64,000 bases of DNA. It comes from Candidatus Cloacimonadales bacterium. Lineage in GTDB: Bacteria; Cloacimonadota; Cloacimonadia; Cloacimonadales; JAIOQZ01. Below are positions 1 through 64,000 of the stretch, in pieces. The stretch spans positions 3,200,001 through 3,264,000 of the forward strand of contig OY771587.1 in NCBI GenBank assembly GCA_963674825.1, read 5' to 3'. Within the stretch, counting starts at the first letter, position 1. Each line of letters starts with the position of its first letter. The translations under genes were made by a program, and so were the position numbers. The notes under the pieces are model-generated. The model saw only the letters and a list, made by a program, of their open reading frames with translations, made no database searches and was not told the DNA's origin.

Positions 1-2
1 GG

Positions 3-551
3 CTGAACGAGGTGTTTGGCAACGATCATCCAATTCATGTGGAGATCGGGAGCGGACGCGGTGAATTCATCGCCGAGATGGCGCGAATGCTGCCCAATGT
101 GAACTTCCTTGGCTTCGAACTGAAGTGGAAGCGCTTCCCTCCGATCTTGAAGCGGCTGGACGAGACGATTCACACGAATGTGCGTCTGGCGGCGGAGTAC
201 GTCGATAAAACCATTGGCGAGAAGATCGAACCCGGATCGGTGGATAAGGTGTATATAATTCATCCAGACCCATGGCCCAAACGCCGGCATCATAAACATC
301 GTATAATCCAGCAGGCGTTCCTGGACGCTCTCTATACCCTCCTGAAACCAGGAGGGGAGGTCTATATCAGCACGGATCACCGTGATTACGCCCAGTGGAT
401 CAAGAATGAATTCGCTAAACGTGAAGATTTTACTGTCGTCGAGGATTTCGATAAACCGCCTGTAGTGACGCATTTTGAAGACATGAAGCGTCGCGAGGGC
501 TTCGAGCCGATCCCGATGACCTACCGGAAGAGGGAGGTACCCCATGATTGA
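3..551 (+). CDS. trmB: tRNA (guanine-N7)-methyltransferase, 5'-truncated by window edge
   Basis: VEIGSGRG SAM-binding motif, HPDPWPKRRHHKHR motif and STD motif; frame is open back to position 3. Confidence 0.93.
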   Translation: MNEVFGNDHPIHVEIGSGRGEFIAEMARMLPNVNFLGFELKWKRFPPILKRLDETIHTNVRLAAEYVDKTIGEKIEPGSVDKVYIIHPDPWPKRRHHKHRIIQQAFLDALYTLLKPGGEVYISTDHRDYAQWIKNEFAKREDFTVVEDFDKPPVVTHFEDMKRREGFEPIPMTYRKREVPHD

Positions 552-1704
552 CCGGAAACAACTGAGCGAAATATACAAAGATATTGCTGATCATATCGAT
601 AAAGATTTGGTTCCCTGGGCCACAAAGAATGCCGATGCGTGGCGTCTTAAGGATGAAAATAAACAGCACCTCCGTTCCGCGTTTGCAATGGATCGTGACC
701 GTATCCTGTATAGTGGTGCGTATCGAAGATATCAGGGAAAGACGCAGGTTTTCTCCTTCACCAATCTTATTGACGAGGAGATGACCAATCGCTCCATCCA
801 CACGACGTACGTGTCGCAGATATCTCGTACTATTGGCAAGGTTTTACGTCTCAATCTGGAGCTCATCGAAGCGATCGCTTTGGGACACGACCTCGGACAT
901 ACGCCGTTCGGTCACGATGGCGAAGTCGCACTGAGCAAGTGCTGCCGTAAGTATGGTATTGGCATGTTTCATCACAATATCGAGAGTCTGCACATCGTCG
1001 ATAACATCTCCCGTAAGGGCGCTGGCCTGAACCTGACATTCCAGGTTCGCGACGGCATTATATCCCATGATGGCGAGGTGCATAATACAAAACTGGTGCC
1101 GCAAAAGGACAAAACCGAAGCGGATATTCAGGATTATATCCAGAAGAAGAAAAATGGCCAGGGCGTCCAGTGGATGCCTGCGACAATGGAAGGCTGCGTG
1201 GTTCGGGTTGTCGATACTATCGCGTATATCGGGCAGGATATCGAAGACGCGATCCGGTACAACATCCTCTCTCGCGACCAGCTTCCACAGGAATGCGTTG
1301 CAGTGTTGGGCAGTCGCAACAGCCATATCATCGACAGGCTGGTGAAAAGCGTCGTTGCCGAGAGCCATGGAAAGGACTTCATCGCCTTTGACGAGGAGAC
1401 ATCCCACTACCTCAAGGTGCTCAAGGAATTCAACTACAAATACATCTATACAGCCGAGAATGTGAAAACAGCAAACAAAGCAATCCATCGCAGCATGGAG
1501 CTGCTCTTCGATATCTACATGGAAGATATCGAGACGAATCGAAAGGATTCGCGCATTTTCACGCACTTCCTAGACCACAAGCTTCCCCAGTATCTGGATA
1601 CATTCCAACCGGCGGAATGGGTGCGTGACTTCCTCGCCACCATGACCGACCGCTACTTCAACGAGCAGGTTAAAGAACGCCTGCTGCCAGGAAGATACTT
1701 ATAA
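544..1704 (+). CDS. HD-domain dGTP triphosphohydrolase-like protein
   Basis: RSAFAMDRDRIL, KTQVF, GHDLGHTPFGHDGE and D.IAY..QDIEDA motifs of the Dgt family; GGAGG RBS at 533-537. Confidence 0.85.
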   Translation: MIDRKQLSEIYKDIADHIDKDLVPWATKNADAWRLKDENKQHLRSAFAMDRDRILYSGAYRRYQGKTQVFSFTNLIDEEMTNRSIHTTYVSQISRTIGKVLRLNLELIEAIALGHDLGHTPFGHDGEVALSKCCRKYGIGMFHHNIESLHIVDNISRKGAGLNLTFQVRDGIISHDGEVHNTKLVPQKDKTEADIQDYIQKKKNGQGVQWMPATMEGCVVRVVDTIAYIGQDIEDAIRYNILSRDQLPQECVAVLGSRNSHIIDRLVKSVVAESHGKDFIAFDEETSHYLKVLKEFNYKYIYTAENVKTANKAIHRSMELLFDIYMEDIETNRKDSRIFTHFLDHKLPQYLDTFQPAEWVRDFLATMTDRYFNEQVKERLLPGRYL

Positions 1705-1716
1705 TCAGGAGATAGA

Positions 1717-2839
1717 ATGGAACTCAACGAACTTCAAAGACTCGCCGATCAGGCATTGGATAAAATCGACGAAATCAGGGGGTATCTTTGACCTGGATTC
1801 CATCCGGTCACAGCTCGAAACCTTAGAGAAAAAATCGCAGGAACCCGGCTTCTGGAACGACCAGAACGAAGCGCAGAAGATTACACGTAAAATGAGTGGT
1901 CTGCGCACGCATATCGATAACGACGACAAGCTCCAGGAGATGTCCGACGAGATTCGTACATATATTGAACTGCTTGCAGATGAGGATAATGAACCCCTGT
2001 TCAAGGAAGCGATGGCCGAGATTGAAGACTATATGCAACAACTTGACGGAATCGAGGTGAAATTCCTGCTCAACGGCAAGCACGATAACGACGATGCCAT
2101 CCTCACTATCCACCCCGGTGCCGGCGGTACCGAGTCACAGGACTGGGCAGAAATGCTGTTGCGTATGTACAAGCGCTGGGCGGATCGTGAAGGCTTCAGC
2201 ACGACAGAGTTCGATCTTCAGCCCGGTGACGAAGCCGGAATTAAAAGCGCTACGCTTGAGATAAGCGGCGAATTTGTCTTCGGCCTTCTGAAAGCAGAGA
2301 TCGGTATCCACCGTCTGGTGCGTATCTCACCGTTTAACGCACAGGGGAAACGCCAGACCTCGTTTGCGTCGGTGTTTGTTTATCCGCTTATCGAAGCGGA
2401 TGACAGCATCGAGATCAATCCCAAGGATTTGAAAATCGATACTTATCGAGCCAGCGGAGCGGGTGGACAGCATGTCAATACCACAGATTCAGCCGTGCGT
2501 ATTACACATATTCCAACCGGCATCATCGTACAGTGTCAGAACGAGCGGTCTCAGATCAAGAACCGCGCTACGGCTATGAAGATGCTCAATTCACGTCTGA
2601 TCCAGCAACAGGAAGAGGAAAAGGAAAAAGAGAAACAGAAGCTGGAAAACGAGAAGACTGAAATTGGCTGGGGAAACCAGATCCGATCCTACGTTTTCCA
2701 TCCCTACCAGATGGTAAAGGACCACCGCACGAGTCACGAGAGCGGGAACACAAGCAACGTAATGGATGGTGATCTGAATGGTTTTATCTATGCGTGGCTG
2801 AAAGACAGTGCACGTAAGAAAGCGAAAAGGGCTAACTAA
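1717..2839 (+). CDS. prfB: Peptide chain release factor 2, made by +1 programmed frameshift (about 373 aa)
   Basis: ATG 1717 after AGGAGA; 24 codons then CTT TGA C (1786-1792); the +1 frame continues into the 1892-2839 ORF, which has SPF and GGQ motifs. Confidence 0.97.
1777..1792 (+). promoter_or_regulatory. RF2 programmed +1 frameshift site
   Basis: AGGGGG-TAT-CTT-TGA-C: internal Shine-Dalgarno followed by the canonical slippery site. Confidence 0.96.
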
Positions 2840-2841
2840 TT

Positions 2842-3573
2842 ATGACCGAATTCGAAACTCTGAAACAGCAGCTCGACCCAGAGAAGATGCCTTTGCATGT
2901 TGGCATCATCATGGACGGCAACGGACGATGGGCAAAGAAGCACCTGGTACAGCGTCTTTCAGGGCATCTCAAAGGCCGGGAAGTGGTGCGCGATATTGTC
3001 ATTGCCTCCGATGAAATCGGCCTCAAGTGTCTCACCATTTATGCCTTTTCTACCGAGAACTGGCGTCGATCAGCACTTGAAGTGAAAGGCCTCCTGAAGC
3101 TCAACATGGAGTCGATCAAGTCAAACATTGATGAACTTCACGATAACAACATCCAGGTTCGCTATCTCGGTAGCAAGACCCGGCTCGATCCCGAGTATCA
3201 GCAGAAGATGAATGATGTCTGCAAAAAAACCTGGAACAATACCGGCCTCATGTTCAACATCGCGTTTAACTACGGAGGAAGGCAGGAAATTGTTGAAGCG
3301 GTTAACGAGATTGTTGAAAACAACCGCGGCGAAATACCTACCATTACAGAAGAGATGATCAGCGATCACCTCTATTCGCGAGGATTGCCCGATCCCGACT
3401 TGATCATTCGCACAAGCGGTGAACTTCGTCTATCGAACTTCCTTCTCTGGCAAAGCGCATATTCGGAACTGTTTTTTACAAACACACTGTGGCCCGATTT
3501 CAACCGGGTAGAATTCGCAAAAGCCCTTCTCGATTTCCAAAAACGCAACCGAAAATTTGGAGCCGTGAAATAA
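2842..3573 (+). CDS. uppS: Isoprenyl transferase (undecaprenyl diphosphate synthase)
   Basis: IMDGNGRWA, YAFSTENW and IRTSGELRLSNFLLWQ motifs. Confidence 0.96.
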   Translation: MTEFETLKQQLDPEKMPLHVGIIMDGNGRWAKKHLVQRLSGHLKGREVVRDIVIASDEIGLKCLTIYAFSTENWRRSALEVKGLLKLNMESIKSNIDELHDNNIQVRYLGSKTRLDPEYQQKMNDVCKKTWNNTGLMFNIAFNYGGRQEIVEAVNEIVENNRGEIPTITEEMISDHLYSRGLPDPDLIIRTSGELRLSNFLLWQSAYSELFFTNTLWPDFNRVEFAKALLDFQKRNRKFGAVK

Positions 3574-4379
3574 TGGAACTCTTCTGGCGCCTTCTTCTCG
3601 CCTTTATCTTCATGCCGATGATTCTCTTGATTTATTACTACGGTGGCATCCCGATGATCGTCGCACTTTCGCTTCTGAATCTGACTGCGACCTACGAGCT
3701 TCGGAAGATTTTTATCGCAAAAGGTGTGCAAATCTCGCCCGTTATCATTCCCTTCAATTTCCTGGTGTTTCTATCAGGGGCTTGGGGTGGAACGCCCACC
3801 ATTGTAGCTTCCATGATGATTGTCTATTTCATCTTCACCGGAAACGACCTCCTCAAGAACAGGCTGGATGGCGCTTTACAACGTATCTCAGCGCGCTTCT
3901 TCATCATGGTCTACGCCGGGCTTTTCGTGTCCGCGTTCTACAGTCTTCGCTTGATGCCGCATGGGAAGTTTATCGTTGTGTTACTACTTGTAGCAACCTG
4001 GGTTACCGATTCATCCGCATATTTTGCCGGAAGATGGTTCGGGAAGCACCGCGAGATTTTCCTTGCGAGTCCGAAGAAATCGCTCGAAGGATTCTTGACA
4101 GCGATCGTGTTTGCTTTTGCCGCACCGATCGGAGCGAAGCTGCTTTTCCCAACATGGGTATCCTGGATCGAAGCAATCCTGATTGGATTCGCGACCGGTG
4201 TTTTCGGTCAGTTCGGCGATCTTGTCGAATCGCTCATCAAGCGAGATGCCGGCGTCAAAGACAGCTCTCATCTAATTCCGGGTCACGGCGGTATCCTGGA
4301 TCGCTTCGACAGCTTACTCGCCTCAGCGCCGGTACTGTATGTAATAATTCGATTGTTGTACCTTTTCAAAATACAATAA
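3573..4379 (+). CDS. cdsA: Phosphatidate cytidylyltransferase
   Basis: SPKKSLEG and GDLVESLIKR..GVKDS..LIPGHGGILDRFDS motifs; ATG overlaps the uppS stop (TAATG). Confidence 0.95.
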   Translation: MELFWRLLLAFIFMPMILLIYYYGGIPMIVALSLLNLTATYELRKIFIAKGVQISPVIIPFNFLVFLSGAWGGTPTIVASMMIVYFIFTGNDLLKNRLDGALQRISARFFIMVYAGLFVSAFYSLRLMPHGKFIVVLLLVATWVTDSSAYFAGRWFGKHREIFLASPKKSLEGFLTAIVFAFAAPIGAKLLFPTWVSWIEAILIGFATGVFGQFGDLVESLIKRDAGVKDSSHLIPGHGGILDRFDSLLASAPVLYVIIRLLYLFKIQ

Positions 4380-4512
4380 CCGTGTAAACGTTATCGAAAT
4401 TAATCTCTCTTTCGCAAATTAATCATCCTATCGCAGCGTCGCAGGAACAAATATTGCACGTCTATTAATACTTGATGTATTAAACCTTTCCAACATCCAC
4501 ATGGAGGTAACG

Positions 4513-7350
4513 ATGCGACCTGGAATTATTGTGCTTGTACTTGTTTTGATGGTAACTGCTCTTGTGGCTGAAGGCGATTTCCTCTGGCAGGAAGGCGGAC
4601 TTCCGATTGTAATCAGCCAGGATGTGCGCTGGAACGGGAGTTCTGTAGAAACTCCTGACTGTGGTACAATCATAATATGGACCGAATTGCTGTCTGATAA
4701 TTATAATTTGTATGGAATGCGATTAGACGCTGAGAGCCAGATGATCTGGGATGAACCGCGTCTCTTAGTTGATGATGCCTTACCTGTTTTCGATGAGAAA
4801 ATCACTCTGGCTCCGGATGGGAGCATCTACATATCCTGGTTCGAACTTAGTGCGGGAACGATGAAAGTGAATCGATTCGATCTGGAGGGTAATCCGCAAT
4901 GGACTTCACCATTCAGTCAGGATTGCTATACGGGCTACTACTATGATGATAAATACAACTGTGGCATGATTCCAGTCATTGAAGGTGGCGTTTATGTCTT
5001 CTGGAAATCCGACAGTTCGAGCTATGCCATGCGCCTATCTGCAACTGGAGCACAGATTTGGGATGAGCCATTAGCCCTTTTCGACGAAATCTCCGAGTAT
5101 ACCTGGATCAAATGTGTTGTTTCTGATGGTCAGGATGGTTTTCTTGTAGCCAGCGACATATCCCAGGAAGATGAAGATGTAGTGGTAATCCAACATGTGC
5201 TTGATTATGGAGTGATTGACTGGAGCCTCAGTTTACCGGAGACTGAGATTCTCAAGCTGATTCAATCCGGCGATAATGAGTTTGCGGCGTTTAGTGTAGA
5301 AAATGGCGATCAGGATCAGTTCTGTCTGTATCGATTTAATCTGGGTGGCGAATTGATAGATGACGAACCTCTGACGATGGGTTGCTGTGATTACGCTCAT
5401 TCAATCGATATCTCGATAGACACTGAGGGAAACCTGTATCCTGGTTGGTCTTACTATGTCGACCAGACTGGGAGTATGTCTGTAGCGAAAGTTACCCCAG
5501 ACAACCAGATACTATGGCAGAACGATATGGATAACGATTCCAATTACAATTATGACAATATGCACGTAGATGTTGATGCTGCCGGGAATGTCTATCAGGC
5601 ATGGCAGGATAACACGATTAATGGCATCAGAGTATTGAAACTTAATCCCGATGGTGGATTGCACTGGAATAAACTGTTAGCTAGCGATGTGAATACCTAT
5701 AGTGGATACGTCAATATGGTTATGGACGCCCGGGAAGAAGGTGTTTGTTTTCTATGGTGCGATGCCAGTAATGAACATGAATCTATATTCAGGCAGATAT
5801 ATAGTGAAGGAGCTCTTCCCCAATTCGATGAGGAAAGCAGCGTGATTCATCAGGGATGGACAAACGATATCTACAACCTGTCCTATGCAGTGAGAGATGA
5901 ACCCCAGGATGAATTGTTCTTCTCTTGGTGGAATTATACCAACAAATCAATGTATGTTCAGTCGCTAAACATGGATGGTGAGCTTGGCCTGGAGCCACCA
6001 GGCATACAAATGGCAATCGGAATGCTATATGGAAACGAATGCCTGGCAATATTACCCTATGGTGATCTGTATTACATCGTGTGGGAATCAAGAGTAAATC
6101 ATTCGCATGGTCTCTATTGCAATCTTATTGATGCACAGGGAAACCGTCAATGGGCAGAAGATCTCCTGATATTAAGTCCATTTGTTTTCGATCTTACTGT
6201 CTCCTTGTATCAGGACCAATTACTGATTTATTGGCAACAGTTTGGATATGCCTGGCGGATGGAAATGGTAGCTCAACGCGTTATCAATGGGGAGCTTGCA
6301 TGGGAAGAGCCTGTTGTGATCGACGAGAATGTCAGCTACATTTGCTGCGCAAAGGATGACTATGTAGTCTGGACGGACAGCAGAAACCGTCTTAATGCTC
6401 TGCGTCTCGATGAGAGTGGTGAACCGTGCGAAGGTTGGGGCGATGAAGGTGTTAATCCTGGAGAGGATCATTCGGCATTTACATGCTTTCTGGAAAAAAT
6501 GGACGATGGCATTGCGATAGTGTGGCGCGAATCAAGTAACGGCACACTATTGGTGAGAATGCAAATCCTTCACGAAGACGGCACACTCGAATTCGATGAA
6601 TGCCCTGTACTCGCGCAGAGCTCGTATTTGTCAATTGAAGATGTCGCGATCAATAACAGCACTGTGTTTGCTACCATCGTCTCTAATGGAGCAATGTCGA
6701 TGGTTGCCTGCGATTTAGCAGGAAACACCCTTTGGGACGAGCCAGTCGTGATCGATCCCGCTATGTACAATTCAGGAAACATGGCTTCGACGCCGGACGG
6801 TATCCTTGTGACATATTCAAAGTATGTAGAGGAAGATTATCACTACGATCTCTATTTACAGCATGTCGATTTCGATGGAAACATGTGGAGCGAACCAAAG
6901 ATGGTTTGCGGACATCGTGGCTATCGGTATGAAGGGAAGATCGTTGCTGCACCCGATAACAAGTACTTCATCACTTGGCTGGATACACGGGATATGCTCG
7001 AGAAGTATTTCCTTTATTCTCAGCTCTACCAATACGAGCCGGTAGCCATCGACGATCGGACCGCTATCCCCGCGTGGGATCCGAACCTGACAACCTACCC
7101 TAACCCGTTTAACCCTGAAACGACGGTGCAATTCTCGTTGCAGAAGGACACGAAAGTAGCGCTGAAGGTTTATAACGTGAAGGGGCAGTTGGTCAGAACG
7201 CTTTGCGATGAAGTGCTGCCATTAGGTGAGCATCAAATCGAGTGGGATGGACGGGATAACATTGACAAGAATGTATCCAGCGGAGTCTATCTGATCAATC
7301 TGAACGTCAACGGCAGGGTTTATCGTAGCAAGGCTTTACTACTGAAATAA
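4513..7350 (+). CDS. Secreted acidic beta-repeat protein with FlgD-Ig/T9SS-type CTD (paralog 1)
   Basis: GGAGG RBS 4503-4507 favours ATG 4513; hydrophobic signal peptide; recurring D..G...W and xW.D motifs; C-terminal YPNPFNPETT...LLLK. Confidence 0.85.
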   Translation: MRPGIIVLVLVLMVTALVAEGDFLWQEGGLPIVISQDVRWNGSSVETPDCGTIIIWTELLSDNYNLYGMRLDAESQMIWDEPRLLVDDALPVFDEKITLAPDGSIYISWFELSAGTMKVNRFDLEGNPQWTSPFSQDCYTGYYYDDKYNCGMIPVIEGGVYVFWKSDSSSYAMRLSATGAQIWDEPLALFDEISEYTWIKCVVSDGQDGFLVASDISQEDEDVVVIQHVLDYGVIDWSLSLPETEILKLIQSGDNEFAAFSVENGDQDQFCLYRFNLGGELIDDEPLTMGCCDYAHSIDISIDTEGNLYPGWSYYVDQTGSMSVAKVTPDNQILWQNDMDNDSNYNYDNMHVDVDAAGNVYQAWQDNTINGIRVLKLNPDGGLHWNKLLASDVNTYSGYVNMVMDAREEGVCFLWCDASNEHESIFRQIYSEGALPQFDEESSVIHQGWTNDIYNLSYAVRDEPQDELFFSWWNYTNKSMYVQSLNMDGELGLEPPGIQMAIGMLYGNECLAILPYGDLYYIVWESRVNHSHGLYCNLIDAQGNRQWAEDLLILSPFVFDLTVSLYQDQLLIYWQQFGYAWRMEMVAQRVINGELAWEEPVVIDENVSYICCAKDDYVVWTDSRNRLNALRLDESGEPCEGWGDEGVNPGEDHSAFTCFLEKMDDGIAIVWRESSNGTLLVRMQILHEDGTLEFDECPVLAQSSYLSIEDVAINNSTVFATIVSNGAMSMVACDLAGNTLWDEPVVIDPAMYNSGNMASTPDGILVTYSKYVEEDYHYDLYLQHVDFDGNMWSEPKMVCGHRGYRYEGKIVAAPDNKYFITWLDTRDMLEKYFLYSQLYQYEPVAIDDRTAIPAWDPNLTTYPNPFNPETTVQFSLQKDTKVALKVYNVKGQLVRTLCDEVLPLGEHQIEWDGRDNIDKNVSSGVYLINLNVNGRVYRSKALLLK
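7033..7350 (+). repeat. Conserved CTD-coding repeat, copy 1 (about 318 bp)
   Basis: Near-identical to 10245-10562 and 13326-13643. Confidence 0.95.
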
Positions 7351-7468
7351 TTTCGGCTTTTACGAAGTAAAAACGAAATGATCGAACGAAAGCCTTTTTC
7401 GGCTTTCACAAAGTGAAAACGAAAACATGAGCGTTGTTATTTTCGGCTTTGACGAAGTCAAAACGAAA
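7351..7468. repeat. Three 28-bp hairpin repeats TTTCGGCTTTNAC-RAA-GTN'AAAACGAAA
   Basis: Copies at 7351-7378, 7397-7424 and 7441-7468 with 18- and 16-nt spacers; a fourth copy at 10563-10590. Confidence 0.92.
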
Positions 7469-7481
7469 ACCATTTGCGCAC

Positions 7482-7553
7482 CGAATTCATGTTAGCGGAA
7501 TAATCTTCGACAATCTCCTTTCGCGAAGCGAAATAGCGAAAGTGGATAACTCG
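7482..7553. repeat. 72-bp intergenic block, copy 1
   Basis: Identical to 10616-10687; contains a TTTCGC-GAA-GCGAAA hairpin. Confidence 0.93.
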
Positions 7554-7643
7554 GGCTAATGTCGCTTAATTGACTGCGGTCCTAGCTTAGAATCTTTTAT
7601 TTAACACAGCCTCCAATACTACACGTCGAAAGGAGTTTCTTGA

Positions 7644-10562
7644 ATGCGAACATGTTTGATAACCGTGTTACTTCTCTTTATAAGTCTGTTACTGGCCACA
7701 GAAGAGCTGATCTGGCAGGAAGACGGTTTACCGGTCTATATCAATCACAATATCAAGTATGACGGTGCTTGCGTTCAGGGAGAGGATGGTGGATTTCTTG
7801 TACTTTGGACGGAATATCTAGCTGATGGCAATGGTATCCGCTGTATGCGGTTTGATGCTTCCGGCAACGAGATATGGGATTTATATCGGACCATCGCAAG
7901 CGATGAAGCCCCGTTCTATGCACTCCGCATGATACGATCGTGCGACGGAAACCTTTTCGTGTTCTGGTATTGCTGTGAGGAGGATGGAGATTTCCGCGGT
8001 ATGGTGACGAAGCTTGACTGGGATGCAACACCACTGTGGGAGCAACCGGTGAACGCCACCGGCTCGGTCGAATCCAAGATGCCCGTTTTTAAACTCGTCA
8101 CCGATAATAATGGTGGTGTTTATGTCCTCTGGATGTCGAATTACAATACATACTACTATACACTGTCCGTGAATCATGTCGATAGCAACGGCATGCTCGA
8201 TTGGGAAACTGGCGCTATCAGCCTGTTCGAGGATTACCATTATCTGGAGGATGAAATAAATGTCTGTCCCGATGGCGAGGGCGGGATCGTCGTATCGGGG
8301 ATCATTGATAACGGATTCGATTACTATGGTGCACTCTCGATTCAGCGCGTAACACCGGAAGGCGATACGCCAATGGGGGAGAACGGCTTCACCGAGCTTG
8401 GAGAAGATACCTACCGATGGAATTATTTCTCGGAAATCCTTTTAACGAGAGAAGACGAATTCGCGCTTTTCAGCACCTGGAGTGATTCATCCGGGGTCGG
8501 GTATCGACTCGACAGGCTGGATATCGACGGTGAAATCCTTTCCGAAACAAATTGTGAGTGGACTCGCACAATCACAACCAGTTGTCTGTTCACTACAGCA
8601 ATGGACAGTGAAGACAACCTAATCGTCGGTTGGGTAGATAATATCAGCAATAGACCGCGGTTTTACCTCGACAAGATATCGCCGGAGAACGAGCATCTCT
8701 GGATTCAGGATGGCGAGATCGAGAATATCGGCGATTACGGTAATGTCGAGACAATGCAGCTCGCGGTCGATGCGGACGATAACCTTTATCAGGTATGGAC
8801 TCTGGCCAATGATGATCAATCGCTTCGGCTTCAGCGATACAATAGCGGCGGCAATCCATGCTGGGACATCGACGGGCTGATTGTTGTCGATGAAGTCTCC
8901 AGTATCGGCGAAATATCCATTCTCGTCGGCGGACAATCCGGATTTCTGGTTTGGCTGGATGACCGGACCAACTTCCCGAGTATATATCGACAGTCGTTTG
9001 ACGAATACGGCAACCTTGTATGGGACGGCGATGCAGTTGTAAGCAGAGGATGGGACAGTACGGGATCGACATCGGTCTTTTCCGATCGAAAGAAGCATGG
9101 CCAGGAGTGCATATATTTCGCCTGGTACAACAGTTACGATAACTCAGTCTATCTGCAAAACGTTGATATCACTGGTGTGTACGGTGAAATGGAACCGGGC
9201 AGGAAGATTCTCGGTGATGAAACTTGCGGTTATACCATTCACGCGGTCGAGTACATCGACGGAGATGCGTTTGTGGTCTGGACGCAGTACGACGATCAGA
9301 TTACATCGACATGCGTGAACCGGTTTGATCGTCAGGGAAATCGACGATGGCACCAGGACCTGGTTGTTCTGGAATATGAAACGAACGACGAGACGGATTA
9401 CTCCAACCTGAAAGTGGGAAGATATCTGGACGATCTGATGATCGGCTGGGAGGAACAAGCTTCCTATTTTGAGAGAGTGAAGCTTCAACGGGTCTCGGAC
9501 GGACAGCTTGCCTGGGACGAGCCGGTCGCAATCGGTGAAGATACCGTACATAGTCTTTCGTTGATGGCTATAATCGATAACTACGTTGTCTGGAAGGATA
9601 ACCTCTATCGCGTGTTACGTATTACCGACGACGGATTACCATACGAGGGATGGGAGCAGGAAGGACTCCGCATCATGAATATCGACGCGAACCACAATAA
9701 CTGGCACTATTTCAACACGGAGGAAGGACTTCTCATCGTCTGGGAGATGGAAAACGAAATTACGAACACCATTCGTGTTCAACTGTTTCATCAGGACGGT
9801 TCGATTGAGTGGAACAACAGCCATGCGATTGTCGTCGATAATTACCTCTATAACATGCATGCAGCAATCAATGGTAAGGATCTCTTTGTCTCGTGGCAGA
9901 GCGGCGAAATCAATTTCGAGGCATTCAATCTAGAAGGTAACGCGCTTTGGGATTCTACCAAAGTCCTTGATCAGGACGGAAGCATCAACGATATGGAAAT
10001 TGTTGCTGGTGGTGTCCTATTCACGTATTATTACTCCGAGGGAAATTATTACAATTACGATGTCGGGATGCAATACCTATCGCCGGATGGAACCTTTTGG
10101 AGCGAACCACTGATCGTGTGCGACGCGCCTTCTCGGCAGATATATCCCGAGCTTGTCAAAGCGGTGGGGGATACTTACTTCGTGACGTGGATGGATAACC
10201 GCGATGGCACAAGCGCCTACAAACCCTACCTGCAACTCTACCAGTTTGAACCTGTATCGATCGACGCTCCCACCGACATCCCCGCGTGGAGTCCGAATCT
10301 GTCAACCTACCCCAATCCTTTCAACCCGGAAACGACGGTGCAATTCTCACTGCAGAAGGACACGAAAGTAGCGCTGAAGGTTTATAACGTGAAGGGGCAG
10401 TTGGTGAGAACACTTTGCGATGAAGTGCTGCCATTAGGCGAGCATCAAATCGAGTGGGATGGACGGGATAATGTTGATAAGAACGTCTCCAGCGGCGTCT
10501 ATCTGATCAATCTGAACGTCAATGGCAGGGATTATCGGAGCAAGGCGTTGCTGCTGAAGTAA
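7644..10562 (+). CDS. Secreted acidic beta-repeat protein with FlgD-Ig/T9SS-type CTD (paralog 2)
   Basis: AAGGAG RBS; signal peptide; colinear with paralog 1 (WQEDGLPV vs WQEGGLPI); same CTD. Confidence 0.85.
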   Translation: MRTCLITVLLLFISLLLATEELIWQEDGLPVYINHNIKYDGACVQGEDGGFLVLWTEYLADGNGIRCMRFDASGNEIWDLYRTIASDEAPFYALRMIRSCDGNLFVFWYCCEEDGDFRGMVTKLDWDATPLWEQPVNATGSVESKMPVFKLVTDNNGGVYVLWMSNYNTYYYTLSVNHVDSNGMLDWETGAISLFEDYHYLEDEINVCPDGEGGIVVSGIIDNGFDYYGALSIQRVTPEGDTPMGENGFTELGEDTYRWNYFSEILLTREDEFALFSTWSDSSGVGYRLDRLDIDGEILSETNCEWTRTITTSCLFTTAMDSEDNLIVGWVDNISNRPRFYLDKISPENEHLWIQDGEIENIGDYGNVETMQLAVDADDNLYQVWTLANDDQSLRLQRYNSGGNPCWDIDGLIVVDEVSSIGEISILVGGQSGFLVWLDDRTNFPSIYRQSFDEYGNLVWDGDAVVSRGWDSTGSTSVFSDRKKHGQECIYFAWYNSYDNSVYLQNVDITGVYGEMEPGRKILGDETCGYTIHAVEYIDGDAFVVWTQYDDQITSTCVNRFDRQGNRRWHQDLVVLEYETNDETDYSNLKVGRYLDDLMIGWEEQASYFERVKLQRVSDGQLAWDEPVAIGEDTVHSLSLMAIIDNYVVWKDNLYRVLRITDDGLPYEGWEQEGLRIMNIDANHNNWHYFNTEEGLLIVWEMENEITNTIRVQLFHQDGSIEWNNSHAIVVDNYLYNMHAAINGKDLFVSWQSGEINFEAFNLEGNALWDSTKVLDQDGSINDMEIVAGGVLFTYYYSEGNYYNYDVGMQYLSPDGTFWSEPLIVCDAPSRQIYPELVKAVGDTYFVTWMDNRDGTSAYKPYLQLYQFEPVSIDAPTDIPAWSPNLSTYPNPFNPETTVQFSLQKDTKVALKVYNVKGQLVRTLCDEVLPLGEHQIEWDGRDNVDKNVSSGVYLINLNVNGRDYRSKALLLK
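10245..10562 (+). repeat. Conserved CTD-coding repeat, copy 2
   Basis: Last 85 aa differ from copy 1 at 2 positions. Confidence 0.95.
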
Positions 10563-10687
10563 TTTCGGCTTTCACAAAGTGAAAACGAATACATGAGCGT
10601 TGTGAGTTCGCGTAGCGAATTCATGTTAGCGGAATAATCTTCGACAATCTCCTTTCGCGAAGCGAAATAGCGAAAGTGGATAACTCG
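10563..10687. repeat. Intergenic repeat: one 28-bp hairpin unit plus 72-bp block, copy 2
   Basis: 10563-10603 matches 7397-7437 with 1 mismatch; 10616-10687 is identical to 7482-7553. Confidence 0.93.
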
Positions 10688-10742
10688 TACGGTTGTTGGT
10701 TGTTATCTGATCAATCTGAACGTCAACGACAGGGAGTAAGTT

Positions 10743-13643
10743 ATGGTGCGATTAATTTTGATTCTATACCTTTTTGCAGGATTAACCGGTTTGTGTGCGA
10801 ATGCTCAAATCCTTTGGGGTGAGACGGGTGTACCTGTCGTGGTGAGCGATAATCTACAGTACTCTGGAGGTACTGCTCAACTCGAAGATGGCAGCACGAT
10901 TGTTGTGTGGAGCAAAAACGCCAATGGAGAACGCGTCATCTACGCTATGCGATATGACAGCTCAGGGCAGGAGATGTGGGCGTTTCCTCATAATGTTTAC
11001 GAGAGTGATGCCTACCCGTTTTATGTGAAAGTAAAATTGCTCTCCGACGGTAACTTGATGCTGTATTGGGTTGAAGAGGAGTATTATGAAGATTCTTCGA
11101 CCCGAATGCTGAGAATCACCGATGAAGGTGATCCGCTATGGGAGCAGCCGTTAACATTTGAGGGATCGTGGGAATATTACGCCTACAATTGCATCCCTGA
11201 CAATGCTGGTGGCGTATATCTTGAATCTCAATTTGAGTACACGCCTGTAACGTGCAGTCATATAAGCGACGATGGAATCCTCGATTGGGAGATCGAGATG
11301 TTTGAAGGAAACAACGTGTTCCTCTATCGATTTCCAAGCTGTCCCGATGGAGATGGCGGGATTATATCCGCCAAGAAGGTATGTGTCTATGATCCGATGT
11401 CTTATTATGTCGCGGTTCAACGTATAACGCTGGACGGTGACACTCCATGGGGTGATAACGGCTATGTTGGTTTTACATACAACAGTGTAATAACTTATCC
11501 GGACATCGTTCAAACGGGAGAGAATGAATTCACAGTGGTATGGCTAAATACGTACGACACTCCCTCGATCGATGTAAGAAGAATCGACTGCGATGGACTG
11601 ACCCTATCAGAGGCTACACTTCCGCTTGATGTTGGCATCAATGCGAATGAGATTAGGGCGCGCGCAATCAGCGATGACAGTGGGAATATTTTCTTTGCCT
11701 GGTCCGAAGAATACAACACTGAGAATAACGCTTACATTGCTAAAATTGATCCCGACAATCAACTCGAGTGGCTTTTCTCGGCAGGTTCATCATTCGACTC
11801 TGTGGTGGATATGGAGATAGCGCTGGATGATGAGTTCAATCTGAATTTATTATGGTTGAACTCGTATCATGATTTGATGATGCAGAAAATCGACACCGAC
11901 GGTGTCGTACAATGGAACTCGTCAGGAATTCTCATCGCTGAAGATGTCGGATACTATTACGATCAAAGCCTGGTCTCGATTGAGAATGCCATGCTTGTAT
12001 TCTGGATGGAGAATATCGACTTGGAAGAACGGGTATGTAAACAGAAGGTCGGCTGTGAAGGTGTGCCAGAGTGGGAAGGAGATGACCTCGAAATTGTTAG
12101 AGGTAACAAATACTTTGCCAGCTCCTTATGCTTTTCAGAATGCAATGACAGCTCTGACAGGCTGGCATATAGTTGGCGTAATTCGGATTGCCTTTTCCAA
12201 ACGATTGATTTTAACGGTGAATACTCCGCACCCGACCCGTGTCCTATTATCACGAGTGAGTATAGCGGACAGAACAGCATCATGTCAATAGAGCGTATCG
12301 ATGAGGATTATGTGATTGTCTGGGATCACCATCTAAGTTCAATCTACGAGCTTTGTGTTAATCGGTTCGATGTTGAGGGTAATCGTGTTTGGGATGAGGA
12401 TATTGTTCTTTGCCAGACGAATATCTATACCGAGAACCCTCCTCAACGTGTACGTGTGGAAACTGGCTCAGGGGATCCTCTTATATATTGGAGCCAGAGC
12501 TATGTGACAGACAACAAGATCAAGATGCAGAAGATTATCGACGGACAGATCGCATGGCCGGAGCCGAAACTTGTGTATCACAGCCTGACATCGGGCATAC
12601 TACTGGTTGATGTGGTTGACGATTACGTAATCTGGTGGGATCTATCAAGCCAGGTTTTGTGCGTCATGCGTGTTACCCTGAATGGTGAGCCATACGAGGG
12701 CTGGGCCGATAATGGGCTGCAGGTCCTGTCCTATGAGAATCTATGGACTGATCCGCTGTATCAAAAGAATGAACAGGGGCTTGTGGTTGTATGGCCGGAA
12801 GAAATCAATGGTGAGGTCACGCTATACCTTCAGATTGTGAATTCCGATGGTACATTGTATTGGGAGACCGCGATCGAACTGATGGAACAGGAATCCCCAA
12901 GTAATCTACAGTATGTGGTTTCGGGAAACGTCGTCTATGCACTTTGGCAGGAATGGGACGAGTATCACTCATTGCCAGAAGTTTTCGCCGAGGCTGTCAA
13001 CCTGAATGGTGAGGCTTTGTGGGATTCCGAATCGAGTCTTATCGATAATTTCGGAACGCTTTGTGATGCAGTCCAGACACCAGATGGATGTATGTTTGTC
13101 GGTTACCATCGTTACGATGATGGACGACGGTGTGATATTTTAATGCAGCATGTCAACAGTGAAAGGATTGTCTGGGACGAAACCATGACAGTCTGCGGCT
13201 TGGCAGGTAATCAAGTTGATCCTGAGATTCATCGTGCGGCGGATAATAAGTACTTCGTGACGTGGGAGGATACCCGGAATCTGGCGTTTACTGCCGGTGA
13301 AGACATCTTTGCCCAGCTTATTCAATACGAGCCGGTAGCCATTGACGATCCGACTGCAATCCCCACGTGGGATCCGAATCTGTCAACCTACCCCAATCCT
13401 TTCAACCCGGAAACGACGGTGCAGTTCTCGCTGCAGAAGGAAACGAAAGTAGCGCTGAAGGTTTATAACGTGAAGGGCCAGTTGGTCAGAACACTTTGCG
13501 ATGAAGTGCTGCCATTAGGCGAACATCACATAGAATGGGATGGACGGGATAATGTTGATAGGAAAGTCTCCAGCGGAGTTTACCTGATCAATCTGAACGT
13601 CAACGGCAGGGATTATCGGAGCAAGGCGCTGCTGCTGAAGTAA
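10743..13643 (+). CDS. Secreted acidic beta-repeat protein with FlgD-Ig/T9SS-type CTD (paralog 3)
   Basis: AGGGAG RBS; signal peptide; colinear with paralogs 1 and 2; same CTD. Confidence 0.85.
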   Translation: MVRLILILYLFAGLTGLCANAQILWGETGVPVVVSDNLQYSGGTAQLEDGSTIVVWSKNANGERVIYAMRYDSSGQEMWAFPHNVYESDAYPFYVKVKLLSDGNLMLYWVEEEYYEDSSTRMLRITDEGDPLWEQPLTFEGSWEYYAYNCIPDNAGGVYLESQFEYTPVTCSHISDDGILDWEIEMFEGNNVFLYRFPSCPDGDGGIISAKKVCVYDPMSYYVAVQRITLDGDTPWGDNGYVGFTYNSVITYPDIVQTGENEFTVVWLNTYDTPSIDVRRIDCDGLTLSEATLPLDVGINANEIRARAISDDSGNIFFAWSEEYNTENNAYIAKIDPDNQLEWLFSAGSSFDSVVDMEIALDDEFNLNLLWLNSYHDLMMQKIDTDGVVQWNSSGILIAEDVGYYYDQSLVSIENAMLVFWMENIDLEERVCKQKVGCEGVPEWEGDDLEIVRGNKYFASSLCFSECNDSSDRLAYSWRNSDCLFQTIDFNGEYSAPDPCPIITSEYSGQNSIMSIERIDEDYVIVWDHHLSSIYELCVNRFDVEGNRVWDEDIVLCQTNIYTENPPQRVRVETGSGDPLIYWSQSYVTDNKIKMQKIIDGQIAWPEPKLVYHSLTSGILLVDVVDDYVIWWDLSSQVLCVMRVTLNGEPYEGWADNGLQVLSYENLWTDPLYQKNEQGLVVVWPEEINGEVTLYLQIVNSDGTLYWETAIELMEQESPSNLQYVVSGNVVYALWQEWDEYHSLPEVFAEAVNLNGEALWDSESSLIDNFGTLCDAVQTPDGCMFVGYHRYDDGRRCDILMQHVNSERIVWDETMTVCGLAGNQVDPEIHRAADNKYFVTWEDTRNLAFTAGEDIFAQLIQYEPVAIDDPTAIPTWDPNLSTYPNPFNPETTVQFSLQKETKVALKVYNVKGQLVRTLCDEVLPLGEHHIEWDGRDNVDRKVSSGVYLINLNVNGRDYRSKALLLK
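13326..13643 (+). repeat. Conserved CTD-coding repeat, copy 3
   Basis: Last 85 aa differ from copy 2 at 4 positions. Confidence 0.95.
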
Positions 13644-14331
13644 TCACCGTCACGCCCTGCGGGATCGGTATCCTCTCGAAAATCTCGTTGATAGGCAGAT
13701 TGCGCATATTCTCGCAGGAAATCCACTTGATTTGCGATGTTAGGCAATAGACCGGTTTCTTTTGCTTATATGCAACATGGCATAACTTCTCAGTACCGAT
13801 TTTATTGATGAGCATGTAGTCACAGTAACAATCGCAGCCGATCAGCACGGTATCCACGAGTTCCATATCCTTTTCAAACGCGGAATCGTCCACTACGCTC
13901 GCGTCGATCCCTTTGTTCTGGAGACGCTGGCAGAGTACGGATCCTTCACCACCCGGTTTCGATTCCAGACAAAGCACCTTTTCGAGTTTGGCATTGTATT
14001 TTTTCAGGGTCAGCTCGATGATCCCGCTGTTGCTGAAAGTCATGAAGCTTGTAAATTGTTTTGCTTCGAATGTTTCCACTGCCTGTTTGATCGTAGCCGA
14101 TGCGTCCAGTTTGCATTCGAATTGCCTTATCGAATAGAGATCGATTGGATGTTGCAGGCTTTGGTGAAGGTTGATGATCGCTGCCATTGCGGGGAATGTC
14201 TCGCGTAACCGATCAAGAAACTTACGTGCCTCTTCCATTCGGTCGTAAAGGATCAATTGCTCCAGAAAAGACAGGGACTTCCTTACGATTTCGATCGATC
14301 CGGAAGTCCTGTCAGAAAAGATATCGCTCAT
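13600..14331 (-). CDS. eIF-2B alpha/beta/delta-like (MtnA/ribose-bisphosphate isomerase-like) protein
   Basis: D..SGS, MTFSNS, ESKPGGEG, LIGCD, NKIGT and FE.IP motifs. Confidence 0.72.
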   Translation of the reverse strand: MSDIFSDRTSGSIEIVRKSLSFLEQLILYDRMEEARKFLDRLRETFPAMAAIINLHQSLQHPIDLYSIRQFECKLDASATIKQAVETFEAKQFTSFMTFSNSGIIELTLKKYNAKLEKVLCLESKPGGEGSVLCQRLQNKGIDASVVDDSAFEKDMELVDTVLIGCDCYCDYMLINKIGTEKLCHVAYKQKKPVYCLTSQIKWISCENMRNLPINEIFERIPIPQGVTVITSAAAPCSDNPCR

Positions 14332-14336
14332 GGCAT

Positions 14337-17300
14337 TTATTTCAGCAATAGAATCTTACGTGTCTTGACCGGTTTCCCATCAATGCTCAATCTGCTGAAG
14401 TAGACGCCGCTGGAAACTTGCTTACCGTTCGAATCGCGACCCTTCCACACAGTTTCATGCACACCTGCCGGTTTCACTTCGGAGACCAGTCTGTCTACCC
14501 GCTGTCCCCGGATATTGTAAATGCAGAGTTCCACTTTGGCACGTTTCGGGAGCGAGTAACGGAAGGTCGTTTCGGGGTTGAACGGATTCGGATAGCTTGT
14601 GAATACCTGACGATACTCGACAGCGCCGTTGTCAGCGTTCATATACTGGTTATAGATGCGCACGGTACCGTTCATCTGGAGCTGGTTCGGGAAGAACGAA
14701 ACCGAATCGACGTCGGTCATGTTGAAGAAGTAATCGCCGATGTTGATCAGCACGGAATGATCGTCCAGGAAGTTCCTGGTATTCAGCCGCAACGTTACCT
14801 GCGAAAGCACATCGAGCTGCATCTGGAAGTTCCAGGTCTGGACATCCACATCTTCATACGTAAACGGTCTCTTGAATTCCTGATAGAAGTTCTGATCCTG
14901 ATAGATGCTGAATCCCGGATCCTTTACTATCTGCAGGTTGAGCGCGATTGCTTCGGGTTTTTCAGGCGGTTCGGGCGTATCGAAAAACGGATCGAAATCA
15001 ACGGTTGTGAATTCGTTTGCACCCATGACAATCAGATCCTTGTTGTCGTCATCTTGCGATGCGATGAGTTCGAGTGTCCATTCGTCGCGGAAGGAATCGA
15101 ACAGCGGATGATGCGGGAACGGCGAGATCTCGATGTCCAGGTTCGGGATGAAACAGAAGATAAAGAACGATTCTTCCGGCTCGATCTGCTGAACCAGCCT
15201 GTAACCGTTTCGGTAAACGTAGATCGATTTCGACACGTATCCGTTGCGAACTGCTTCGGTGAACGTGTAATCGAAGTCGTTTACCTGTATGGTGATGTCG
15301 GTGTAGTTCAGTGGTCCGTAGTGGGGATTCGGTACGAAGTTCCAACCCTGCTGAAGCGGTGCTTCCCATGTGTCCGGACGGAAATTAATGCCGCCAAGGT
15401 AGCTGCCCCAGTATTCGATGCCGTGAGTCCAGAAGGGAACGCCGTACTCGTAATGACTGAATAATTCGAAACCATCCTGCGAATCCCAACTATAGAGTTC
15501 GGTATTGTCTCCGGGCGAAAGCGCTGCGTTGGTAACCGGATTAGCCGAGAGCTTCCAACCTTCAGGAATGCCGAGTTCGAGGCTGTTCGGTACGATACCG
15601 AAACGGTATTTCGATTCATAATCGGTATAGCTTCCATCTGCGAAGAACGCGCGTGCGTAAAGTGTGCAGTCGGTCATCCAAACGTCGTTCGGAACTTCCC
15701 ATGAATAGGTCTCAGCCGTGCTACCTAGGCTGTTGGCGATCAACAGGCTATCCGCGCCGGAGCGACAGAAAAGCCGGATGTGGTCGACAACGATCGGGTA
15801 ATCGGTATCCCAGGTAAGATTCACTTCGTCGCCAGCCTGGAAGTACTGATTCGTTATGTTGTTGAAATCGATACCGGGTTGAAGATCGCCCCAGTAGAGT
15901 GTAAAATACAGCCAGTCAGAACTCGTCGCGGTGAAGTGCGCAGTTGCATCCGCCAGATTGGTATAAAGGCCTGATGAACTGTTTCTCAAGTATAGCTTCT
16001 CGCCATTGCGGCGGAGTGAATCGGCCAACTCGATGGTAATATCTTGATTCAACTGATTGGTTCGGATACGCAGTGGCCAGGTATTGAGCCATGTGTTTTC
16101 GTCGTAATCAGCTTGAATCTCCTGATAGAGTTTACGGTAATTCGCACTGTAGTATTGCTCGTAAAATTCGCATTCGATGTAGTTTCCAGAGGGTGTATCG
16201 CTGTTGAGGATATCGAAGTGCGTATCCCATCCATCAGTAGCATAAGCATTCTTGCCGAATTTCACCGAATCGACGATCGATCCGCTGGCGTTATGAACGT
16301 TGATGGTGTAGATATGCTGCACCTGTGCGCCTTCGTAGTCGTTGTCATGGGCGATGGTTCCGTCGTTGTGCTCAGCGCTTACGCGGTAGTAGTAGGTCTG
16401 GCGATCGACAACATCCTGATCGACAAACGTGTAGGTCACATCTTCTTCTGTAGATCCAGCCAATGAGGTGTCGGTCTCCCATGATGCGATCGTCTCAAAT
16501 GGCTCGTTCAGGTCGGTTGTGCGGTCAATGATGAACCCAGCATTGCCGGACTGGATGTCCGCAAGCCAGGATATATCGACCGTAGCGCTTCTGCCGTAGG
16601 TGGCAAAGTTGCTGATCATGGCCGGTCCGGTGAAGGTGACGAGTTCTTCAGAGAGTTCGCTCACGTTATTGCTGTAATCCGAGGCGCGAACAGCCATGTA
16701 ATAGGTCTGGTTCTGGGTTAATCCCGTTACCGTGGTTGTTGGTTCGGCCTGACCTGAGAGTCGCCAGTTATTATTGCGGTCGAAGATCTGATAGCCACCA
16801 TTCTGGATCGGTTCTGTTGAATAAAGCACCTGATAGGAGTAAAAATCGTATGCGCTGGAGCGGTCCCATTCGAGCGTGATCGAGTTGTAACCCGATGTGA
16901 TCGTGACCGGTGCTGCCGGTGCAGTGGGTATTTCTTCGTCGTCTAACTGGAAGTAATCGTGCAACGTGCTTCCGATAGCGGTTAGAAGCGGCTGGTAAAA
17001 TTCCAGTGCGTATTTGTGAACCTTTCCCATGTTGTATTTCTGGGTTACGGGATCGTAAGCATTGAACCAGCGCCAGTAGTTGTTCGTATGCGGATAACAG
17101 GACGGCAGTTCGTCCATCTCGATATGCAGGAAAGGTTCCCGCTGATCGTAGCGGTTGGTTCCGCTGGTGGAATATTGAAGCTGCCGGTTGTTGAGGTATC
17201 CGGGCAGATCGATATTGCTCGAAACGGTTATCGTGTCGCCATCGGCGATGTAATCGAATCCGCGAGAAGTATAATAGACGCAGTAAAACTCTTCGATGGT

Positions 17301-18251
17301 TACCGCGTCATGAATTCCGATCTCGTCCTGCTCGTGAACGATATAGGGTGTTGCGTTGATCATGTCGTTATGATCGTACGAGAGGTCGCGGATAGGCAGA
17401 TTCGGATAGTCGCGATTCCAGTTTCCGGCGGCGATCTGGCAATTATTGTAGCCGAGGTGGGCATTCCAGTCGTAACTGTGAAGCTGCACGCAGAATTCGT
17501 GGTCTTCAGTGTCCTCGCGAATCTGGTCGCAGAATCTTCTGTATGCGGTATTGTATGGATGATTATACCACCTGGTCGGGTCGCTGATAGACTTGGAATT
17601 GGTGTATCCGTAGCCATCGTCGTCCCACATCACTTCACGGCCAGCACCAGTAATCATGAGATATCCGGCACTCCATTGTTGGAAGGCGGTCGTTCCTAAT
17701 GCCGGCGTGATATAGTCGTCGTTGGGGTGCGGGATGGTAATGATTACGCCAGGATATTCGGCGTCGAGGTTTCTAACATATAGCCCCCAGCCGTAGTCAA
17801 AGCTTCCTGTGATGTCATCGTACGTATCGGCGGTCGCGTTGTCGTCGTAGTAATCCATGTTCAGCAGTTCGCGTAGCATGTGATAGGTTCTTCCGGTTTC
17901 CGTATCGTGGAAGATGACCATTTCATATGGGATACCATATTCAGTGATAAGCGAATCGACCAGTGTGGTATTACCATCGATAAACGCGAGGATCACTTCT
18001 TCCCATTGCGCAAGCTGATCGTCGGATGGATCGACATATTGGCCGAATCCACTCATTTGCCGGTCATAGGGTGCATAAATATTGTATCCAGATGATGCGA
18101 TGCCTTCAACGATATGGCTTTGCCAGTTATCGTATGAGCATCCGTCGGCAGAGGTGTAGATGAATTTGGATAGAGACTCGTATTCCTCGACGAAGGAATA
18201 CCCAAGCACAGAAACAAGAAGAAAAACCAAAGTGACCAGTAGATGTTTCAT
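14337..18251 (-). CDS. Large secreted protein with fibronectin-III domains and FlgD-Ig/T9SS-type CTD
   Basis: Signal peptide; FN3 pattern (SITLEW...GLTQNQTYYMAVRA); C-terminal SYPNPFNPETT...KILLLK. Confidence 0.8.
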   Translation of the reverse strand: MKHLLVTLVFLLVSVLGYSFVEEYESLSKFIYTSADGCSYDNWQSHIVEGIASSGYNIYAPYDRQMSGFGQYVDPSDDQLAQWEEVILAFIDGNTTLVDSLITEYGIPYEMVIFHDTETGRTYHMLRELLNMDYYDDNATADTYDDITGSFDYGWGLYVRNLDAEYPGVIITIPHPNDDYITPALGTTAFQQWSAGYLMITGAGREVMWDDDGYGYTNSKSISDPTRWYNHPYNTAYRRFCDQIREDTEDHEFCVQLHSYDWNAHLGYNNCQIAAGNWNRDYPNLPIRDLSYDHNDMINATPYIVHEQDEIGIHDAVTIEEFYCVYYTSRGFDYIADGDTITVSSNIDLPGYLNNRQLQYSTSGTNRYDQREPFLHIEMDELPSCYPHTNNYWRWFNAYDPVTQKYNMGKVHKYALEFYQPLLTAIGSTLHDYFQLDDEEIPTAPAAPVTITSGYNSITLEWDRSSAYDFYSYQVLYSTEPIQNGGYQIFDRNNNWRLSGQAEPTTTVTGLTQNQTYYMAVRASDYSNNVSELSEELVTFTGPAMISNFATYGRSATVDISWLADIQSGNAGFIIDRTTDLNEPFETIASWETDTSLAGSTEEDVTYTFVDQDVVDRQTYYYRVSAEHNDGTIAHDNDYEGAQVQHIYTINVHNASGSIVDSVKFGKNAYATDGWDTHFDILNSDTPSGNYIECEFYEQYYSANYRKLYQEIQADYDENTWLNTWPLRIRTNQLNQDITIELADSLRRNGEKLYLRNSSSGLYTNLADATAHFTATSSDWLYFTLYWGDLQPGIDFNNITNQYFQAGDEVNLTWDTDYPIVVDHIRLFCRSGADSLLIANSLGSTAETYSWEVPNDVWMTDCTLYARAFFADGSYTDYESKYRFGIVPNSLELGIPEGWKLSANPVTNAALSPGDNTELYSWDSQDGFELFSHYEYGVPFWTHGIEYWGSYLGGINFRPDTWEAPLQQGWNFVPNPHYGPLNYTDITIQVNDFDYTFTEAVRNGYVSKSIYVYRNGYRLVQQIEPEESFFIFCFIPNLDIEISPFPHHPLFDSFRDEWTLELIASQDDDNKDLIVMGANEFTTVDFDPFFDTPEPPEKPEAIALNLQIVKDPGFSIYQDQNFYQEFKRPFTYEDVDVQTWNFQMQLDVLSQVTLRLNTRNFLDDHSVLINIGDYFFNMTDVDSVSFFPNQLQMNGTVRIYNQYMNADNGAVEYRQVFTSYPNPFNPETTFRYSLPKRAKVELCIYNIRGQRVDRLVSEVKPAGVHETVWKGRDSNGKQVSSGVYFSRLSIDGKPVKTRKILLLK

Positions 18252-18265
18252 TCAAACCGCCTTTG

Positions 18266-19192
18266 TTATGATTCTGATCGTTGAACCGCTTCCGAATTTG
18301 GCAATCTTTTTTTATGAGTAAATATCAGCCAGGCACCTGCGATGGCAGGTATTACAGCATTGAAAATAAATATCATGAGCGATGCAGCAACAGCAGTTTC
18401 CTGATTGATGCCGTATTTGGGCAAGATTATCATGGCTGCTGTTTCGCGAATTCCGAGACCATTGAAGGTTATTGAGATTAGCGTCACGGTGAGGATCAAC
18501 GAGACGCAGATTGAGGTATTGAACAGCGTTATATCAGAATTCGAATTCACAAGAACCTGATTATTGAGCAATATATAGTACTGGTAGAACGTAACCAGCG
18601 TATAAACCGTTTGCGATAGGATGATCCTGGGTGTGATGGAGAAAAGTCGTATAGGATACCGGCTCTGCCTCTTAAAGAGCTTCAGTGCAAGAGGTAACAA
18701 GAGCGGCATCACAAGCACGAACGCAAATGCGAGGATCTTCCAGAGCGTGTATTCCTTCGAGAAATAGTAGAAACTGCTGATTCCCGCGAAAAAGAGGACG
18801 ATCCAAGTCTGGTAGAATTTTTCAACACCCACAGAAACTGCTGTGGCCTTCTTCTTGTTCTCGATGAAGAACATCTTTCCGAAGGTGGCGTAACCGCCAG
18901 GTAATACGAAGCTCAACGCTAATCCGATAAAGTAGGATTTCAGCACTTCCCAGCGATTGGGCTGGTAATTTGGATTTATACGCAGATACCAGTACCAGTT
19001 GTAGTATTGTGTGATGTGCTTCAGAGTGGATGTGAGCAGCAGCATCACAACCGCTACGATGCTGTATGCTGTAATCTGGCTCATCAACCCATGGAATTCT
19101 ATCTTTCGGAAAACGAAGTAGAGTATCGCAATACTGATTACGATTTTCAGAATGAAGGCTGCTCTTTTAAAGAGCGTCTTTTTTATGATCAT
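18266..19192 (-). CDS. Lysylphosphatidylglycerol synthase TM / flippase-like membrane protein
   Basis: Multi-TM; LPGG and GLGIRE motifs; ATG 19192 overlaps the upstream GT2 stop (ATGA). Confidence 0.75.
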   Translation of the reverse strand: MIIKKTLFKRAAFILKIVISIAILYFVFRKIEFHGLMSQITAYSIVAVVMLLLTSTLKHITQYYNWYWYLRINPNYQPNRWEVLKSYFIGLALSFVLPGGYATFGKMFFIENKKKATAVSVGVEKFYQTWIVLFFAGISSFYYFSKEYTLWKILAFAFVLVMPLLLPLALKLFKRQSRYPIRLFSITPRIILSQTVYTLVTFYQYYILLNNQVLVNSNSDITLFNTSICVSLILTVTLISITFNGLGIRETAAMIILPKYGINQETAVAASLMIFIFNAVIPAIAGAWLIFTHKKRLPNSEAVQRSES

Positions 19193-20205
19193 TTCCAGTT
19201 CCACTTTCGGACGATACCCATAATTGACCAGTAGATCAGATAGTACGGATAAACGAGCAGATAGACCAGGTTGCTCGGGACAAAGCGCTGCCGATGCAGT
19301 GTGAGGTTCGCACCCCAGAAGATGAAAAGACCGAGCCAATGAATGACAAGAACATCGATGCTGCCCGTGATGATCTTAAACGGTAAAATAATAAAATATG
19401 CGAGGATGATCAGCATAAGTAATTGATAGCCGGGACGAGACTGCCCAAACTTGGAATAGCGGCGCAATTGCTGGTCGATAAATCCCTTGCGGTTTGGTAA
19501 GGTGTAAACCGGTGCTTCTGGATTGTAAGCGATAGGATATCCGGCTTTATGGATGCGATTGAGCATTCCTTTATCATCACCGGCTTCGAGGTGTCCGTCA
19601 GGTTCGAAGCCTTTGACAGCGAAAAAGGTGTCGCGGCGTATGGCGAGGTTGCGTCCGGTACAGCTGAAGGGATAACCCAGCCCGATGGGTGCTGCGAATA
19701 CGGCAGCAGTAGCGAGCTGCGTGAAGTGCCGGAATTCGGATGCATCCAATTCTGGAGAGAAACCGACGACCATGCCAGTCCGATCGGAAAAATACTTATC
19801 GTACGATTGAAGCCAGTTAAAAGGAACGATGCAATCGGCATCGGTTAGCAGGAGAATTTGTTTACGTGCTTTACGTGCGGCAAGTGTAAGTGCCGCTTTC
19901 TTGCCCCTGAGTTTCTCGTCCTTCTGCTCGATTCTATAGCAGGAAGCTCTATCGTTTTTCTGGCAGTAATCGGTCAGGATGCTGAATGTATCGTCTTCGG
20001 AGGCGTCATCTACCAGTATGATCTCGTAGTCGGGATAATCGATTTTCGAGAGCGACTCCAGTAACGAGTGAATATTCTTCTGTTCGTTACGGCATGATAC
20101 CAGGATCGAGTAGCTCCGCGGCTGGGATTCCTTTGTCTTTCTGTTACGCAGAATTCCCCAGGCAAAGATCAGCATTACCGCGAAGAAAATCGATACTATG
20201 CCCAT
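19189..20205 (-). CDS. Family 2 glycosyltransferase, membrane-bound
   Basis: DDASED, GKK.AL, TDAD, GDD and Q.LRRY motifs with flanking TM segments. Confidence 0.88.
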   Translation of the reverse strand: MGIVSIFFAVMLIFAWGILRNRKTKESQPRSYSILVSCRNEQKNIHSLLESLSKIDYPDYEIILVDDASEDDTFSILTDYCQKNDRASCYRIEQKDEKLRGKKAALTLAARKARKQILLLTDADCIVPFNWLQSYDKYFSDRTGMVVGFSPELDASEFRHFTQLATAAVFAAPIGLGYPFSCTGRNLAIRRDTFFAVKGFEPDGHLEAGDDKGMLNRIHKAGYPIAYNPEAPVYTLPNRKGFIDQQLRRYSKFGQSRPGYQLLMLIILAYFIILPFKIITGSIDVLVIHWLGLFIFWGANLTLHRQRFVPSNLVYLLVYPYYLIYWSIMGIVRKWNWK

Positions 20206-20208
20206 GGT

Positions 20209-21213
20209 TTACCGTACGCCAACCGCTTTGCGAAGCTTCTCCAGCTTTCGGATAGCGCGTGGGCGTACCCGTTCGGAGCCTTCGTCGAGGATTCGGTCGA
20301 TCTCCTTCGGATTCTTCATCAATTCGTCGTATTTCTCACGCATAGGTTTGATCACTTCGTTCATCTTCTCGTAGAGCGCGCCTTTGGCATCTCCCCATCC
20401 CATTCCGCCGGCCTGGTAGCGTTCGCGCATGATTTTCTGCTCATCTTCGTTCGCGAAGAGCTTGTAAAGCGCGAAGACGTTGCACTGATCCGGGTCTTTG
20501 GGTTCATCGACCGTCTGTGAGTTGGTCACGATGCGCATGATGGTCTTGCGGAGCTGATTCTCCGGGAGAAACATGGGGATGGTGTTGTTGTAGCTCTTGC
20601 TCATCTTACGTCCGTCCAGGCCCTGCACAAGCTTGGTTTCCGTCCGGATGAGCGGTTCCGGAATGCGGAAGAGCTCCTTGCCGTAGATGTAGTTGATGGA
20701 CTGCGCGATATCGACAGCCATCTCCACATGCTGCTGCTGATCTTGCCCGACAGGTACGAAGTCCGCATCGAAGAGCAAAATATCGGCCGCCATCAGGATG
20801 GGGTAGGTGAAGAGTCCCATGTTGACGCCGTCATCAGGCTCTCTGCCCATTTCTTCATTACGCTGAAGCATGGCCTTGTAGGCGTGGGCTCTGTTCATGA
20901 GGCCCTTGGGCGCGAAGCAGGAGAGGAGCACGGTGAGTTCGAACGTCTCTGGTACCGAGGACTGTCGGTAGATGTTGACCTTCTCGGGATCCAGGCCGCA
21001 AGCCAGCCATGCTGCCGCGATTTCACGACTCCATTGACGGAGTTCCTTGGGATCGCGGATGGTGTTCAGGCTGTGGTAGTCTGCGATGAAGTAGTATGCG
21101 AAATAGTCTTCCGCTAACTTCAATCCGGGCTGAATTGCGCCGAAGTAGTTCCCCAGGTGGAGCGAACCGGTCGGCTTGATTCCGGTCAACGATACTTTTT
21201 TATGTTCACTCAC
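20209..21213 (-). CDS. trpS: Tryptophanyl-tRNA synthetase
   Basis: TGIKPTG.LHLGNY, YPILMAADIL, VPVGQDQ and KMSKS motifs. Confidence 0.97.
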   Translation of the reverse strand: MSEHKKVSLTGIKPTGSLHLGNYFGAIQPGLKLAEDYFAYYFIADYHSLNTIRDPKELRQWSREIAAAWLACGLDPEKVNIYRQSSVPETFELTVLLSCFAPKGLMNRAHAYKAMLQRNEEMGREPDDGVNMGLFTYPILMAADILLFDADFVPVGQDQQQHVEMAVDIAQSINYIYGKELFRIPEPLIRTETKLVQGLDGRKMSKSYNNTIPMFLPENQLRKTIMRIVTNSQTVDEPKDPDQCNVFALYKLFANEDEQKIMRERYQAGGMGWGDAKGALYEKMNEVIKPMREKYDELMKNPKEIDRILDEGSERVRPRAIRKLEKLRKAVGVR

Positions 21214-21242
21214 GTGTAATCTCCTTTATCTGTGTCGAGCTA

Positions 21243-21548
21243 TCAATAGCTATCGCCGTGTTCTTCAAGCCATTCTTCCGAATAGGCGCTGCGGAACTTT
21301 CGTTCGAAAAGCTGTTTCAGCTCACGAGCCGCGGTCTCTTCGTCCGGCCCCTCGACGATCATTTCAATCTCGGTGCCGCACTCGGCTGCCAGCATCATCA
21401 ATCCCATGATGCTCTTACAGTTAACCTCCATGTCGTCCTTGCGAAGCGTGATCTCCGACTGGTAATGGGTCGCGGTCTGCGCGAGGCAGGACGATGGTCG
21501 AGCGTGTAAGCCATATTTGTTGAGAACGGTGACTTTCTGTATTATCAT
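21243..21548 (-). CDS. ptsH: HPr family phosphocarrier protein
   Basis: GLHARP and KSIMGLM motifs; start placed at MIIQKV to fit HPr length. Confidence 0.92.
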   Translation of the reverse strand: MIIQKVTVLNKYGLHARPSSCLAQTATHYQSEITLRKDDMEVNCKSIMGLMMLAAECGTEIEMIVEGPDEETAARELKQLFERKFRSAYSEEWLEEHGDSY

Positions 21549-21682
21549 AAGCAACCATCCGTTTTTAGCGTTCATTTTCAACAGATGAACCCGTTTCTTG
21601 TCAATAGCAAACTTGTGCTTATTTATATCCATAGTATCCGGAGAGTCTGGTTTTGTGTCCCTGTCTATGCATTTTCACTGTG

Positions 21683-21821
21683 TGTCCTTCGACTGCGCTC
21701 TGGATGACACGGGAAAAATGACACGATGTCATAAGCTTTGCTTAGGTCGAACGATTGATAATCACGATTAAATCAGCAGCATGAAATATAATGATGTCAT
21801 CCTGAGCGGAGTCGAAGGACA
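21683..21821. repeat. REP-like inverted pair (TGTCATCCTGAGCGGAGTCGAAGGACA type)
   Basis: 21683-21709 and 21795-21821 are 27-bp inverted repeats matching at 25/27. Confidence 0.85.
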
Positions 21822-21867
21822 ACCATTAGTTTGCACTGCTAAATACGATGAAGCTGCAAGACAACGA

Positions 21868-23868
21868 TTACAACAATCCCCAGCGTTTTCTCAGCAGCAG
21901 TTCCAGTCCGTAGCACAATAGGAAAATCGCCAGTAGCCAGTATTTGCGATAGAGCGCGATCTCGCGGAATGTCTCGAACGCGATGGGCGATTGTTTCACT
22001 GGTGCAAAGGATTCGGAGACGACACTACCAGCGGTCTCACCGGCGAGGAAACGCAAGAGCGGCTCGTTGATTCCACGGTCGGCTGCCTCGGCATTATACG
22101 TGGTTACCTGGAAACGGCCTTCTGTCTTTTGAGCGGTTTTGTTATCCTGGATGTAAAATGTGTATTTTCCGGGTTTCTCCGGGGTAAAGCTACAGCGATA
22201 ACCTTCGTCGTCGGCCTTCAGGTAATCTTTATAAGCCGTGTTCTGTTCGCTGTCGGTAATCTTCACCGATGGATTGAGGTTGGTCTGATGCCGCATGGTT
22301 TCGTCGAGCGCGAAGAGCCTGATGTTGACGGTTTCGCCCATGGAAACGACCTGCTCTTCCGCATAAGCCTGAAACCTGTCTTTCGCCAGTGCGGTAAGCC
22401 AGGAGACTACGTCACCGATAAAGACGCGGTAGGGATTGTCACCGGCCCACATCTGCCATTTCCAGAGGTTGAGGAAGCTGAAATAGAGGACCTTTCCCTG
22501 CCCGAACTGGTGGTAGAGGATCGCCGGACTGCGCTGCTCGTTAGCAACGGTTGCCAGATGGCGTGCATCGGCAGTCGGGTTGACGTACAGGTAATCGATG
22601 GGCGGGATAGAGCTTGCGTCGCGGTTGGCGAAGGTTTCGAACTGGTTCGCCTCATCCGTGAACAGGATGGAGCCTTCGAAACTTTTACGGATGTTTGAGC
22701 TTTTCGCGGGGAGAATCTCTTCCAGGATTGGATAGCCCATTGCCCAGAGTCCGCTTCCACTCTGTACGGATTGCTTGATGTGATCCTCGAACGGCTTGGG
22801 AATTCGCAGGTTACCGTGGTTGATCACGATAACAAGGTGGAAATGAAGGTCTTTGAGCTGGTTGCTGTTCAGCTTGGTCTGCTTACGATAAAAAGCACCT
22901 TTCTGGTAGTGGAGAATATCCAGATTCCAGTTGCGATCGAGCTGAAGTGCGTCCTTTAGGAAACGTGTATCCCAGCCAGGGCTGTCGGTCAGGACTACGA
23001 TGTCTTTCTTCTTCGAAGTGACACTGACGCCGGTGGGTTTGCGGTTGTTGCCTGCGTTCGATTCTATCAGATCGGTTCCGATCGGCTCGATGCTAATCTC
23101 TATCAGGTGCAGGCCTTCTTGCTGAAACCGATACTCGAACATCTCCTCCTGATAGGGGCTATCCTTGAAAGATACCGTCTTCTGCGCGACGGCTTTCTTG
23201 TCGATCATGAGCGTAATCTGCGCTTCTCCGTCGTACTCACGAGCAGCGGCTTCCACCGCGATGGGTGTATCTTCGTCGGTGAAGGCGTTGCGGTTGGCTA
23301 CGACGCTGGTGATTTCCAGATCGAATTCTCTTTCTTCGATTGCGGGAACAATCACGTCCACGGGAATGCCGAGCTTGCGCACGAAATCGAGGTTGTCGTC
23401 TTGCAACCACCCATCACTGACAAGCAGAAGGCGATTCACGTTGTCCAGCTTCTGTTTCTTTGCGAGTTGTTCCAGCGCGGGTTGAAGTCGAGTCGATTGC
23501 AGTGCGAGCGAGTCGTTTCGTTCGATCAGGCCACTTGCGAAACCGTATTCGTCGAGCTCATAGCCGGATTTCTTATAGCCGTTTCTTGCGGCTTCTGCTT
23601 GCTGGGCAAAGTAGTCGGCTTTGGTCTTCCCCGAAAGCTTTTGCTGCATGCTTAAAGAGCGATCTTCGAGCACAACCACTACCGGATCGAGCATCGTTCG
23701 CTGGATATAGCGCAATACGGGATTGAGCAGGTAAATCAGGATGATAACCGCTGCTGCGGAACGCAGGATGATGAGCGTGTAGCGTTTACCGGATTCAATT
23801 TCCGGTATAGTCTTTCGGTAGTACAGGAAGATACCGACGATAAACAGGATAGAGAGAATATAGATCAT
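21868..23868 (-). CDS. Membrane-anchored VWA-like / Ig / glutamine-amidotransferase-like domain protein
   Basis: N-terminal TMs with LR...L.P; DRSLSM and VSDG MIDAS-like motifs; C-terminal E.LLRKRWGLL. Confidence 0.65.
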   Translation of the reverse strand: MIYILSILFIVGIFLYYRKTIPEIESGKRYTLIILRSAAAVIILIYLLNPVLRYIQRTMLDPVVVVLEDRSLSMQQKLSGKTKADYFAQQAEAARNGYKKSGYELDEYGFASGLIERNDSLALQSTRLQPALEQLAKKQKLDNVNRLLLVSDGWLQDDNLDFVRKLGIPVDVIVPAIEEREFDLEITSVVANRNAFTDEDTPIAVEAAAREYDGEAQITLMIDKKAVAQKTVSFKDSPYQEEMFEYRFQQEGLHLIEISIEPIGTDLIESNAGNNRKPTGVSVTSKKKDIVVLTDSPGWDTRFLKDALQLDRNWNLDILHYQKGAFYRKQTKLNSNQLKDLHFHLVIVINHGNLRIPKPFEDHIKQSVQSGSGLWAMGYPILEEILPAKSSNIRKSFEGSILFTDEANQFETFANRDASSIPPIDYLYVNPTADARHLATVANEQRSPAILYHQFGQGKVLYFSFLNLWKWQMWAGDNPYRVFIGDVVSWLTALAKDRFQAYAEEQVVSMGETVNIRLFALDETMRHQTNLNPSVKITDSEQNTAYKDYLKADDEGYRCSFTPEKPGKYTFYIQDNKTAQKTEGRFQVTTYNAEAADRGINEPLLRFLAGETAGSVVSESFAPVKQSPIAFETFREIALYRKYWLLAIFLLCYGLELLLRKRWGLL

Positions 23869-23884
23869 GTAGCGCTCTTATTAA

Positions 23885-25156
23885 TCAGTATTTCAGCCTC
23901 AGTTGCAGTGAATAGCCGGTTCCCGTTTCTTCTCCGGTAGGGAATATCTGTTCGTAGGTTTGGATGGCGTAATCGATCTCGACTTTCTCGTTTCGATATC
24001 CGATGCCATAGGTTATAGCGTACGTATCCTGTCCCGTGTCGAATGATGTTCCCAGGCGGAAGGGGAACATGTCTGCAATCAAATATTCGCCGGCGAAGGA
24101 AATCATGGGTTTATTGGATGCAATGACCGATTCTTTCGCGGCTTGTCGCCAGTCCAGCGAGACGGAAAGATCATCCCAGGTATAGCACGCGCCGAGATTG
24201 AAGATCAACGGCAGTTCTGTGGTGAATGTATCACCGTCTTTGGTGGTTTCGGTGTTCTCGATTGTGTCCGAATCGGCTTCGCTGATGTTGACCGAGTCTG
24301 CTTTGATGCTGTAGTATTTTTCTTTGGTGGTCGCGCCCCAGGTGATGAATCCCGGAAGGTTATCGAGTGTGAGGCCGACAGAAAGGTTTTCGTAGAGGTC
24401 TTCCACGGTTACGCCAATCAGGGCTTTTGCGCCAATACCACCGGTTCCATATCGGAAACGAATAGTCTGGTCGAGTTCAAGCGCGGTGCTGTCCGCAGCG
24501 AAATTTCCCTCAAACTCCTTCATCTCGGCAACTGCAGCGCCAAACAACGCGCTTACGGCGAATCCGACGTAGATTTTCGGAAGTTCGATATCGAAATGCC
24601 GGTCCATGAACTCATGTACTGGATATCCACCGTAGGCGATGGTGAGATCGCCATAGCCGATGAGGTTGAGGTCGTTGTTGTCCTTGGAAAAATGGTAGTC
24701 ATCGCCGTAGTCGTTACCGGTCAGAAGCAGATCGAAGTATTCTTTCGATATCTTCGCGTTACCATAAACGTGCGTTCCGACAGAGTAGGCGTTTCGTCCC
24801 TTCGACCACGAGACAATCATCATGTGAAACTCACCGTTGGCATCGAAGTAGTTACCGTCGATTGCGTTCAGGATTTCTTCACGGGTTTCCATGGAAAGGC
24901 TGTCGCCGGAGATTTTATTGTACAGGTCAACGTCGAGCGTGTTATTCCAGAAATTCCCCTGTGTGCTGAGTAGAATCAGGTCGCCGCCTTCGCTTGGGTT
25001 GGTATAGAGACGCGCGGGGTTCCAGTAAACTGCGTTTGCCCCTTCACTTCTCTGAAGGTAACTGCCTGAATATAAAGCGGATGCGGGAGATGTCGTGTTG
25101 GCGTGGATGGCGGTAATGAGTGTCATGCATGCGATGAAGAATAATATCCGTTTCAT
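23885..25156 (-). CDS. Putative outer-membrane beta-barrel (DUF5723/TraF-like)
   Basis: Signal peptide; G.NAVYWNPA.L plug motif; alternating beta-strands; terminal aromatic residue (LRLKY). Confidence 0.6.
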   Translation of the reverse strand: MKRILFFIACMTLITAIHANTTSPASALYSGSYLQRSEGANAVYWNPARLYTNPSEGGDLILLSTQGNFWNNTLDVDLYNKISGDSLSMETREEILNAIDGNYFDANGEFHMMIVSWSKGRNAYSVGTHVYGNAKISKEYFDLLLTGNDYGDDYHFSKDNNDLNLIGYGDLTIAYGGYPVHEFMDRHFDIELPKIYVGFAVSALFGAAVAEMKEFEGNFAADSTALELDQTIRFRYGTGGIGAKALIGVTVEDLYENLSVGLTLDNLPGFITWGATTKEKYYSIKADSVNISEADSDTIENTETTKDGDTFTTELPLIFNLGACYTWDDLSVSLDWRQAAKESVIASNKPMISFAGEYLIADMFPFRLGTSFDTGQDTYAITYGIGYRNEKVEIDYAIQTYEQIFPTGEETGTGYSLQLRLKY

Positions 25157-25157
25157 A

Positions 25158-26714
25158 TCAGTCTCCAAAGTGTAGTACGATGTTCAAATCGCCGTCCAGC
25201 CTCAGGAAGTCCTCCGGCTTGACATAGATGGTTTCACCCTCAGTGCTGTCGAAGAGGAACTCGATCCCGAGGTAATATTTCTCGTTGGTGAAGAAGCGAA
25301 CGTCCTCTTCACTCAGATTGAATGTGAATGTTTTGGTCGAAGTAGCCGGGGTGTAGGTGTCCTCACCCTCTCGAGGCATTAGCAGGTTCCATTGACTGAA
25401 CACGGAATCTGGTTCATGGAAAAGCGTATCGGGATGTTCGATCGTGCTGAAGTAGAGGTACGCATGGGCCGCTGTGGGCGTAGTGTTTTCGACGATCAGA
25501 TCGATCGTTGCGCTGGTCGCGAATTCGCGGATGCGGTCTCTAACTTCATCCGAGAGCTCCGTGACATAGGTGGTGTCGTTTCGGATAATACCTTCTTCTA
25601 GCTGGAACAGGAACGGAACGCGTCCCTGGAATGTACCATGCGCGTAGTCCTCGGCATAGACGAATCCTCTTTCTTCCTGCGTCAATCCAACCGCAAAGTA
25701 GGCGTCGGTAAACTCGATATGACTTGGGAAGATATTCAGTAGATAAGCGACAGAATCCGAAAGGACTTGTGTGGTTGAAACTGGTTCGCCGTGGATAGTT
25801 GCCGGTTCAAAGGTAAGGTTGTCAAGCTCATCCACATAGATGGTTCTGGTTTCACCCATGTCGTTGTAGGCTGTCATTTTGCCCCGGATTCCAACTTTGA
25901 ACCCAAGATAGTTATCGATATCGAAGATCATCCTTGCATTGGTTATTATGAGGGTAGAATCGAGATTATCAGGATATTCAATATGCATATCTTCTATCTC
26001 GCTTTCGATGTTCATGCGCCTATTGTAAACGGTTCCATACATTCCCTGTAAAAAGAGCGGATCGACAAAAAATACTTTCGTCTGGCACACCTGTTCGACG
26101 ATATCCGAGTCGATCTCCGGTGTGACGGTAAATCGCAGGCTGTCCAGCAGGGTAGGATTACTTGGTGTTCCGATAGTGAAAAACTCGTAGTGATCGAGGT
26201 CACCGTCTAACGATGTCGCAGTGGTGTCTGTGAAGTCGGTTACTACAATCTGAAGCGGTTCGCCTTCGGGTGTGTAGATTTCGTCGAAATCGAGCGTGAG
26301 TGATTCGAGATCCGGATGAGGATTACGAACCTCGACCAGGATCGTCCATTCCTTGACCATGCCGTAGCTGATCGAGACGTCTTCAATAGTCTCAACAACC
26401 AGGCTCAACGGCAGGTAGTCTGTATTTTCAACATTCGATCGGACATTGAACCAGTCGAAGAGCGATGGATGTGCGTTGATGCTCATCAGTGAATCGACCT
26501 GATAGCTGCTGATATTTCCATTCTGAATGTAGAAGATGCTGTCGTTCTCGACAATGAAATCGGTGGAGTCTTCCAGATCGTAGATGTAATAATGCTTGTC
26601 GATCAGTGGAAGCTTGAACGTCGTGTCGAACTCGGGTGCTTGTGGCGGTTTTATACAACCTATTACAATAAGCGTGATTCCGAGCGCGAATACGAACAGA
26701 CGCAATCCTTTCAT
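25158..26714 (-). CDS. Hypothetical acidic beta-rich lipoprotein
   Basis: Lipobox-like IVIGC; 518-aa ORF coupled to the downstream barrel gene. Confidence 0.6.
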   Translation of the reverse strand: MKGLRLFVFALGITLIVIGCIKPPQAPEFDTTFKLPLIDKHYYIYDLEDSTDFIVENDSIFYIQNGNISSYQVDSLMSINAHPSLFDWFNVRSNVENTDYLPLSLVVETIEDVSISYGMVKEWTILVEVRNPHPDLESLTLDFDEIYTPEGEPLQIVVTDFTDTTATSLDGDLDHYEFFTIGTPSNPTLLDSLRFTVTPEIDSDIVEQVCQTKVFFVDPLFLQGMYGTVYNRRMNIESEIEDMHIEYPDNLDSTLIITNARMIFDIDNYLGFKVGIRGKMTAYNDMGETRTIYVDELDNLTFEPATIHGEPVSTTQVLSDSVAYLLNIFPSHIEFTDAYFAVGLTQEERGFVYAEDYAHGTFQGRVPFLFQLEEGIIRNDTTYVTELSDEVRDRIREFATSATIDLIVENTTPTAAHAYLYFSTIEHPDTLFHEPDSVFSQWNLLMPREGEDTYTPATSTKTFTFNLSEEDVRFFTNEKYYLGIEFLFDSTEGETIYVKPEDFLRLDGDLNIVLHFGD

Positions 26715-26735
26715 AACCTTGATCCTCTGCTTGGT

Positions 26736-27716
26736 TTACCAGTGAGTTTCGGGAATGATTTTTCGAATCTCAATCATGCCTTTTGGAAGCGATTTGTCAA
26801 TAACAATCGGAATTCTTGTCAGATTCCATTTTTGCTTCAACAACTTCAAGCCTCGTCGTTCGAATCCCAGGAACAGGGAGACGTCTCGATCCGAGATGCA
26901 CAATGTGCCATTGAGTTTATCCGGAAGCGATCCGATGCGTACTTCTGAAAGCACCAACTCGCCGAATGCCGGGTGCCAAGGTCCTGCGATGATGGCATCT
27001 TTATCGAGATCTCCATGCAGACCGACCTTGATGACTTGAATGCCGTTCTGCTCTAATCGCAGCCACGCACCGGCGCAGCGCTTTATTGCTTCGTCGATTG
27101 AAAGCGGCGTGAATTCGCTTCTACGATAAAGAATGGCAAGAGGGGTGCCTTCGAGAACAATGCAAGGATAGATGCGTGTGAAATCAGGCTTGATCTCAAT
27201 GGTGGTATCGATCGATTTTTTCCATGTGGAAGTGCTATCGCCGGGTAATCCTGGAAGGAGTTGGATGCATAATCTGAAATCATGTTCCTTAATGCGCTTG
27301 CAGGTATCGATTGCCGTTGCTGCGTTATAACCGCGCCGTGAAGCCAGTAGGACAGTATCTTCAAAACTCTGGACACCGAGCTCAATGGTGGTGACACCAC
27401 GTTCTTTGAACATGCTGAGTTGCTTTTCGGTGAGGCAGTCGGGTCGTGTTGAAAATCGTATCCCGTTGAGTTCTGGAGAAAATGATTCTCCGAATTGGAG
27501 CCACGCTTCGATCTCGTCATCAGGGAGTGCGCTGAAGGTACCGCCGTAAAAGGCGATTTCGAGTTCCTCGCCAGTATTCTTGGCAATGAAGCGTTTTACA
27601 TCTGCACGCAATTGCACCATATCATGTGTTTCAATGGACGAAAAGGTATTCTGATTGCAGTAGATGCATTGAAAGGGGCAGCCTCGATGTGGGATGAAGA
27701 TAGGGAAGAGCTTCAT
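26736..27716 (-). CDS. Radical SAM protein (Elp3/YhcC-like)
   Basis: PIFIPH.GCPFQCIYCNQ (CxxxCxxC), FYGGTF, STRPD, ELGVQS and GPWHPAFGE motifs; ATGA overlap with the rnc stop. Confidence 0.9.
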   Translation of the reverse strand: MKLFPIFIPHRGCPFQCIYCNQNTFSSIETHDMVQLRADVKRFIAKNTGEELEIAFYGGTFSALPDDEIEAWLQFGESFSPELNGIRFSTRPDCLTEKQLSMFKERGVTTIELGVQSFEDTVLLASRRGYNAATAIDTCKRIKEHDFRLCIQLLPGLPGDSTSTWKKSIDTTIEIKPDFTRIYPCIVLEGTPLAILYRRSEFTPLSIDEAIKRCAGAWLRLEQNGIQVIKVGLHGDLDKDAIIAGPWHPAFGELVLSEVRIGSLPDKLNGTLCISDRDVSLFLGFERRGLKLLKQKWNLTRIPIVIDKSLPKGMIEIRKIIPETHW

Positions 27717-28486
27717 AGCCCGAGTTTGCCGCATGCGATACGGGCGGCGTCTTGCTCGGCTTGCTTCTTCGATTTTCCGGTACCTGTTCCCAGAACCTGG
27801 TTTTGAATCGAGACTGTAACGGTGAAGGTCTTCTGGTGATCGGGACCTTCTTCGTGGATGACGTTGTAATCCGGTGGTTTCTGGTATTTCGCCTGAGAAT
27901 ATTCCTGAAGGATGCTCTTGAAGTTCATCAGCGCTTCGCTCTGGATCTCCTCTTCGAAATTCTTCAGGATGTGCCTGTGAATGAAGCTCCGAATGCGAGG
28001 CATGCCGGAATCAAGGTAAATCGCACAGATAAGCGCTTCCATCGCATCGGAAAGGATCGATTTCCGCTTACGTCCTCCAGAGCGGTCTTCCTCAGCGCTT
28101 ACAAGCAAGAATCTGCCCAGCTCAATGCGTTCAGCGACCAGTGCCAGATACTTTTCGGAAACCAGCTTCGATTTCATCTTGGACATCATACCTTCCGGCT
28201 GATCGGGGTAGCGGATGAAGAGCTCTTCCGCAACGATCAGACCCAGGATTGAGTCTCCCAGGAATTCCATGCGCTCGAACGCGGAAACCGTCTGATGTTC
28301 GCCGGTGACGCGATTGAGGTAGGATGCATGCATAAACGCTGCCTGAAGCAGCTCGATGTTTTTGAAACGATATCCGATAATCTGTTCGAATTCGGGAACC
28401 ATTTTCTTCCATTCCGGATTGTTGATAATTTTATCGTCCAGCCGGTGTGAGAAGAAATCGAGGATGGATGTCAGTAGCTTTTTCAC
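27713..28486 (-). CDS. rnc: Ribonuclease III
   Basis: ERMEFLGDSIL signature, DAMEALI, C-terminal dsRBD (G.SKKQAEQ.AA). Confidence 0.96.
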   Translation of the reverse strand: MKKLLTSILDFFSHRLDDKIINNPEWKKMVPEFEQIIGYRFKNIELLQAAFMHASYLNRVTGEHQTVSAFERMEFLGDSILGLIVAEELFIRYPDQPEGMMSKMKSKLVSEKYLALVAERIELGRFLLVSAEEDRSGGRKRKSILSDAMEALICAIYLDSGMPRIRSFIHRHILKNFEEEIQSEALMNFKSILQEYSQAKYQKPPDYNVIHEEGPDHQKTFTVTVSIQNQVLGTGTGKSKKQAEQDAARIACGKLGL

Positions 28487-28556
28487 AATTACTCTAATCG
28501 GTCATCGATTGACCAATCAGATGACTGATCAATCGAATCCCATAATAGTTTATTGG

Positions 28557-29798
28557 TTACTTGTTGAATTTCCTGAAAACGACCACACCGTTATGGCCAC
28601 CGAATCCGAGCGAGTTGCTGACGGCGATATTGACGTCGTGCTTGATCGCTCCGCCTGTCACGTAGTCCAGATCGCAATCGGGATCGGGGTTGAAGTGGTT
28701 GATCGTCGGGTGAATGATACCGTCATTGATTGTCTTACAGCAAACGATACCTTCGATCGCCGCGGCAGCACCGAGGGTGTGACCGACCATCGATTTGGTC
28801 GAGCTGATCTTGAGCTGGTAGGCATGTTCACCGAACACGGTCTTGTAGCTGGCGGTTTCATTTTTATCGTTGAGCGGTGTCGATGTGCCATGAGCGTTCA
28901 TGTAATCGACTTCATGCGGCTGGATGTTTGCATCCTTGAGCGCGGCTTTGATAGCTCGTGCACCACCTTCGCCCTGCTCCGCCGGAGCGGTGATGTGGTA
29001 TGCGTCGCATGTCGCGCCGTAGCCGACGATCTCAGCATAGATTTTCGCACCGCGAGCCAGCGCGTGTTCCAGTTCTTCGAGAACCAGAATACCAGCGCCT
29101 TCCGCCATGATGAATCCATCGCGTTCTTTGTCGAACGGACGGCAAGCGGTTGTCGGGTCGTCGTTGCGTGTGCTCAGCGCTTTCATGGAGCAGAAGCCGG
29201 CGACTGCGAGTCGTGTGACCGCAGCTTCGGTTCCACCGCTGAGGATGATGTCTGCATCACCGTACTGGATTGCACGGAATGCCGTACCAAGTGCGTGATT
29301 CGCGGAAGCACAGGCGGAAGTCGTGGTAAAGTTGATTCCGCGCAGATTGTGCTCGATGGCGATGTGCGCACCGGCAATATTGGAGATCATCTTGGGGATA
29401 AAGAACGGGCTGATTCGTTTGGGGCCTTTTTCGAAAAGCTTGAAGGCTTCTTCTTCAAAGGTTGCCATTCCGCCGATTCCAGCACCAATGATAACGCCGA
29501 TCCGTTCACGATCCATCTCGTGATCGGTCAGGCCAGCATCGATCATCGCCTGACGGGCCGTGATGATTCCATATTGAGTATATAAATCGAGTTTTTTTAC
29601 TTCTTTACGATCGAAGTGATCTTCAGCATTGTAATCTCTTACTTCGCCTGCGATCTGGCTTGCCAGTTCACTGGCGTCGAAGCTCTGGATGGTACGTACG
29701 CCACTTACACCGGCTTGCAGGCTTTTCCAGGTCTCGTCAGCATTCGAACCAACAGCATTGATCGTACCGAAACCGGTAACAACCACTCTCCTTCTCAT
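28557..29798 (-). CDS. fabF: 3-oxoacyl-ACP synthase II
   Basis: RRVVVTG, SACAS, NAHGTST, KSMVGH and NSLGFGGHN motifs. Confidence 0.97.
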   Translation of the reverse strand: MRRRVVVTGFGTINAVGSNADETWKSLQAGVSGVRTIQSFDASELASQIAGEVRDYNAEDHFDRKEVKKLDLYTQYGIITARQAMIDAGLTDHEMDRERIGVIIGAGIGGMATFEEEAFKLFEKGPKRISPFFIPKMISNIAGAHIAIEHNLRGINFTTTSACASANHALGTAFRAIQYGDADIILSGGTEAAVTRLAVAGFCSMKALSTRNDDPTTACRPFDKERDGFIMAEGAGILVLEELEHALARGAKIYAEIVGYGATCDAYHITAPAEQGEGGARAIKAALKDANIQPHEVDYMNAHGTSTPLNDKNETASYKTVFGEHAYQLKISSTKSMVGHTLGAAAAIEGIVCCKTINDGIIHPTINHFNPDPDCDLDYVTGGAIKHDVNIAVSNSLGFGGHNGVVVFRKFNK

Positions 29799-29867
29799 AG
29801 GTAACCTCTCATTTCTGATTTGAATTGTAGCAGGCAATAATGGATGCGTCTCATGTGAGAAATGAAA

Positions 29868-29895
29868 GAATCGCCCGGTTTACACCGGGCAATTC
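29868..29895 (-). terminator. Intrinsic terminator/attenuator after acpP
   Basis: Minus strand GAATTGCCCGGT-GTAA-ACCGGGCGATTC followed by TTTCATTT. Confidence 0.7.
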
Positions 29896-29906
29896 CTTTT
29901 CCAACC

Positions 29907-30140
29907 TTACTTGACTTTCTCTTTGAGGTAGGTGATTGCTTTGCCTACGGTGTCGAGCTTCTCAGCGTCTTCGTCCGGAATATCAAGGTCGAATTCTTCT
30001 TCGAATTTCATGATGAGTTCGACTGTGTCCAGAGAATCTGCACCAAGATCCTCGATGAAATGCGCGTTATCGGTAACTTCGCTGGCGTTGACGTCCAGTT
30101 CTTCTACGATAATTTCTTTTACGCGTGCTGCAATATCCAT
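29907..30140 (-). CDS. acpP: Acyl carrier protein
   Basis: [12 protein letters not shown] motif. Confidence 0.98.
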
Positions 30141-30160
30141 TGTATTACCTCCTGTTGGAT

Positions 30161-30901
30161 TTACATGATAAGACCACCGTCAACCTGGATGGTTTGACCG
30201 GTGATATATGACGCTTCTTCCGAAGCAAGGAAAACACACAAATTCGCTACATCGACCGGCTGTCCCATTCTGCTCATGGGGATTACTTCCGCGTATTGCT
30301 TGATAACATCTTCGGGAAGTTTGGTCATGTCGGTTTCGATGAAGCCGGGGGCGATGGCGTTGGCACGGATACCGCGCTTGGCCACTTCTTTCGCCGTCGA
30401 TTTGGTCAGGGCTATAACGCCACCCTTGGACGCGGCGTAGTTTGCCTGGCCGATATTGCCCATAAGGCCGATAACGGATGCCATATTGATAATCGAGCCG
30501 GCTTTCTGCTTGAGCATGTAGCGAACGGCTTTTTTCGTACAGATGAAAGTGCCTTTCAGGTTCACGTTCATGACGAAATCCCAGTCAGAATCCTTCATCT
30601 TCATGATCAACTGGTCGCGGGTTACTCCTGCGTTGTTCACCAGTACATCAATGTGGCCGAATTCGTCGTGGACTTCTTTCATGGCGTTTTCTACGGCTTC
30701 TTCGTCCGTAACGTTCACGACGTGTCCTTCGGCGTCAAAGCCAAGATCGGCAAGCTCTTGAACCGCTGTTTCAAGCTGGTCTGCCATGAGATCGAAGAGC
30801 ACGGGAATCGCGCCCTCTTCTGCATAACGTTTCGCGATGGCGAATCCGATACCACGAGCGCCACCGGTAATGATTGCTATTTTTCCTTCGAGTCTTTTCA
30901 T
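30161..30901 (-). CDS. fabG: 3-oxoacyl-ACP reductase
   Basis: [16 protein letters not shown] and NYAASK motifs; ATGA overlap with the fabD stop. Confidence 0.96.
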
Positions 30902-31845
30902 AATTCTTCCAGTTTCGCGCATACAACTCCGACGTCTTCCAGCTTATCGATGCTGAAGATCGTAGCGTTGCGGTTGATTTTCTTCATCATCCCAGCTAAA
31001 ACTCGCTGAGGACCAAACTCTATGAAGATCGGGTTAAACTTGTCAATTATAAATTCCATCGACTGTACCCATTGCACGGTTGAGGTGACTTGAAGAGCCA
31101 GGTTCTTCTTGATCGAATCCAGCGCTGTAACCGGCTTTGCATCCACGTTGGAGACGATTGGGATGTCTGATGAATTAAATGGTGTGTGTTCAATTTCTTC
31201 CGCGAGCCATTCGCCGGCTTTGGCGATCAGCGGGGAATGGAAAGGTCCGCCTACGTTGAGCGGAATAACCCGTTTTGCACCCTTCTCACTCGCGATCTCA
31301 CCTGCCTTGTCAACGCCTGCCTTGGAGCCGGATATAACCGTCTGCACAGGGGTGTTGAAATTGGCTGCGATCACGATACCTTCCGATTCGGCTTCCTTGC
31401 AGATTTCGCGAACCTGCTCGGGGGAGAGGCCCACGATAGCGGTCATGCCGAAGGGCTGACCGTCGTTAGCGCGAATCATGAAGTCGCCGCGTTTGTGCAC
31501 GAGATTCATCGCGTCGGAGAGTTCCAGAACGCCGTTTGCGACCAACGCCGTGAATTCACCGAGCGAGTGCCCGGCTACCACGTCCGGCTGGATATCCAGC
31601 TTCTCTTGCAGGCTGCGCATGGCTGCGACGCTGTGGAAGAGGATGGCTGGCTGGGTGTAGGTGGTCTGGGTAAGGGTCTCTTCAGGGCCTTCTTTCATGA
31701 CCTGATAGAGCGAGGTTCCGTTCTTTTCATCGAATGCCTTGAGGATCGCTTCGTACTCGTCGTTGATGTAGTCCATCGCCATGCCGACGTACTGAGCGCC
31801 CTGTCCGGGGAAGAGAAATGCTATATTGTGTTGTTTGTATGCCAT
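30898..31845 (-). CDS. fabD: Malonyl-CoA:ACP transacylase
   Basis: FPGQGAQ, GHSLGE and PFHS motifs. Confidence 0.97.
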
Positions 31846-31857
31846 ATTTCAACTCCA

Positions 31858-32856
31858 TCAATACCGGAAGATCATGCTTCCAGAGGTTAAACCGGCACCG
31901 AAAGCAACGGTCATCACCATGTCGCCTCGACGAATCTGATTCAACTCGATTGCCTCGCTGAGCGCGACCGGGATTGTCGAAGCAGATGTGTTGCCGTATT
32001 TCTCGATGTTGATGATCACCTTGTCTTCGTTGATCTTGAGCTTTTTGCCGACACCTTCGATGATGCGCAGGTTCGCCTGATGTGGGATGAGGAAATCTAC
32101 ATCCTTGATATCGAGATTGTTACGCTTCATGACGGTCTCGCAAGCTCCAGCCATCGATTTGATTGCCAGCTTGAAGATCTTGTTGCCTTCCATGTAGATG
32201 GTATGCTGATTATTGCTGACCGTGTTTTTGGATGCGGGATATTTCGATCCGCCAGCCTGCTGGATAAGAAGATCGCCATACGCTCCATCTGCGTGGATAA
32301 CAGAATCAAAGAAATGGGAGATGTCGCTTCTCTCGGCGCGCGATATAATAGCGGCTCCGGCAGCGTCGCCGAAAAGGACGCAGGTGTTGCGGTCTTTCCA
32401 GTTCACGATGCGAGTAAGGATTTCCACGGCAACCACGAGGATGTTCTGATAAACACCGTTCTCGATGTATTGCCGGGCGATATCGGCAGCATAAATGAAG
32501 CCGGTACAGCCAGCGGAAAGGTCGAATGCCGGGCAATCATTCTTGATGCCCAGTTTGTGTTGAAGGATACAACCTGTCGATGGGAATGCGTAATCGGGTG
32601 TCACGGTTCCCACGATGATCAGGTCAATGTCTTTCGGACGAATTCCCGCAGCTTGGATAGCTTTTTCCGATGCTTTCAGGGCCAGATCGGATGAAGCTTC
32701 GTCGTCAGCCGCAACGCGGCGTTCAAACATACCGGTACGGGTGCGGATCCATTCGTCAGTCGTATCGACGATCTTTTCCAGATCGTAGTTGTTCAGTATT
32801 TTGGTGGGATGATAGTGTCCCATTCCAGCGATTTTAGCGTTGTATTTCTTGTGCAT
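31858..32856 (-). CDS. fabH: 3-oxoacyl-ACP synthase III
   Basis: AGCTGF, PHQANLRII and GNTSAS motifs. Confidence 0.97.
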   Translation of the reverse strand: MHKKYNAKIAGMGHYHPTKILNNYDLEKIVDTTDEWIRTRTGMFERRVAADDEASSDLALKASEKAIQAAGIRPKDIDLIIVGTVTPDYAFPSTGCILQHKLGIKNDCPAFDLSAGCTGFIYAADIARQYIENGVYQNILVVAVEILTRIVNWKDRNTCVLFGDAAGAAIISRAERSDISHFFDSVIHADGAYGDLLIQQAGGSKYPASKNTVSNNQHTIYMEGNKIFKLAIKSMAGACETVMKRNNLDIKDVDFLIPHQANLRIIEGVGKKLKINEDKVIINIEKYGNTSASTIPVALSEAIELNQIRRGDMVMTVAFGAGLTSGSMIFRY

Positions 32857-32893
32857 GATAACCTCTCAGGTTACGATGATTAAGCAGTTTACA

Positions 32894-33904
32894 TCACGTT
32901 TGTGAAGTACTGCTTTCAAAAAACTCCCGTGCATGCTCGAGGAATCCCGATTCTGCGATTCGTGCGCTGAAACGCACAGCGTTTTTGATCGCGATCGCGT
33001 TCGAGCTGCCGTGAGCCACCAGGACAGTGCCGTTTATGCCGGTCAGGAGTGCACCACCATGTTCCGAATGATCCAGCTTCTTCTTGAGGTACTGGTAAAC
33101 CGGGAAGGAAAGCATAGCGCCAATCTTGGCAATCCAGTCCTTCTTGATTTGTTCCTTCATCATTCGGAAAATGGAGATAGCAGCGCCTTCGAGCGTCTTG
33201 AGCATCACGTTCCCGACGAAACCATCACATATCACGACGTTAACTTCGCCCTTCATGGCCTCTTTACCTTCGATGTTGCCCACGAAATTGATCCCGGGCT
33301 CCACCAGCAAAAGCTGATAGGTTTTCTTGGCGAGTTCGTTGCCTTTGACACTCTCCTCGCCGATATTAAGCAGGGCGACTTTCGGTTGATCGATCTTGTA
33401 AAAGAATTGAGAATACAACGAGCCCAGTCTCGCAAACTGGACAAGGTAATCCGGTGTGCAATCGACATTTGCTCCCACATCCAGCATTACGGTGTTGCCC
33501 TTCAATGTGGGCAGGTGGATAGAGATTGCCGGCCGCATCACATTCTTGATTCTTCCAATGTTCAACAGTGCCGCCGCCATAACCGCTCCGGTGTTACCGG
33601 CACTCACGGCGGCATCTGCAAGACCGTTTTTGTGGAGAAGTATCGTCTGTACCAGCGATGAATCTTTCATCGACTTACGGACGGAACTCGAAGCCTTGTC
33701 ATCCATCGTCACGACCTGAGACGCGTTAATCACCTCGATGCGGTTCGTGTCGTAGTAGTACTTTTCGAGCTCCTTCTTGAGCACTTCTTCCTTGCCAACG
33801 AGAAGGATTTTCTCACAGGCATTCTCTTTAATTGCAAGAACCGCTCCCTCTACTTCTGGCAGGGGAGCGTGATCCGTTCCAAAGGCGTCAAGAGCTATGA
33901 TCAT
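32894..33904 (-). CDS. plsX: Phosphate acyltransferase PlsX
   Basis: IALDAFGTD, SAGNTGA, LDVGAN, CDGFVGN and HGSS motifs. Confidence 0.96.
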   Translation of the reverse strand: MIIALDAFGTDHAPLPEVEGAVLAIKENACEKILLVGKEEVLKKELEKYYYDTNRIEVINASQVVTMDDKASSSVRKSMKDSSLVQTILLHKNGLADAAVSAGNTGAVMAAALLNIGRIKNVMRPAISIHLPTLKGNTVMLDVGANVDCTPDYLVQFARLGSLYSQFFYKIDQPKVALLNIGEESVKGNELAKKTYQLLLVEPGINFVGNIEGKEAMKGEVNVVICDGFVGNVMLKTLEGAAISIFRMMKEQIKKDWIAKIGAMLSFPVYQYLKKKLDHSEHGGALLTGINGTVLVAHGSSNAIAIKNAVRFSARIAESGFLEHAREFFESSTSQT

Positions 33905-34089
33905 CAGGCCTTTTCTTTAATCTCGATGACCTTTTTCCCTTTGTAATATCCACACTTTTCGCAGACGTTGTGCGGACGGCTTGGTTCGCCACAGTTAGGA
34001 CACGTGGTCCAGGTCGGCATCTCCGCTTTGTGGTGCGTTCTGCGTTTGTCGCGGCGCGCCTTAGAGGTTTTCCGTTTCGGTACTGCCAT
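33904..34089 (-). CDS. rpmF: 50S ribosomal protein L32 (zinc-binding C+ form)
   Basis: MAVPKRKTSK...RRTH with CPNC and CEKCG. Confidence 0.97.
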   Translation of the reverse strand: MAVPKRKTSKARRDKRRTHHKAEMPTWTTCPNCGEPSRPHNVCEKCGYYKGKKVIEIKEKA

Positions 34090-34185
34090 TTTCAGCTCCT
34101 TCTATTCTATTCTTTTTTATAACAACTTAGCTTCTTTGAACCGCATTCCGTGAAGGATACAATCCAAGATGCAAACAAGATTGCC

Positions 34186-34213
34186 ACAATATTTTCACTG
34201 CAATCGGTGTCAA
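34186..34213 (-). promoter_or_regulatory. Putative sigma70 promoter of the rpmF-fab operon
   Basis: Minus strand TTGACA-16 nt-TATTGT. Confidence 0.55.
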
Positions 34214-34243
34214 GAAAAATGAAAACCCCTGCGAGTTATAAGA

Positions 34244-34271
34244 AACGCCTGCACTTAGAGGTACAGGCGTT
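34244..34271 (-). terminator. Putative terminator hairpin after the solute-binding protein gene
   Basis: AACGCCTG...CAGGCGTT inverted repeat 17 nt past the stop; weak U-tract. Confidence 0.5.
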
Positions 34272-34288
34272 GCGGTTCGAAATGTGTT

Positions 34289-35044
34289 CTATTTCCAGTC
34301 TTTCATTCCATATTTAGCAAGAATCTTCGCCAGTGTTCCGTTGTCGCGGATCTTTTTCATGCCTTCATCAAGGAGCTTAGCATACTCTGCTGATTTGGCG
34401 TTTTTGGGTGAAAAAGCTATGAAGACGTCGTCAGGGCTGCCATCCGTTCCGGCTGCAACGATATCGCTGGTCATCCCCATTTGCTGGATGGTGTATTCAC
34501 CAACGGCTGTTGTGGCGAGAACGATGTCGATCTCACCTTTCTTCAGGGCTGCGAGGTTCTTCTGAAGAGGCAAATCTCCAAATGCCCATTTCGCGTCAGG
34601 ATTGTCTTTCAGAAATTCATCCATGTCTGCACCGTACGAATAATCGAGGATAACGCCAAGTTTCTTCCCTTCGAGCGATTTGATATCTGAAAATTTCCAG
34701 GTATCGCCTGCGCGTACGTAGAAGGTAAGGCTCGATTGCCCCTGTGATTCTTTCGGGAATACAAATCCCTCAGCATCTTCAAGAGCGGCACCGACTACAG
34801 CGCTGTATGCGCCATCTTCGGTTTCTTTGAGCGCTTTTGTCCAGGGCATGGTAACGTAAACAACCTTATAGCCCAGTGGTTCGTAAACTGCCCGTGCGAT
34901 TTCAATCATGAAGCCTTCATTTGCCGATAATTTCGGATCCATGTTGAAGGGTGGCCATGGGTCGGCTGCGAGAGTAATGGTATCTTGTGCGAATATTACG
35001 GTAACTGTAGCGAGAAGCAGTAGGAACAAGATCGTGCGTTTCAT
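34289..35044 (-). CDS. Orphan amino-acid-type substrate-binding protein (SBP family 3)
   Basis: AGGAGG RBS; signal peptide; WPPF, MPW..AL, LEGKKLGV and G.LAKILAKY motifs. Confidence 0.85.
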   Translation of the reverse strand: MKRTILFLLLLATVTVIFAQDTITLAADPWPPFNMDPKLSANEGFMIEIARAVYEPLGYKVVYVTMPWTKALKETEDGAYSAVVGAALEDAEGFVFPKESQGQSSLTFYVRAGDTWKFSDIKSLEGKKLGVILDYSYGADMDEFLKDNPDAKWAFGDLPLQKNLAALKKGEIDIVLATTAVGEYTIQQMGMTSDIVAAGTDGSPDDVFIAFSPKNAKSAEYAKLLDEGMKKIRDNGTLAKILAKYGMKDWK

Positions 35045-35131
35045 TTTTCCTCCTGAGTGTCTGTGCTCTAATATCACTGAATTCACCAATATAATAATCG
35101 CGATTTTATGATTCGCAAGTCAGGAAATATC

Positions 35132-35161
35132 AAAAAAGCGGCTGCATTAAAGCAAGCCGCT
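35132..35161 (-). terminator. Intrinsic terminator after the OmpH-like gene
   Basis: AGCGGCT...AGCCGCT stem followed by a T run on the minus strand. Confidence 0.7.
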
Positions 35162-35185
35162 GTAGTGGTCAAAATAAGGTCGTGA

Positions 35186-35686
35186 TTACTTTTTGTCCAC
35201 GCGCTCCGCGATATCGCCTGTCAGGTTTTTGGGCATGATGGATTCTTTCATGTAGAAGATCTCACCTGTGTCGCTGTAGAAGATGATATCGACATTGTTC
35301 TCATCGACGAATTCCTCGATTGCTTTCTGCGTTTTATCGAGTAACGGATCGATCATCTCGGCATGCTTTGCATCCGCAAGTCCGCCTTCGCCGAGGATTT
35401 CCTGGCGACGTTGTTCGAACTTATCTTGCTTCTTCTGGAGGCGTTCTTTGGTTGCCTGCGTGTTGTCGCCGGCGTCGATCAGCCCCTGAATGCGCTTGAC
35501 TTCCGCCTGAAGCAGGTCAAGCTCGTTTTTCCAGCCTTTCAGTACTTTTTCATACTCTTTCACGGCTTTGACATAGACTGCGGATTCGGTTTGAAGGCTG
35601 TCGCGGTCGAGATAGTAGATTTTCAAAGGTTCCTGTGCATACAGGAATGTTGTTGCAAGTAACAGAGTGAGGATGATGTATTTCAT
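35186..35686 (-). CDS. OmpH/Skp-like periplasmic chaperone
   Basis: Signal peptide; LKIYYLD, long coiled coil, DIIF and NLT..I pattern. Confidence 0.7.
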   Translation of the reverse strand: MKYIILTLLLATTFLYAQEPLKIYYLDRDSLQTESAVYVKAVKEYEKVLKGWKNELDLLQAEVKRIQGLIDAGDNTQATKERLQKKQDKFEQRRQEILGEGGLADAKHAEMIDPLLDKTQKAIEEFVDENNVDIIFYSDTGEIFYMKESIMPKNLTGDIAERVDKK

Positions 35687-35735
35687 CGATCAGGCTCCTT
35701 TTCGATCAGTCATTTTCATTGCGAACCAAAACGCA

Positions 35736-36725
35736 TTAATCGTTTCGGTAGTCAATATAAACGATTTTATCCGCTACTGGAGAAAACCACGCACGGTCGC
35801 CTTCAGCGAGGAGTTGAACGTTATCCCCGTCTATATCCATGATGCGGATGTTGCCGCTATCGGTATAGACGATCGTATTTCCGTCGGGTGAGAGCGATGG
35901 CTTGAAGCCGTAACCGAGGTCAACGAATTCTTCGGTGACAAGATTCATTTTCATGATACGGCCATAGTTTGAGAAAATCACCCAGTTCCCATCAGGTGTA
36001 TAGATCCCCGGCTGATCAGCATAATAGTATATAATCTGACTCCAATCGGATCCATCGGGCCTGATCTTGAAGAGTCCCGGATTGGCACCAGTCATGAAAA
36101 AGTATATCCACTCTTCGTCAGGTGAGAAAATGGGGTAGTAGTATTTCTCGCTCTGCGTGTTGCTCAGCAGGTTTGTCACGGTCTGATCTTCCATATTGAA
36201 GACGCGAAGGAAGCTCGTAGAGTCGGAATTTACGGCATAATAGACGACTTTTCTTCCGTCGTTTGTGCTGCTGGGATAATACTGCTCCGCTCCGTCCGTC
36301 TGATCAGGGATAATCTGGTCCATATCGTAGCTGCCCAGATCAAGAGTGTAGAGCTTCCGGTCGATATAGCTGGTTACAAGCAGCTTATCGCCAGCTTCTC
36401 CCAAGCGCGCTGGTGGCTGGATGTAGAGCATATCTTCAACGATCCAATCAATGACATTACCTTGGAGATCGACCATCACGCCGCAGCGATTGGTTTCACC
36501 CGAATATTGGATAAACACGCGATCACCTGTTCGATTAAAGATTGCGTAGCTCATCTTCAGGTAGCCACCGAACCACTTGATCTCCTGTTTGCCAGAACCA
36601 TCGGCATTGATTACATAAGCATAATCCTTCTCGGTGATGTTGGTTCCATACGAATCGGGACAGCCTGTGAGTAGTAGTGTCATTCCGATGACCAACGATA
36701 GAAGAAGCCATTGAAACTTGCTCAT
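35736..36725 (-). CDS. TolB/PD40 beta-propeller lipoprotein
   Basis: Lipobox LLTGC; repeated P.FSPDG..I.Y motifs. Confidence 0.8.
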   Translation of the reverse strand: MSKFQWLLLSLVIGMTLLLTGCPDSYGTNITEKDYAYVINADGSGKQEIKWFGGYLKMSYAIFNRTGDRVFIQYSGETNRCGVMVDLQGNVIDWIVEDMLYIQPPARLGEAGDKLLVTSYIDRKLYTLDLGSYDMDQIIPDQTDGAEQYYPSSTNDGRKVVYYAVNSDSTSFLRVFNMEDQTVTNLLSNTQSEKYYYPIFSPDEEWIYFFMTGANPGLFKIRPDGSDWSQIIYYYADQPGIYTPDGNWVIFSNYGRIMKMNLVTEEFVDLGYGFKPSLSPDGNTIVYTDSGNIRIMDIDGDNVQLLAEGDRAWFSPVADKIVYIDYRND

Positions 36726-36737
36726 ATGCCTGCCTGT

Positions 36738-37664
36738 TTATTCACCATCTTCGGGATAGAAACCGGCTGCGACGATGAGTGCCTCGCCGCCGACTTCGAT
36801 CTTGCGAAGATAGGATATTTTCTTGACTGCTTTGTCAGTACCCGGCTTGGGCCAGAGGTATTCCATCCAGAGTTCATCGCGGGTCTGGAGCTCTTCGATC
36901 TCTTCACGTACGTGCATACGTCCATCCGCATCTTTCAGGTCCAGGATATTCTTGCCTTCAAGATCGGGGAATGCAGGGTTTAGAAGCTCGATTCCTTGCA
37001 TGTTCTTGATGAATACGTAGCTGTCGAGGAAGATGAATTCACTGCTGCGTTCACGCATGACCTGCATCGCATTATCGCCATTCTTGGCAAGGAGGATGAT
37101 TGCGTCATCAACTGCGTCTTTGACGAACAGTTTTTCCGGTTTCGGGTCGTAGATGCCGGATCCCACCAGCACTTTTCTGCCATCGGGCTGCGTCGCTGCC
37201 ACAATATAAGTTGCTTTCCATACTGGAGCTCCACCTTCCGGTTTCGGCCACTGGTAAAATACCCAACCAGAACCTTTCTCTGCGCTTTCGATGATCATCT
37301 TTCCGATTGGTTTGGCGTTGACATCTTTGAGGTCGGACATGTTTTTGCCTTCCCCGCTTACGTCCGGGGGATAAACATAGCGTTCACCATCCATACCCCA
37401 GATAAAGATATAGTCGTTGTTAAGGAACCATTCCGAACCTTTGTCACGGAACATTGGATAGGCCTCCTCGCCCTTTTCAGCCACCAGATGAGCGGCTTTA
37501 TCTACGAAATTAATCAGTTCTTTCGTTGCCTGGTGCTGCACGAGTATGTCTTCCTTTGCCACAGGCTGCTGTTCGGAAGTTACGGGTTCTGTTTTCTCAG
37601 CGGGTGTACAGAATGTCAGCGTAAGTGTGGCGACTAAGGCCAGAATGATGAATGTAAAGCGCAT
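36738..37664 (-). CDS. Stand-alone tandem Cache_2 domain (lipo)protein
   Basis: GAGGAGG RBS; two repeats of Y.F...GKN..DLKD..G...W..Y.WPKP...K..Y...G.Y. Confidence 0.82.
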   Translation of the reverse strand: MRFTFIILALVATLTLTFCTPAEKTEPVTSEQQPVAKEDILVQHQATKELINFVDKAAHLVAEKGEEAYPMFRDKGSEWFLNNDYIFIWGMDGERYVYPPDVSGEGKNMSDLKDVNAKPIGKMIIESAEKGSGWVFYQWPKPEGGAPVWKATYIVAATQPDGRKVLVGSGIYDPKPEKLFVKDAVDDAIILLAKNGDNAMQVMRERSSEFIFLDSYVFIKNMQGIELLNPAFPDLEGKNILDLKDADGRMHVREEIEELQTRDELWMEYLWPKPGTDKAVKKISYLRKIEVGGEALIVAAGFYPEDGE

Positions 37665-37908
37665 GGTATCCTCCTCGTATGATATAAACAACAATTTATC
37701 CGAATCGTATCTTTCAAGTCAAGTAAGCTCTTGAAGATTATTCTGAAAAGACTTCGGCAGCTCGACGGGAGAAATGCGCTCTTTCAGTGGGTGGGTGGGA
37801 GTCGGTCTGAAGCATTGGAAAGGAATTTGCCAATCTATCAGTGTCTTCAAACGCTCATGGACTCGAAGTATAGCAATGTCATCAATCCGTATATGCTATG
37901 CCTTATAG

Positions 37909-37947
37909 CTCCCTCTTCCGCTTGCGGGAGAGGGGTGGGGTGAGGGT
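37909..37947. repeat. REP-like element (CCCTCTCCC...GGGAGAGGG...GGGGTGAGGG type)
   Basis: CTCCCTCTTCCGC-TT-GCGGGAGAGGGG-TGGGGTGAGGGT: hairpin with G-rich tail. Confidence 0.7.
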
Positions 37948-38044
37948 ATAAATTATGAAGCAAATGCCGTTACAATGCGAGAATGACCGGGGACTTCTTT
38001 TCTCCGAGCGCATTTCTCCCATTAATCAATAGTGGAGAGTATGC

Positions 38045-38983
38045 TTACGAGTTCTTGAGCTTGATTTTATCTTTGGAGCGGTTGAGGTAAGGAACCGGAT
38101 TACGGGCTTTGCCGTAGTAGATGATTTCGTAATGCAGATGAGGACCGGTTGAGCGTCCGGTGTTGCCCATCAAGCCAATGATCTGACCTTTCTTGACTTT
38201 GTCGCCGGGCTTGACCAGATATTCATCCAGATGGCCGTACACTGTCTTATAGCCATAGCCGTGATCGACTTCGATCATTTTGCCGATAAGCCGCTTGCGT
38301 GCTGCTGACTTGATAACGCCATCGGCTGCTGCGTAGATAGGCGTTCCTTTATCATTTGCGATGTCGAGCCCACGGTGGAAGTCACGCTTCTTCGTGATCG
38401 GATGTGTACGGTAACCAAAACGCGTGGTAATCCTGCCGAAAGTTGGGTAGATTGTCGGAGTATGACGGAAGATATCGTCTTTGAGACGAATATCGTCCAC
38501 AGCTTCTTCATGGGTATTCCGATTGAAAGCTGAAATTCGTTTTAATTGCTCGATGTCTTTCTGGATATCGTTGAAATAAGCGTTTTTATCGGGATCCTGC
38601 TCGAAGATGTCCTTCGTGAGGACGGGGAGACCACCAGTACCAACCTTGCGGATGGCAGGATCGATCGATTTGAGGTTATTATCGTTGCGAACCTTTTCTT
38701 CCCATGTGATCAGGATTTCCAGTTCGCGTTTTGCGTCTTCAGCTTTGCCTGAAAGCTGCTGAAGCATGGCAATCTGTTGATTATATTCTTCAGTCAATTG
38801 CTTGTGTAGTGCGAGTTTGTTGATGTTGTTAACGTGGATTATGCTGCCCGTGATGAGGGCTATAAGCAGGAGAATGCCCGAATAGAGCATGAAGTTGAGG
38901 ACTCCGGTCGGCAGGCTGAAATTGAACACCGAATCCGAATCCGTTCGTTCTATATGAAAATGTAATTTACGCTTAATAAGCAT
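38045..38983 (-). CDS. M23 family peptidase with N-terminal TM and coiled coil
   Basis: HRGLD and STGPHLHYE zinc motifs. Confidence 0.93.
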   Translation of the reverse strand: MLIKRKLHFHIERTDSDSVFNFSLPTGVLNFMLYSGILLLIALITGSIIHVNNINKLALHKQLTEEYNQQIAMLQQLSGKAEDAKRELEILITWEEKVRNDNNLKSIDPAIRKVGTGGLPVLTKDIFEQDPDKNAYFNDIQKDIEQLKRISAFNRNTHEEAVDDIRLKDDIFRHTPTIYPTFGRITTRFGYRTHPITKKRDFHRGLDIANDKGTPIYAAADGVIKSAARKRLIGKMIEVDHGYGYKTVYGHLDEYLVKPGDKVKKGQIIGLMGNTGRSTGPHLHYEIIYYGKARNPVPYLNRSKDKIKLKNS

Positions 38984-39199
38984 ACGCTTCCTTTACAAAT
39001 ATACAAAATCTATCAATTTAGGCAATGATTGAAATGCGTTATTTTGTGTCAAGACATTTCTTTTCAGGCACTTGTGTGATTGTGATGAATCAAGAAGCAA
39101 ATTCTGTAATCTACCTTTTATGAACGGATTACTGCGAACACCCGCTTTTTCCTTTGACAATCATAAATTCGTTTCCGCAATATTGCTACGAGGTACGAT

Positions 39200-40315
39200 A
39201 TGAAAAGCTGTATTACGATCTTGATATTTTCGTTGTTGCTGTCAATTGTCGGCATTGTTTTAGCAGACGAGATGCCCGAAACGACGACAAGCGTGGAGAT
39301 CTCCGATTCAACAGTTGCGATTCTTACCGATTCGGTACAGGTTGTCCTGCCACAATCCGTGCGCATTCTCGGCGTTGGCGATATTATGCCCGGCAGTGAT
39401 TTCCCGGACAGGAAGAAGTACCCCGCCAAGAACGGCGCGAACGTGATCCACTCCGATCTTGTGAAGATTATTCAGTGCGCTGATGTTGCCTTCTGTAATC
39501 TTGAAGGTGCTGTTGGTGATGACATCAAGACAAAGAAGGGCAAGACGTACGCTTTTCGGATTCCCACAAGTTTGGCCGAGCGTTTGGGCGAGTGGGGCTT
39601 CGATCTGGTATCGATAGCGAACAACCATGCCGGCGATTGCGAAGATGCTGGCAGGCACAGCACAATGAAATGCCTCGAATACATCGGGCTGATCTATTCC
39701 GGTTCACTCTTCACACCGGCTGGAGTCACTCTGGAAAAAGATGGCATTACCTACGGATTCATAGCTGTAGCACCGAACAAGGGTTGCAATAATTTCCACA
39801 ATACGAAGCTGATCGAGAATGAGATTCGTGGGCTGGATGAAAAGTGTGACATCGTCATTGTATCAATCCACGGTGGTGCTGAAGGCGAAGACGCCGAACA
39901 CCTGACGAAGAAAGTGGAGTATTACATGGGGGAGAACCGTGGCAATCTCTTCGAACTGACCCACCGGTTTGTCGATGCCGGGGCCGATATTGTATTCGGC
40001 CACGGGCCACATGTTACTCGGGCCATCGAGTGCTACAACGGTCGCTTGATTGCCTACAGCCTGGGTAACTTCTGCACGTACGGACGATTCAATCTCGACG
40101 GTGTCAGAGGGCTTGCGCCTATGATTGAAGTGGAGACTGATCTGAATGGCAAGCTGATTTCCGGCAAAATTTATTCTGTGAAACAGCCCTGGCCGGGAGG
40201 TCCTGTACCGGACGACAATCAGCGCGTTCTGGAGCGTATCATCGATTTGACGGAGCATGACCTTGGCGGGGGAGGAGTTGAGTTCCGCGGTAATCTATTC
40301 TTCCCGATCGAGTGA
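39200..40315 (+). CDS. CapA / PGA_cap family metallophosphatase-fold protein
   Basis: GDIM, NLEG, ANNH..D, HGG.E, GHGPHV and YSLGNF motifs; signal peptide. Confidence 0.9.
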   Translation: MKSCITILIFSLLLSIVGIVLADEMPETTTSVEISDSTVAILTDSVQVVLPQSVRILGVGDIMPGSDFPDRKKYPAKNGANVIHSDLVKIIQCADVAFCNLEGAVGDDIKTKKGKTYAFRIPTSLAERLGEWGFDLVSIANNHAGDCEDAGRHSTMKCLEYIGLIYSGSLFTPAGVTLEKDGITYGFIAVAPNKGCNNFHNTKLIENEIRGLDEKCDIVIVSIHGGAEGEDAEHLTKKVEYYMGENRGNLFELTHRFVDAGADIVFGHGPHVTRAIECYNGRLIAYSLGNFCTYGRFNLDGVRGLAPMIEVETDLNGKLISGKIYSVKQPWPGGPVPDDNQRVLERIIDLTEHDLGGGGVEFRGNLFFPIE

Positions 40316-40316
40316 T

Positions 40317-41948
40317 TTAGTGATTAGTCTCCGGGAGGTGGAACGAAAAAGTACTGCCCTTGTCGAGCCTGCTCTCGACCCATATCTCGCCACTGTGTTT
40401 CTGGATGATCTGGCGTGTCATTGCCAGGCCAATCCCGATACCACCCGTTTTACGCTCATTCATTTTACCCAGCTGCTGAAATTGCTCGAATAAGTTGCTG
40501 ATCTCATGCTCTTCGATGCCGCTTCCAGTGTCTTCCACTGAAACCGTTACACCATCGCCTGCTCGTTCTGTCCTGATACGTATGAAACCCGAATCGGTGA
40601 ATTTTACTGCGTTTTCGAACAGGTTCATGACACCCTTTACTATCCAGTCCGCATTCAAATCGACAGGAATAACTTCGGATGAAAGATCCATATACAGCGT
40701 GATTTCCTTGCCGGCGAGAAGCTGCTCCATATCGGGACGAAGATTCTTGATGATCTGATTGATATTGTAGCGCTGCATCTCCAGATTACCGGAAATGAGG
40801 TCAAGACTGCGGAAATCGAGAATGCGGGTAACGATTGCATTGAGCCGCTTGGCGTTCTCACGGATATGGGTTCCGATCTCGATCTGCTCGTCGTTCATCT
40901 CGCCGAGGTCCTGATCGATCAACAATGACATTCCATCACTGATCACTGTGAGTGGCGTGCGAAGCTCATGGCTTATGGCAGCGATGAAGAACTCTTTCAT
41001 GTCCAGGAGTTCCTTAACGTGGATATCTGACTGAATGCTTTCGGAAAGGTTCATATAAAGGTCGCCGATCAAGCGAAGCAGCGGAAAGTTGTGCTGCCAT
41101 TCACGCTGGATGGGCTGCCTGAAGAAAAACGCGATATAGCCTTTCAGTTCTCCTTTGGAAAACATCGGGACAGCTAAGAGTCCGCTACACTGGCAGCGCT
41201 CCATGATCTGAACAACCATCGAATTTTCGATTCTGGCAATATGGGGGAAGAATAAAACCGACTCCTGAGCGAATCGCTCTTGAATCCAGGAGCGGAATGC
41301 CGCTTTAAGCGTAGGAGGAACTCGCTTCTCGATCGATTCTATTTGCAGAAGATTCATCAGGTCGTTATCGAAAAAGACAAGGTGCATCTCATCTGCACCA
41401 ATCTTCTGCGTGATCTTGTCGAACGAGTTCTCCACACCAGGCTTGAGATTCTCTACTTCGATACCCAGTGATTGTGTTGATATTGTTGTCAGGAGCTGTC
41501 CGAATTCCTGAAGATAGCGGATCTCGGCAGTCCTTTCCTGCACGGCAGTCTCAAGTCGTTTGGTGTAGTCTTTGAGATGGAGCGAGTTTTCCACGGCCAT
41601 TTTCAGCTCATAGATACCGAAGGGTTTATGCAGGAAATGGGCGACACCACGTTTATAACAGATTTCCAGAGTCTGATTGTCACCAGCCTGAGTCATTACG
41701 ACAACAGCCCATGGATCTTTATTGGAGAGGTCAATTCGTTCGAGGAATTCCAATCCACCCATGCGCGGCATATTCATGTCGAGAATGATCACGTCAGGAC
41801 GCTTCTTTTCGAACTCGACCAACCCTTCTTCACCGTTTGCAGCTTCGGCAAAGGTGTATTCTGGCGATTCGAGTACTTCGCGTATAATCTCGCGTATCGA
41901 TTCATCATCTTCGACGATTAGTATGTGCCTTATCTGTTCTTCACTCAT
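40317..41948 (-). CDS. Hybrid histidine kinase (REC-GAF-like-HisKA-HATPase)
   Basis: ILIVEDD/LDMNMP receiver; SHELRTP H-box; NAVKFT, DTGSG and GIGIGL boxes. Confidence 0.9.
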   Translation of the reverse strand: MSEEQIRHILIVEDDESIREIIREVLESPEYTFAEAANGEEGLVEFEKKRPDVIILDMNMPRMGGLEFLERIDLSNKDPWAVVVMTQAGDNQTLEICYKRGVAHFLHKPFGIYELKMAVENSLHLKDYTKRLETAVQERTAEIRYLQEFGQLLTTISTQSLGIEVENLKPGVENSFDKITQKIGADEMHLVFFDNDLMNLLQIESIEKRVPPTLKAAFRSWIQERFAQESVLFFPHIARIENSMVVQIMERCQCSGLLAVPMFSKGELKGYIAFFFRQPIQREWQHNFPLLRLIGDLYMNLSESIQSDIHVKELLDMKEFFIAAISHELRTPLTVISDGMSLLIDQDLGEMNDEQIEIGTHIRENAKRLNAIVTRILDFRSLDLISGNLEMQRYNINQIIKNLRPDMEQLLAGKEITLYMDLSSEVIPVDLNADWIVKGVMNLFENAVKFTDSGFIRIRTERAGDGVTVSVEDTGSGIEEHEISNLFEQFQQLGKMNERKTGGIGIGLAMTRQIIQKHSGEIWVESRLDKGSTFSFHLPETNH

Positions 41949-41972
41949 GGCTTTACCCGTAGTTATATGAAG

Positions 41973-43913
41973 CTACGATTGCTTTTTTAGCTCGATCAGC
42001 AGTTCATCTACCTTTTTCTTTTTCTCGAAGTTCTGTTGTCTGGAAAGTACTTCAAGTTCGTTTATTGCTTGATTTTTCCGATCCAGACAGATATACGTCA
42101 TGGCGAGTCGAAGGCGTGCGTCAGAGACCTTGTGGGACTGTGGGTATTCATCGATAACAGTCTTGAAATGGCTTGCGCTTCGTTCGTAATCTTGCCGCGC
42201 GTATTGGATTTCGCCAAGCCAGTAATGGACGTTCGGTGCAAGATAATGATGAGGATTCATAGCCAGAAGGTCATTAAACGTCCGCTCGGCTTTTAGAGCA
42301 TCGCCCGACCAAAGCTGATCAAGTGCTTGGTCGTACATACTCTTGAAGTTCATGGATGTCTTGGGTGCTTCCGGTTTCTTGGTTTCTTCAGCCTTTTTTT
42401 CTTCGGCTTTCTTTTCCTCGGGTTTCTTCTCCTCAGCCTTCGGTTTCTCAGCCGGCTTTGGCTTGGTTACCTCAGGTTTCGGTTCAGGCTTCTTTTCTTC
42501 TACTTTCGGCTTCGGAGCAGGAGCTGGCTTCTTCACTGTTTCGGCAGGCTTGGGTTGCTGCTGAATGGGCTGCGTCAACGGGATTGGTTTTTGCCGATTC
42601 GGCTGAAGCTTCTCCATAAGCACTGTCTCGAGATGCAGGCTGTAACCTTCACGATCGGCAGCTTTGAGCTTCGGATAATGGATGCTGACGCTGCAATTAA
42701 GAATATGCTTGTCCAGCTCGCGGAGCAAATTCAAGAACGTACTGCGAATTTCTCTTAAGTACGGGCGGTTTGCATTGTTGAGTAACACCAGATTTTCATC
42801 CGGTGGTGCAATAAGCTCGCCTTTCTTGTTGATATATCCCGTTTGAACCAGTTCGTCGAAGATAAGCTTAGGATCGGTTTTGCGTTGCCGTGCTACCGAA
42901 AGGAAATCTTCCGGTTTCAGCCGGGTCTTGGGTATTACAAAAACCTTAGAGACGATGAATTTCTCGCGAAGACTGAACTCTTTACGGAATTCTTCGAGAA
43001 GATAATCACTTTCGCGGTAGATCTGGCGGATGATACCGCGATAGGAATAACCGTCATTAAACATCACCTTTACGTAGGTTCCCGGACGAACATAGCGACG
43101 ATAGCGGAAATCGAAATAGGTGATAACATAGCGATCGTTGGTGTTCGCGAGTGTCAGGATCGTTTCTGTCTGATCCACGACTTCGTACGGGGTCTTTTTT
43201 ACGGTCGCAACAATGCCGTCGTGCGTTGCGATAAGATGACGGTCGCCATGGCCACCATAGCCGCTTCCGCCGGTGTTACGGACGACAGTTTTTTCGCTGC
43301 CGGCTTCTTTGAGGTTTCGGATCACCAGATATTCGTACTGGATGCTTTTGTTCACCTTTTGCAGCTTGAACTCGATATCTTCTATCTTTTCCTTGTATTT
43401 CCGGAGTTCGGAAGTGGTCAGGAGTTCCTTGCGATAGAGTTCCCGAGCATTTTCCAGCTCTTTTTGCGCTGTTGCAAGCTCTTCCGTGTAGCGATCCTTT
43501 TCCAGTCGCAGAAGTTGCAGGTCTTTCTGTGCGCCGATGATCTTGCTCTGGTCTTTCTGGGTTGTAGTGGAAGTCTGCACAGGTGTGTAAGTTCTTCCTC
43601 CCCAGGCACCTTCGTAATCCACTACCACGAGCGTATCACCGCGATGGACTTCCTGGTTTCGCACGACGTTGATCTCGTCGATCCGCGCTGGGTCAACGGT
43701 TGCAATTCTCGTTTCCGTCGCCGTAAATACCCCCATACCTTTCACAAAGAAGATACGGTTGATCAGGTAATAGAGTGCGAAAACCACCAGTGCAATGATG
43801 ATGGCGAAATAGATCAGCTTGCCGAGCGTTATCCGCTTTCTACGTGGCGGCTCAAGCTTCGACATGGCCTCCGAATGATCGATCAGATCATTACCGCTTT
43901 TTCTCAAGTTCAT
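41973..43913 (-). CDS. HlyD-like membrane fusion protein with Pro/Lys/Glu linker and C-terminal CpoB/YbgF-like TPR domain
   Basis: Single N-terminal TM; lipoyl halves (V..NQEV.RGDTL and A..DGIV) around a coiled coil; PKPE repeats; A..YWLGE..Y...Y..S...F..V...YP.S.K..DA.L.L. Confidence 0.72.
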   Translation of the reverse strand: MNLRKSGNDLIDHSEAMSKLEPPRRKRITLGKLIYFAIIIALVVFALYYLINRIFFVKGMGVFTATETRIATVDPARIDEINVVRNQEVHRGDTLVVVDYEGAWGGRTYTPVQTSTTTQKDQSKIIGAQKDLQLLRLEKDRYTEELATAQKELENARELYRKELLTTSELRKYKEKIEDIEFKLQKVNKSIQYEYLVIRNLKEAGSEKTVVRNTGGSGYGGHGDRHLIATHDGIVATVKKTPYEVVDQTETILTLANTNDRYVITYFDFRYRRYVRPGTYVKVMFNDGYSYRGIIRQIYRESDYLLEEFRKEFSLREKFIVSKVFVIPKTRLKPEDFLSVARQRKTDPKLIFDELVQTGYINKKGELIAPPDENLVLLNNANRPYLREIRSTFLNLLRELDKHILNCSVSIHYPKLKAADREGYSLHLETVLMEKLQPNRQKPIPLTQPIQQQPKPAETVKKPAPAPKPKVEEKKPEPKPEVTKPKPAEKPKAEEKKPEEKKAEEKKAEETKKPEAPKTSMNFKSMYDQALDQLWSGDALKAERTFNDLLAMNPHHYLAPNVHYWLGEIQYARQDYERSASHFKTVIDEYPQSHKVSDARLRLAMTYICLDRKNQAINELEVLSRQQNFEKKKKVDELLIELKKQS

Positions 43914-45960
43914 CTTTTTCTACCCTTATATGTAACAGGTTGTTATAGTCATGATACGCCATTCCACGGAAGTTAACAAACACCGATAGTTTGTTGCGCA
44001 GCATTTCTACGCTGTCCCGTAGCTGGTTACGGTTATCAAAATTATCGATATTGACGCCTACAACGACCGGTATGCCGGCGTCTTCGGTATCGTTCATCTC
44101 GTTGTACACTTTTATAAGTAGATCTTCCAGTGATCGCTGGTACGCCATTAGCGTTACTTCATTGACATACGGCAGGATCGTCATAAGATAAGCGGGATCC
44201 GCTTCATCGAAGAATGGAGCGATATCAACTTCGATCCGAATCTGGTCACCGACAAGGCGTTTCACGTACTGAAGCGTTTCTTTGAGAAGTTCCAACCCCG
44301 TGACTTTGTCTGTGTCCCACACCTCGAGGCCCTGCGGTTCGAGGTCAAGATGAAGACCATCGATGCGCTCATCTTCCGGAGCGACGGCATTGTAGTGCAT
44401 TATCTGCTCAATTCTTCTGCCAAGCTCCGGTCGTTTACTTCTGACCAGCCATGAATTTTCCGAGAGCAGTGCGCTGATCTGGATGTTGTGCCGGTGCAGT
44501 TCGGAGATAAGGTTGATCAGATCAGGCGAGCCGGCTTCAAGCTTCTGAATGATCGCCTGCGAGAACGAAAAATAGACGCGATCGATCTTGTACGTGTTGC
44601 AGGTTGTCAGGATTTCACGTGCCTTGCCCTGTGTGAGAAGTTCTTCGGTATTCCAGATCCAGACGCCATTGGAAATATCTTGAGCCTGTTCCGGAGTAGC
44701 CAATTTGAAAACCGATAATGGCAGGAAAGTTGCAAAAGCGAGGTTCATGATCGAGCGTTCCAGCTGAAGCTGTGAGATCTCGTATTCCATCTGCGCCTGC
44801 TGGAAATCAAGCTGTGCCTTATGCATATCCCATGATTGCCAGTCGTCTGTTTGAACGGAAGCGATTTTTAGGCGTTCCTGAGCGATATCACGTTCGATGC
44901 GGATGTATTCAATCTCATTCTGCTTCGATTCGCAGTCGGCATAGAGCCGGATGAGATCATCAATGTTTTCTTCTAACCGCTCCTGATTTTCGATCTCAGT
45001 GTAGCGTTGAGAGACCTTGCGAAGCTTTTTATTGTGTCCCGGGAAAGTCAATATTGAAAGCGGGAAGCTGATTCGCGCGCCTGCTTCGAGGTTGTCGCGA
45101 TCCTGCCCCGAACCATATTCGTACCAGTTGTAGCCACCGTAAATGGTCAGGCTGATATCGCGTAGCGAATTGTAGCGATAGCCGTCAATAGCTTCCTGGT
45201 AGTGAAGCTGACGCCTACCACGCGCATCGTAATAACTGTATAGGCTATCCATGAGAGCGTTGAAATCGGGAAGGTCATGGAAATTGCCGTAATCCTCGAA
45301 GGGAATGGTCTTCGGATCGAGATTATATTTGGCTGCGAAGAGCTCCCGTGTTGCCTGGAACTTGGTCGAATATTCGTCGTATCGGGTATGAACGCGCTCT
45401 ACATCGCGGCTCGACTTCACGAAGTCATCCCGCAGGATTTCACCGAAATAGTATCGACGCTTCACCTTGTCGAACTCGGTGCTGGTCGATGTATCCAATG
45501 CGGAATAGGCTTCTGCCTGGCGCTTGAGGATGAGGAGCTTGAGGTATTCATCGAGAAGCCCTGCTTCGCGTCTGCGGATTAGTTCGTCGATACGGTCGGC
45601 AAGCCTGGCTCGTTCATTCTTTTTCTTTTTAACCTCTGCCGGCGTTGTCACAAAAGTGGTCGTAAGATCCTGTTGCAGTTGCAGCGATGCACGGCTTTCG
45701 GTGCGGTCGTCGCCGATCTCCTCTTCCATATACTCGAGGAAATATCTGCGATAGGACATACTGACGTTCGGACTGTACTGATGTCGGGTGGCGTCGATCT
45801 CATAATCGATCCGCTCCATTTCGGCATTCAGTTTCTGGATCTGATAATCGTTCTCAATCACCTTTTGCTTCAGATCTTCCAGAAACGCGTTCTGACCGAA
45901 TAACCAGGCACATGAAGTTATGAGAATCAATATCGAAACGATACGTTTGGTTATTACCAT
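43891..45960 (-). CDS. TolC-like outer-membrane efflux domain fused to a GH18-like TIM-barrel glycoside hydrolase domain
   Basis: Signal peptide; two helix/beta repeats (PNVSMSY, LEAGARISFPL); C-terminal GVWIWN, DGLHLDLEP, LMAY and GMAYHDY motifs. Confidence 0.62.
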   Translation of the reverse strand: MVITKRIVSILILITSCAWLFGQNAFLEDLKQKVIENDYQIQKLNAEMERIDYEIDATRHQYSPNVSMSYRRYFLEYMEEEIGDDRTESRASLQLQQDLTTTFVTTPAEVKKKKNERARLADRIDELIRRREAGLLDEYLKLLILKRQAEAYSALDTSTSTEFDKVKRRYYFGEILRDDFVKSSRDVERVHTRYDEYSTKFQATRELFAAKYNLDPKTIPFEDYGNFHDLPDFNALMDSLYSYYDARGRRQLHYQEAIDGYRYNSLRDISLTIYGGYNWYEYGSGQDRDNLEAGARISFPLSILTFPGHNKKLRKVSQRYTEIENQERLEENIDDLIRLYADCESKQNEIEYIRIERDIAQERLKIASVQTDDWQSWDMHKAQLDFQQAQMEYEISQLQLERSIMNLAFATFLPLSVFKLATPEQAQDISNGVWIWNTEELLTQGKAREILTTCNTYKIDRVYFSFSQAIIQKLEAGSPDLINLISELHRHNIQISALLSENSWLVRSKRPELGRRIEQIMHYNAVAPEDERIDGLHLDLEPQGLEVWDTDKVTGLELLKETLQYVKRLVGDQIRIEVDIAPFFDEADPAYLMTILPYVNEVTLMAYQRSLEDLLIKVYNEMNDTEDAGIPVVVGVNIDNFDNRNQLRDSVEMLRNKLSVFVNFRGMAYHDYNNLLHIRVEKDELEKKR

Positions 45961-47273
45961 CTTTCCGCCCTTTCTCTGACTCGTTGCGGTACGAAAGGAA
46001 GTTTGTAAGACACCCTGAAAAGCAGCTCGCTAAGGTATGCCGAAGCCCTGATAAGGCGAATGAAATACCCCTTATAGAAGCTGAAAAGCAGAATATACAT
46101 AAATAGGTGGATGTCCTGGTTGCGTTTACCGTTCAAAGACCACGCGATAAGCATCTCCAGAAACACAACGGCGCTGGAGACCACGTGGAAGATAATTAGT
46201 ATTGTCAGGAATGTGTATAGCTTGAAGCTGAGGAAGAGGAACAGGAAGATCACGAAGGTCATGGTAAGAACCAGTTGGAAGAAAACGATGTCCAGCCACC
46301 CGATTAGATTCGTGATGGAGAAATTACTCCACTCAAGGTTCGTCACGTTACGATGCTTTCTCAGCTTGATCTTGATCATACTTGTGTTCCAGCGGAACCG
46401 TTGCTTGATCAGTGCGTATAGCGATTCCGGGACTTTTGTATAACAAATGGCGTCGGCTGCAAAATGGACGCGCCATTTCTTCTTGCGGACTTTTGTCGTG
46501 ATATCCGAGTCTTCACCCGGACCCACCGAATAACCGTGAACCGATTGCAGGATGGAACGCCTGAACGCTCCGAACGCGCCGGACACGATGTAGAGAATGT
46601 TCACGCGGCTGCGGAAACGTCGGCCAGTTGCGATACTGAGCAGATATTCCATACCCTGAAGCGCGGTCACCACGTTCGTATTCGCGTTCAGCACTCGAAG
46701 ATTTCCGCCCACAGCACCCACTTCGGGATCGTAGAAATGGTAAAGAGTGTTCTCGAAGGCACGACGATGGAACAGTGTATCGGAATCGATACCGATGACA
46801 TATTCGCCGCGTGCGTACTGGAGCGCGTGATTTAGCGCACTGGATTTTCCACCGCGAACACTGTTGCGGATCAGCGTGATCTCACCTCGTCTTGCCAGCG
46901 GGAGCGCTGCCTCATAGGTTCCGTCCGTCGAGCAGTCGTCCGAGATGATGATCTGCAAGTTGTTGTACGTCTGTTCCTGCAATGAACGAATCGTTTTGAG
47001 GATGGTCTCCTTTTCATTCATGGAGGGAACGATCACTGAAACGAGTGGCCTTTCGCGGAAGAGCCTTTCCTTGGCGCGATCCCTGAAGAGATTTTCTTCC
47101 GATTTCTGCCGCCTTGGGTGCAGCAGGAATGTCAGAAAACGCGTGAAGAGATAACGCGGAAGATCGAACAGAAGGAAAAACGGCATGAAAATGAAGACCG
47201 TTTGAAGCCGCCAGTGCTGACGGGCAAAGTCTTCCAGAAAGAAGTATGCCGAGTATAGATCCTGTTCGAACAT
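45954..47273 (-). CDS. Processive GT2 polysaccharide synthase (PgaC/IcaA/HasA/NodC-like)
   Basis: DDCSTD, GKSSALN, DSD, VSGAFGAFR, GED and QRFRW motifs; N- and C-terminal TMs; start placed at MFEQ after GAGG. Confidence 0.88.
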   Translation of the reverse strand: MFEQDLYSAYFFLEDFARQHWRLQTVFIFMPFFLLFDLPRYLFTRFLTFLLHPRRQKSEENLFRDRAKERLFRERPLVSVIVPSMNEKETILKTIRSLQEQTYNNLQIIISDDCSTDGTYEAALPLARRGEITLIRNSVRGGKSSALNHALQYARGEYVIGIDSDTLFHRRAFENTLYHFYDPEVGAVGGNLRVLNANTNVVTALQGMEYLLSIATGRRFRSRVNILYIVSGAFGAFRRSILQSVHGYSVGPGEDSDITTKVRKKKWRVHFAADAICYTKVPESLYALIKQRFRWNTSMIKIKLRKHRNVTNLEWSNFSITNLIGWLDIVFFQLVLTMTFVIFLFLFLSFKLYTFLTILIIFHVVSSAVVFLEMLIAWSLNGKRNQDIHLFMYILLFSFYKGYFIRLIRASAYLSELLFRVSYKLPFVPQRVRERAERW

Positions 47274-47292
47274 TTCGTTTAGCCTCGTTTCT

Positions 47293-48825
47293 TTAGAATT
47301 CGATGACTTCGTTCTGACGGACAAGCTTTTCAAGTAGCTCGTCGCCGGTTGTTCCGTCTTCGGGATAGGTTACAAACTTGATATCGATGGTGAGCGCAGC
47401 CTTGATGCGCTGCTGGGCCTTCTCCATGATGCCATCGACGACTTTCTTCGCGCGCTTACTGTCAGCTTCCGGGAGGATACTGACGAAGGAGTTCTTGTCG
47501 TAGCGCGCTGGAATATCGACCTTCCAGAGGCTCTCCTTGAGGATTGCCGTGAGGTCTCGGAGGATATCGTGCGCTAATTCTTCGCCACCTTGTTCGATGA
47601 AGTCGTCGAGTCCGACCACTTCGAGAAGCACCAGCGAAAGCGCTCTATCGAACTGTTCAGCACGCTGGAGTTCCTCGCGGAACTTGGTCCGGAAGTAGTT
47701 AAGGTTGAATAGATTGATGTCCTGATCCATCAGCTCCTGCTCGAAGTTAACGGAGAAGAATCGTCCCTGCTGAACCGCTTCGTTTGCCTTGTCGGTCAGC
47801 ACGAAGCTGAAGATGTTCGAGCGGATGGCGTCACCGGCGTAGAATTCGTTTTTACAGTTACGGCACTGGCAAAGGACATCCGGTTCTGTGAACTTGTGCT
47901 GATTTTTGTTGCAGACGAACATCTTGCCGGGTTTGTCGTAGTCAACGCCGATCGCCTCGAGCTCGTCCAGGCATTTCGGGCAGACCAGCGAGAGACCATG
48001 CATGAATTCGCGCTCGGTTCCGATGTAGCCACACTTGTAATGATGGATCGTCGGCATGAGCGAGATATCGGGGCTGCGGTCGGTCGGGCAGACTTCGCGC
48101 AGGTTGAGATTGTGATGGGTGCAGTTGGGGCAGAGGAGGATGCGATCGAAGAAGGTGCGTTTGACCGTACCTTTTTCTTCGAGATAATAAAGCTCCTGCA
48201 GCTCCATGCCTGGCTGTAGATCGAAAAACGATGTGACGTCCTTGTACTCGTAGCCAGATTTGACCAGGATGTTGTAAACTGGGTCGATTTGCGCGATGTT
48301 GCGGTCGATGAGTTCCTTGAGGAATTCCAACCGTTTTTTATCCCGACTGTCAATCGCGAGCGCGGATCCGCCTTCTTCGGGAAGCGCGACAGCGATTTGT
48401 GCGCGACGAAGAACGCTCTGGATACGTGCTGCAAGCTCTTCAGCGTCGTAGGGTTTGGTCATGTAGTCGTCAATACCGAGTTTGAGCGCTTTGATCTTGG
48501 TCTCCTGCGAGACTTTGGCGGTCAGCATAATGATCGGTATGTGACTAACCTTCGGATTGGCACGAATCGCCTGCGCGACTTCGTATCCGTCCATACCCGG
48601 CATCAGAAGATCGAGAATAATCAGATCAGGCGGTTCGTTCTCGATGAACTCAAGCGCTTTTTCGCCTGAATTTACAGAAAAACTGTTATAACCGAGTTTG
48701 CGAAGACGGGTTGTAATGATTTTATTCAGAACAATTTCATCATCGACAACGAGAATTTTTTTCTTGTTATCGTCTTCTGAGTTCATTGCCGTCTGCGGCT
48801 CGTACGTCTCGTTTTTTTCTTCCAT
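47293..48825 (-). CDS. Response regulator: REC + Cys-rich TackOD1-like domain + degenerate GGDEF
   Basis: ILVVDD/LDLLMP/KP receiver; CPNC, H..CG, CPKC, IG.DY and CRNC; D..INLFN..YF...ARYDKNSF..ILP. Confidence 0.8.
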   Translation of the reverse strand: MEEKNETYEPQTAMNSEDDNKKKILVVDDEIVLNKIITTRLRKLGYNSFSVNSGEKALEFIENEPPDLIILDLLMPGMDGYEVAQAIRANPKVSHIPIIMLTAKVSQETKIKALKLGIDDYMTKPYDAEELAARIQSVLRRAQIAVALPEEGGSALAIDSRDKKRLEFLKELIDRNIAQIDPVYNILVKSGYEYKDVTSFFDLQPGMELQELYYLEEKGTVKRTFFDRILLCPNCTHHNLNLREVCPTDRSPDISLMPTIHHYKCGYIGTEREFMHGLSLVCPKCLDELEAIGVDYDKPGKMFVCNKNQHKFTEPDVLCQCRNCKNEFYAGDAIRSNIFSFVLTDKANEAVQQGRFFSVNFEQELMDQDINLFNLNYFRTKFREELQRAEQFDRALSLVLLEVVGLDDFIEQGGEELAHDILRDLTAILKESLWKVDIPARYDKNSFVSILPEADSKRAKKVVDGIMEKAQQRIKAALTIDIKFVTYPEDGTTGDELLEKLVRQNEVIEF

Positions 48826-48833
48826 GTTGCACT

Positions 48834-51560
48834 CTACTTAAGGTATTTGTTTGTTAATAATTCGCGGATATCGACAAAGCGTTCTTCGATTGTATCGATC
48901 CATTTGAGTATTTCTGGGTCGAAATCCGTTTCACTACTATGTTCGATCCGCTCGCTGACCATTCCGATGCCAACAATGCCCAGTGACAGGCTGTTTGATT
49001 TCAGGGAATGCGCGAAACGGTTCAAATCCGCCAGGTTTCGATCCTTATATGCATTTCTCATGCCACTAATTAGAACCTCGACCTGATCGAGATAGGTTCC
49101 GATAACATCGACCATCTCTTCCTCGAGCGGAAGGAGTTCTTTTTCCAGACGTTCAAAGTCAATCAGTTCGTCTCTGTTTTGCGACATTGGCTTTTCATCT
49201 TTTATTGTTTCAAATTTCGTATGCGTTAGCACTGTAATAAGATCTTCGATGCTGAATGGTTTGCCCATATAATTATCGACGCCGGCCCGATCGAGCCTGT
49301 CCTTAATATCGATATAATCGTAAGATGTCGATACAACGATGCGTGGCTGATGCTCTACAGGAAGGGTTGTCTTGATCTCTTCAGCGATCTCCACGCCGTC
49401 GCGTCCAGGCAAGTTCATATCGATGATCAGAAGATCGTATTTATGTCGGCGTAAGACCTGAAGCGCTTCTTCGCCGGTTGACGTGATATCTGCGTGGTAT
49501 CCCAGCTTCCCCAGATAATTGCTGATGATTTTCTGTTCGAAAATATTGTCATCGCAAACGAGGATTCTGGTGGGATATTGCTCGGCAAGGCGTTTATTGT
49601 CGATATGGTTGCCATTCGTGAATTTATCTTTGATTTCTTCGAGATGGAATGCGCTTGCCAGTGCGTGATACAGCTCTCGTTCTTTGAGCGGCTTGACGAT
49701 CGTAAACGATTCCTCAGAAGACTTGTCGTTGCGAATCGCATGCATCTGATTTCGAGTACCGAGGATCAAGACGGGTAACGTCTCGCGCTTGTACTCAAGC
49801 CGGATTCGATGCAACAAACCGAGGTTGCGGCTTCCAAAGAGCGGGACCGAAATGATGACTGCGTCACTGGAATTGAGCAGGTCGCGGATTTCATTTTGAT
49901 TCATGGTATAATCAATGCGCTGGTAATCCATCCCCCAATATTCTGTATATAGGGGAATAATTTTCCGCATCGTGATATCCGAGCCGATACCGAGAAGCCG
50001 TTTTTTATGAAGAATTTGCTTGAGCTGCTTCGTCGGATCGGGTTCTTTAGCGATCTGCTTTTCTGTGGTTACCGTGAAATGAAAGATAGAACCTTTGCCC
50101 ACTTCAGATTCCACCCAGATCCTTCCACCGAGGAGCTCCGAGAGCTGCCGACAGATGGTCAGCCCCAGGCCAGTTCCACCATGGCGTTTGAAGATGCTCG
50201 AATCAGCCTGGCTGAATGCCATGAAAATCTTTTCGAGGTTTTCTTGCTCAATACCGCTTCCTGTATCCTGTACCTGGAAATGCACTTCGATATTGCCGTC
50301 AGGTAGCACCGTTGAATCGACATACACATAAACATAGCCGATAGTGGTAAACTTGATCGCGTTACTGAGCAGGTTGAGCAGAATCTGGCGGATGCGTTCC
50401 ATGTCGCTATTGATGGTGCGCGGTGTAGCGGGGTTGATATAATATGCGAGCTCGAGGCGTTTCTCATCGGCGTTCTGATCGACGACTTTGAAAGCTTCTT
50501 CCACGCAGGTGTGGATGGACATGGGTTGGTGCTCGATTTCGAGCTTGCCGGCTTCGATTTTGGAGAAGTCCAGCAGGTCGTTAATGATAGTCAGAAGCGC
50601 GTTGCCACTGATTTGAAGGATATTGAGGTAGTCTTCCTGAACAGGATCAAGCACGGTGTCTTTCAGTAGTGTCAGGATACCCAGCATGGAATTGATGGGC
50701 GTTCGGATTTCGTGCGTGATGTGCGAGAGGAATAGCGTGCGGCTTTCGTTTGCGCGTCGGGCATTCTCGATCGCTATACTCAAGCGCTGTTGCACCTCTT
50801 TCTGTTGCGAGAGATCGACCAGCACGGCGAGGAATCCGCGTTTATTCATGAAGTCGACCACCGATTCGACCAGATGAACATCCCACTCGATGCGATTGCG
50901 GTTGGTTATACTCAAATCGTGGTGATTTCGTGTATTGTCCTGAAGAAGCTCCGCTTCGATGGCATCGAGCCTTGCTGCAGTTGATGTGGGGAACACGTCA
51001 GTATTCTTGTATCCAATGACCCGTTCGCGAGGCAGGCCGCACATTTCGATGAATTCTCGATTGCATCCGCGGAAAATCCCGTCCTCGTCCTTAAAAAATA
51101 CAGGATTCGGTACTTCCTGGATAAGCGATTCGATTAACTTGGTGCGGCTGGCGATAACTTGCAGGCTCGAGTCCCCGTCCATGATAAGTGGAGCTGAGCG
51201 GCTAATGAAGTCACTGACAATATCACCTAATAATTGATCATTCCAGGATGGATCGATCATATTCATGTTGGGCAGGCTGGCATGATGATCAGTGAAGATC
51301 GTTGGGTTGTCTGCAATTCCAATGCAAGCGATGTGCGAATGTGTCCTGCGGAAATCGTGGATCATCGCGATTGGCGTATGAGAATCGACAAAATAGACAA
51401 AGTATTTGATATCAAGGTATGTTCGACTGTCGCGAAGCGTATTCCAGCTCGCGAAAGGCGCGTTACTAAAATGATTACTATTACGCAAAGAGTGCATGTG
51501 AGATTCCGGGAATCCCACAAAAATCACGTTGTCCACGATAGATTTTTGCCTGATGTTCAT
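48834..51560 (-). CDS. Unorthodox hybrid sensor kinase (PAS-HisKA-HATPase-pseudoREC-REC-Hpt), cytoplasmic
   Basis: PNPVFFKD..G PAS; THEIRTP; NAIKFT; GGTGLGL; IDMNLP; AHSLKS Hpt; no TM segment seen. Confidence 0.9.
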   Translation of the reverse strand: MNIRQKSIVDNVIFVGFPESHMHSLRNSNHFSNAPFASWNTLRDSRTYLDIKYFVYFVDSHTPIAMIHDFRRTHSHIACIGIADNPTIFTDHHASLPNMNMIDPSWNDQLLGDIVSDFISRSAPLIMDGDSSLQVIASRTKLIESLIQEVPNPVFFKDEDGIFRGCNREFIEMCGLPRERVIGYKNTDVFPTSTAARLDAIEAELLQDNTRNHHDLSITNRNRIEWDVHLVESVVDFMNKRGFLAVLVDLSQQKEVQQRLSIAIENARRANESRTLFLSHITHEIRTPINSMLGILTLLKDTVLDPVQEDYLNILQISGNALLTIINDLLDFSKIEAGKLEIEHQPMSIHTCVEEAFKVVDQNADEKRLELAYYINPATPRTINSDMERIRQILLNLLSNAIKFTTIGYVYVYVDSTVLPDGNIEVHFQVQDTGSGIEQENLEKIFMAFSQADSSIFKRHGGTGLGLTICRQLSELLGGRIWVESEVGKGSIFHFTVTTEKQIAKEPDPTKQLKQILHKKRLLGIGSDITMRKIIPLYTEYWGMDYQRIDYTMNQNEIRDLLNSSDAVIISVPLFGSRNLGLLHRIRLEYKRETLPVLILGTRNQMHAIRNDKSSEESFTIVKPLKERELYHALASAFHLEEIKDKFTNGNHIDNKRLAEQYPTRILVCDDNIFEQKIISNYLGKLGYHADITSTGEEALQVLRRHKYDLLIIDMNLPGRDGVEIAEEIKTTLPVEHQPRIVVSTSYDYIDIKDRLDRAGVDNYMGKPFSIEDLITVLTHTKFETIKDEKPMSQNRDELIDFERLEKELLPLEEEMVDVIGTYLDQVEVLISGMRNAYKDRNLADLNRFAHSLKSNSLSLGIVGIGMVSERIEHSSETDFDPEILKWIDTIEERFVDIRELLTNKYLK

Positions 51561-51824
51561 AGTCCTTTTTCCCAACCCGGCAGAAACAGCGTGGACATCG
51601 AACGGACTTCATGATTTCCCCAATAAGCCACGTACTGTCCTACCACGCCATAACATGGAGGATGTCATTTATGTCAATTATAAATTAATCTGAGAAGACG
51701 ATTTTTACTGAAGAATCTGAAATATTTAGGGATCGTAATGTTTTGCTTGTGGGGTAACGGTTTGAAAAGCAGGCCAGAACTCCTTGCGTGACAATCAATT
51801 TAACTGGAATATGTGCTTTTTTGA

Positions 51825-51853
51825 TTGACATATCATATCGGCATAAATATCAT
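51825..51853 (+). promoter_or_regulatory. Putative sigma70 promoter of the tilS-hpt-ftsH-hslVU operon
   Basis: TTGACA-17 nt-TATCAT. Confidence 0.7.
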
Positions 51854-51912
51854 GAATATACAGAATTATCGCAAAGTCGCGTGGCGAAAGCAACGCAATA
51901 TCGGAGATGCAC

Positions 51913-53349
51913 ATGACGTTCTTGCGGAATTTCCTGCAACGATTCGAAGATTTTGCCATTGAGAAGAAGCTGCTTCAAAACAGACAGCACATCCTTGTCG
52001 GCGTATCCGGCGGACCCGATTCCACTGCGCTCTTGCAAGCTCTCTACCACTTGAGGCCAAAGTACCGGCTGCATATCCTGGCCGCCCATGTAAACTACAA
52101 CACGCGCGGAGAAGATTCAAAAGCGGACGAAGCATTCGTAAAAAAGCTCTGCTTCGAGCGCAATATCGGTATCGTCTCAAAGCAGGCGCATCTTGACCTT
52201 GATCTCTCCAATTTCGAGAATGAAGCGCGCGAGATCCGTATGGCGTACTTTGAAACGTTGCAGAAGCAATACCGTATTCACCGTATCGCGCTTGGTCATA
52301 ACAAAGAAGATCAGGCGGAGACGGTTCTGTTCCGGATGTTCCGTGGCGCTGCAGTATCTGGCTTGAAAGGGATTCTTCCGCTCAGTGGTGACATCATCCA
52401 TCCGCTACTGCCGTTTTCCAGAAGCGAGATTGAGCATTTTCTTGTCGAGGAAGGCATCCAGTGGCGAACCGATGCGAGTAACCTGGAAAACCATTACACA
52501 CGTAATCGTATCCGCAACGAACTTTTCCCCTGGATTGAAACAAATATCAATCCGCAAATCGTGGATAAGCTATACGATTCGGCAGGCATCTTCGCCGAAA
52601 CGGAAGAAATACTGCGGGATATTGTGCTGAGACGGCTGAACAAGCATAACATCAGCAAGATGGAATTCTCCATCAAGATCCCCATCTCGCTATTGGAAAA
52701 GCAACGGCCTGTGTTGCGGTTTTATATGTATCGCGAGATTTACAACTACCTTAAGGGCGATGAGAAAGACTTTTATACGGTTCACTTCGAGAGGATCGAG
52801 AAGATCTTCGATTCGCGGGGAAGCAAACAGATTGATTTGCCCAGCGATATTGTGCTCTTCAAGGAATACGATCATCTGATATTCTGCCGCAAAGACGCGA
52901 TCGAAGAACCCGAACCCGAAGCCGAGCGCGAAATACCCTCGATTCGAAACCGTTTCATGTTCGGTAGTTACCGCTTCTTCATGAAAAAGGTGAAACAACT
53001 TCCCGCGAAAAAGCGTTCTCCAGTTGAACAAAATGTGTGTTATCTCGATATGGATAAAATCGAGTTTCCTCTCACGCTTCGTTACCGGAGACCCGGAGAT
53101 CGCTTTAATCCCTTTGGTATGGAGCATTCCAAGAAGCTTAAGGATTTTTTCATTGACGAAAAGGTCTCCAGGTTCGAGAGAGATAAGATTGTCATTCTGA
53201 CAGATCAGAATAACATATTATGGATTTGCGGTTATCGTTCCGATCAACGATCAGCGGTTACCGAAGAGACAAAAAATATACTGATGGTTCGCGTGGAGCG
53301 AGTAAACTCGAGCCGTCCGCGAACTGCCAATAGAAAGAAAAAAGGATGA
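51913..53349 (+). CDS. tilS: tRNA(Ile)-lysidine synthetase
   Basis: SGGPDS PP-loop, H..EDQAET and D.SN....YTRNRIR motifs; GGAG RBS favours ATG 51913. Confidence 0.96.
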   Translation: MTFLRNFLQRFEDFAIEKKLLQNRQHILVGVSGGPDSTALLQALYHLRPKYRLHILAAHVNYNTRGEDSKADEAFVKKLCFERNIGIVSKQAHLDLDLSNFENEAREIRMAYFETLQKQYRIHRIALGHNKEDQAETVLFRMFRGAAVSGLKGILPLSGDIIHPLLPFSRSEIEHFLVEEGIQWRTDASNLENHYTRNRIRNELFPWIETNINPQIVDKLYDSAGIFAETEEILRDIVLRRLNKHNISKMEFSIKIPISLLEKQRPVLRFYMYREIYNYLKGDEKDFYTVHFERIEKIFDSRGSKQIDLPSDIVLFKEYDHLIFCRKDAIEEPEPEAEREIPSIRNRFMFGSYRFFMKKVKQLPAKKRSPVEQNVCYLDMDKIEFPLTLRYRRPGDRFNPFGMEHSKKLKDFFIDEKVSRFERDKIVILTDQNNILWICGYRSDQRSAVTEETKNILMVRVERVNSSRPRTANRKKKG

Positions 53350-53353
53350 TTTC

Positions 53354-53890
53354 ATGAATAACGATATATCAACGGTGCTTTTCGATGAAGGCATGATCCA
53401 GAAGCGCGTTCGTGAATTGGGTGCAATCCTCTCGAAACGCTATGAGGACAAGAATCCCGTCTTCATATGCATTCTTCGTGGAGGTGTTCTATTCCTTTCC
53501 GACATCGTACGCAGTATCACCATTCCCATCGAGATCGATTTCATGTCCATCTCCAGCTATGGCGACAGCACGCAGTCGTCAGGCGTGGTGAAAATCCGCA
53601 AGGATATCGACACCGATCTCACCGGAAGAGATGTGGTGATCGTGGAAGATATTGTCGATAGCGGACTCTCGCTTCAGTATATAATCGAATATCTGAAAAA
53701 ACACAATCCGGCATCCGTCTGTACCTGCGTCCTTCTGGACAAACCCGCAGCGCATAAGATCGATGTCGAGATAGATTACACCGGATTTGAAATTGGCAAT
53801 GACTTTGTGGTTGGTTACGGACTTGATTTCGCGGAGAAATACCGAAACCTACCCTTCATCGGTATTTTGAAAGAGGAAGTATATAAATGA
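53354..53890 (+). CDS. hpt: Hypoxanthine phosphoribosyltransferase
   Basis: [12 protein letters not shown] and FVVGYGLD...YRNLP motifs. Confidence 0.97.
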
Positions 53891-55884
53891 ATCAGAATCC
53901 CAGAGATCCCCGGGATGATCAACCGAAAAAAATGTTCCCGAAATTCAAACGGACTCAGTCGATAACACTCTGGATCGTGTTGTTTCTGTTCCTTATAATA
54001 GCCTATAATTTTTATTTTCGTCAGGATACTATCAAGACGGTAACCTATTCGGAATTCATCGCGATGGCGGAGAATGGAGCAATCATTCAGGCGGAGTTCA
54101 ATAACCGCGACGTGCAGTTTGTGAACGGGGCCAATGAGAAATTCCAGACCCATATGCCGTTTGAAGATCCCGAATTGATCCGCGATCTGGCGAAGAAAGT
54201 GAATGTTTCATCACAACGACCGTCGAAGTTCCTCTCCATCCTCATCGGATGGCTGCCTATCCTGATTTTTATCGGGTTCTGGATCTTTATGATGCGATCC
54301 ATGCAAGGCGGTGGGAATCGTGCCTTCAGTTTCGGCAAGAGCCGGGCAAGGCTTTTCATCGGTGGCAAAACGAACAAGACTTTCAAGGATGTCGCCGGCG
54401 TGGACGAAGCTAAAGAAGAGCTGGAAGAGATTGTTGAGTACCTCAAAGCTCCGGCGAAGTTCCAGCGTTTGGGTGGACGTATTCCACGCGGTGTGCTACT
54501 ACTCGGAAGACCCGGTACCGGTAAGACTCTCCTTGCGAAAGCTGTTGCGGGTGAAGCGGGTGTGCCGTTCTTCAGTATCAGCGGTTCAGACTTCGTGGAA
54601 ATGTTTGTTGGTGTGGGCGCTTCTCGCGTTCGTGACCTCTTCGAGCAGGCCAAGCGCAATGCTCCCTGTATCGCGTTTATCGACGAGATCGACGCGGTGG
54701 GACGTCATCGCGGAACTGGCCTCGGCGGTGGCCACGACGAACGTGAACAGACACTCAATCAGCTTCTGGTGGAGATGGATGGCTTTGAGCAAAACGACTC
54801 GGTGATCATCATCGCCGCAACGAATAGAGCGGATGTGCTTGATCCCGCGTTGATGCGTCCGGGACGCTTCGACCGCCAGGTGATCGTCGATCTGCCGGAT
54901 ATCAAGGGCCGTGAAGAGATTCTCAAGGTCCATGTGCGCAAGCTCCCGATCTCGGAATCGGTCAACCTTAAGGTGATCGCCCGGGCAACACCGGGATTCA
55001 GTGGCGCTGACCTGGCTAACCTGGTCAACGAAGCCGCGCTTCTTGCTGCCAGACGCAATCGTAAGAAAATCGAGATGGAAGATTTCGAAGAGGCTCGCGA
55101 CAAGGAGACCCTTGGAAAGGAACGCAAGAGTAAAGTCATCTCCGAAGAGGAGAAAAAGATTACCGCCTACCACGAGGTCGGGCATGTTCTTTGTTCCATC
55201 TTCCAGGAGAAGACCGACACCCTGCACAAGGTGACGATCATCCCGCGCGGATTGGCCGGCGGTGTGACGCAGTACCTTGGCAAGGACCGGATGTACTACA
55301 CCAAGAGATTCCTTGAACAGCGCATCGTGATGTCCCTCGGTGGACGCGCAGCGGAAGAGATCATCTTCGGCGAGATAACCACGGGCGCTTCGAGCGATAT
55401 CGAATATGCTACATACCTGGCTCGCAAAATGATCACCAAGTGGGGTATGAGCGACAGCATCGGTCCGATCGCGATCGGTAAAGAGGATTCGCAGGTATTC
55501 CTCGGTAAGGAGCTGACTCAGCGCGAATCGCTGAGCGAGCACACCTCGATGTCAGTCGATACAGAGATTCACAGCCTCATCATGAATTCTTACCAGACGG
55601 CGAAGAAGATCCTCGAAGATCATCGCGTCGTGCTGGATGAGATGTCGATGGCTCTCCTCGAAAAAGAAACACTCAATCTGGACGAGATGTTCGAGATTAC
55701 ACTCAAGCATATTTCGGATGAAGAGAGAGACATCGTGAAGAAGAAATACGATTCTTCGCTCGAAATGAGAATGACTGATGAAGAAGATCAGACAATCGAT
55801 AACGAACCGGAACCAGTCGAGATGCCGAACGTGGAAGAACCACCGGCAATGGATGAACCAGGCGAGGGAATCAATGAGCATTGA
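53887..55884 (+). CDS. ftsH: ATP-dependent zinc metalloprotease FtsH
   Basis: Two TMs; PGTGKT; FIDEID; RPGRFDR; HEVGH. Confidence 0.98.
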
Positions 55885-56410
55885 GCTTAGGGGAACGACC
55901 ATCATCGGGATGCTGCGCGACGGCAAACTGGCGATTGGCGGGGACGGACAGGTTACCTTCGGAAACACCATTCTCAAGGGTAACGCGGTCAAGATCAGAA
56001 GGCTTTACGGTGAAAATATCATCGCGGGTTTCGCAGGGGCTACGGCGGATGCGTTCACGCTCTTCGAGAAATTCGAATCAAAGCTGAAAGAGTACAAGGG
56101 CAACCTGAAGCGCGCTGCGGTCGAGCTCGCGAAGGACTGGCGCAGCGATAAGGTACTCCGTCGCCTGGAAGCAATGATCATCGTGGGCGATAAAGAAAAC
56201 CTGCTGCTTCTCTCCGGTACCGGCGACGTGGTAGAGACCGAGGACGGTATCACCGCGATTGGTTCGGGCGGAAGCTATGCACTGGCTGCTGCACGAGCAC
56301 TGAATGCGAATACCGGCTTGGAGCCACGTGAGATCGTGCGGAAATCCCTGGAAATCGCCGCGGATATATGCATATACTCAAACCGGAATATTATCGTCGA
56401 AGAACTGTAG
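55874..56410 (+). CDS. hslV: ATP-dependent protease subunit HslV
   Basis: [19 protein letters not shown] and IGSGG motifs; start placed at MSIELRG. Confidence 0.96.
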
Positions 56411-56460
56411 GCTTTCTAATCGCAATATCATCGTCGAAGAGCTATAGGCTTTCGACTCAC
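56387..56460 (+). repeat. 37-bp tandem duplication of the hslV 3' end
   Basis: 56387-56423 vs 56424-56460 match at 31/37. Confidence 0.9.
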
Positions 56461-56480
56461 AAAAGAATCATGGAAGAAGT

Positions 56481-57827
<1,347 letters not shown>

Positions 57828-57854
57828 CGCAATCCTGACGAATCTGAGTTTTAC

Positions 57855-57880
57855 AAGGGCAATCCGATGTGGTTGCCCTT
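57855..57880. terminator. Terminator hairpin between convergent genes
   Basis: AAGGGCAATC-CGATGT-GGTTGCCCTT followed by TATAT. Confidence 0.7.
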
Positions 57881-57891
57881 TATATACAACC

Positions 57892-59460
57892 CTATTTCAA
57901 CATGACCATTTTGTGGGAAATGATCTCCTTACCGTTGCTGATACGATACAGATAAATACCACTTGAAACAGGTGTGCCCATTTCGTTCATGCCGTCCCAT
58001 GTTACCTCGTGATCTCCAGCACTCAGACGCTCGTTTAAGAGTGATTTTACAAGTTGTCCGCGAGTGTTATAGATGTTGATTACGACATCTCCTGGAGTTG
58101 GTAAAGATAAAGCGATGGTAGTTGTCGGATTGAATGGATTGGGATAATTTTCTACGACAATCTCGTATGGAGCGGAATTAGTTGGATTGTTGATTGCGAC
58201 CGTGTAAGATCCATGCCATATCTCGATATCCGAACCGTTACAACCGATGAAGACGAGTGTGCCGCTTTCGAGTCGCTCGATATTGCTTGGTGTGAATGGG
58301 GCATTTCCGCAATCAATCACGTCGCCGTTTTCGCGATTACGAATCTCCCAGTGTGAGGATGCGGGAGCGAAGTACATTGTCATCGGTATATCGCTTCCGT
58401 ATGCAATGCAACTAGATGCGCACATTCCGTTGAGAAGCATATCATCGCTCATGGTAGATTCTGTGCTTTCCCATACGATGTTGCCCGAGAGGTCCACCTC
58501 GTAAAATGTGCAGGTGTAGGTCCTGTCTGCTGAGCTGAAATCGACTGAGAGAATGGTTATGGTTGCAGGTGATTCTGTGTAATTATCGGACAACAAAACA
58601 TAGCGATCACAGGTATATGCGTCACTATAGAATTCATGGAGATGTGTATGATGAGTAAAAAAGTAATCATTCGTATAAATTCCATTTGACACACTTGTAA
58701 AAACCTGTTCTCCATCGTAGTGATCTGATCTCGCCGCAAATCGAGCTGCGAAAATAACGGGAAATCCTGAATTATCACCCGATATGACATCCCATCCGAT
58801 GTCTTCAACGTTTTGATAACTTATAGAATCACCGAAGGCTATAATACACGTTTTCGGAAAAGTCCAGTAGTCGTCGTAGTTGAACTCTTCATGATCCTGA
58901 GAGACGCTACTGGTCGAGAATGGAGCACAAAGTGTGCATTCATCGGAAATTCCAGATTGAGTTATGCATTGGTTAGGAACCGCACTGTAGCCCATCAGTA
59001 TGCTTTGCCAATCATCGCTTATGAAAGAACTTGTAAATTCCTGGACGATGTGAGTGTCAATACACTCCGTTGTTTCGAGGTTGTAGATTTCGGAAATCAG
59101 AGTGGTTCTGCTTGTCCAGTTGCGAGTTTCGTATTCTCGTTCACCGACCTCGACCCGATTCAACACGATGTAACGATTATTATCGTATTCGAAGTAACTC
59201 ATCGTTCTGTTGTCAGTGCTATCGGGCATGGCGATGGCCATGCTTTCGATCGGATTCCCTTCGATATCGTGAATTGACACGAAAACATTGAGCATATCCT
59301 GTGAATAGACGATGATCCTGTCTGTTCCCCCTACGGACTTCACCTCTGCAAAAGAGAACTCGCCATTGGTGATTGAGAAAGCTCCGGTTTGATTGAATTC
59401 AACCAACGCAAGAAGTTGAGCTGTGCAAACTAATACGATAAAAGTCCATAAAGCCCTCAT
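57892..59460 (-). CDS. Secreted protein with FlgD-Ig/T9SS-type CTD
   Basis: GGAGG RBS before ATG 59460; signal peptide; NYPNPFNPTT...WDG.N..G..VSSGIY...KMVMLK. Confidence 0.82.
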   Translation of the reverse strand: MRALWTFIVLVCTAQLLALVEFNQTGAFSITNGEFSFAEVKSVGGTDRIIVYSQDMLNVFVSIHDIEGNPIESMAIAMPDSTDNRTMSYFEYDNNRYIVLNRVEVGEREYETRNWTSRTTLISEIYNLETTECIDTHIVQEFTSSFISDDWQSILMGYSAVPNQCITQSGISDECTLCAPFSTSSVSQDHEEFNYDDYWTFPKTCIIAFGDSISYQNVEDIGWDVISGDNSGFPVIFAARFAARSDHYDGEQVFTSVSNGIYTNDYFFTHHTHLHEFYSDAYTCDRYVLLSDNYTESPATITILSVDFSSADRTYTCTFYEVDLSGNIVWESTESTMSDDMLLNGMCASSCIAYGSDIPMTMYFAPASSHWEIRNRENGDVIDCGNAPFTPSNIERLESGTLVFIGCNGSDIEIWHGSYTVAINNPTNSAPYEIVVENYPNPFNPTTTIALSLPTPGDVVINIYNTRGQLVKSLLNERLSAGDHEVTWDGMNEMGTPVSSGIYLYRISNGKEIISHKMVMLK

Positions 59461-59495
59461 TGTAACCTCCGTTTGTTTTGACACTGATTAACAAA

Positions 59496-59523
59496 ACCAT
59501 ATCGACTGGCATGGATCTGTCAA
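59496..59523 (-). promoter_or_regulatory. Putative sigma70 promoter
   Basis: Minus strand TTGACA-16 nt-TATGGT. Confidence 0.55.
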
Positions 59524-59675
59524 AGTATTTTCCTGTAATATGACGTATGCTGTATAAAGCCGTACAAGCATCCTTTGGCATCTCGATTGCACATAGTAAA
59601 TATGGGAAACCGTTTTAGCGGAAAATCTTTCCCATCACTCAATCCAACAGGGAAGTGAAGAATTGAGGATAAGAC

Positions 59676-61373
59676 ATGTGTGGAATCGTCGGAATACTGG
59701 ACAATAGAAATCACCCGAAGCAGGCCGAACTGGATCGTTTCACCGATTCACTGGCACACCGTGGGCCGGATGGTCGCGGAACCTGGCGGGATGGATGCAT
59801 CGCATTGGGACACCGTAGGTTGGCGATACTCGACCTGACCGATACCGGCAAGTGCCCGATGCCCTTCGGAGATAACAACCGCTACTGGATCACCTACAAT
59901 GGCGAGGTTTACAACTTCATCGAATTGCGCCGCGAGCTGGAGTCACACGGCCATCGATTTCGCTCCGAAACCGATACGGAAGTGATCGCCGCAGCCTATG
60001 CCCAATGGGGAAAAGACTGCCTCCTGCGCTTCAACGGCATGTGGGCATTCGCTATCTGGGACAGTGTCGATAAAACCCTTTTTCTTGCGCGCGACAGATT
60101 CGGAATCAAGCCATTCTACTACGCAGTGAGCGGCAGTCGGTTTGCTTTCGCATCCGAGATGAAGGCCTTTCGCGAACTCGCCGAATTCCAGCCGAAGCTC
60201 GATTCCGAAGGTCTGACGGCCTATCTCGCCGACCCCAAAGCAGCGGAAGGCAAGACGGACAGAACGCCGCTCGAAGGTGTTCGCAAGCTCCCCGCTGGTC
60301 ACTGTATGATGCTTGATCGCGATGGAAAGATGCAGCTCACGCGCTGGTGGAGCACCAAAGACCATTTTCCTGAGATTCCGCAAGGCTACCGGCAGCAGGT
60401 CGAACAGCTTCGCGAGCTTTTCCTCGATTCGGTCCGTCTCCGTATGCGCAGCGATGTTTCCATCGGAAGCTGCCTCAGCGGCGGTATCGATTCCAGCGGC
60501 GTGGTGGGTGCGCTGGCGCTTTTGCACAAGCGGGACGCACAGCTTGAACGCTGTCCGCAGGACTGGCAGAAGGCCTTTATCGCGACATTCCCCGATAGCG
60601 CCATCGACGAGCGAACTTACGCCGAAGAGGTGGTCGCCATGACCGACGCGAAGCCCTATTACTGGGTTTTCGATGGTGAACGGGCGGTCCGCAACACGGT
60701 CGATGTAATCTGGTCGCACGAGAGCGTTTATCAGGGGAACATGGTACCCATCTGGGCCACGTACCGCGAGCTCCGGCGCGATGGAACCGTGGTGACGCTG
60801 GACGGTCACGGGGCCGACGAGATGCTCGGCGGTTATATCTGGTATTTCGAGGAGACCTACAATACCCTCAACAGCAAGCTATACGACGATTTCCACCAAG
60901 CGTTGCCAACCCTCCTGCGCAATTTCGATCGCCTCGCCATGGCGCACGGCGTCGAGATTCGTACGCCGTATCTGGACTGGCGTCTGGTCAGCTACATCCT
61001 CGCACTTCCGCCGGAAACCAAGATTGGTAAGGGATTCACCAAGCGCGTCCTGCGCGATGCCCTTGAGGGGATTATCCCGGATCGCATCCGTGAACGCAGG
61101 TTCAAGATGGGTTTCAGTTCACCCATGGTAGACTGGTTTAACGGCGGCATGGAGAAGCTGATCCTGGAGACGATCGAGCACCCACTCTGGAAAAACAGCC
61201 CGTACTGGGACGTAAAGAAAATCAAGCCGGAAATCAAGCTCAAAACCGAACGACACGCCTGGCAAAGCTCCGAAAAGAGCAAGATCAGCAAATATTGGCT
61301 CTATATCAATGCGGTTCTCTGGCATCGATTGTTCATCGATGGCGAGGCACCGGAAAGCCTGAGGACGACATGA
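59676..61373 (+). CDS. asnB: Asparagine synthase (glutamine-hydrolysing) family amidotransferase, probably glycan-modifying
   Basis: MCGI, HRGPD, NGEVYN, RDRFGIKP, LSGGIDSS and G.GADE motifs; coupled to a GT gene. Confidence 0.9.
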   Translation: MCGIVGILDNRNHPKQAELDRFTDSLAHRGPDGRGTWRDGCIALGHRRLAILDLTDTGKCPMPFGDNNRYWITYNGEVYNFIELRRELESHGHRFRSETDTEVIAAAYAQWGKDCLLRFNGMWAFAIWDSVDKTLFLARDRFGIKPFYYAVSGSRFAFASEMKAFRELAEFQPKLDSEGLTAYLADPKAAEGKTDRTPLEGVRKLPAGHCMMLDRDGKMQLTRWWSTKDHFPEIPQGYRQQVEQLRELFLDSVRLRMRSDVSIGSCLSGGIDSSGVVGALALLHKRDAQLERCPQDWQKAFIATFPDSAIDERTYAEEVVAMTDAKPYYWVFDGERAVRNTVDVIWSHESVYQGNMVPIWATYRELRRDGTVVTLDGHGADEMLGGYIWYFEETYNTLNSKLYDDFHQALPTLLRNFDRLAMAHGVEIRTPYLDWRLVSYILALPPETKIGKGFTKRVLRDALEGIIPDRIRERRFKMGFSSPMVDWFNGGMEKLILETIEHPLWKNSPYWDVKKIKPEIKLKTERHAWQSSEKSKISKYWLYINAVLWHRLFIDGEAPESLRTT

Positions 61374-64000
61374 CCCATTTCGTTTATGCTGGAAAACTTC
61401 GTGGCGCGGACGATCCCCGCGTTGAATACCTGAAAAAGCTCACCCGCGCATCGATTACCTGGCGCGGTGAATATTCGCATGCCTATTTCATCGATGTGGA
61501 GGAACGCGATCAGCTTCCGGTGGGCGTTTCCGCCTTCCAGTTCGGCGATTACGCTTCCATGGGATGGAAGGATAAGCTGGCGAGTGCTTGCGTTACGGTT
61601 GTCTTTTCCAATGAATTGGAACCGTTTACAGTCGCGATGCGTAACGGATTGAAAATCCTGATGCCTGCGAATCACCCTGCACTTCCACTGCTTAACACCG
61701 AGTCGCAAGTCGTGCCATTCAGCGATGTGAACGATTTCTATCGCAAAGTCCAGACTCTTCTGGACGAAGGCGGAGAGCGCATGATGCCGGGTCGTCGCTG
61801 GAAACAGATTGAAGGCGATCGGCTCGTCTGGGCGCGGTTTGCCGCGGCGTTTGGACAGCAGGCAGCAAGTACGGATGATAGAAGCCGTGACGCTGAAGCG
61901 TACCGCAAGGCAATCCGTGAAAAGGGCTGGCAGGAAAAGGAGAATATCTATCTCGACGAATTCGAGTGGTTTACCAGGAAGCCGTGCGAGAGTCCGCGGA
62001 TCAGCATCGTGATCATCTCCTACGAATACAATCCCGATGTGCTGCTCAACCTGCAAGAGCTCATGAAGCAGCCTGGGCATCAATTGATATTTGTGAACAA
62101 CGGCGGAACGGTCGAGGAGTTCGAGCCGGTTGCCGGGATCCCGCATATTTATTTGAAACTGAAAGAGAATAAGGGTGCGTATCTGGCGCGTAACGCCGGG
62201 GCTGTATTCGCAACAGCGCCGATCATCCTGTTTCTGGATGACGACGCGCTGCCGGCTAAGAACCTGATCCAGACGCACATCGATAATTTCCAGCGCTACG
62301 ACATCCTTTCGTTGCGTGGCGTTTGCTTGCCGCGAACCAACAATCCGTTCAACGGGCTGCCGCGACACTACTATCTGGGGGATGAACCCTTCCCACGATT
62401 CGCTAACATCGAAGGCAACACTTCGTATCGCAGCGATATCTTTTTCCGGGCAGGCGGGTGGTCGGATGATATCCGCTTTGGCGGTGGAGGACTGGATCTT
62501 GCGCTCAGGATCCTGCAAGTCGATCCCGATTTACAGAAGCATATGTTTTCACCTGAGCCGGTCATCTATCACGACTACGTGAACAACACCGAGCATCTCG
62601 CCAAGAAATCGGAGAAGCAGCACAAATCGCGCAGCAGGCTTTTCCGAAAATATCCTGACCATCTGGAAAAGGTAAGCCAGTGGAACACGATGCGACATCG
62701 TACGAATTTGCTCCATGTACGCGAGGGTTTCACGGTCGAGAGCAACGTCATGACCGAGGCGAAGCGATCTCCACAGCTCTATCGCCTCTTGCAGGTGCGT
62801 TCATGGCAGTACAAGTTCGGGTACTACGATTACTATTGGTCGCACGTGGATGAGTTTAATCCACCCGATGAAGTATCAATATCGGTGGTGTTTGTCGCGG
62901 AGCGTCTTGACGACCAACTGCGCGAGAGCATACGCCGGATCAAGCGGCAGGCCGATCACGTAAGCGTCGTGGTCGTCAACAATGCCGGTGACGAGAAGGA
63001 TTTTACCGATCCGGGCTGCGATTATCTGGTGCATCTGAAGAAACGGGCGAACAAGAACACCGCGCGCAACCTGGGCTCGCTCATGGTCAAGTCACCCGTG
63101 ATTCTGTTTCTTGGAAATCATTGTATCCCAACGGATAACCTCATCAAGCGGCATCTGGACACCTTCCTGAAATTCCGTGTGGTAACGCTGGAAGGTGAGA
63201 TATTGATGGAAGGTGACGAACTGCCACAGGACAAGAGAACCTACAGCGTCTTCCCGGTGGAAGAGGACCACATTTCGTTTCTCAATGCGGGCTTTGTGAT
63301 GATCAAGGGATTCGTCGACCATGTGAATGAAGATGGCATCCACGAGTTCAATCTGCGCATGATGAATATCGCTGCCGATCTGGCGCAAAATCGCCATGAT
63401 CCCGGTTGCGTAGTGTATTCGAAGAAGCGTCGCGGTATCAGGCAGGAGGAGGTTATGCAATCACCTCCGCTGCATCTTCAGGAGCGTCCATGGCAGATGA
63501 AAACATATCGCAATTGGCTTGCGCTGGACGATCAGCGCTATCGGATGATCCCGCATCAGGAAGCGATCGAGATGAACAACCTGCTGAACCAGTCGGGTCA
63601 GCTACTTGCACAGGGCAGGCTGAAAGAGGCGTTGCCTGGCTTCGAGAAGTGCGCCGTGATGAACCCGTTGAACTTCCAGTGTGCCAGCATGCTGAGCTAT
63701 ACCTATCTCAATCTGGGTGAGCTCGAGAAGGCGCGCCGGGCGATTCTACCCGCCGTAACCATGCTTCCGCTGAACGAAGATATGGTGGGGAATCATGTGG
63801 CAATTCTGCTGCAAATGGGTAAGATCGAAGAGGCTAAAAGCTTCTGCGAGGGATTCCTGGCCCAAAAAACACACGTGAAGATCCAGAAGATCCTTGTTCA
63901 GATCGAAGAGTATATGAAGCAGAACCGGATGTCGTCCGCAACGCCGGAAGAACGGCTGATCGAACGGACCAAAGCGGAAGAATTCACGTCTGCGCTACAG
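61370..64000 (+). CDS. Large multidomain glycosyltransferase (GT2 + degenerate GT2 + TPR), 3'-truncated by window edge
   Basis: ATG 61370 overlaps the asnB stop (ATGA); 877 open codons by manual translation; ISIVIISY/FVNNG/ARNAG/FLDDD, a second ISVVFV/VNNAG/ARNLG copy, then TPR-like helices. Confidence 0.88.
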   Translation, partial: MTHFVYAGKLRGADDPRVEYLKKLTRASITWRGEYSHAYFIDVEERDQLPVGVSAFQFGDYASMGWKDKLASACVTVVFSNELEPFTVAMRNGLKILMPANHPALPLLNTESQVVPFSDVNDFYRKVQTLLDEGGERMMPGRRWKQIEGDRLVWARFAAAFGQQAASTDDRSRDAEAYRKAIREKGWQEKENIYLDEFEWFTRKPCESPRISIVIISYEYNPDVLLNLQELMKQPGHQLIFVNNGGTVEEFEPVAGIPHIYLKLKENKGAYLARNAGAVFATAPIILFLDDDALPAKNLIQTHIDNFQRYDILSLRGVCLPRTNNPFNGLPRHYYLGDEPFPRFANIEGNTSYRSDIFFRAGGWSDDIRFGGGGLDLALRILQVDPDLQKHMFSPEPVIYHDYVNNTEHLAKKSEKQHKSRSRLFRKYPDHLEKVSQWNTMRHRTNLLHVREGFTVESNVMTEAKRSPQLYRLLQVRSWQYKFGYYDYYWSHVDEFNPPDEVSISVVFVAERLDDQLRESIRRIKRQADHVSVVVVNNAGDEKDFTDPGCDYLVHLKKRANKNTARNLGSLMVKSPVILFLGNHCIPTDNLIKRHLDTFLKFRVVTLEGEILMEGDELPQDKRTYSVFPVEEDHISFLNAGFVMIKGFVDHVNEDGIHEFNLRMMNIAADLAQNRHDPGCVVYSKKRRGIRQEEVMQSPPLHLQERPWQMKTYRNWLALDDQRYRMIPHQEAIEMNNLLNQSGQLLAQGRLKEALPGFEKCAVMNPLNFQCASMLSYTYLNLGELEKARRAILPAVTMLPLNEDMVGNHVAILLQMGKIEEAKSFCEGFLAQKTHVKIQKILVQIEEYMKQNRMSSATPEERLIERTKAEEFTSALQ

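Follow-up and report, generated by a model that had tools for sequence, protein, structure and literature searches.

The six genes and their products

The window, a 64,000-nt stretch from an uncultured Candidatus Cloacimonadales bacterium, carries at positions 40317-51560 six open reading frames (ORFs), all on the minus strand, that encode in order a hybrid kinase (HK1), a regulator, a GT2 synthase, a TolC-like protein fused to a glycoside hydrolase (GH) domain, an HlyD adaptor with TPR and a second hybrid kinase (HK2); the junctions are, in the same order, an 8 nt gap, a 19 nt gap, a 7 nt overlap, a 23 nt overlap and a 24 nt gap. ORF coordinates and Pfam matches confirm the order, spacing and domains that the first-pass annotation had given for six co-oriented, tightly packed genes. 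The identical order recurs in 3/3 congeneric genomes found, hence the arrangement is not due to chance, and the co-occurrence in other genomes that had been asked of it is present in these congeners. Scanning for promoters and terminators gave counts at chance level (16 found, 14.3 expected; 11 found, 13.4 expected), and none could be assigned as promoter of the operon. Recent transfer of the operon was considered and rejected, its GC content (0.48-0.51) and GC3 (0.55-0.65) being those of most housekeeping genes checked. TackOD1, a domain of the regulator, is patchy in the phylum (above cut-off in 5 of 232 genomes), and none of the six genes is found in the region upstream of tilS in the genomes G119 and G120.

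HK1 (48834-51560) starts at ATG 51560, or alternatively at TTG 51575 from which its residues are numbered, and has PAS, HisKA (H288), HATPase, pseudo-REC, REC (D719) and Hpt (H856) domains as assigned by Pfam and residue inspection; it has no TM segment and is classified as cytoplasmic. All three phospho-sites are conserved in the loci L001-L003. HK2 (40317-41948), likewise classified as a cytoplasmic hybrid kinase by Pfam and residue check, consists of REC (D57), a middle domain without family, HisKA (H327) and HATPase. Both kinases are full-length in the three congeners (3/3), and four other genomes of the family have matches to the kinase core only.

The MxdA-like regulator (47293-48825; Pfam, residues and alignment) comprises REC (residues 24-136), TackOD1 (160-342, E 5e-43; positions 47800-48348) and GGDEF (367-499). 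TackOD1, the function of which has been called "obscure" (PMC5847659), is a zinc ribbon with one of its three Cys clusters degenerate here (C246xxD, C305xxN); the fold matches listed for the regulator leave this part uncovered, which has no bearing on fold novelty. The receiver is intact (D28, D29, D72, T102 and K124). The GGDEF domain had been annotated as degenerate, and with DKNSF at the GGDEF site and EVV at the DID motif it is predicted to be catalytically dead, such that an active cyclase was rejected. W434-K-V-D437 (47515-47526) occupies the I-site position when aligned to a canonical diguanylate cyclase from the same genome, which has RxxD there. This predicts, as judged from sequence, that the regulator has lost c-di-GMP binding, and the c-di-GMP-linked activator of the first-pass annotation is thus probably not what is present here. 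The genome encodes three canonical GG(D/E)EF cyclases, so RxxD was not lost for want of c-di-GMP.

The MxdB-like processive GT2 synthase (439 aa; 45954-47273), identified by Pfam, profiles and a tree, has all the annotated motifs (D, DxD, GED and QRFRW, here DDCSTD112, IDSD162, GEDSD253 and QRFRW291) and a C-terminal TM bundle (residues 318-380); by hydropathy its TM helices are few, NodC-like. It scores 175 bits against the PgaC profile TIGR03937 (E 3e-51; cut-off 422), 97 bits against NodC and 41 bits against the cellulose-synthase profile TIGR03030 (cut-off 699), and has no PilZ. The suggested phylogeny was computed with PgaC, NodC and three other GT2s as comparators, and it places the window GT2 on a branch separate from PgaC and NodC, in one group with other TackOD1-linked GT2s, including that of Shewanella frigidimarina locus L105 (SH-aLRT 93). 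One homologue, 39% identical to the GT2, is MxdB by its depositor's label.

The next ORF (43891-45960; model pLDDT 92) begins with a signal peptide and outer-membrane channel (residues 1-417; 44710-45960) with two OEP matches in Pfam. Residues 23-417 match TolC, OprM and CusC (Foldseek E 2e-13; VIA Z 20-22, rmsd 6-7 Å over ~380 residues), and the N-terminal part, on the fold of which the annotation had been staked beforehand, models as TolC. The MxdC-like adaptor (41973-43913; Pfam and TIGR profile) has HlyD_3, a TM segment (26-58), a Pro/Lys/Glu linker and a C-terminal TPR (522-627) resembling that of YbgF/CpoB (TIGR02795, 75 bits against a cut-off of 90). Given this resemblance, and since among 59 related adaptor ORFs a single one, in this genus, carries it, we reject the proposal that the TPR is a Pel/Alg-type scaffold.

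A conserved module and its likeness to Mxd

In 61/61 non-redundant loci that extend 1.5 kb or more downstream, the TackOD1 regulator is directly followed by the GT2 gene. Of the 40 long-flanked loci, all have an adaptor, 27 have a GH domain and 24 have TolC fused to GH. Regulator, GT2 and HlyD adaptor are thus a widespread module. A dedicated channel is dispensable, because nothing TolC-like is encoded nearby in 12 of these 40. The ABC motif pair was found in 0/40 long related loci and no ABC gene in the window locus, bearing out the annotated absence of an ABC transporter; moreover, domains, folds and co-occurrence support a synthase-dependent polysaccharide system in which an MFP/TolC conduit replaces the porin.

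That the system is undescribed, as first suggested, does not hold. Its core fits the description of Shewanella mxdABC, which encodes a degenerate GGDEF protein, a GT2 and an efflux-type protein (PMC3691769, PMC13713693), and export by GT2, HlyD and TolC has earlier been put forward for glucans of rhizobia and cyanobacteria (PMC13438883, PMC12430437, PMC8892547). By its description, Shewanella oneidensis MxdABCD (PMC3691769, PMC7666153, PMC13713693, PMC11395469) shares with the window the order degenerate-GGDEF regulator, GT2 and efflux-type adaptor in one operon, and a REC-type input, with CheY3 acting in trans there and the REC fused in cis here. The grouping of the window GT2 with its S. frigidimarina homologue, in a locus (L105) where the mxdABC order is uninterrupted, adds to the likeness. 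Mutation of mxdA or mxdB abolishes aggregation and biofilm (PMC3691769), and MxdA binds c-di-GMP and CheY3, biofilm requires phosphorylated CheY3 and the kinase for this input on Mxd is unknown (PMC7666153). The window operon differs from S. oneidensis Mxd, as described, in having a TolC-GH18-like gene between GT2 and adaptor, a fused intact REC, two in-operon hybrid kinases and a TPR on the adaptor. The MxdA motif NVDEF (PMC13713693) is absent at the GGDEF site here, as is RxxD, and the beta-1 region, in which NVDEF of MxdA is predicted to lie instead of in the GGDEF loop, reads GLDDF (NFEEF in L105). There is no mxdD, described as encoding a small periplasmic protein, and HK2 starts 24 nt past the adaptor stop. 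A published mxd promoter primer had 0 matches in the metagenome contigs.

BgsA-BgsB-TolC (rhizobial mixed-linkage glucan) and XcsA-XcsB-TolC (cyanobacterial), as described, have the same tripartite GT2, HlyD and TolC composition with neither porin nor pump. Their TolC is encoded elsewhere, whereas the window operon has its own, with a hydrolase-like barrel fused to it, and their synthase is c-di-GMP-activated (PilZ in XcsA), whereas here the regulator is a separate protein; the window GT2 is also PgaC-type and not cellulose-synthase-type, with BgsA compared by its description only. The BgsAB glucan requires tolC, with an indirect role left open (PMC13438883), and whether TolC itself conducts polysaccharide is treated as open in PMC13438883 and PMC12430437. 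PgaABCD (PNAG) has a GT2 of similar size and motifs, but the window GT2 lies on a separate tree branch and scores below cut-off, and the locus has no PgaA, PgaB deacetylase or PgaD. Within the openly accessible literature covered, the paper found on TackOD1 deals with archaea, and no link from TackOD1 or the TolC-hydrolase fusion to Mxd was found.

Control and export

Domains, folds, catalytic residues, the loss of RxxD and GGDEF and the co-occurrence across genomes are together best explained, and probably correctly so, by an Mxd-like operon in which the GT2 makes a beta-linked surface polysaccharide and is predicted to export it by way of the HlyD adaptor and TolC encoded beside it, and in which the in-operon kinases phosphorylate the regulator's receiver in place of c-di-GMP binding. 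Specifically, HK1 would sense a cytoplasmic cue via PAS and relay phosphate from H288 through D719 and H856 to D72 of the regulator, and HK2 may add a further input or drain phosphate. The phosphorylated regulator would dimerise, as PleD and WspR do, and engage the cytoplasmic domain of the GT2. The latter would be both polymerase and inner-membrane translocator, partnered by the adaptor's single TM helix; adaptor and TolC would span the periplasm, and the GH18-like domain, at the periplasmic C-terminus of TolC, may trim or clear the polymer.

This C-terminal domain (43891-44691) belongs to no Pfam family and was assigned by fold match and motif. Residues 424-681 form a TIM barrel matching GH18 enzymes (Z 17-18.5) and SleL (Z 18.2), with the peptidoglycan hydrolase Cwp19 on top (Z 20.7, rmsd 3.3, 241 aligned). 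It is conceivable, if rather unlikely, that the machine works as proposed but that the barrel cuts peptidoglycan for passage of the conduit and not the exported polymer: besides the Cwp19 and SleL matches, a SPOR domain is added in 2/50 long homologues, the adaptor has a CpoB-like TPR, and the barrel would sit outside a sealed conduit. On the other hand, apart from PDB 10yv, a solved homologue, the profile matches with E < 0.1 are all to GH18 chitinases, CBM9/11/30 glycan-binding modules occur in 5/50 homologues, and Xcs and Bcs systems come with endoglycanases (PMC12430437). The domain carries D534-G-L-H-L-D-L-E541-P and M605-A-Y, that is HxDxE where GH18 has DxDxE, and the HxDxEP-type motif is conserved in 33/35 GH domains; PF00704 matches 4/58 members weakly and the window domain not at all. 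HMMER recovered 605 homologues of the GH domain, and a word search with full-length TolC-GH the three congeners only. The DxE motif weakly suggests an N-acetylhexosamine polymer.

Across relatives, RxxD is conserved in 0/8 receiver-fused regulators and 49/65 others, and in 2/11 loci with a kinase nearby and 23/29 without; the metagenome loci are the best 80 of at least 547, ranked by likeness to the window protein, and therefore a biased sample. The trend represents ~6 changes on the tree, and some relatives (L005, L006, L029 and L068) have neither RxxD nor a kinase in the vicinity, while two kinase-bearing loci retain RxxD. A kinship-corrected test, made on a quick tree, was not significant (4 independent pairs, 3.1 the same way, 0.1 opposite, median p 0.25). 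This outcome, the three canonical cyclases and the fact that the c-di-GMP-binding site of MxdA is not given in the literature passages favour a reading that we regard as improbable, namely that the same synthase and export machine is mainly c-di-GMP-controlled via a non-RxxD site and that the kinases signal elsewhere or only modulate. Against it stand the intact, conserved receiver, the translational coupling of both kinases to the operon in 4/4 genomes of the genus, and Alphaproteobacterial relatives in which a fused REC and Hpt/hybrid kinases have independently come together with the absence of RxxD. Post-translational control, as annotated, is supported, probably by phosphorelay; with 74 REC ORFs and 44 kinase ORFs in the genome, being adjacent is no proof that a given kinase feeds D72.

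Quite improbable is a short oligosaccharide or lipid-linked glycan product (NodC-like), or an adaptor and TolC serving a transporter elsewhere, with no long polymer passing through TolC: the few TM helices of the GT2, the further matches in the genome to adaptors (6) and TolC-like proteins (2) and the indirect TolC role noted above would fit, but the adaptor accompanies the GT2 in every long-flank locus, none of which has an ABC motif pair, the GT2 is nearer PgaC than NodC, and the mxdA and mxdB mutant phenotypes (PMC3691769) speak against it.

Implications for synthase-dependent systems

We conclude that the locus is a variant Mxd-like system rewired to a phosphorelay; its core is an already named system, and the swap from c-di-GMP to phosphorelay control is suggested, not proven. 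The synthase-dependent systems covered in the reviews consulted are switched by c-di-GMP, and one gated directly by phosphorelay would follow a different control logic. The locus bears on three questions, TolC as a polysaccharide conduit, the role of TackOD1 and the kinase input to Mxd; as a self-contained set of six genes that includes a TolC, it offers a clean construct for addressing them. More tentatively, TackOD1 with a dead GGDEF may be the dedicated on-switch of widespread, largely unrecognised pump-less GT2-adaptor-TolC machines with an unclassified TolC-fused hydrolase, a switch that may repeatedly have traded its c-di-GMP site for phosphorylation, with the window locus as the complete case, its single operon supplying sensor, Hpt relay and fused receiver. 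If true, a phosphorelay would directly switch on a synthase-dependent polymer, and this would suggest a way in which CheY3-P acts on Shewanella MxdA.

Operon layout and kinases

The six minus-strand open reading frames have the order proposed by the first-pass annotation, with junctions of 8, 19, -7, -23 and 24 nt. They encode the kinase HK1 (48834..51560; Pfam PAS-HisKA-HATPase-REC-Hpt), a regulator (47293..48825; REC-TackOD1-GGDEF), a GT2 synthase (45954..47273; GT2), gene 4 (43891..45960; two OEP repeats), an adaptor (gene 5, 41973..43913; HlyD and TPR) and the kinase HK2 (40317..41948; REC-HisKA-HATPase). The whole six-gene order is common to the window and three congeneric Ca. Cloacimonadales genomes. 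Intact phospho-sites are H288, D719 and H856 in HK1, D57 and H327 in HK2, and D72 in the regulator, and all three congeners retain them; the operon is real and conserved. No membrane segment was detected in HK1 or HK2. In one congener a frameshift around residue 465 interrupts HK2 (L003:15319-16943), reflecting assembly error or decay. A CapA/PGA_cap gene (39200-40315, plus strand) converges on HK2, its end adjoining the HK2 stop, and is kept in the congeners (L001-L003). Elsewhere in the window, a 2809-aa protein encoded after asnB (61295-64000 and beyond; L118:2296-10725, plus strand) has two GT2, two GT4-type and two CDP-glycerol glycerophosphotransferase matches, which suggests a single-chain synthase of a capsule or teichoic-type polymer.

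The TolC-GH fusion and distribution of the module

The structure model of gene 4 (pLDDT 92, 79 sequences) bears out the TolC fold suggested earlier for its N-terminal part, residues 23-417 matching TolC-family channels. Residues 424-681 adopt a TIM-barrel fold, with Cwp19 (Z 20.7, rmsd 3.3, 241 aligned) and GH18 enzymes as its nearest structures. The GH-domain profile had PDB 10yv as top match (E 5e-34), followed by chitinases; of 35 copies in the neighbourhoods, 33 retain an HxDxEP-type motif. A search of 50% representatives gave 605 relatives of the domain; in 50 of the longer ones, picked among 150 matches listed, OEP was present in 29, CBM in five and SPOR in two. The TolC-fused barrel could instead be a peptidoglycan opener, which we regard as unlikely and which would be compatible with the remainder of the model. 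The 10yv entry, a Cellulomonas fimi protein homologous to the GH domain (43891-44691) over its full length, was deposited as 'putative GH97', a label that looks doubtful because the next profile matches are GH18.

A metagenome scan confirmed at least 547 stretches among 591 candidates listed, and the best 80 were retained; the sample including these held 94 regulators, reduced to 75 representatives at 80% identity. In this sample (best 80 of at least 547), GT2 directly followed the regulator in all 61 loci with enough downstream DNA, and the 40 long-flank loci carried an adaptor (40/40), a GH domain (27/40), a TolC-like gene (28/40), a kinase (11/40) and a TolC-GH fusion (24/40; these fusions went into the iteration of the TolC profile, and the independent basis for this count is the OEP in 29/50 GH-domain relatives), and the ABC motif search found the motif pair in none of the 40. 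TPR occurred on one of 59 adaptors. Typical adaptor relatives have ~340 aa; in the window adaptor ~75 aa (residues about 328-400; 42700-42930) are apparently inserted in the barrel domain.

The TackOD1-GGDEF part was matched by 13 records of the plasmid collection, 12 of which, among the matches listed, have an adjacent GT2. On an Aeromonas plasmid the four genes follow one another as in the window, TolC-GH included. This cassette (L004:6425-12247) lies on a 29-kb mobilizable plasmid and regulators of the same 90% cluster occur also in Stutzerimonas and Raoultella; the cassette is therefore mobile. Within the phylum, TackOD1 scored above cut-off in 5 of 232 genomes and was missing from three near-complete family members, in which, as in the fragmentary genome G121, HK1 and HK2 gave kinase-core matches only. 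The Photobacterium replicon W01 carries two TackOD1 genes (268668-269195, 511981-512499). Possible hints to the sugar used come from L029 (10174-11703), where an undecaprenyl-phosphate glucose phosphotransferase gene comes after a related operon, and from L116 (4809-8175), where galE does.

The regulator and its proposed two-component input

In the regulator model (pLDDT 84) the REC and GGDEF folds are both genuine. When the regulator is aligned to a canonical cyclase from its own genome, REQDIVGRYGGEEF falls opposite WKVDIPARYDKNSF; the regulator therefore lacks both active site and I-site arginine. Since this genome encodes three canonical cyclases, loss of the I-site motif RxxD is not forced by absence of c-di-GMP. 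Control of the system by c-di-GMP through another site would suit such a genome; we judge it improbable. The function of TackOD1 is called obscure in a passage of PMC5847659; in this lineage one zinc cluster of the domain (47800-48348) is degenerate (C246xxD, C305xxN), and all four of its cysteines are kept in 68 of the 75 representatives (best 80 of at least 547 stretches in the sample).

In the same sample, again with the best 80 of at least 547 stretches, RxxD was kept in 0/8 representatives with an intact fused receiver vs 49/65 without (73 with the GGDEF region covered), and in 2/11 long loci with a nearby kinase vs 23/29 without (40 loci). On a quick-method tree of the GT2s with 62 rows, its state changes six times. 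The losses in the window's genus, in alphaproteobacteria and in a third clade go along with a fused receiver or a neighbouring hybrid kinase; there are counterexamples in either direction. Kinship correction (45 rows) left four independent pairs, of which 3.1 ran the same way and 0.1 the other (median p 0.25), so that the link is suggestive and not significant after correction. In Shewanella, as stated in parts of PMC7666153 and PMC11395469, phosphorylated CheY3 is needed for biofilm and binds MxdA, its kinase being unknown; the window operon, with a receiver fused to the regulator and kinases encoded alongside, seems to hold such an input in cis.

Relationship to Mxd and proposed mechanism

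A GT2 homologue with 39% identity carries the depositor's label MxdB. According to PMC3691769 and PMC13713693, mxdA encodes a c-di-GMP receptor with a degenerate GGDEF, mxdB a GT2 and mxdC an efflux-like protein; mxdD appears there and in PMC11538702 as a hypothetical or periplasmic protein. Proteins of locus L105 fall in Shewanella frigidimarina clusters and have the order regulator-GT2-adaptor, as in mxdABC. On a quick tree of 28 sequences (22 of 62 neighbourhood GT2s, the window GT2 and five outgroups) all 23 TackOD1-linked GT2s lie on one side (SH-aLRT 93, with long outgroup branches flagged). By likeness to the published description of S. oneidensis Mxd, we infer that the window operon is an Mxd-like system; it is not filed as Mxd proper because both NVDEF at the GGDEF site and mxdD are missing. 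The Shewanella homologue (L105:991-2382) has NFEEF where the DIDNFK motif sits and RVTD at the I-site; NVDEF, as published for MxdA, may correspond to something other than the GGDEF loop. Pga (175 bits against a cut-off of 422) and cellulose synthase (41 bits against 699) were ruled out as identities of the GT2.

We consider the following mechanism reasonably probable as a whole. HK1 would pass phosphate through its own Hpt to regulator D72, with HK2 either adding a second input or draining phosphate; once activated, the regulator would engage GT2 through a predicted contact; GT2 would both polymerise and translocate a predicted beta-linked glycan, perhaps an N-acetylhexosamine polymer; adaptor and TolC would export this glycan, and on the periplasmic side the GH18-like domain would trim or clear it. 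Precedents for such GT2-HlyD-TolC export are BgsA-BgsB-TolC (PMC13438883) and XcsAB-TolC (PMC12430437, PMC8892547), models stated as unproven in the passages concerned. We rate it as quite unlikely that the product is short or lipid-linked, or that TolC acts indirectly. The first-pass annotation had put the operon forward as a candidate undescribed one: its kind is already known, with an Mxd-like core and an export logic with precedent. The window operon is a variant of this kind, which is known but still little understood.
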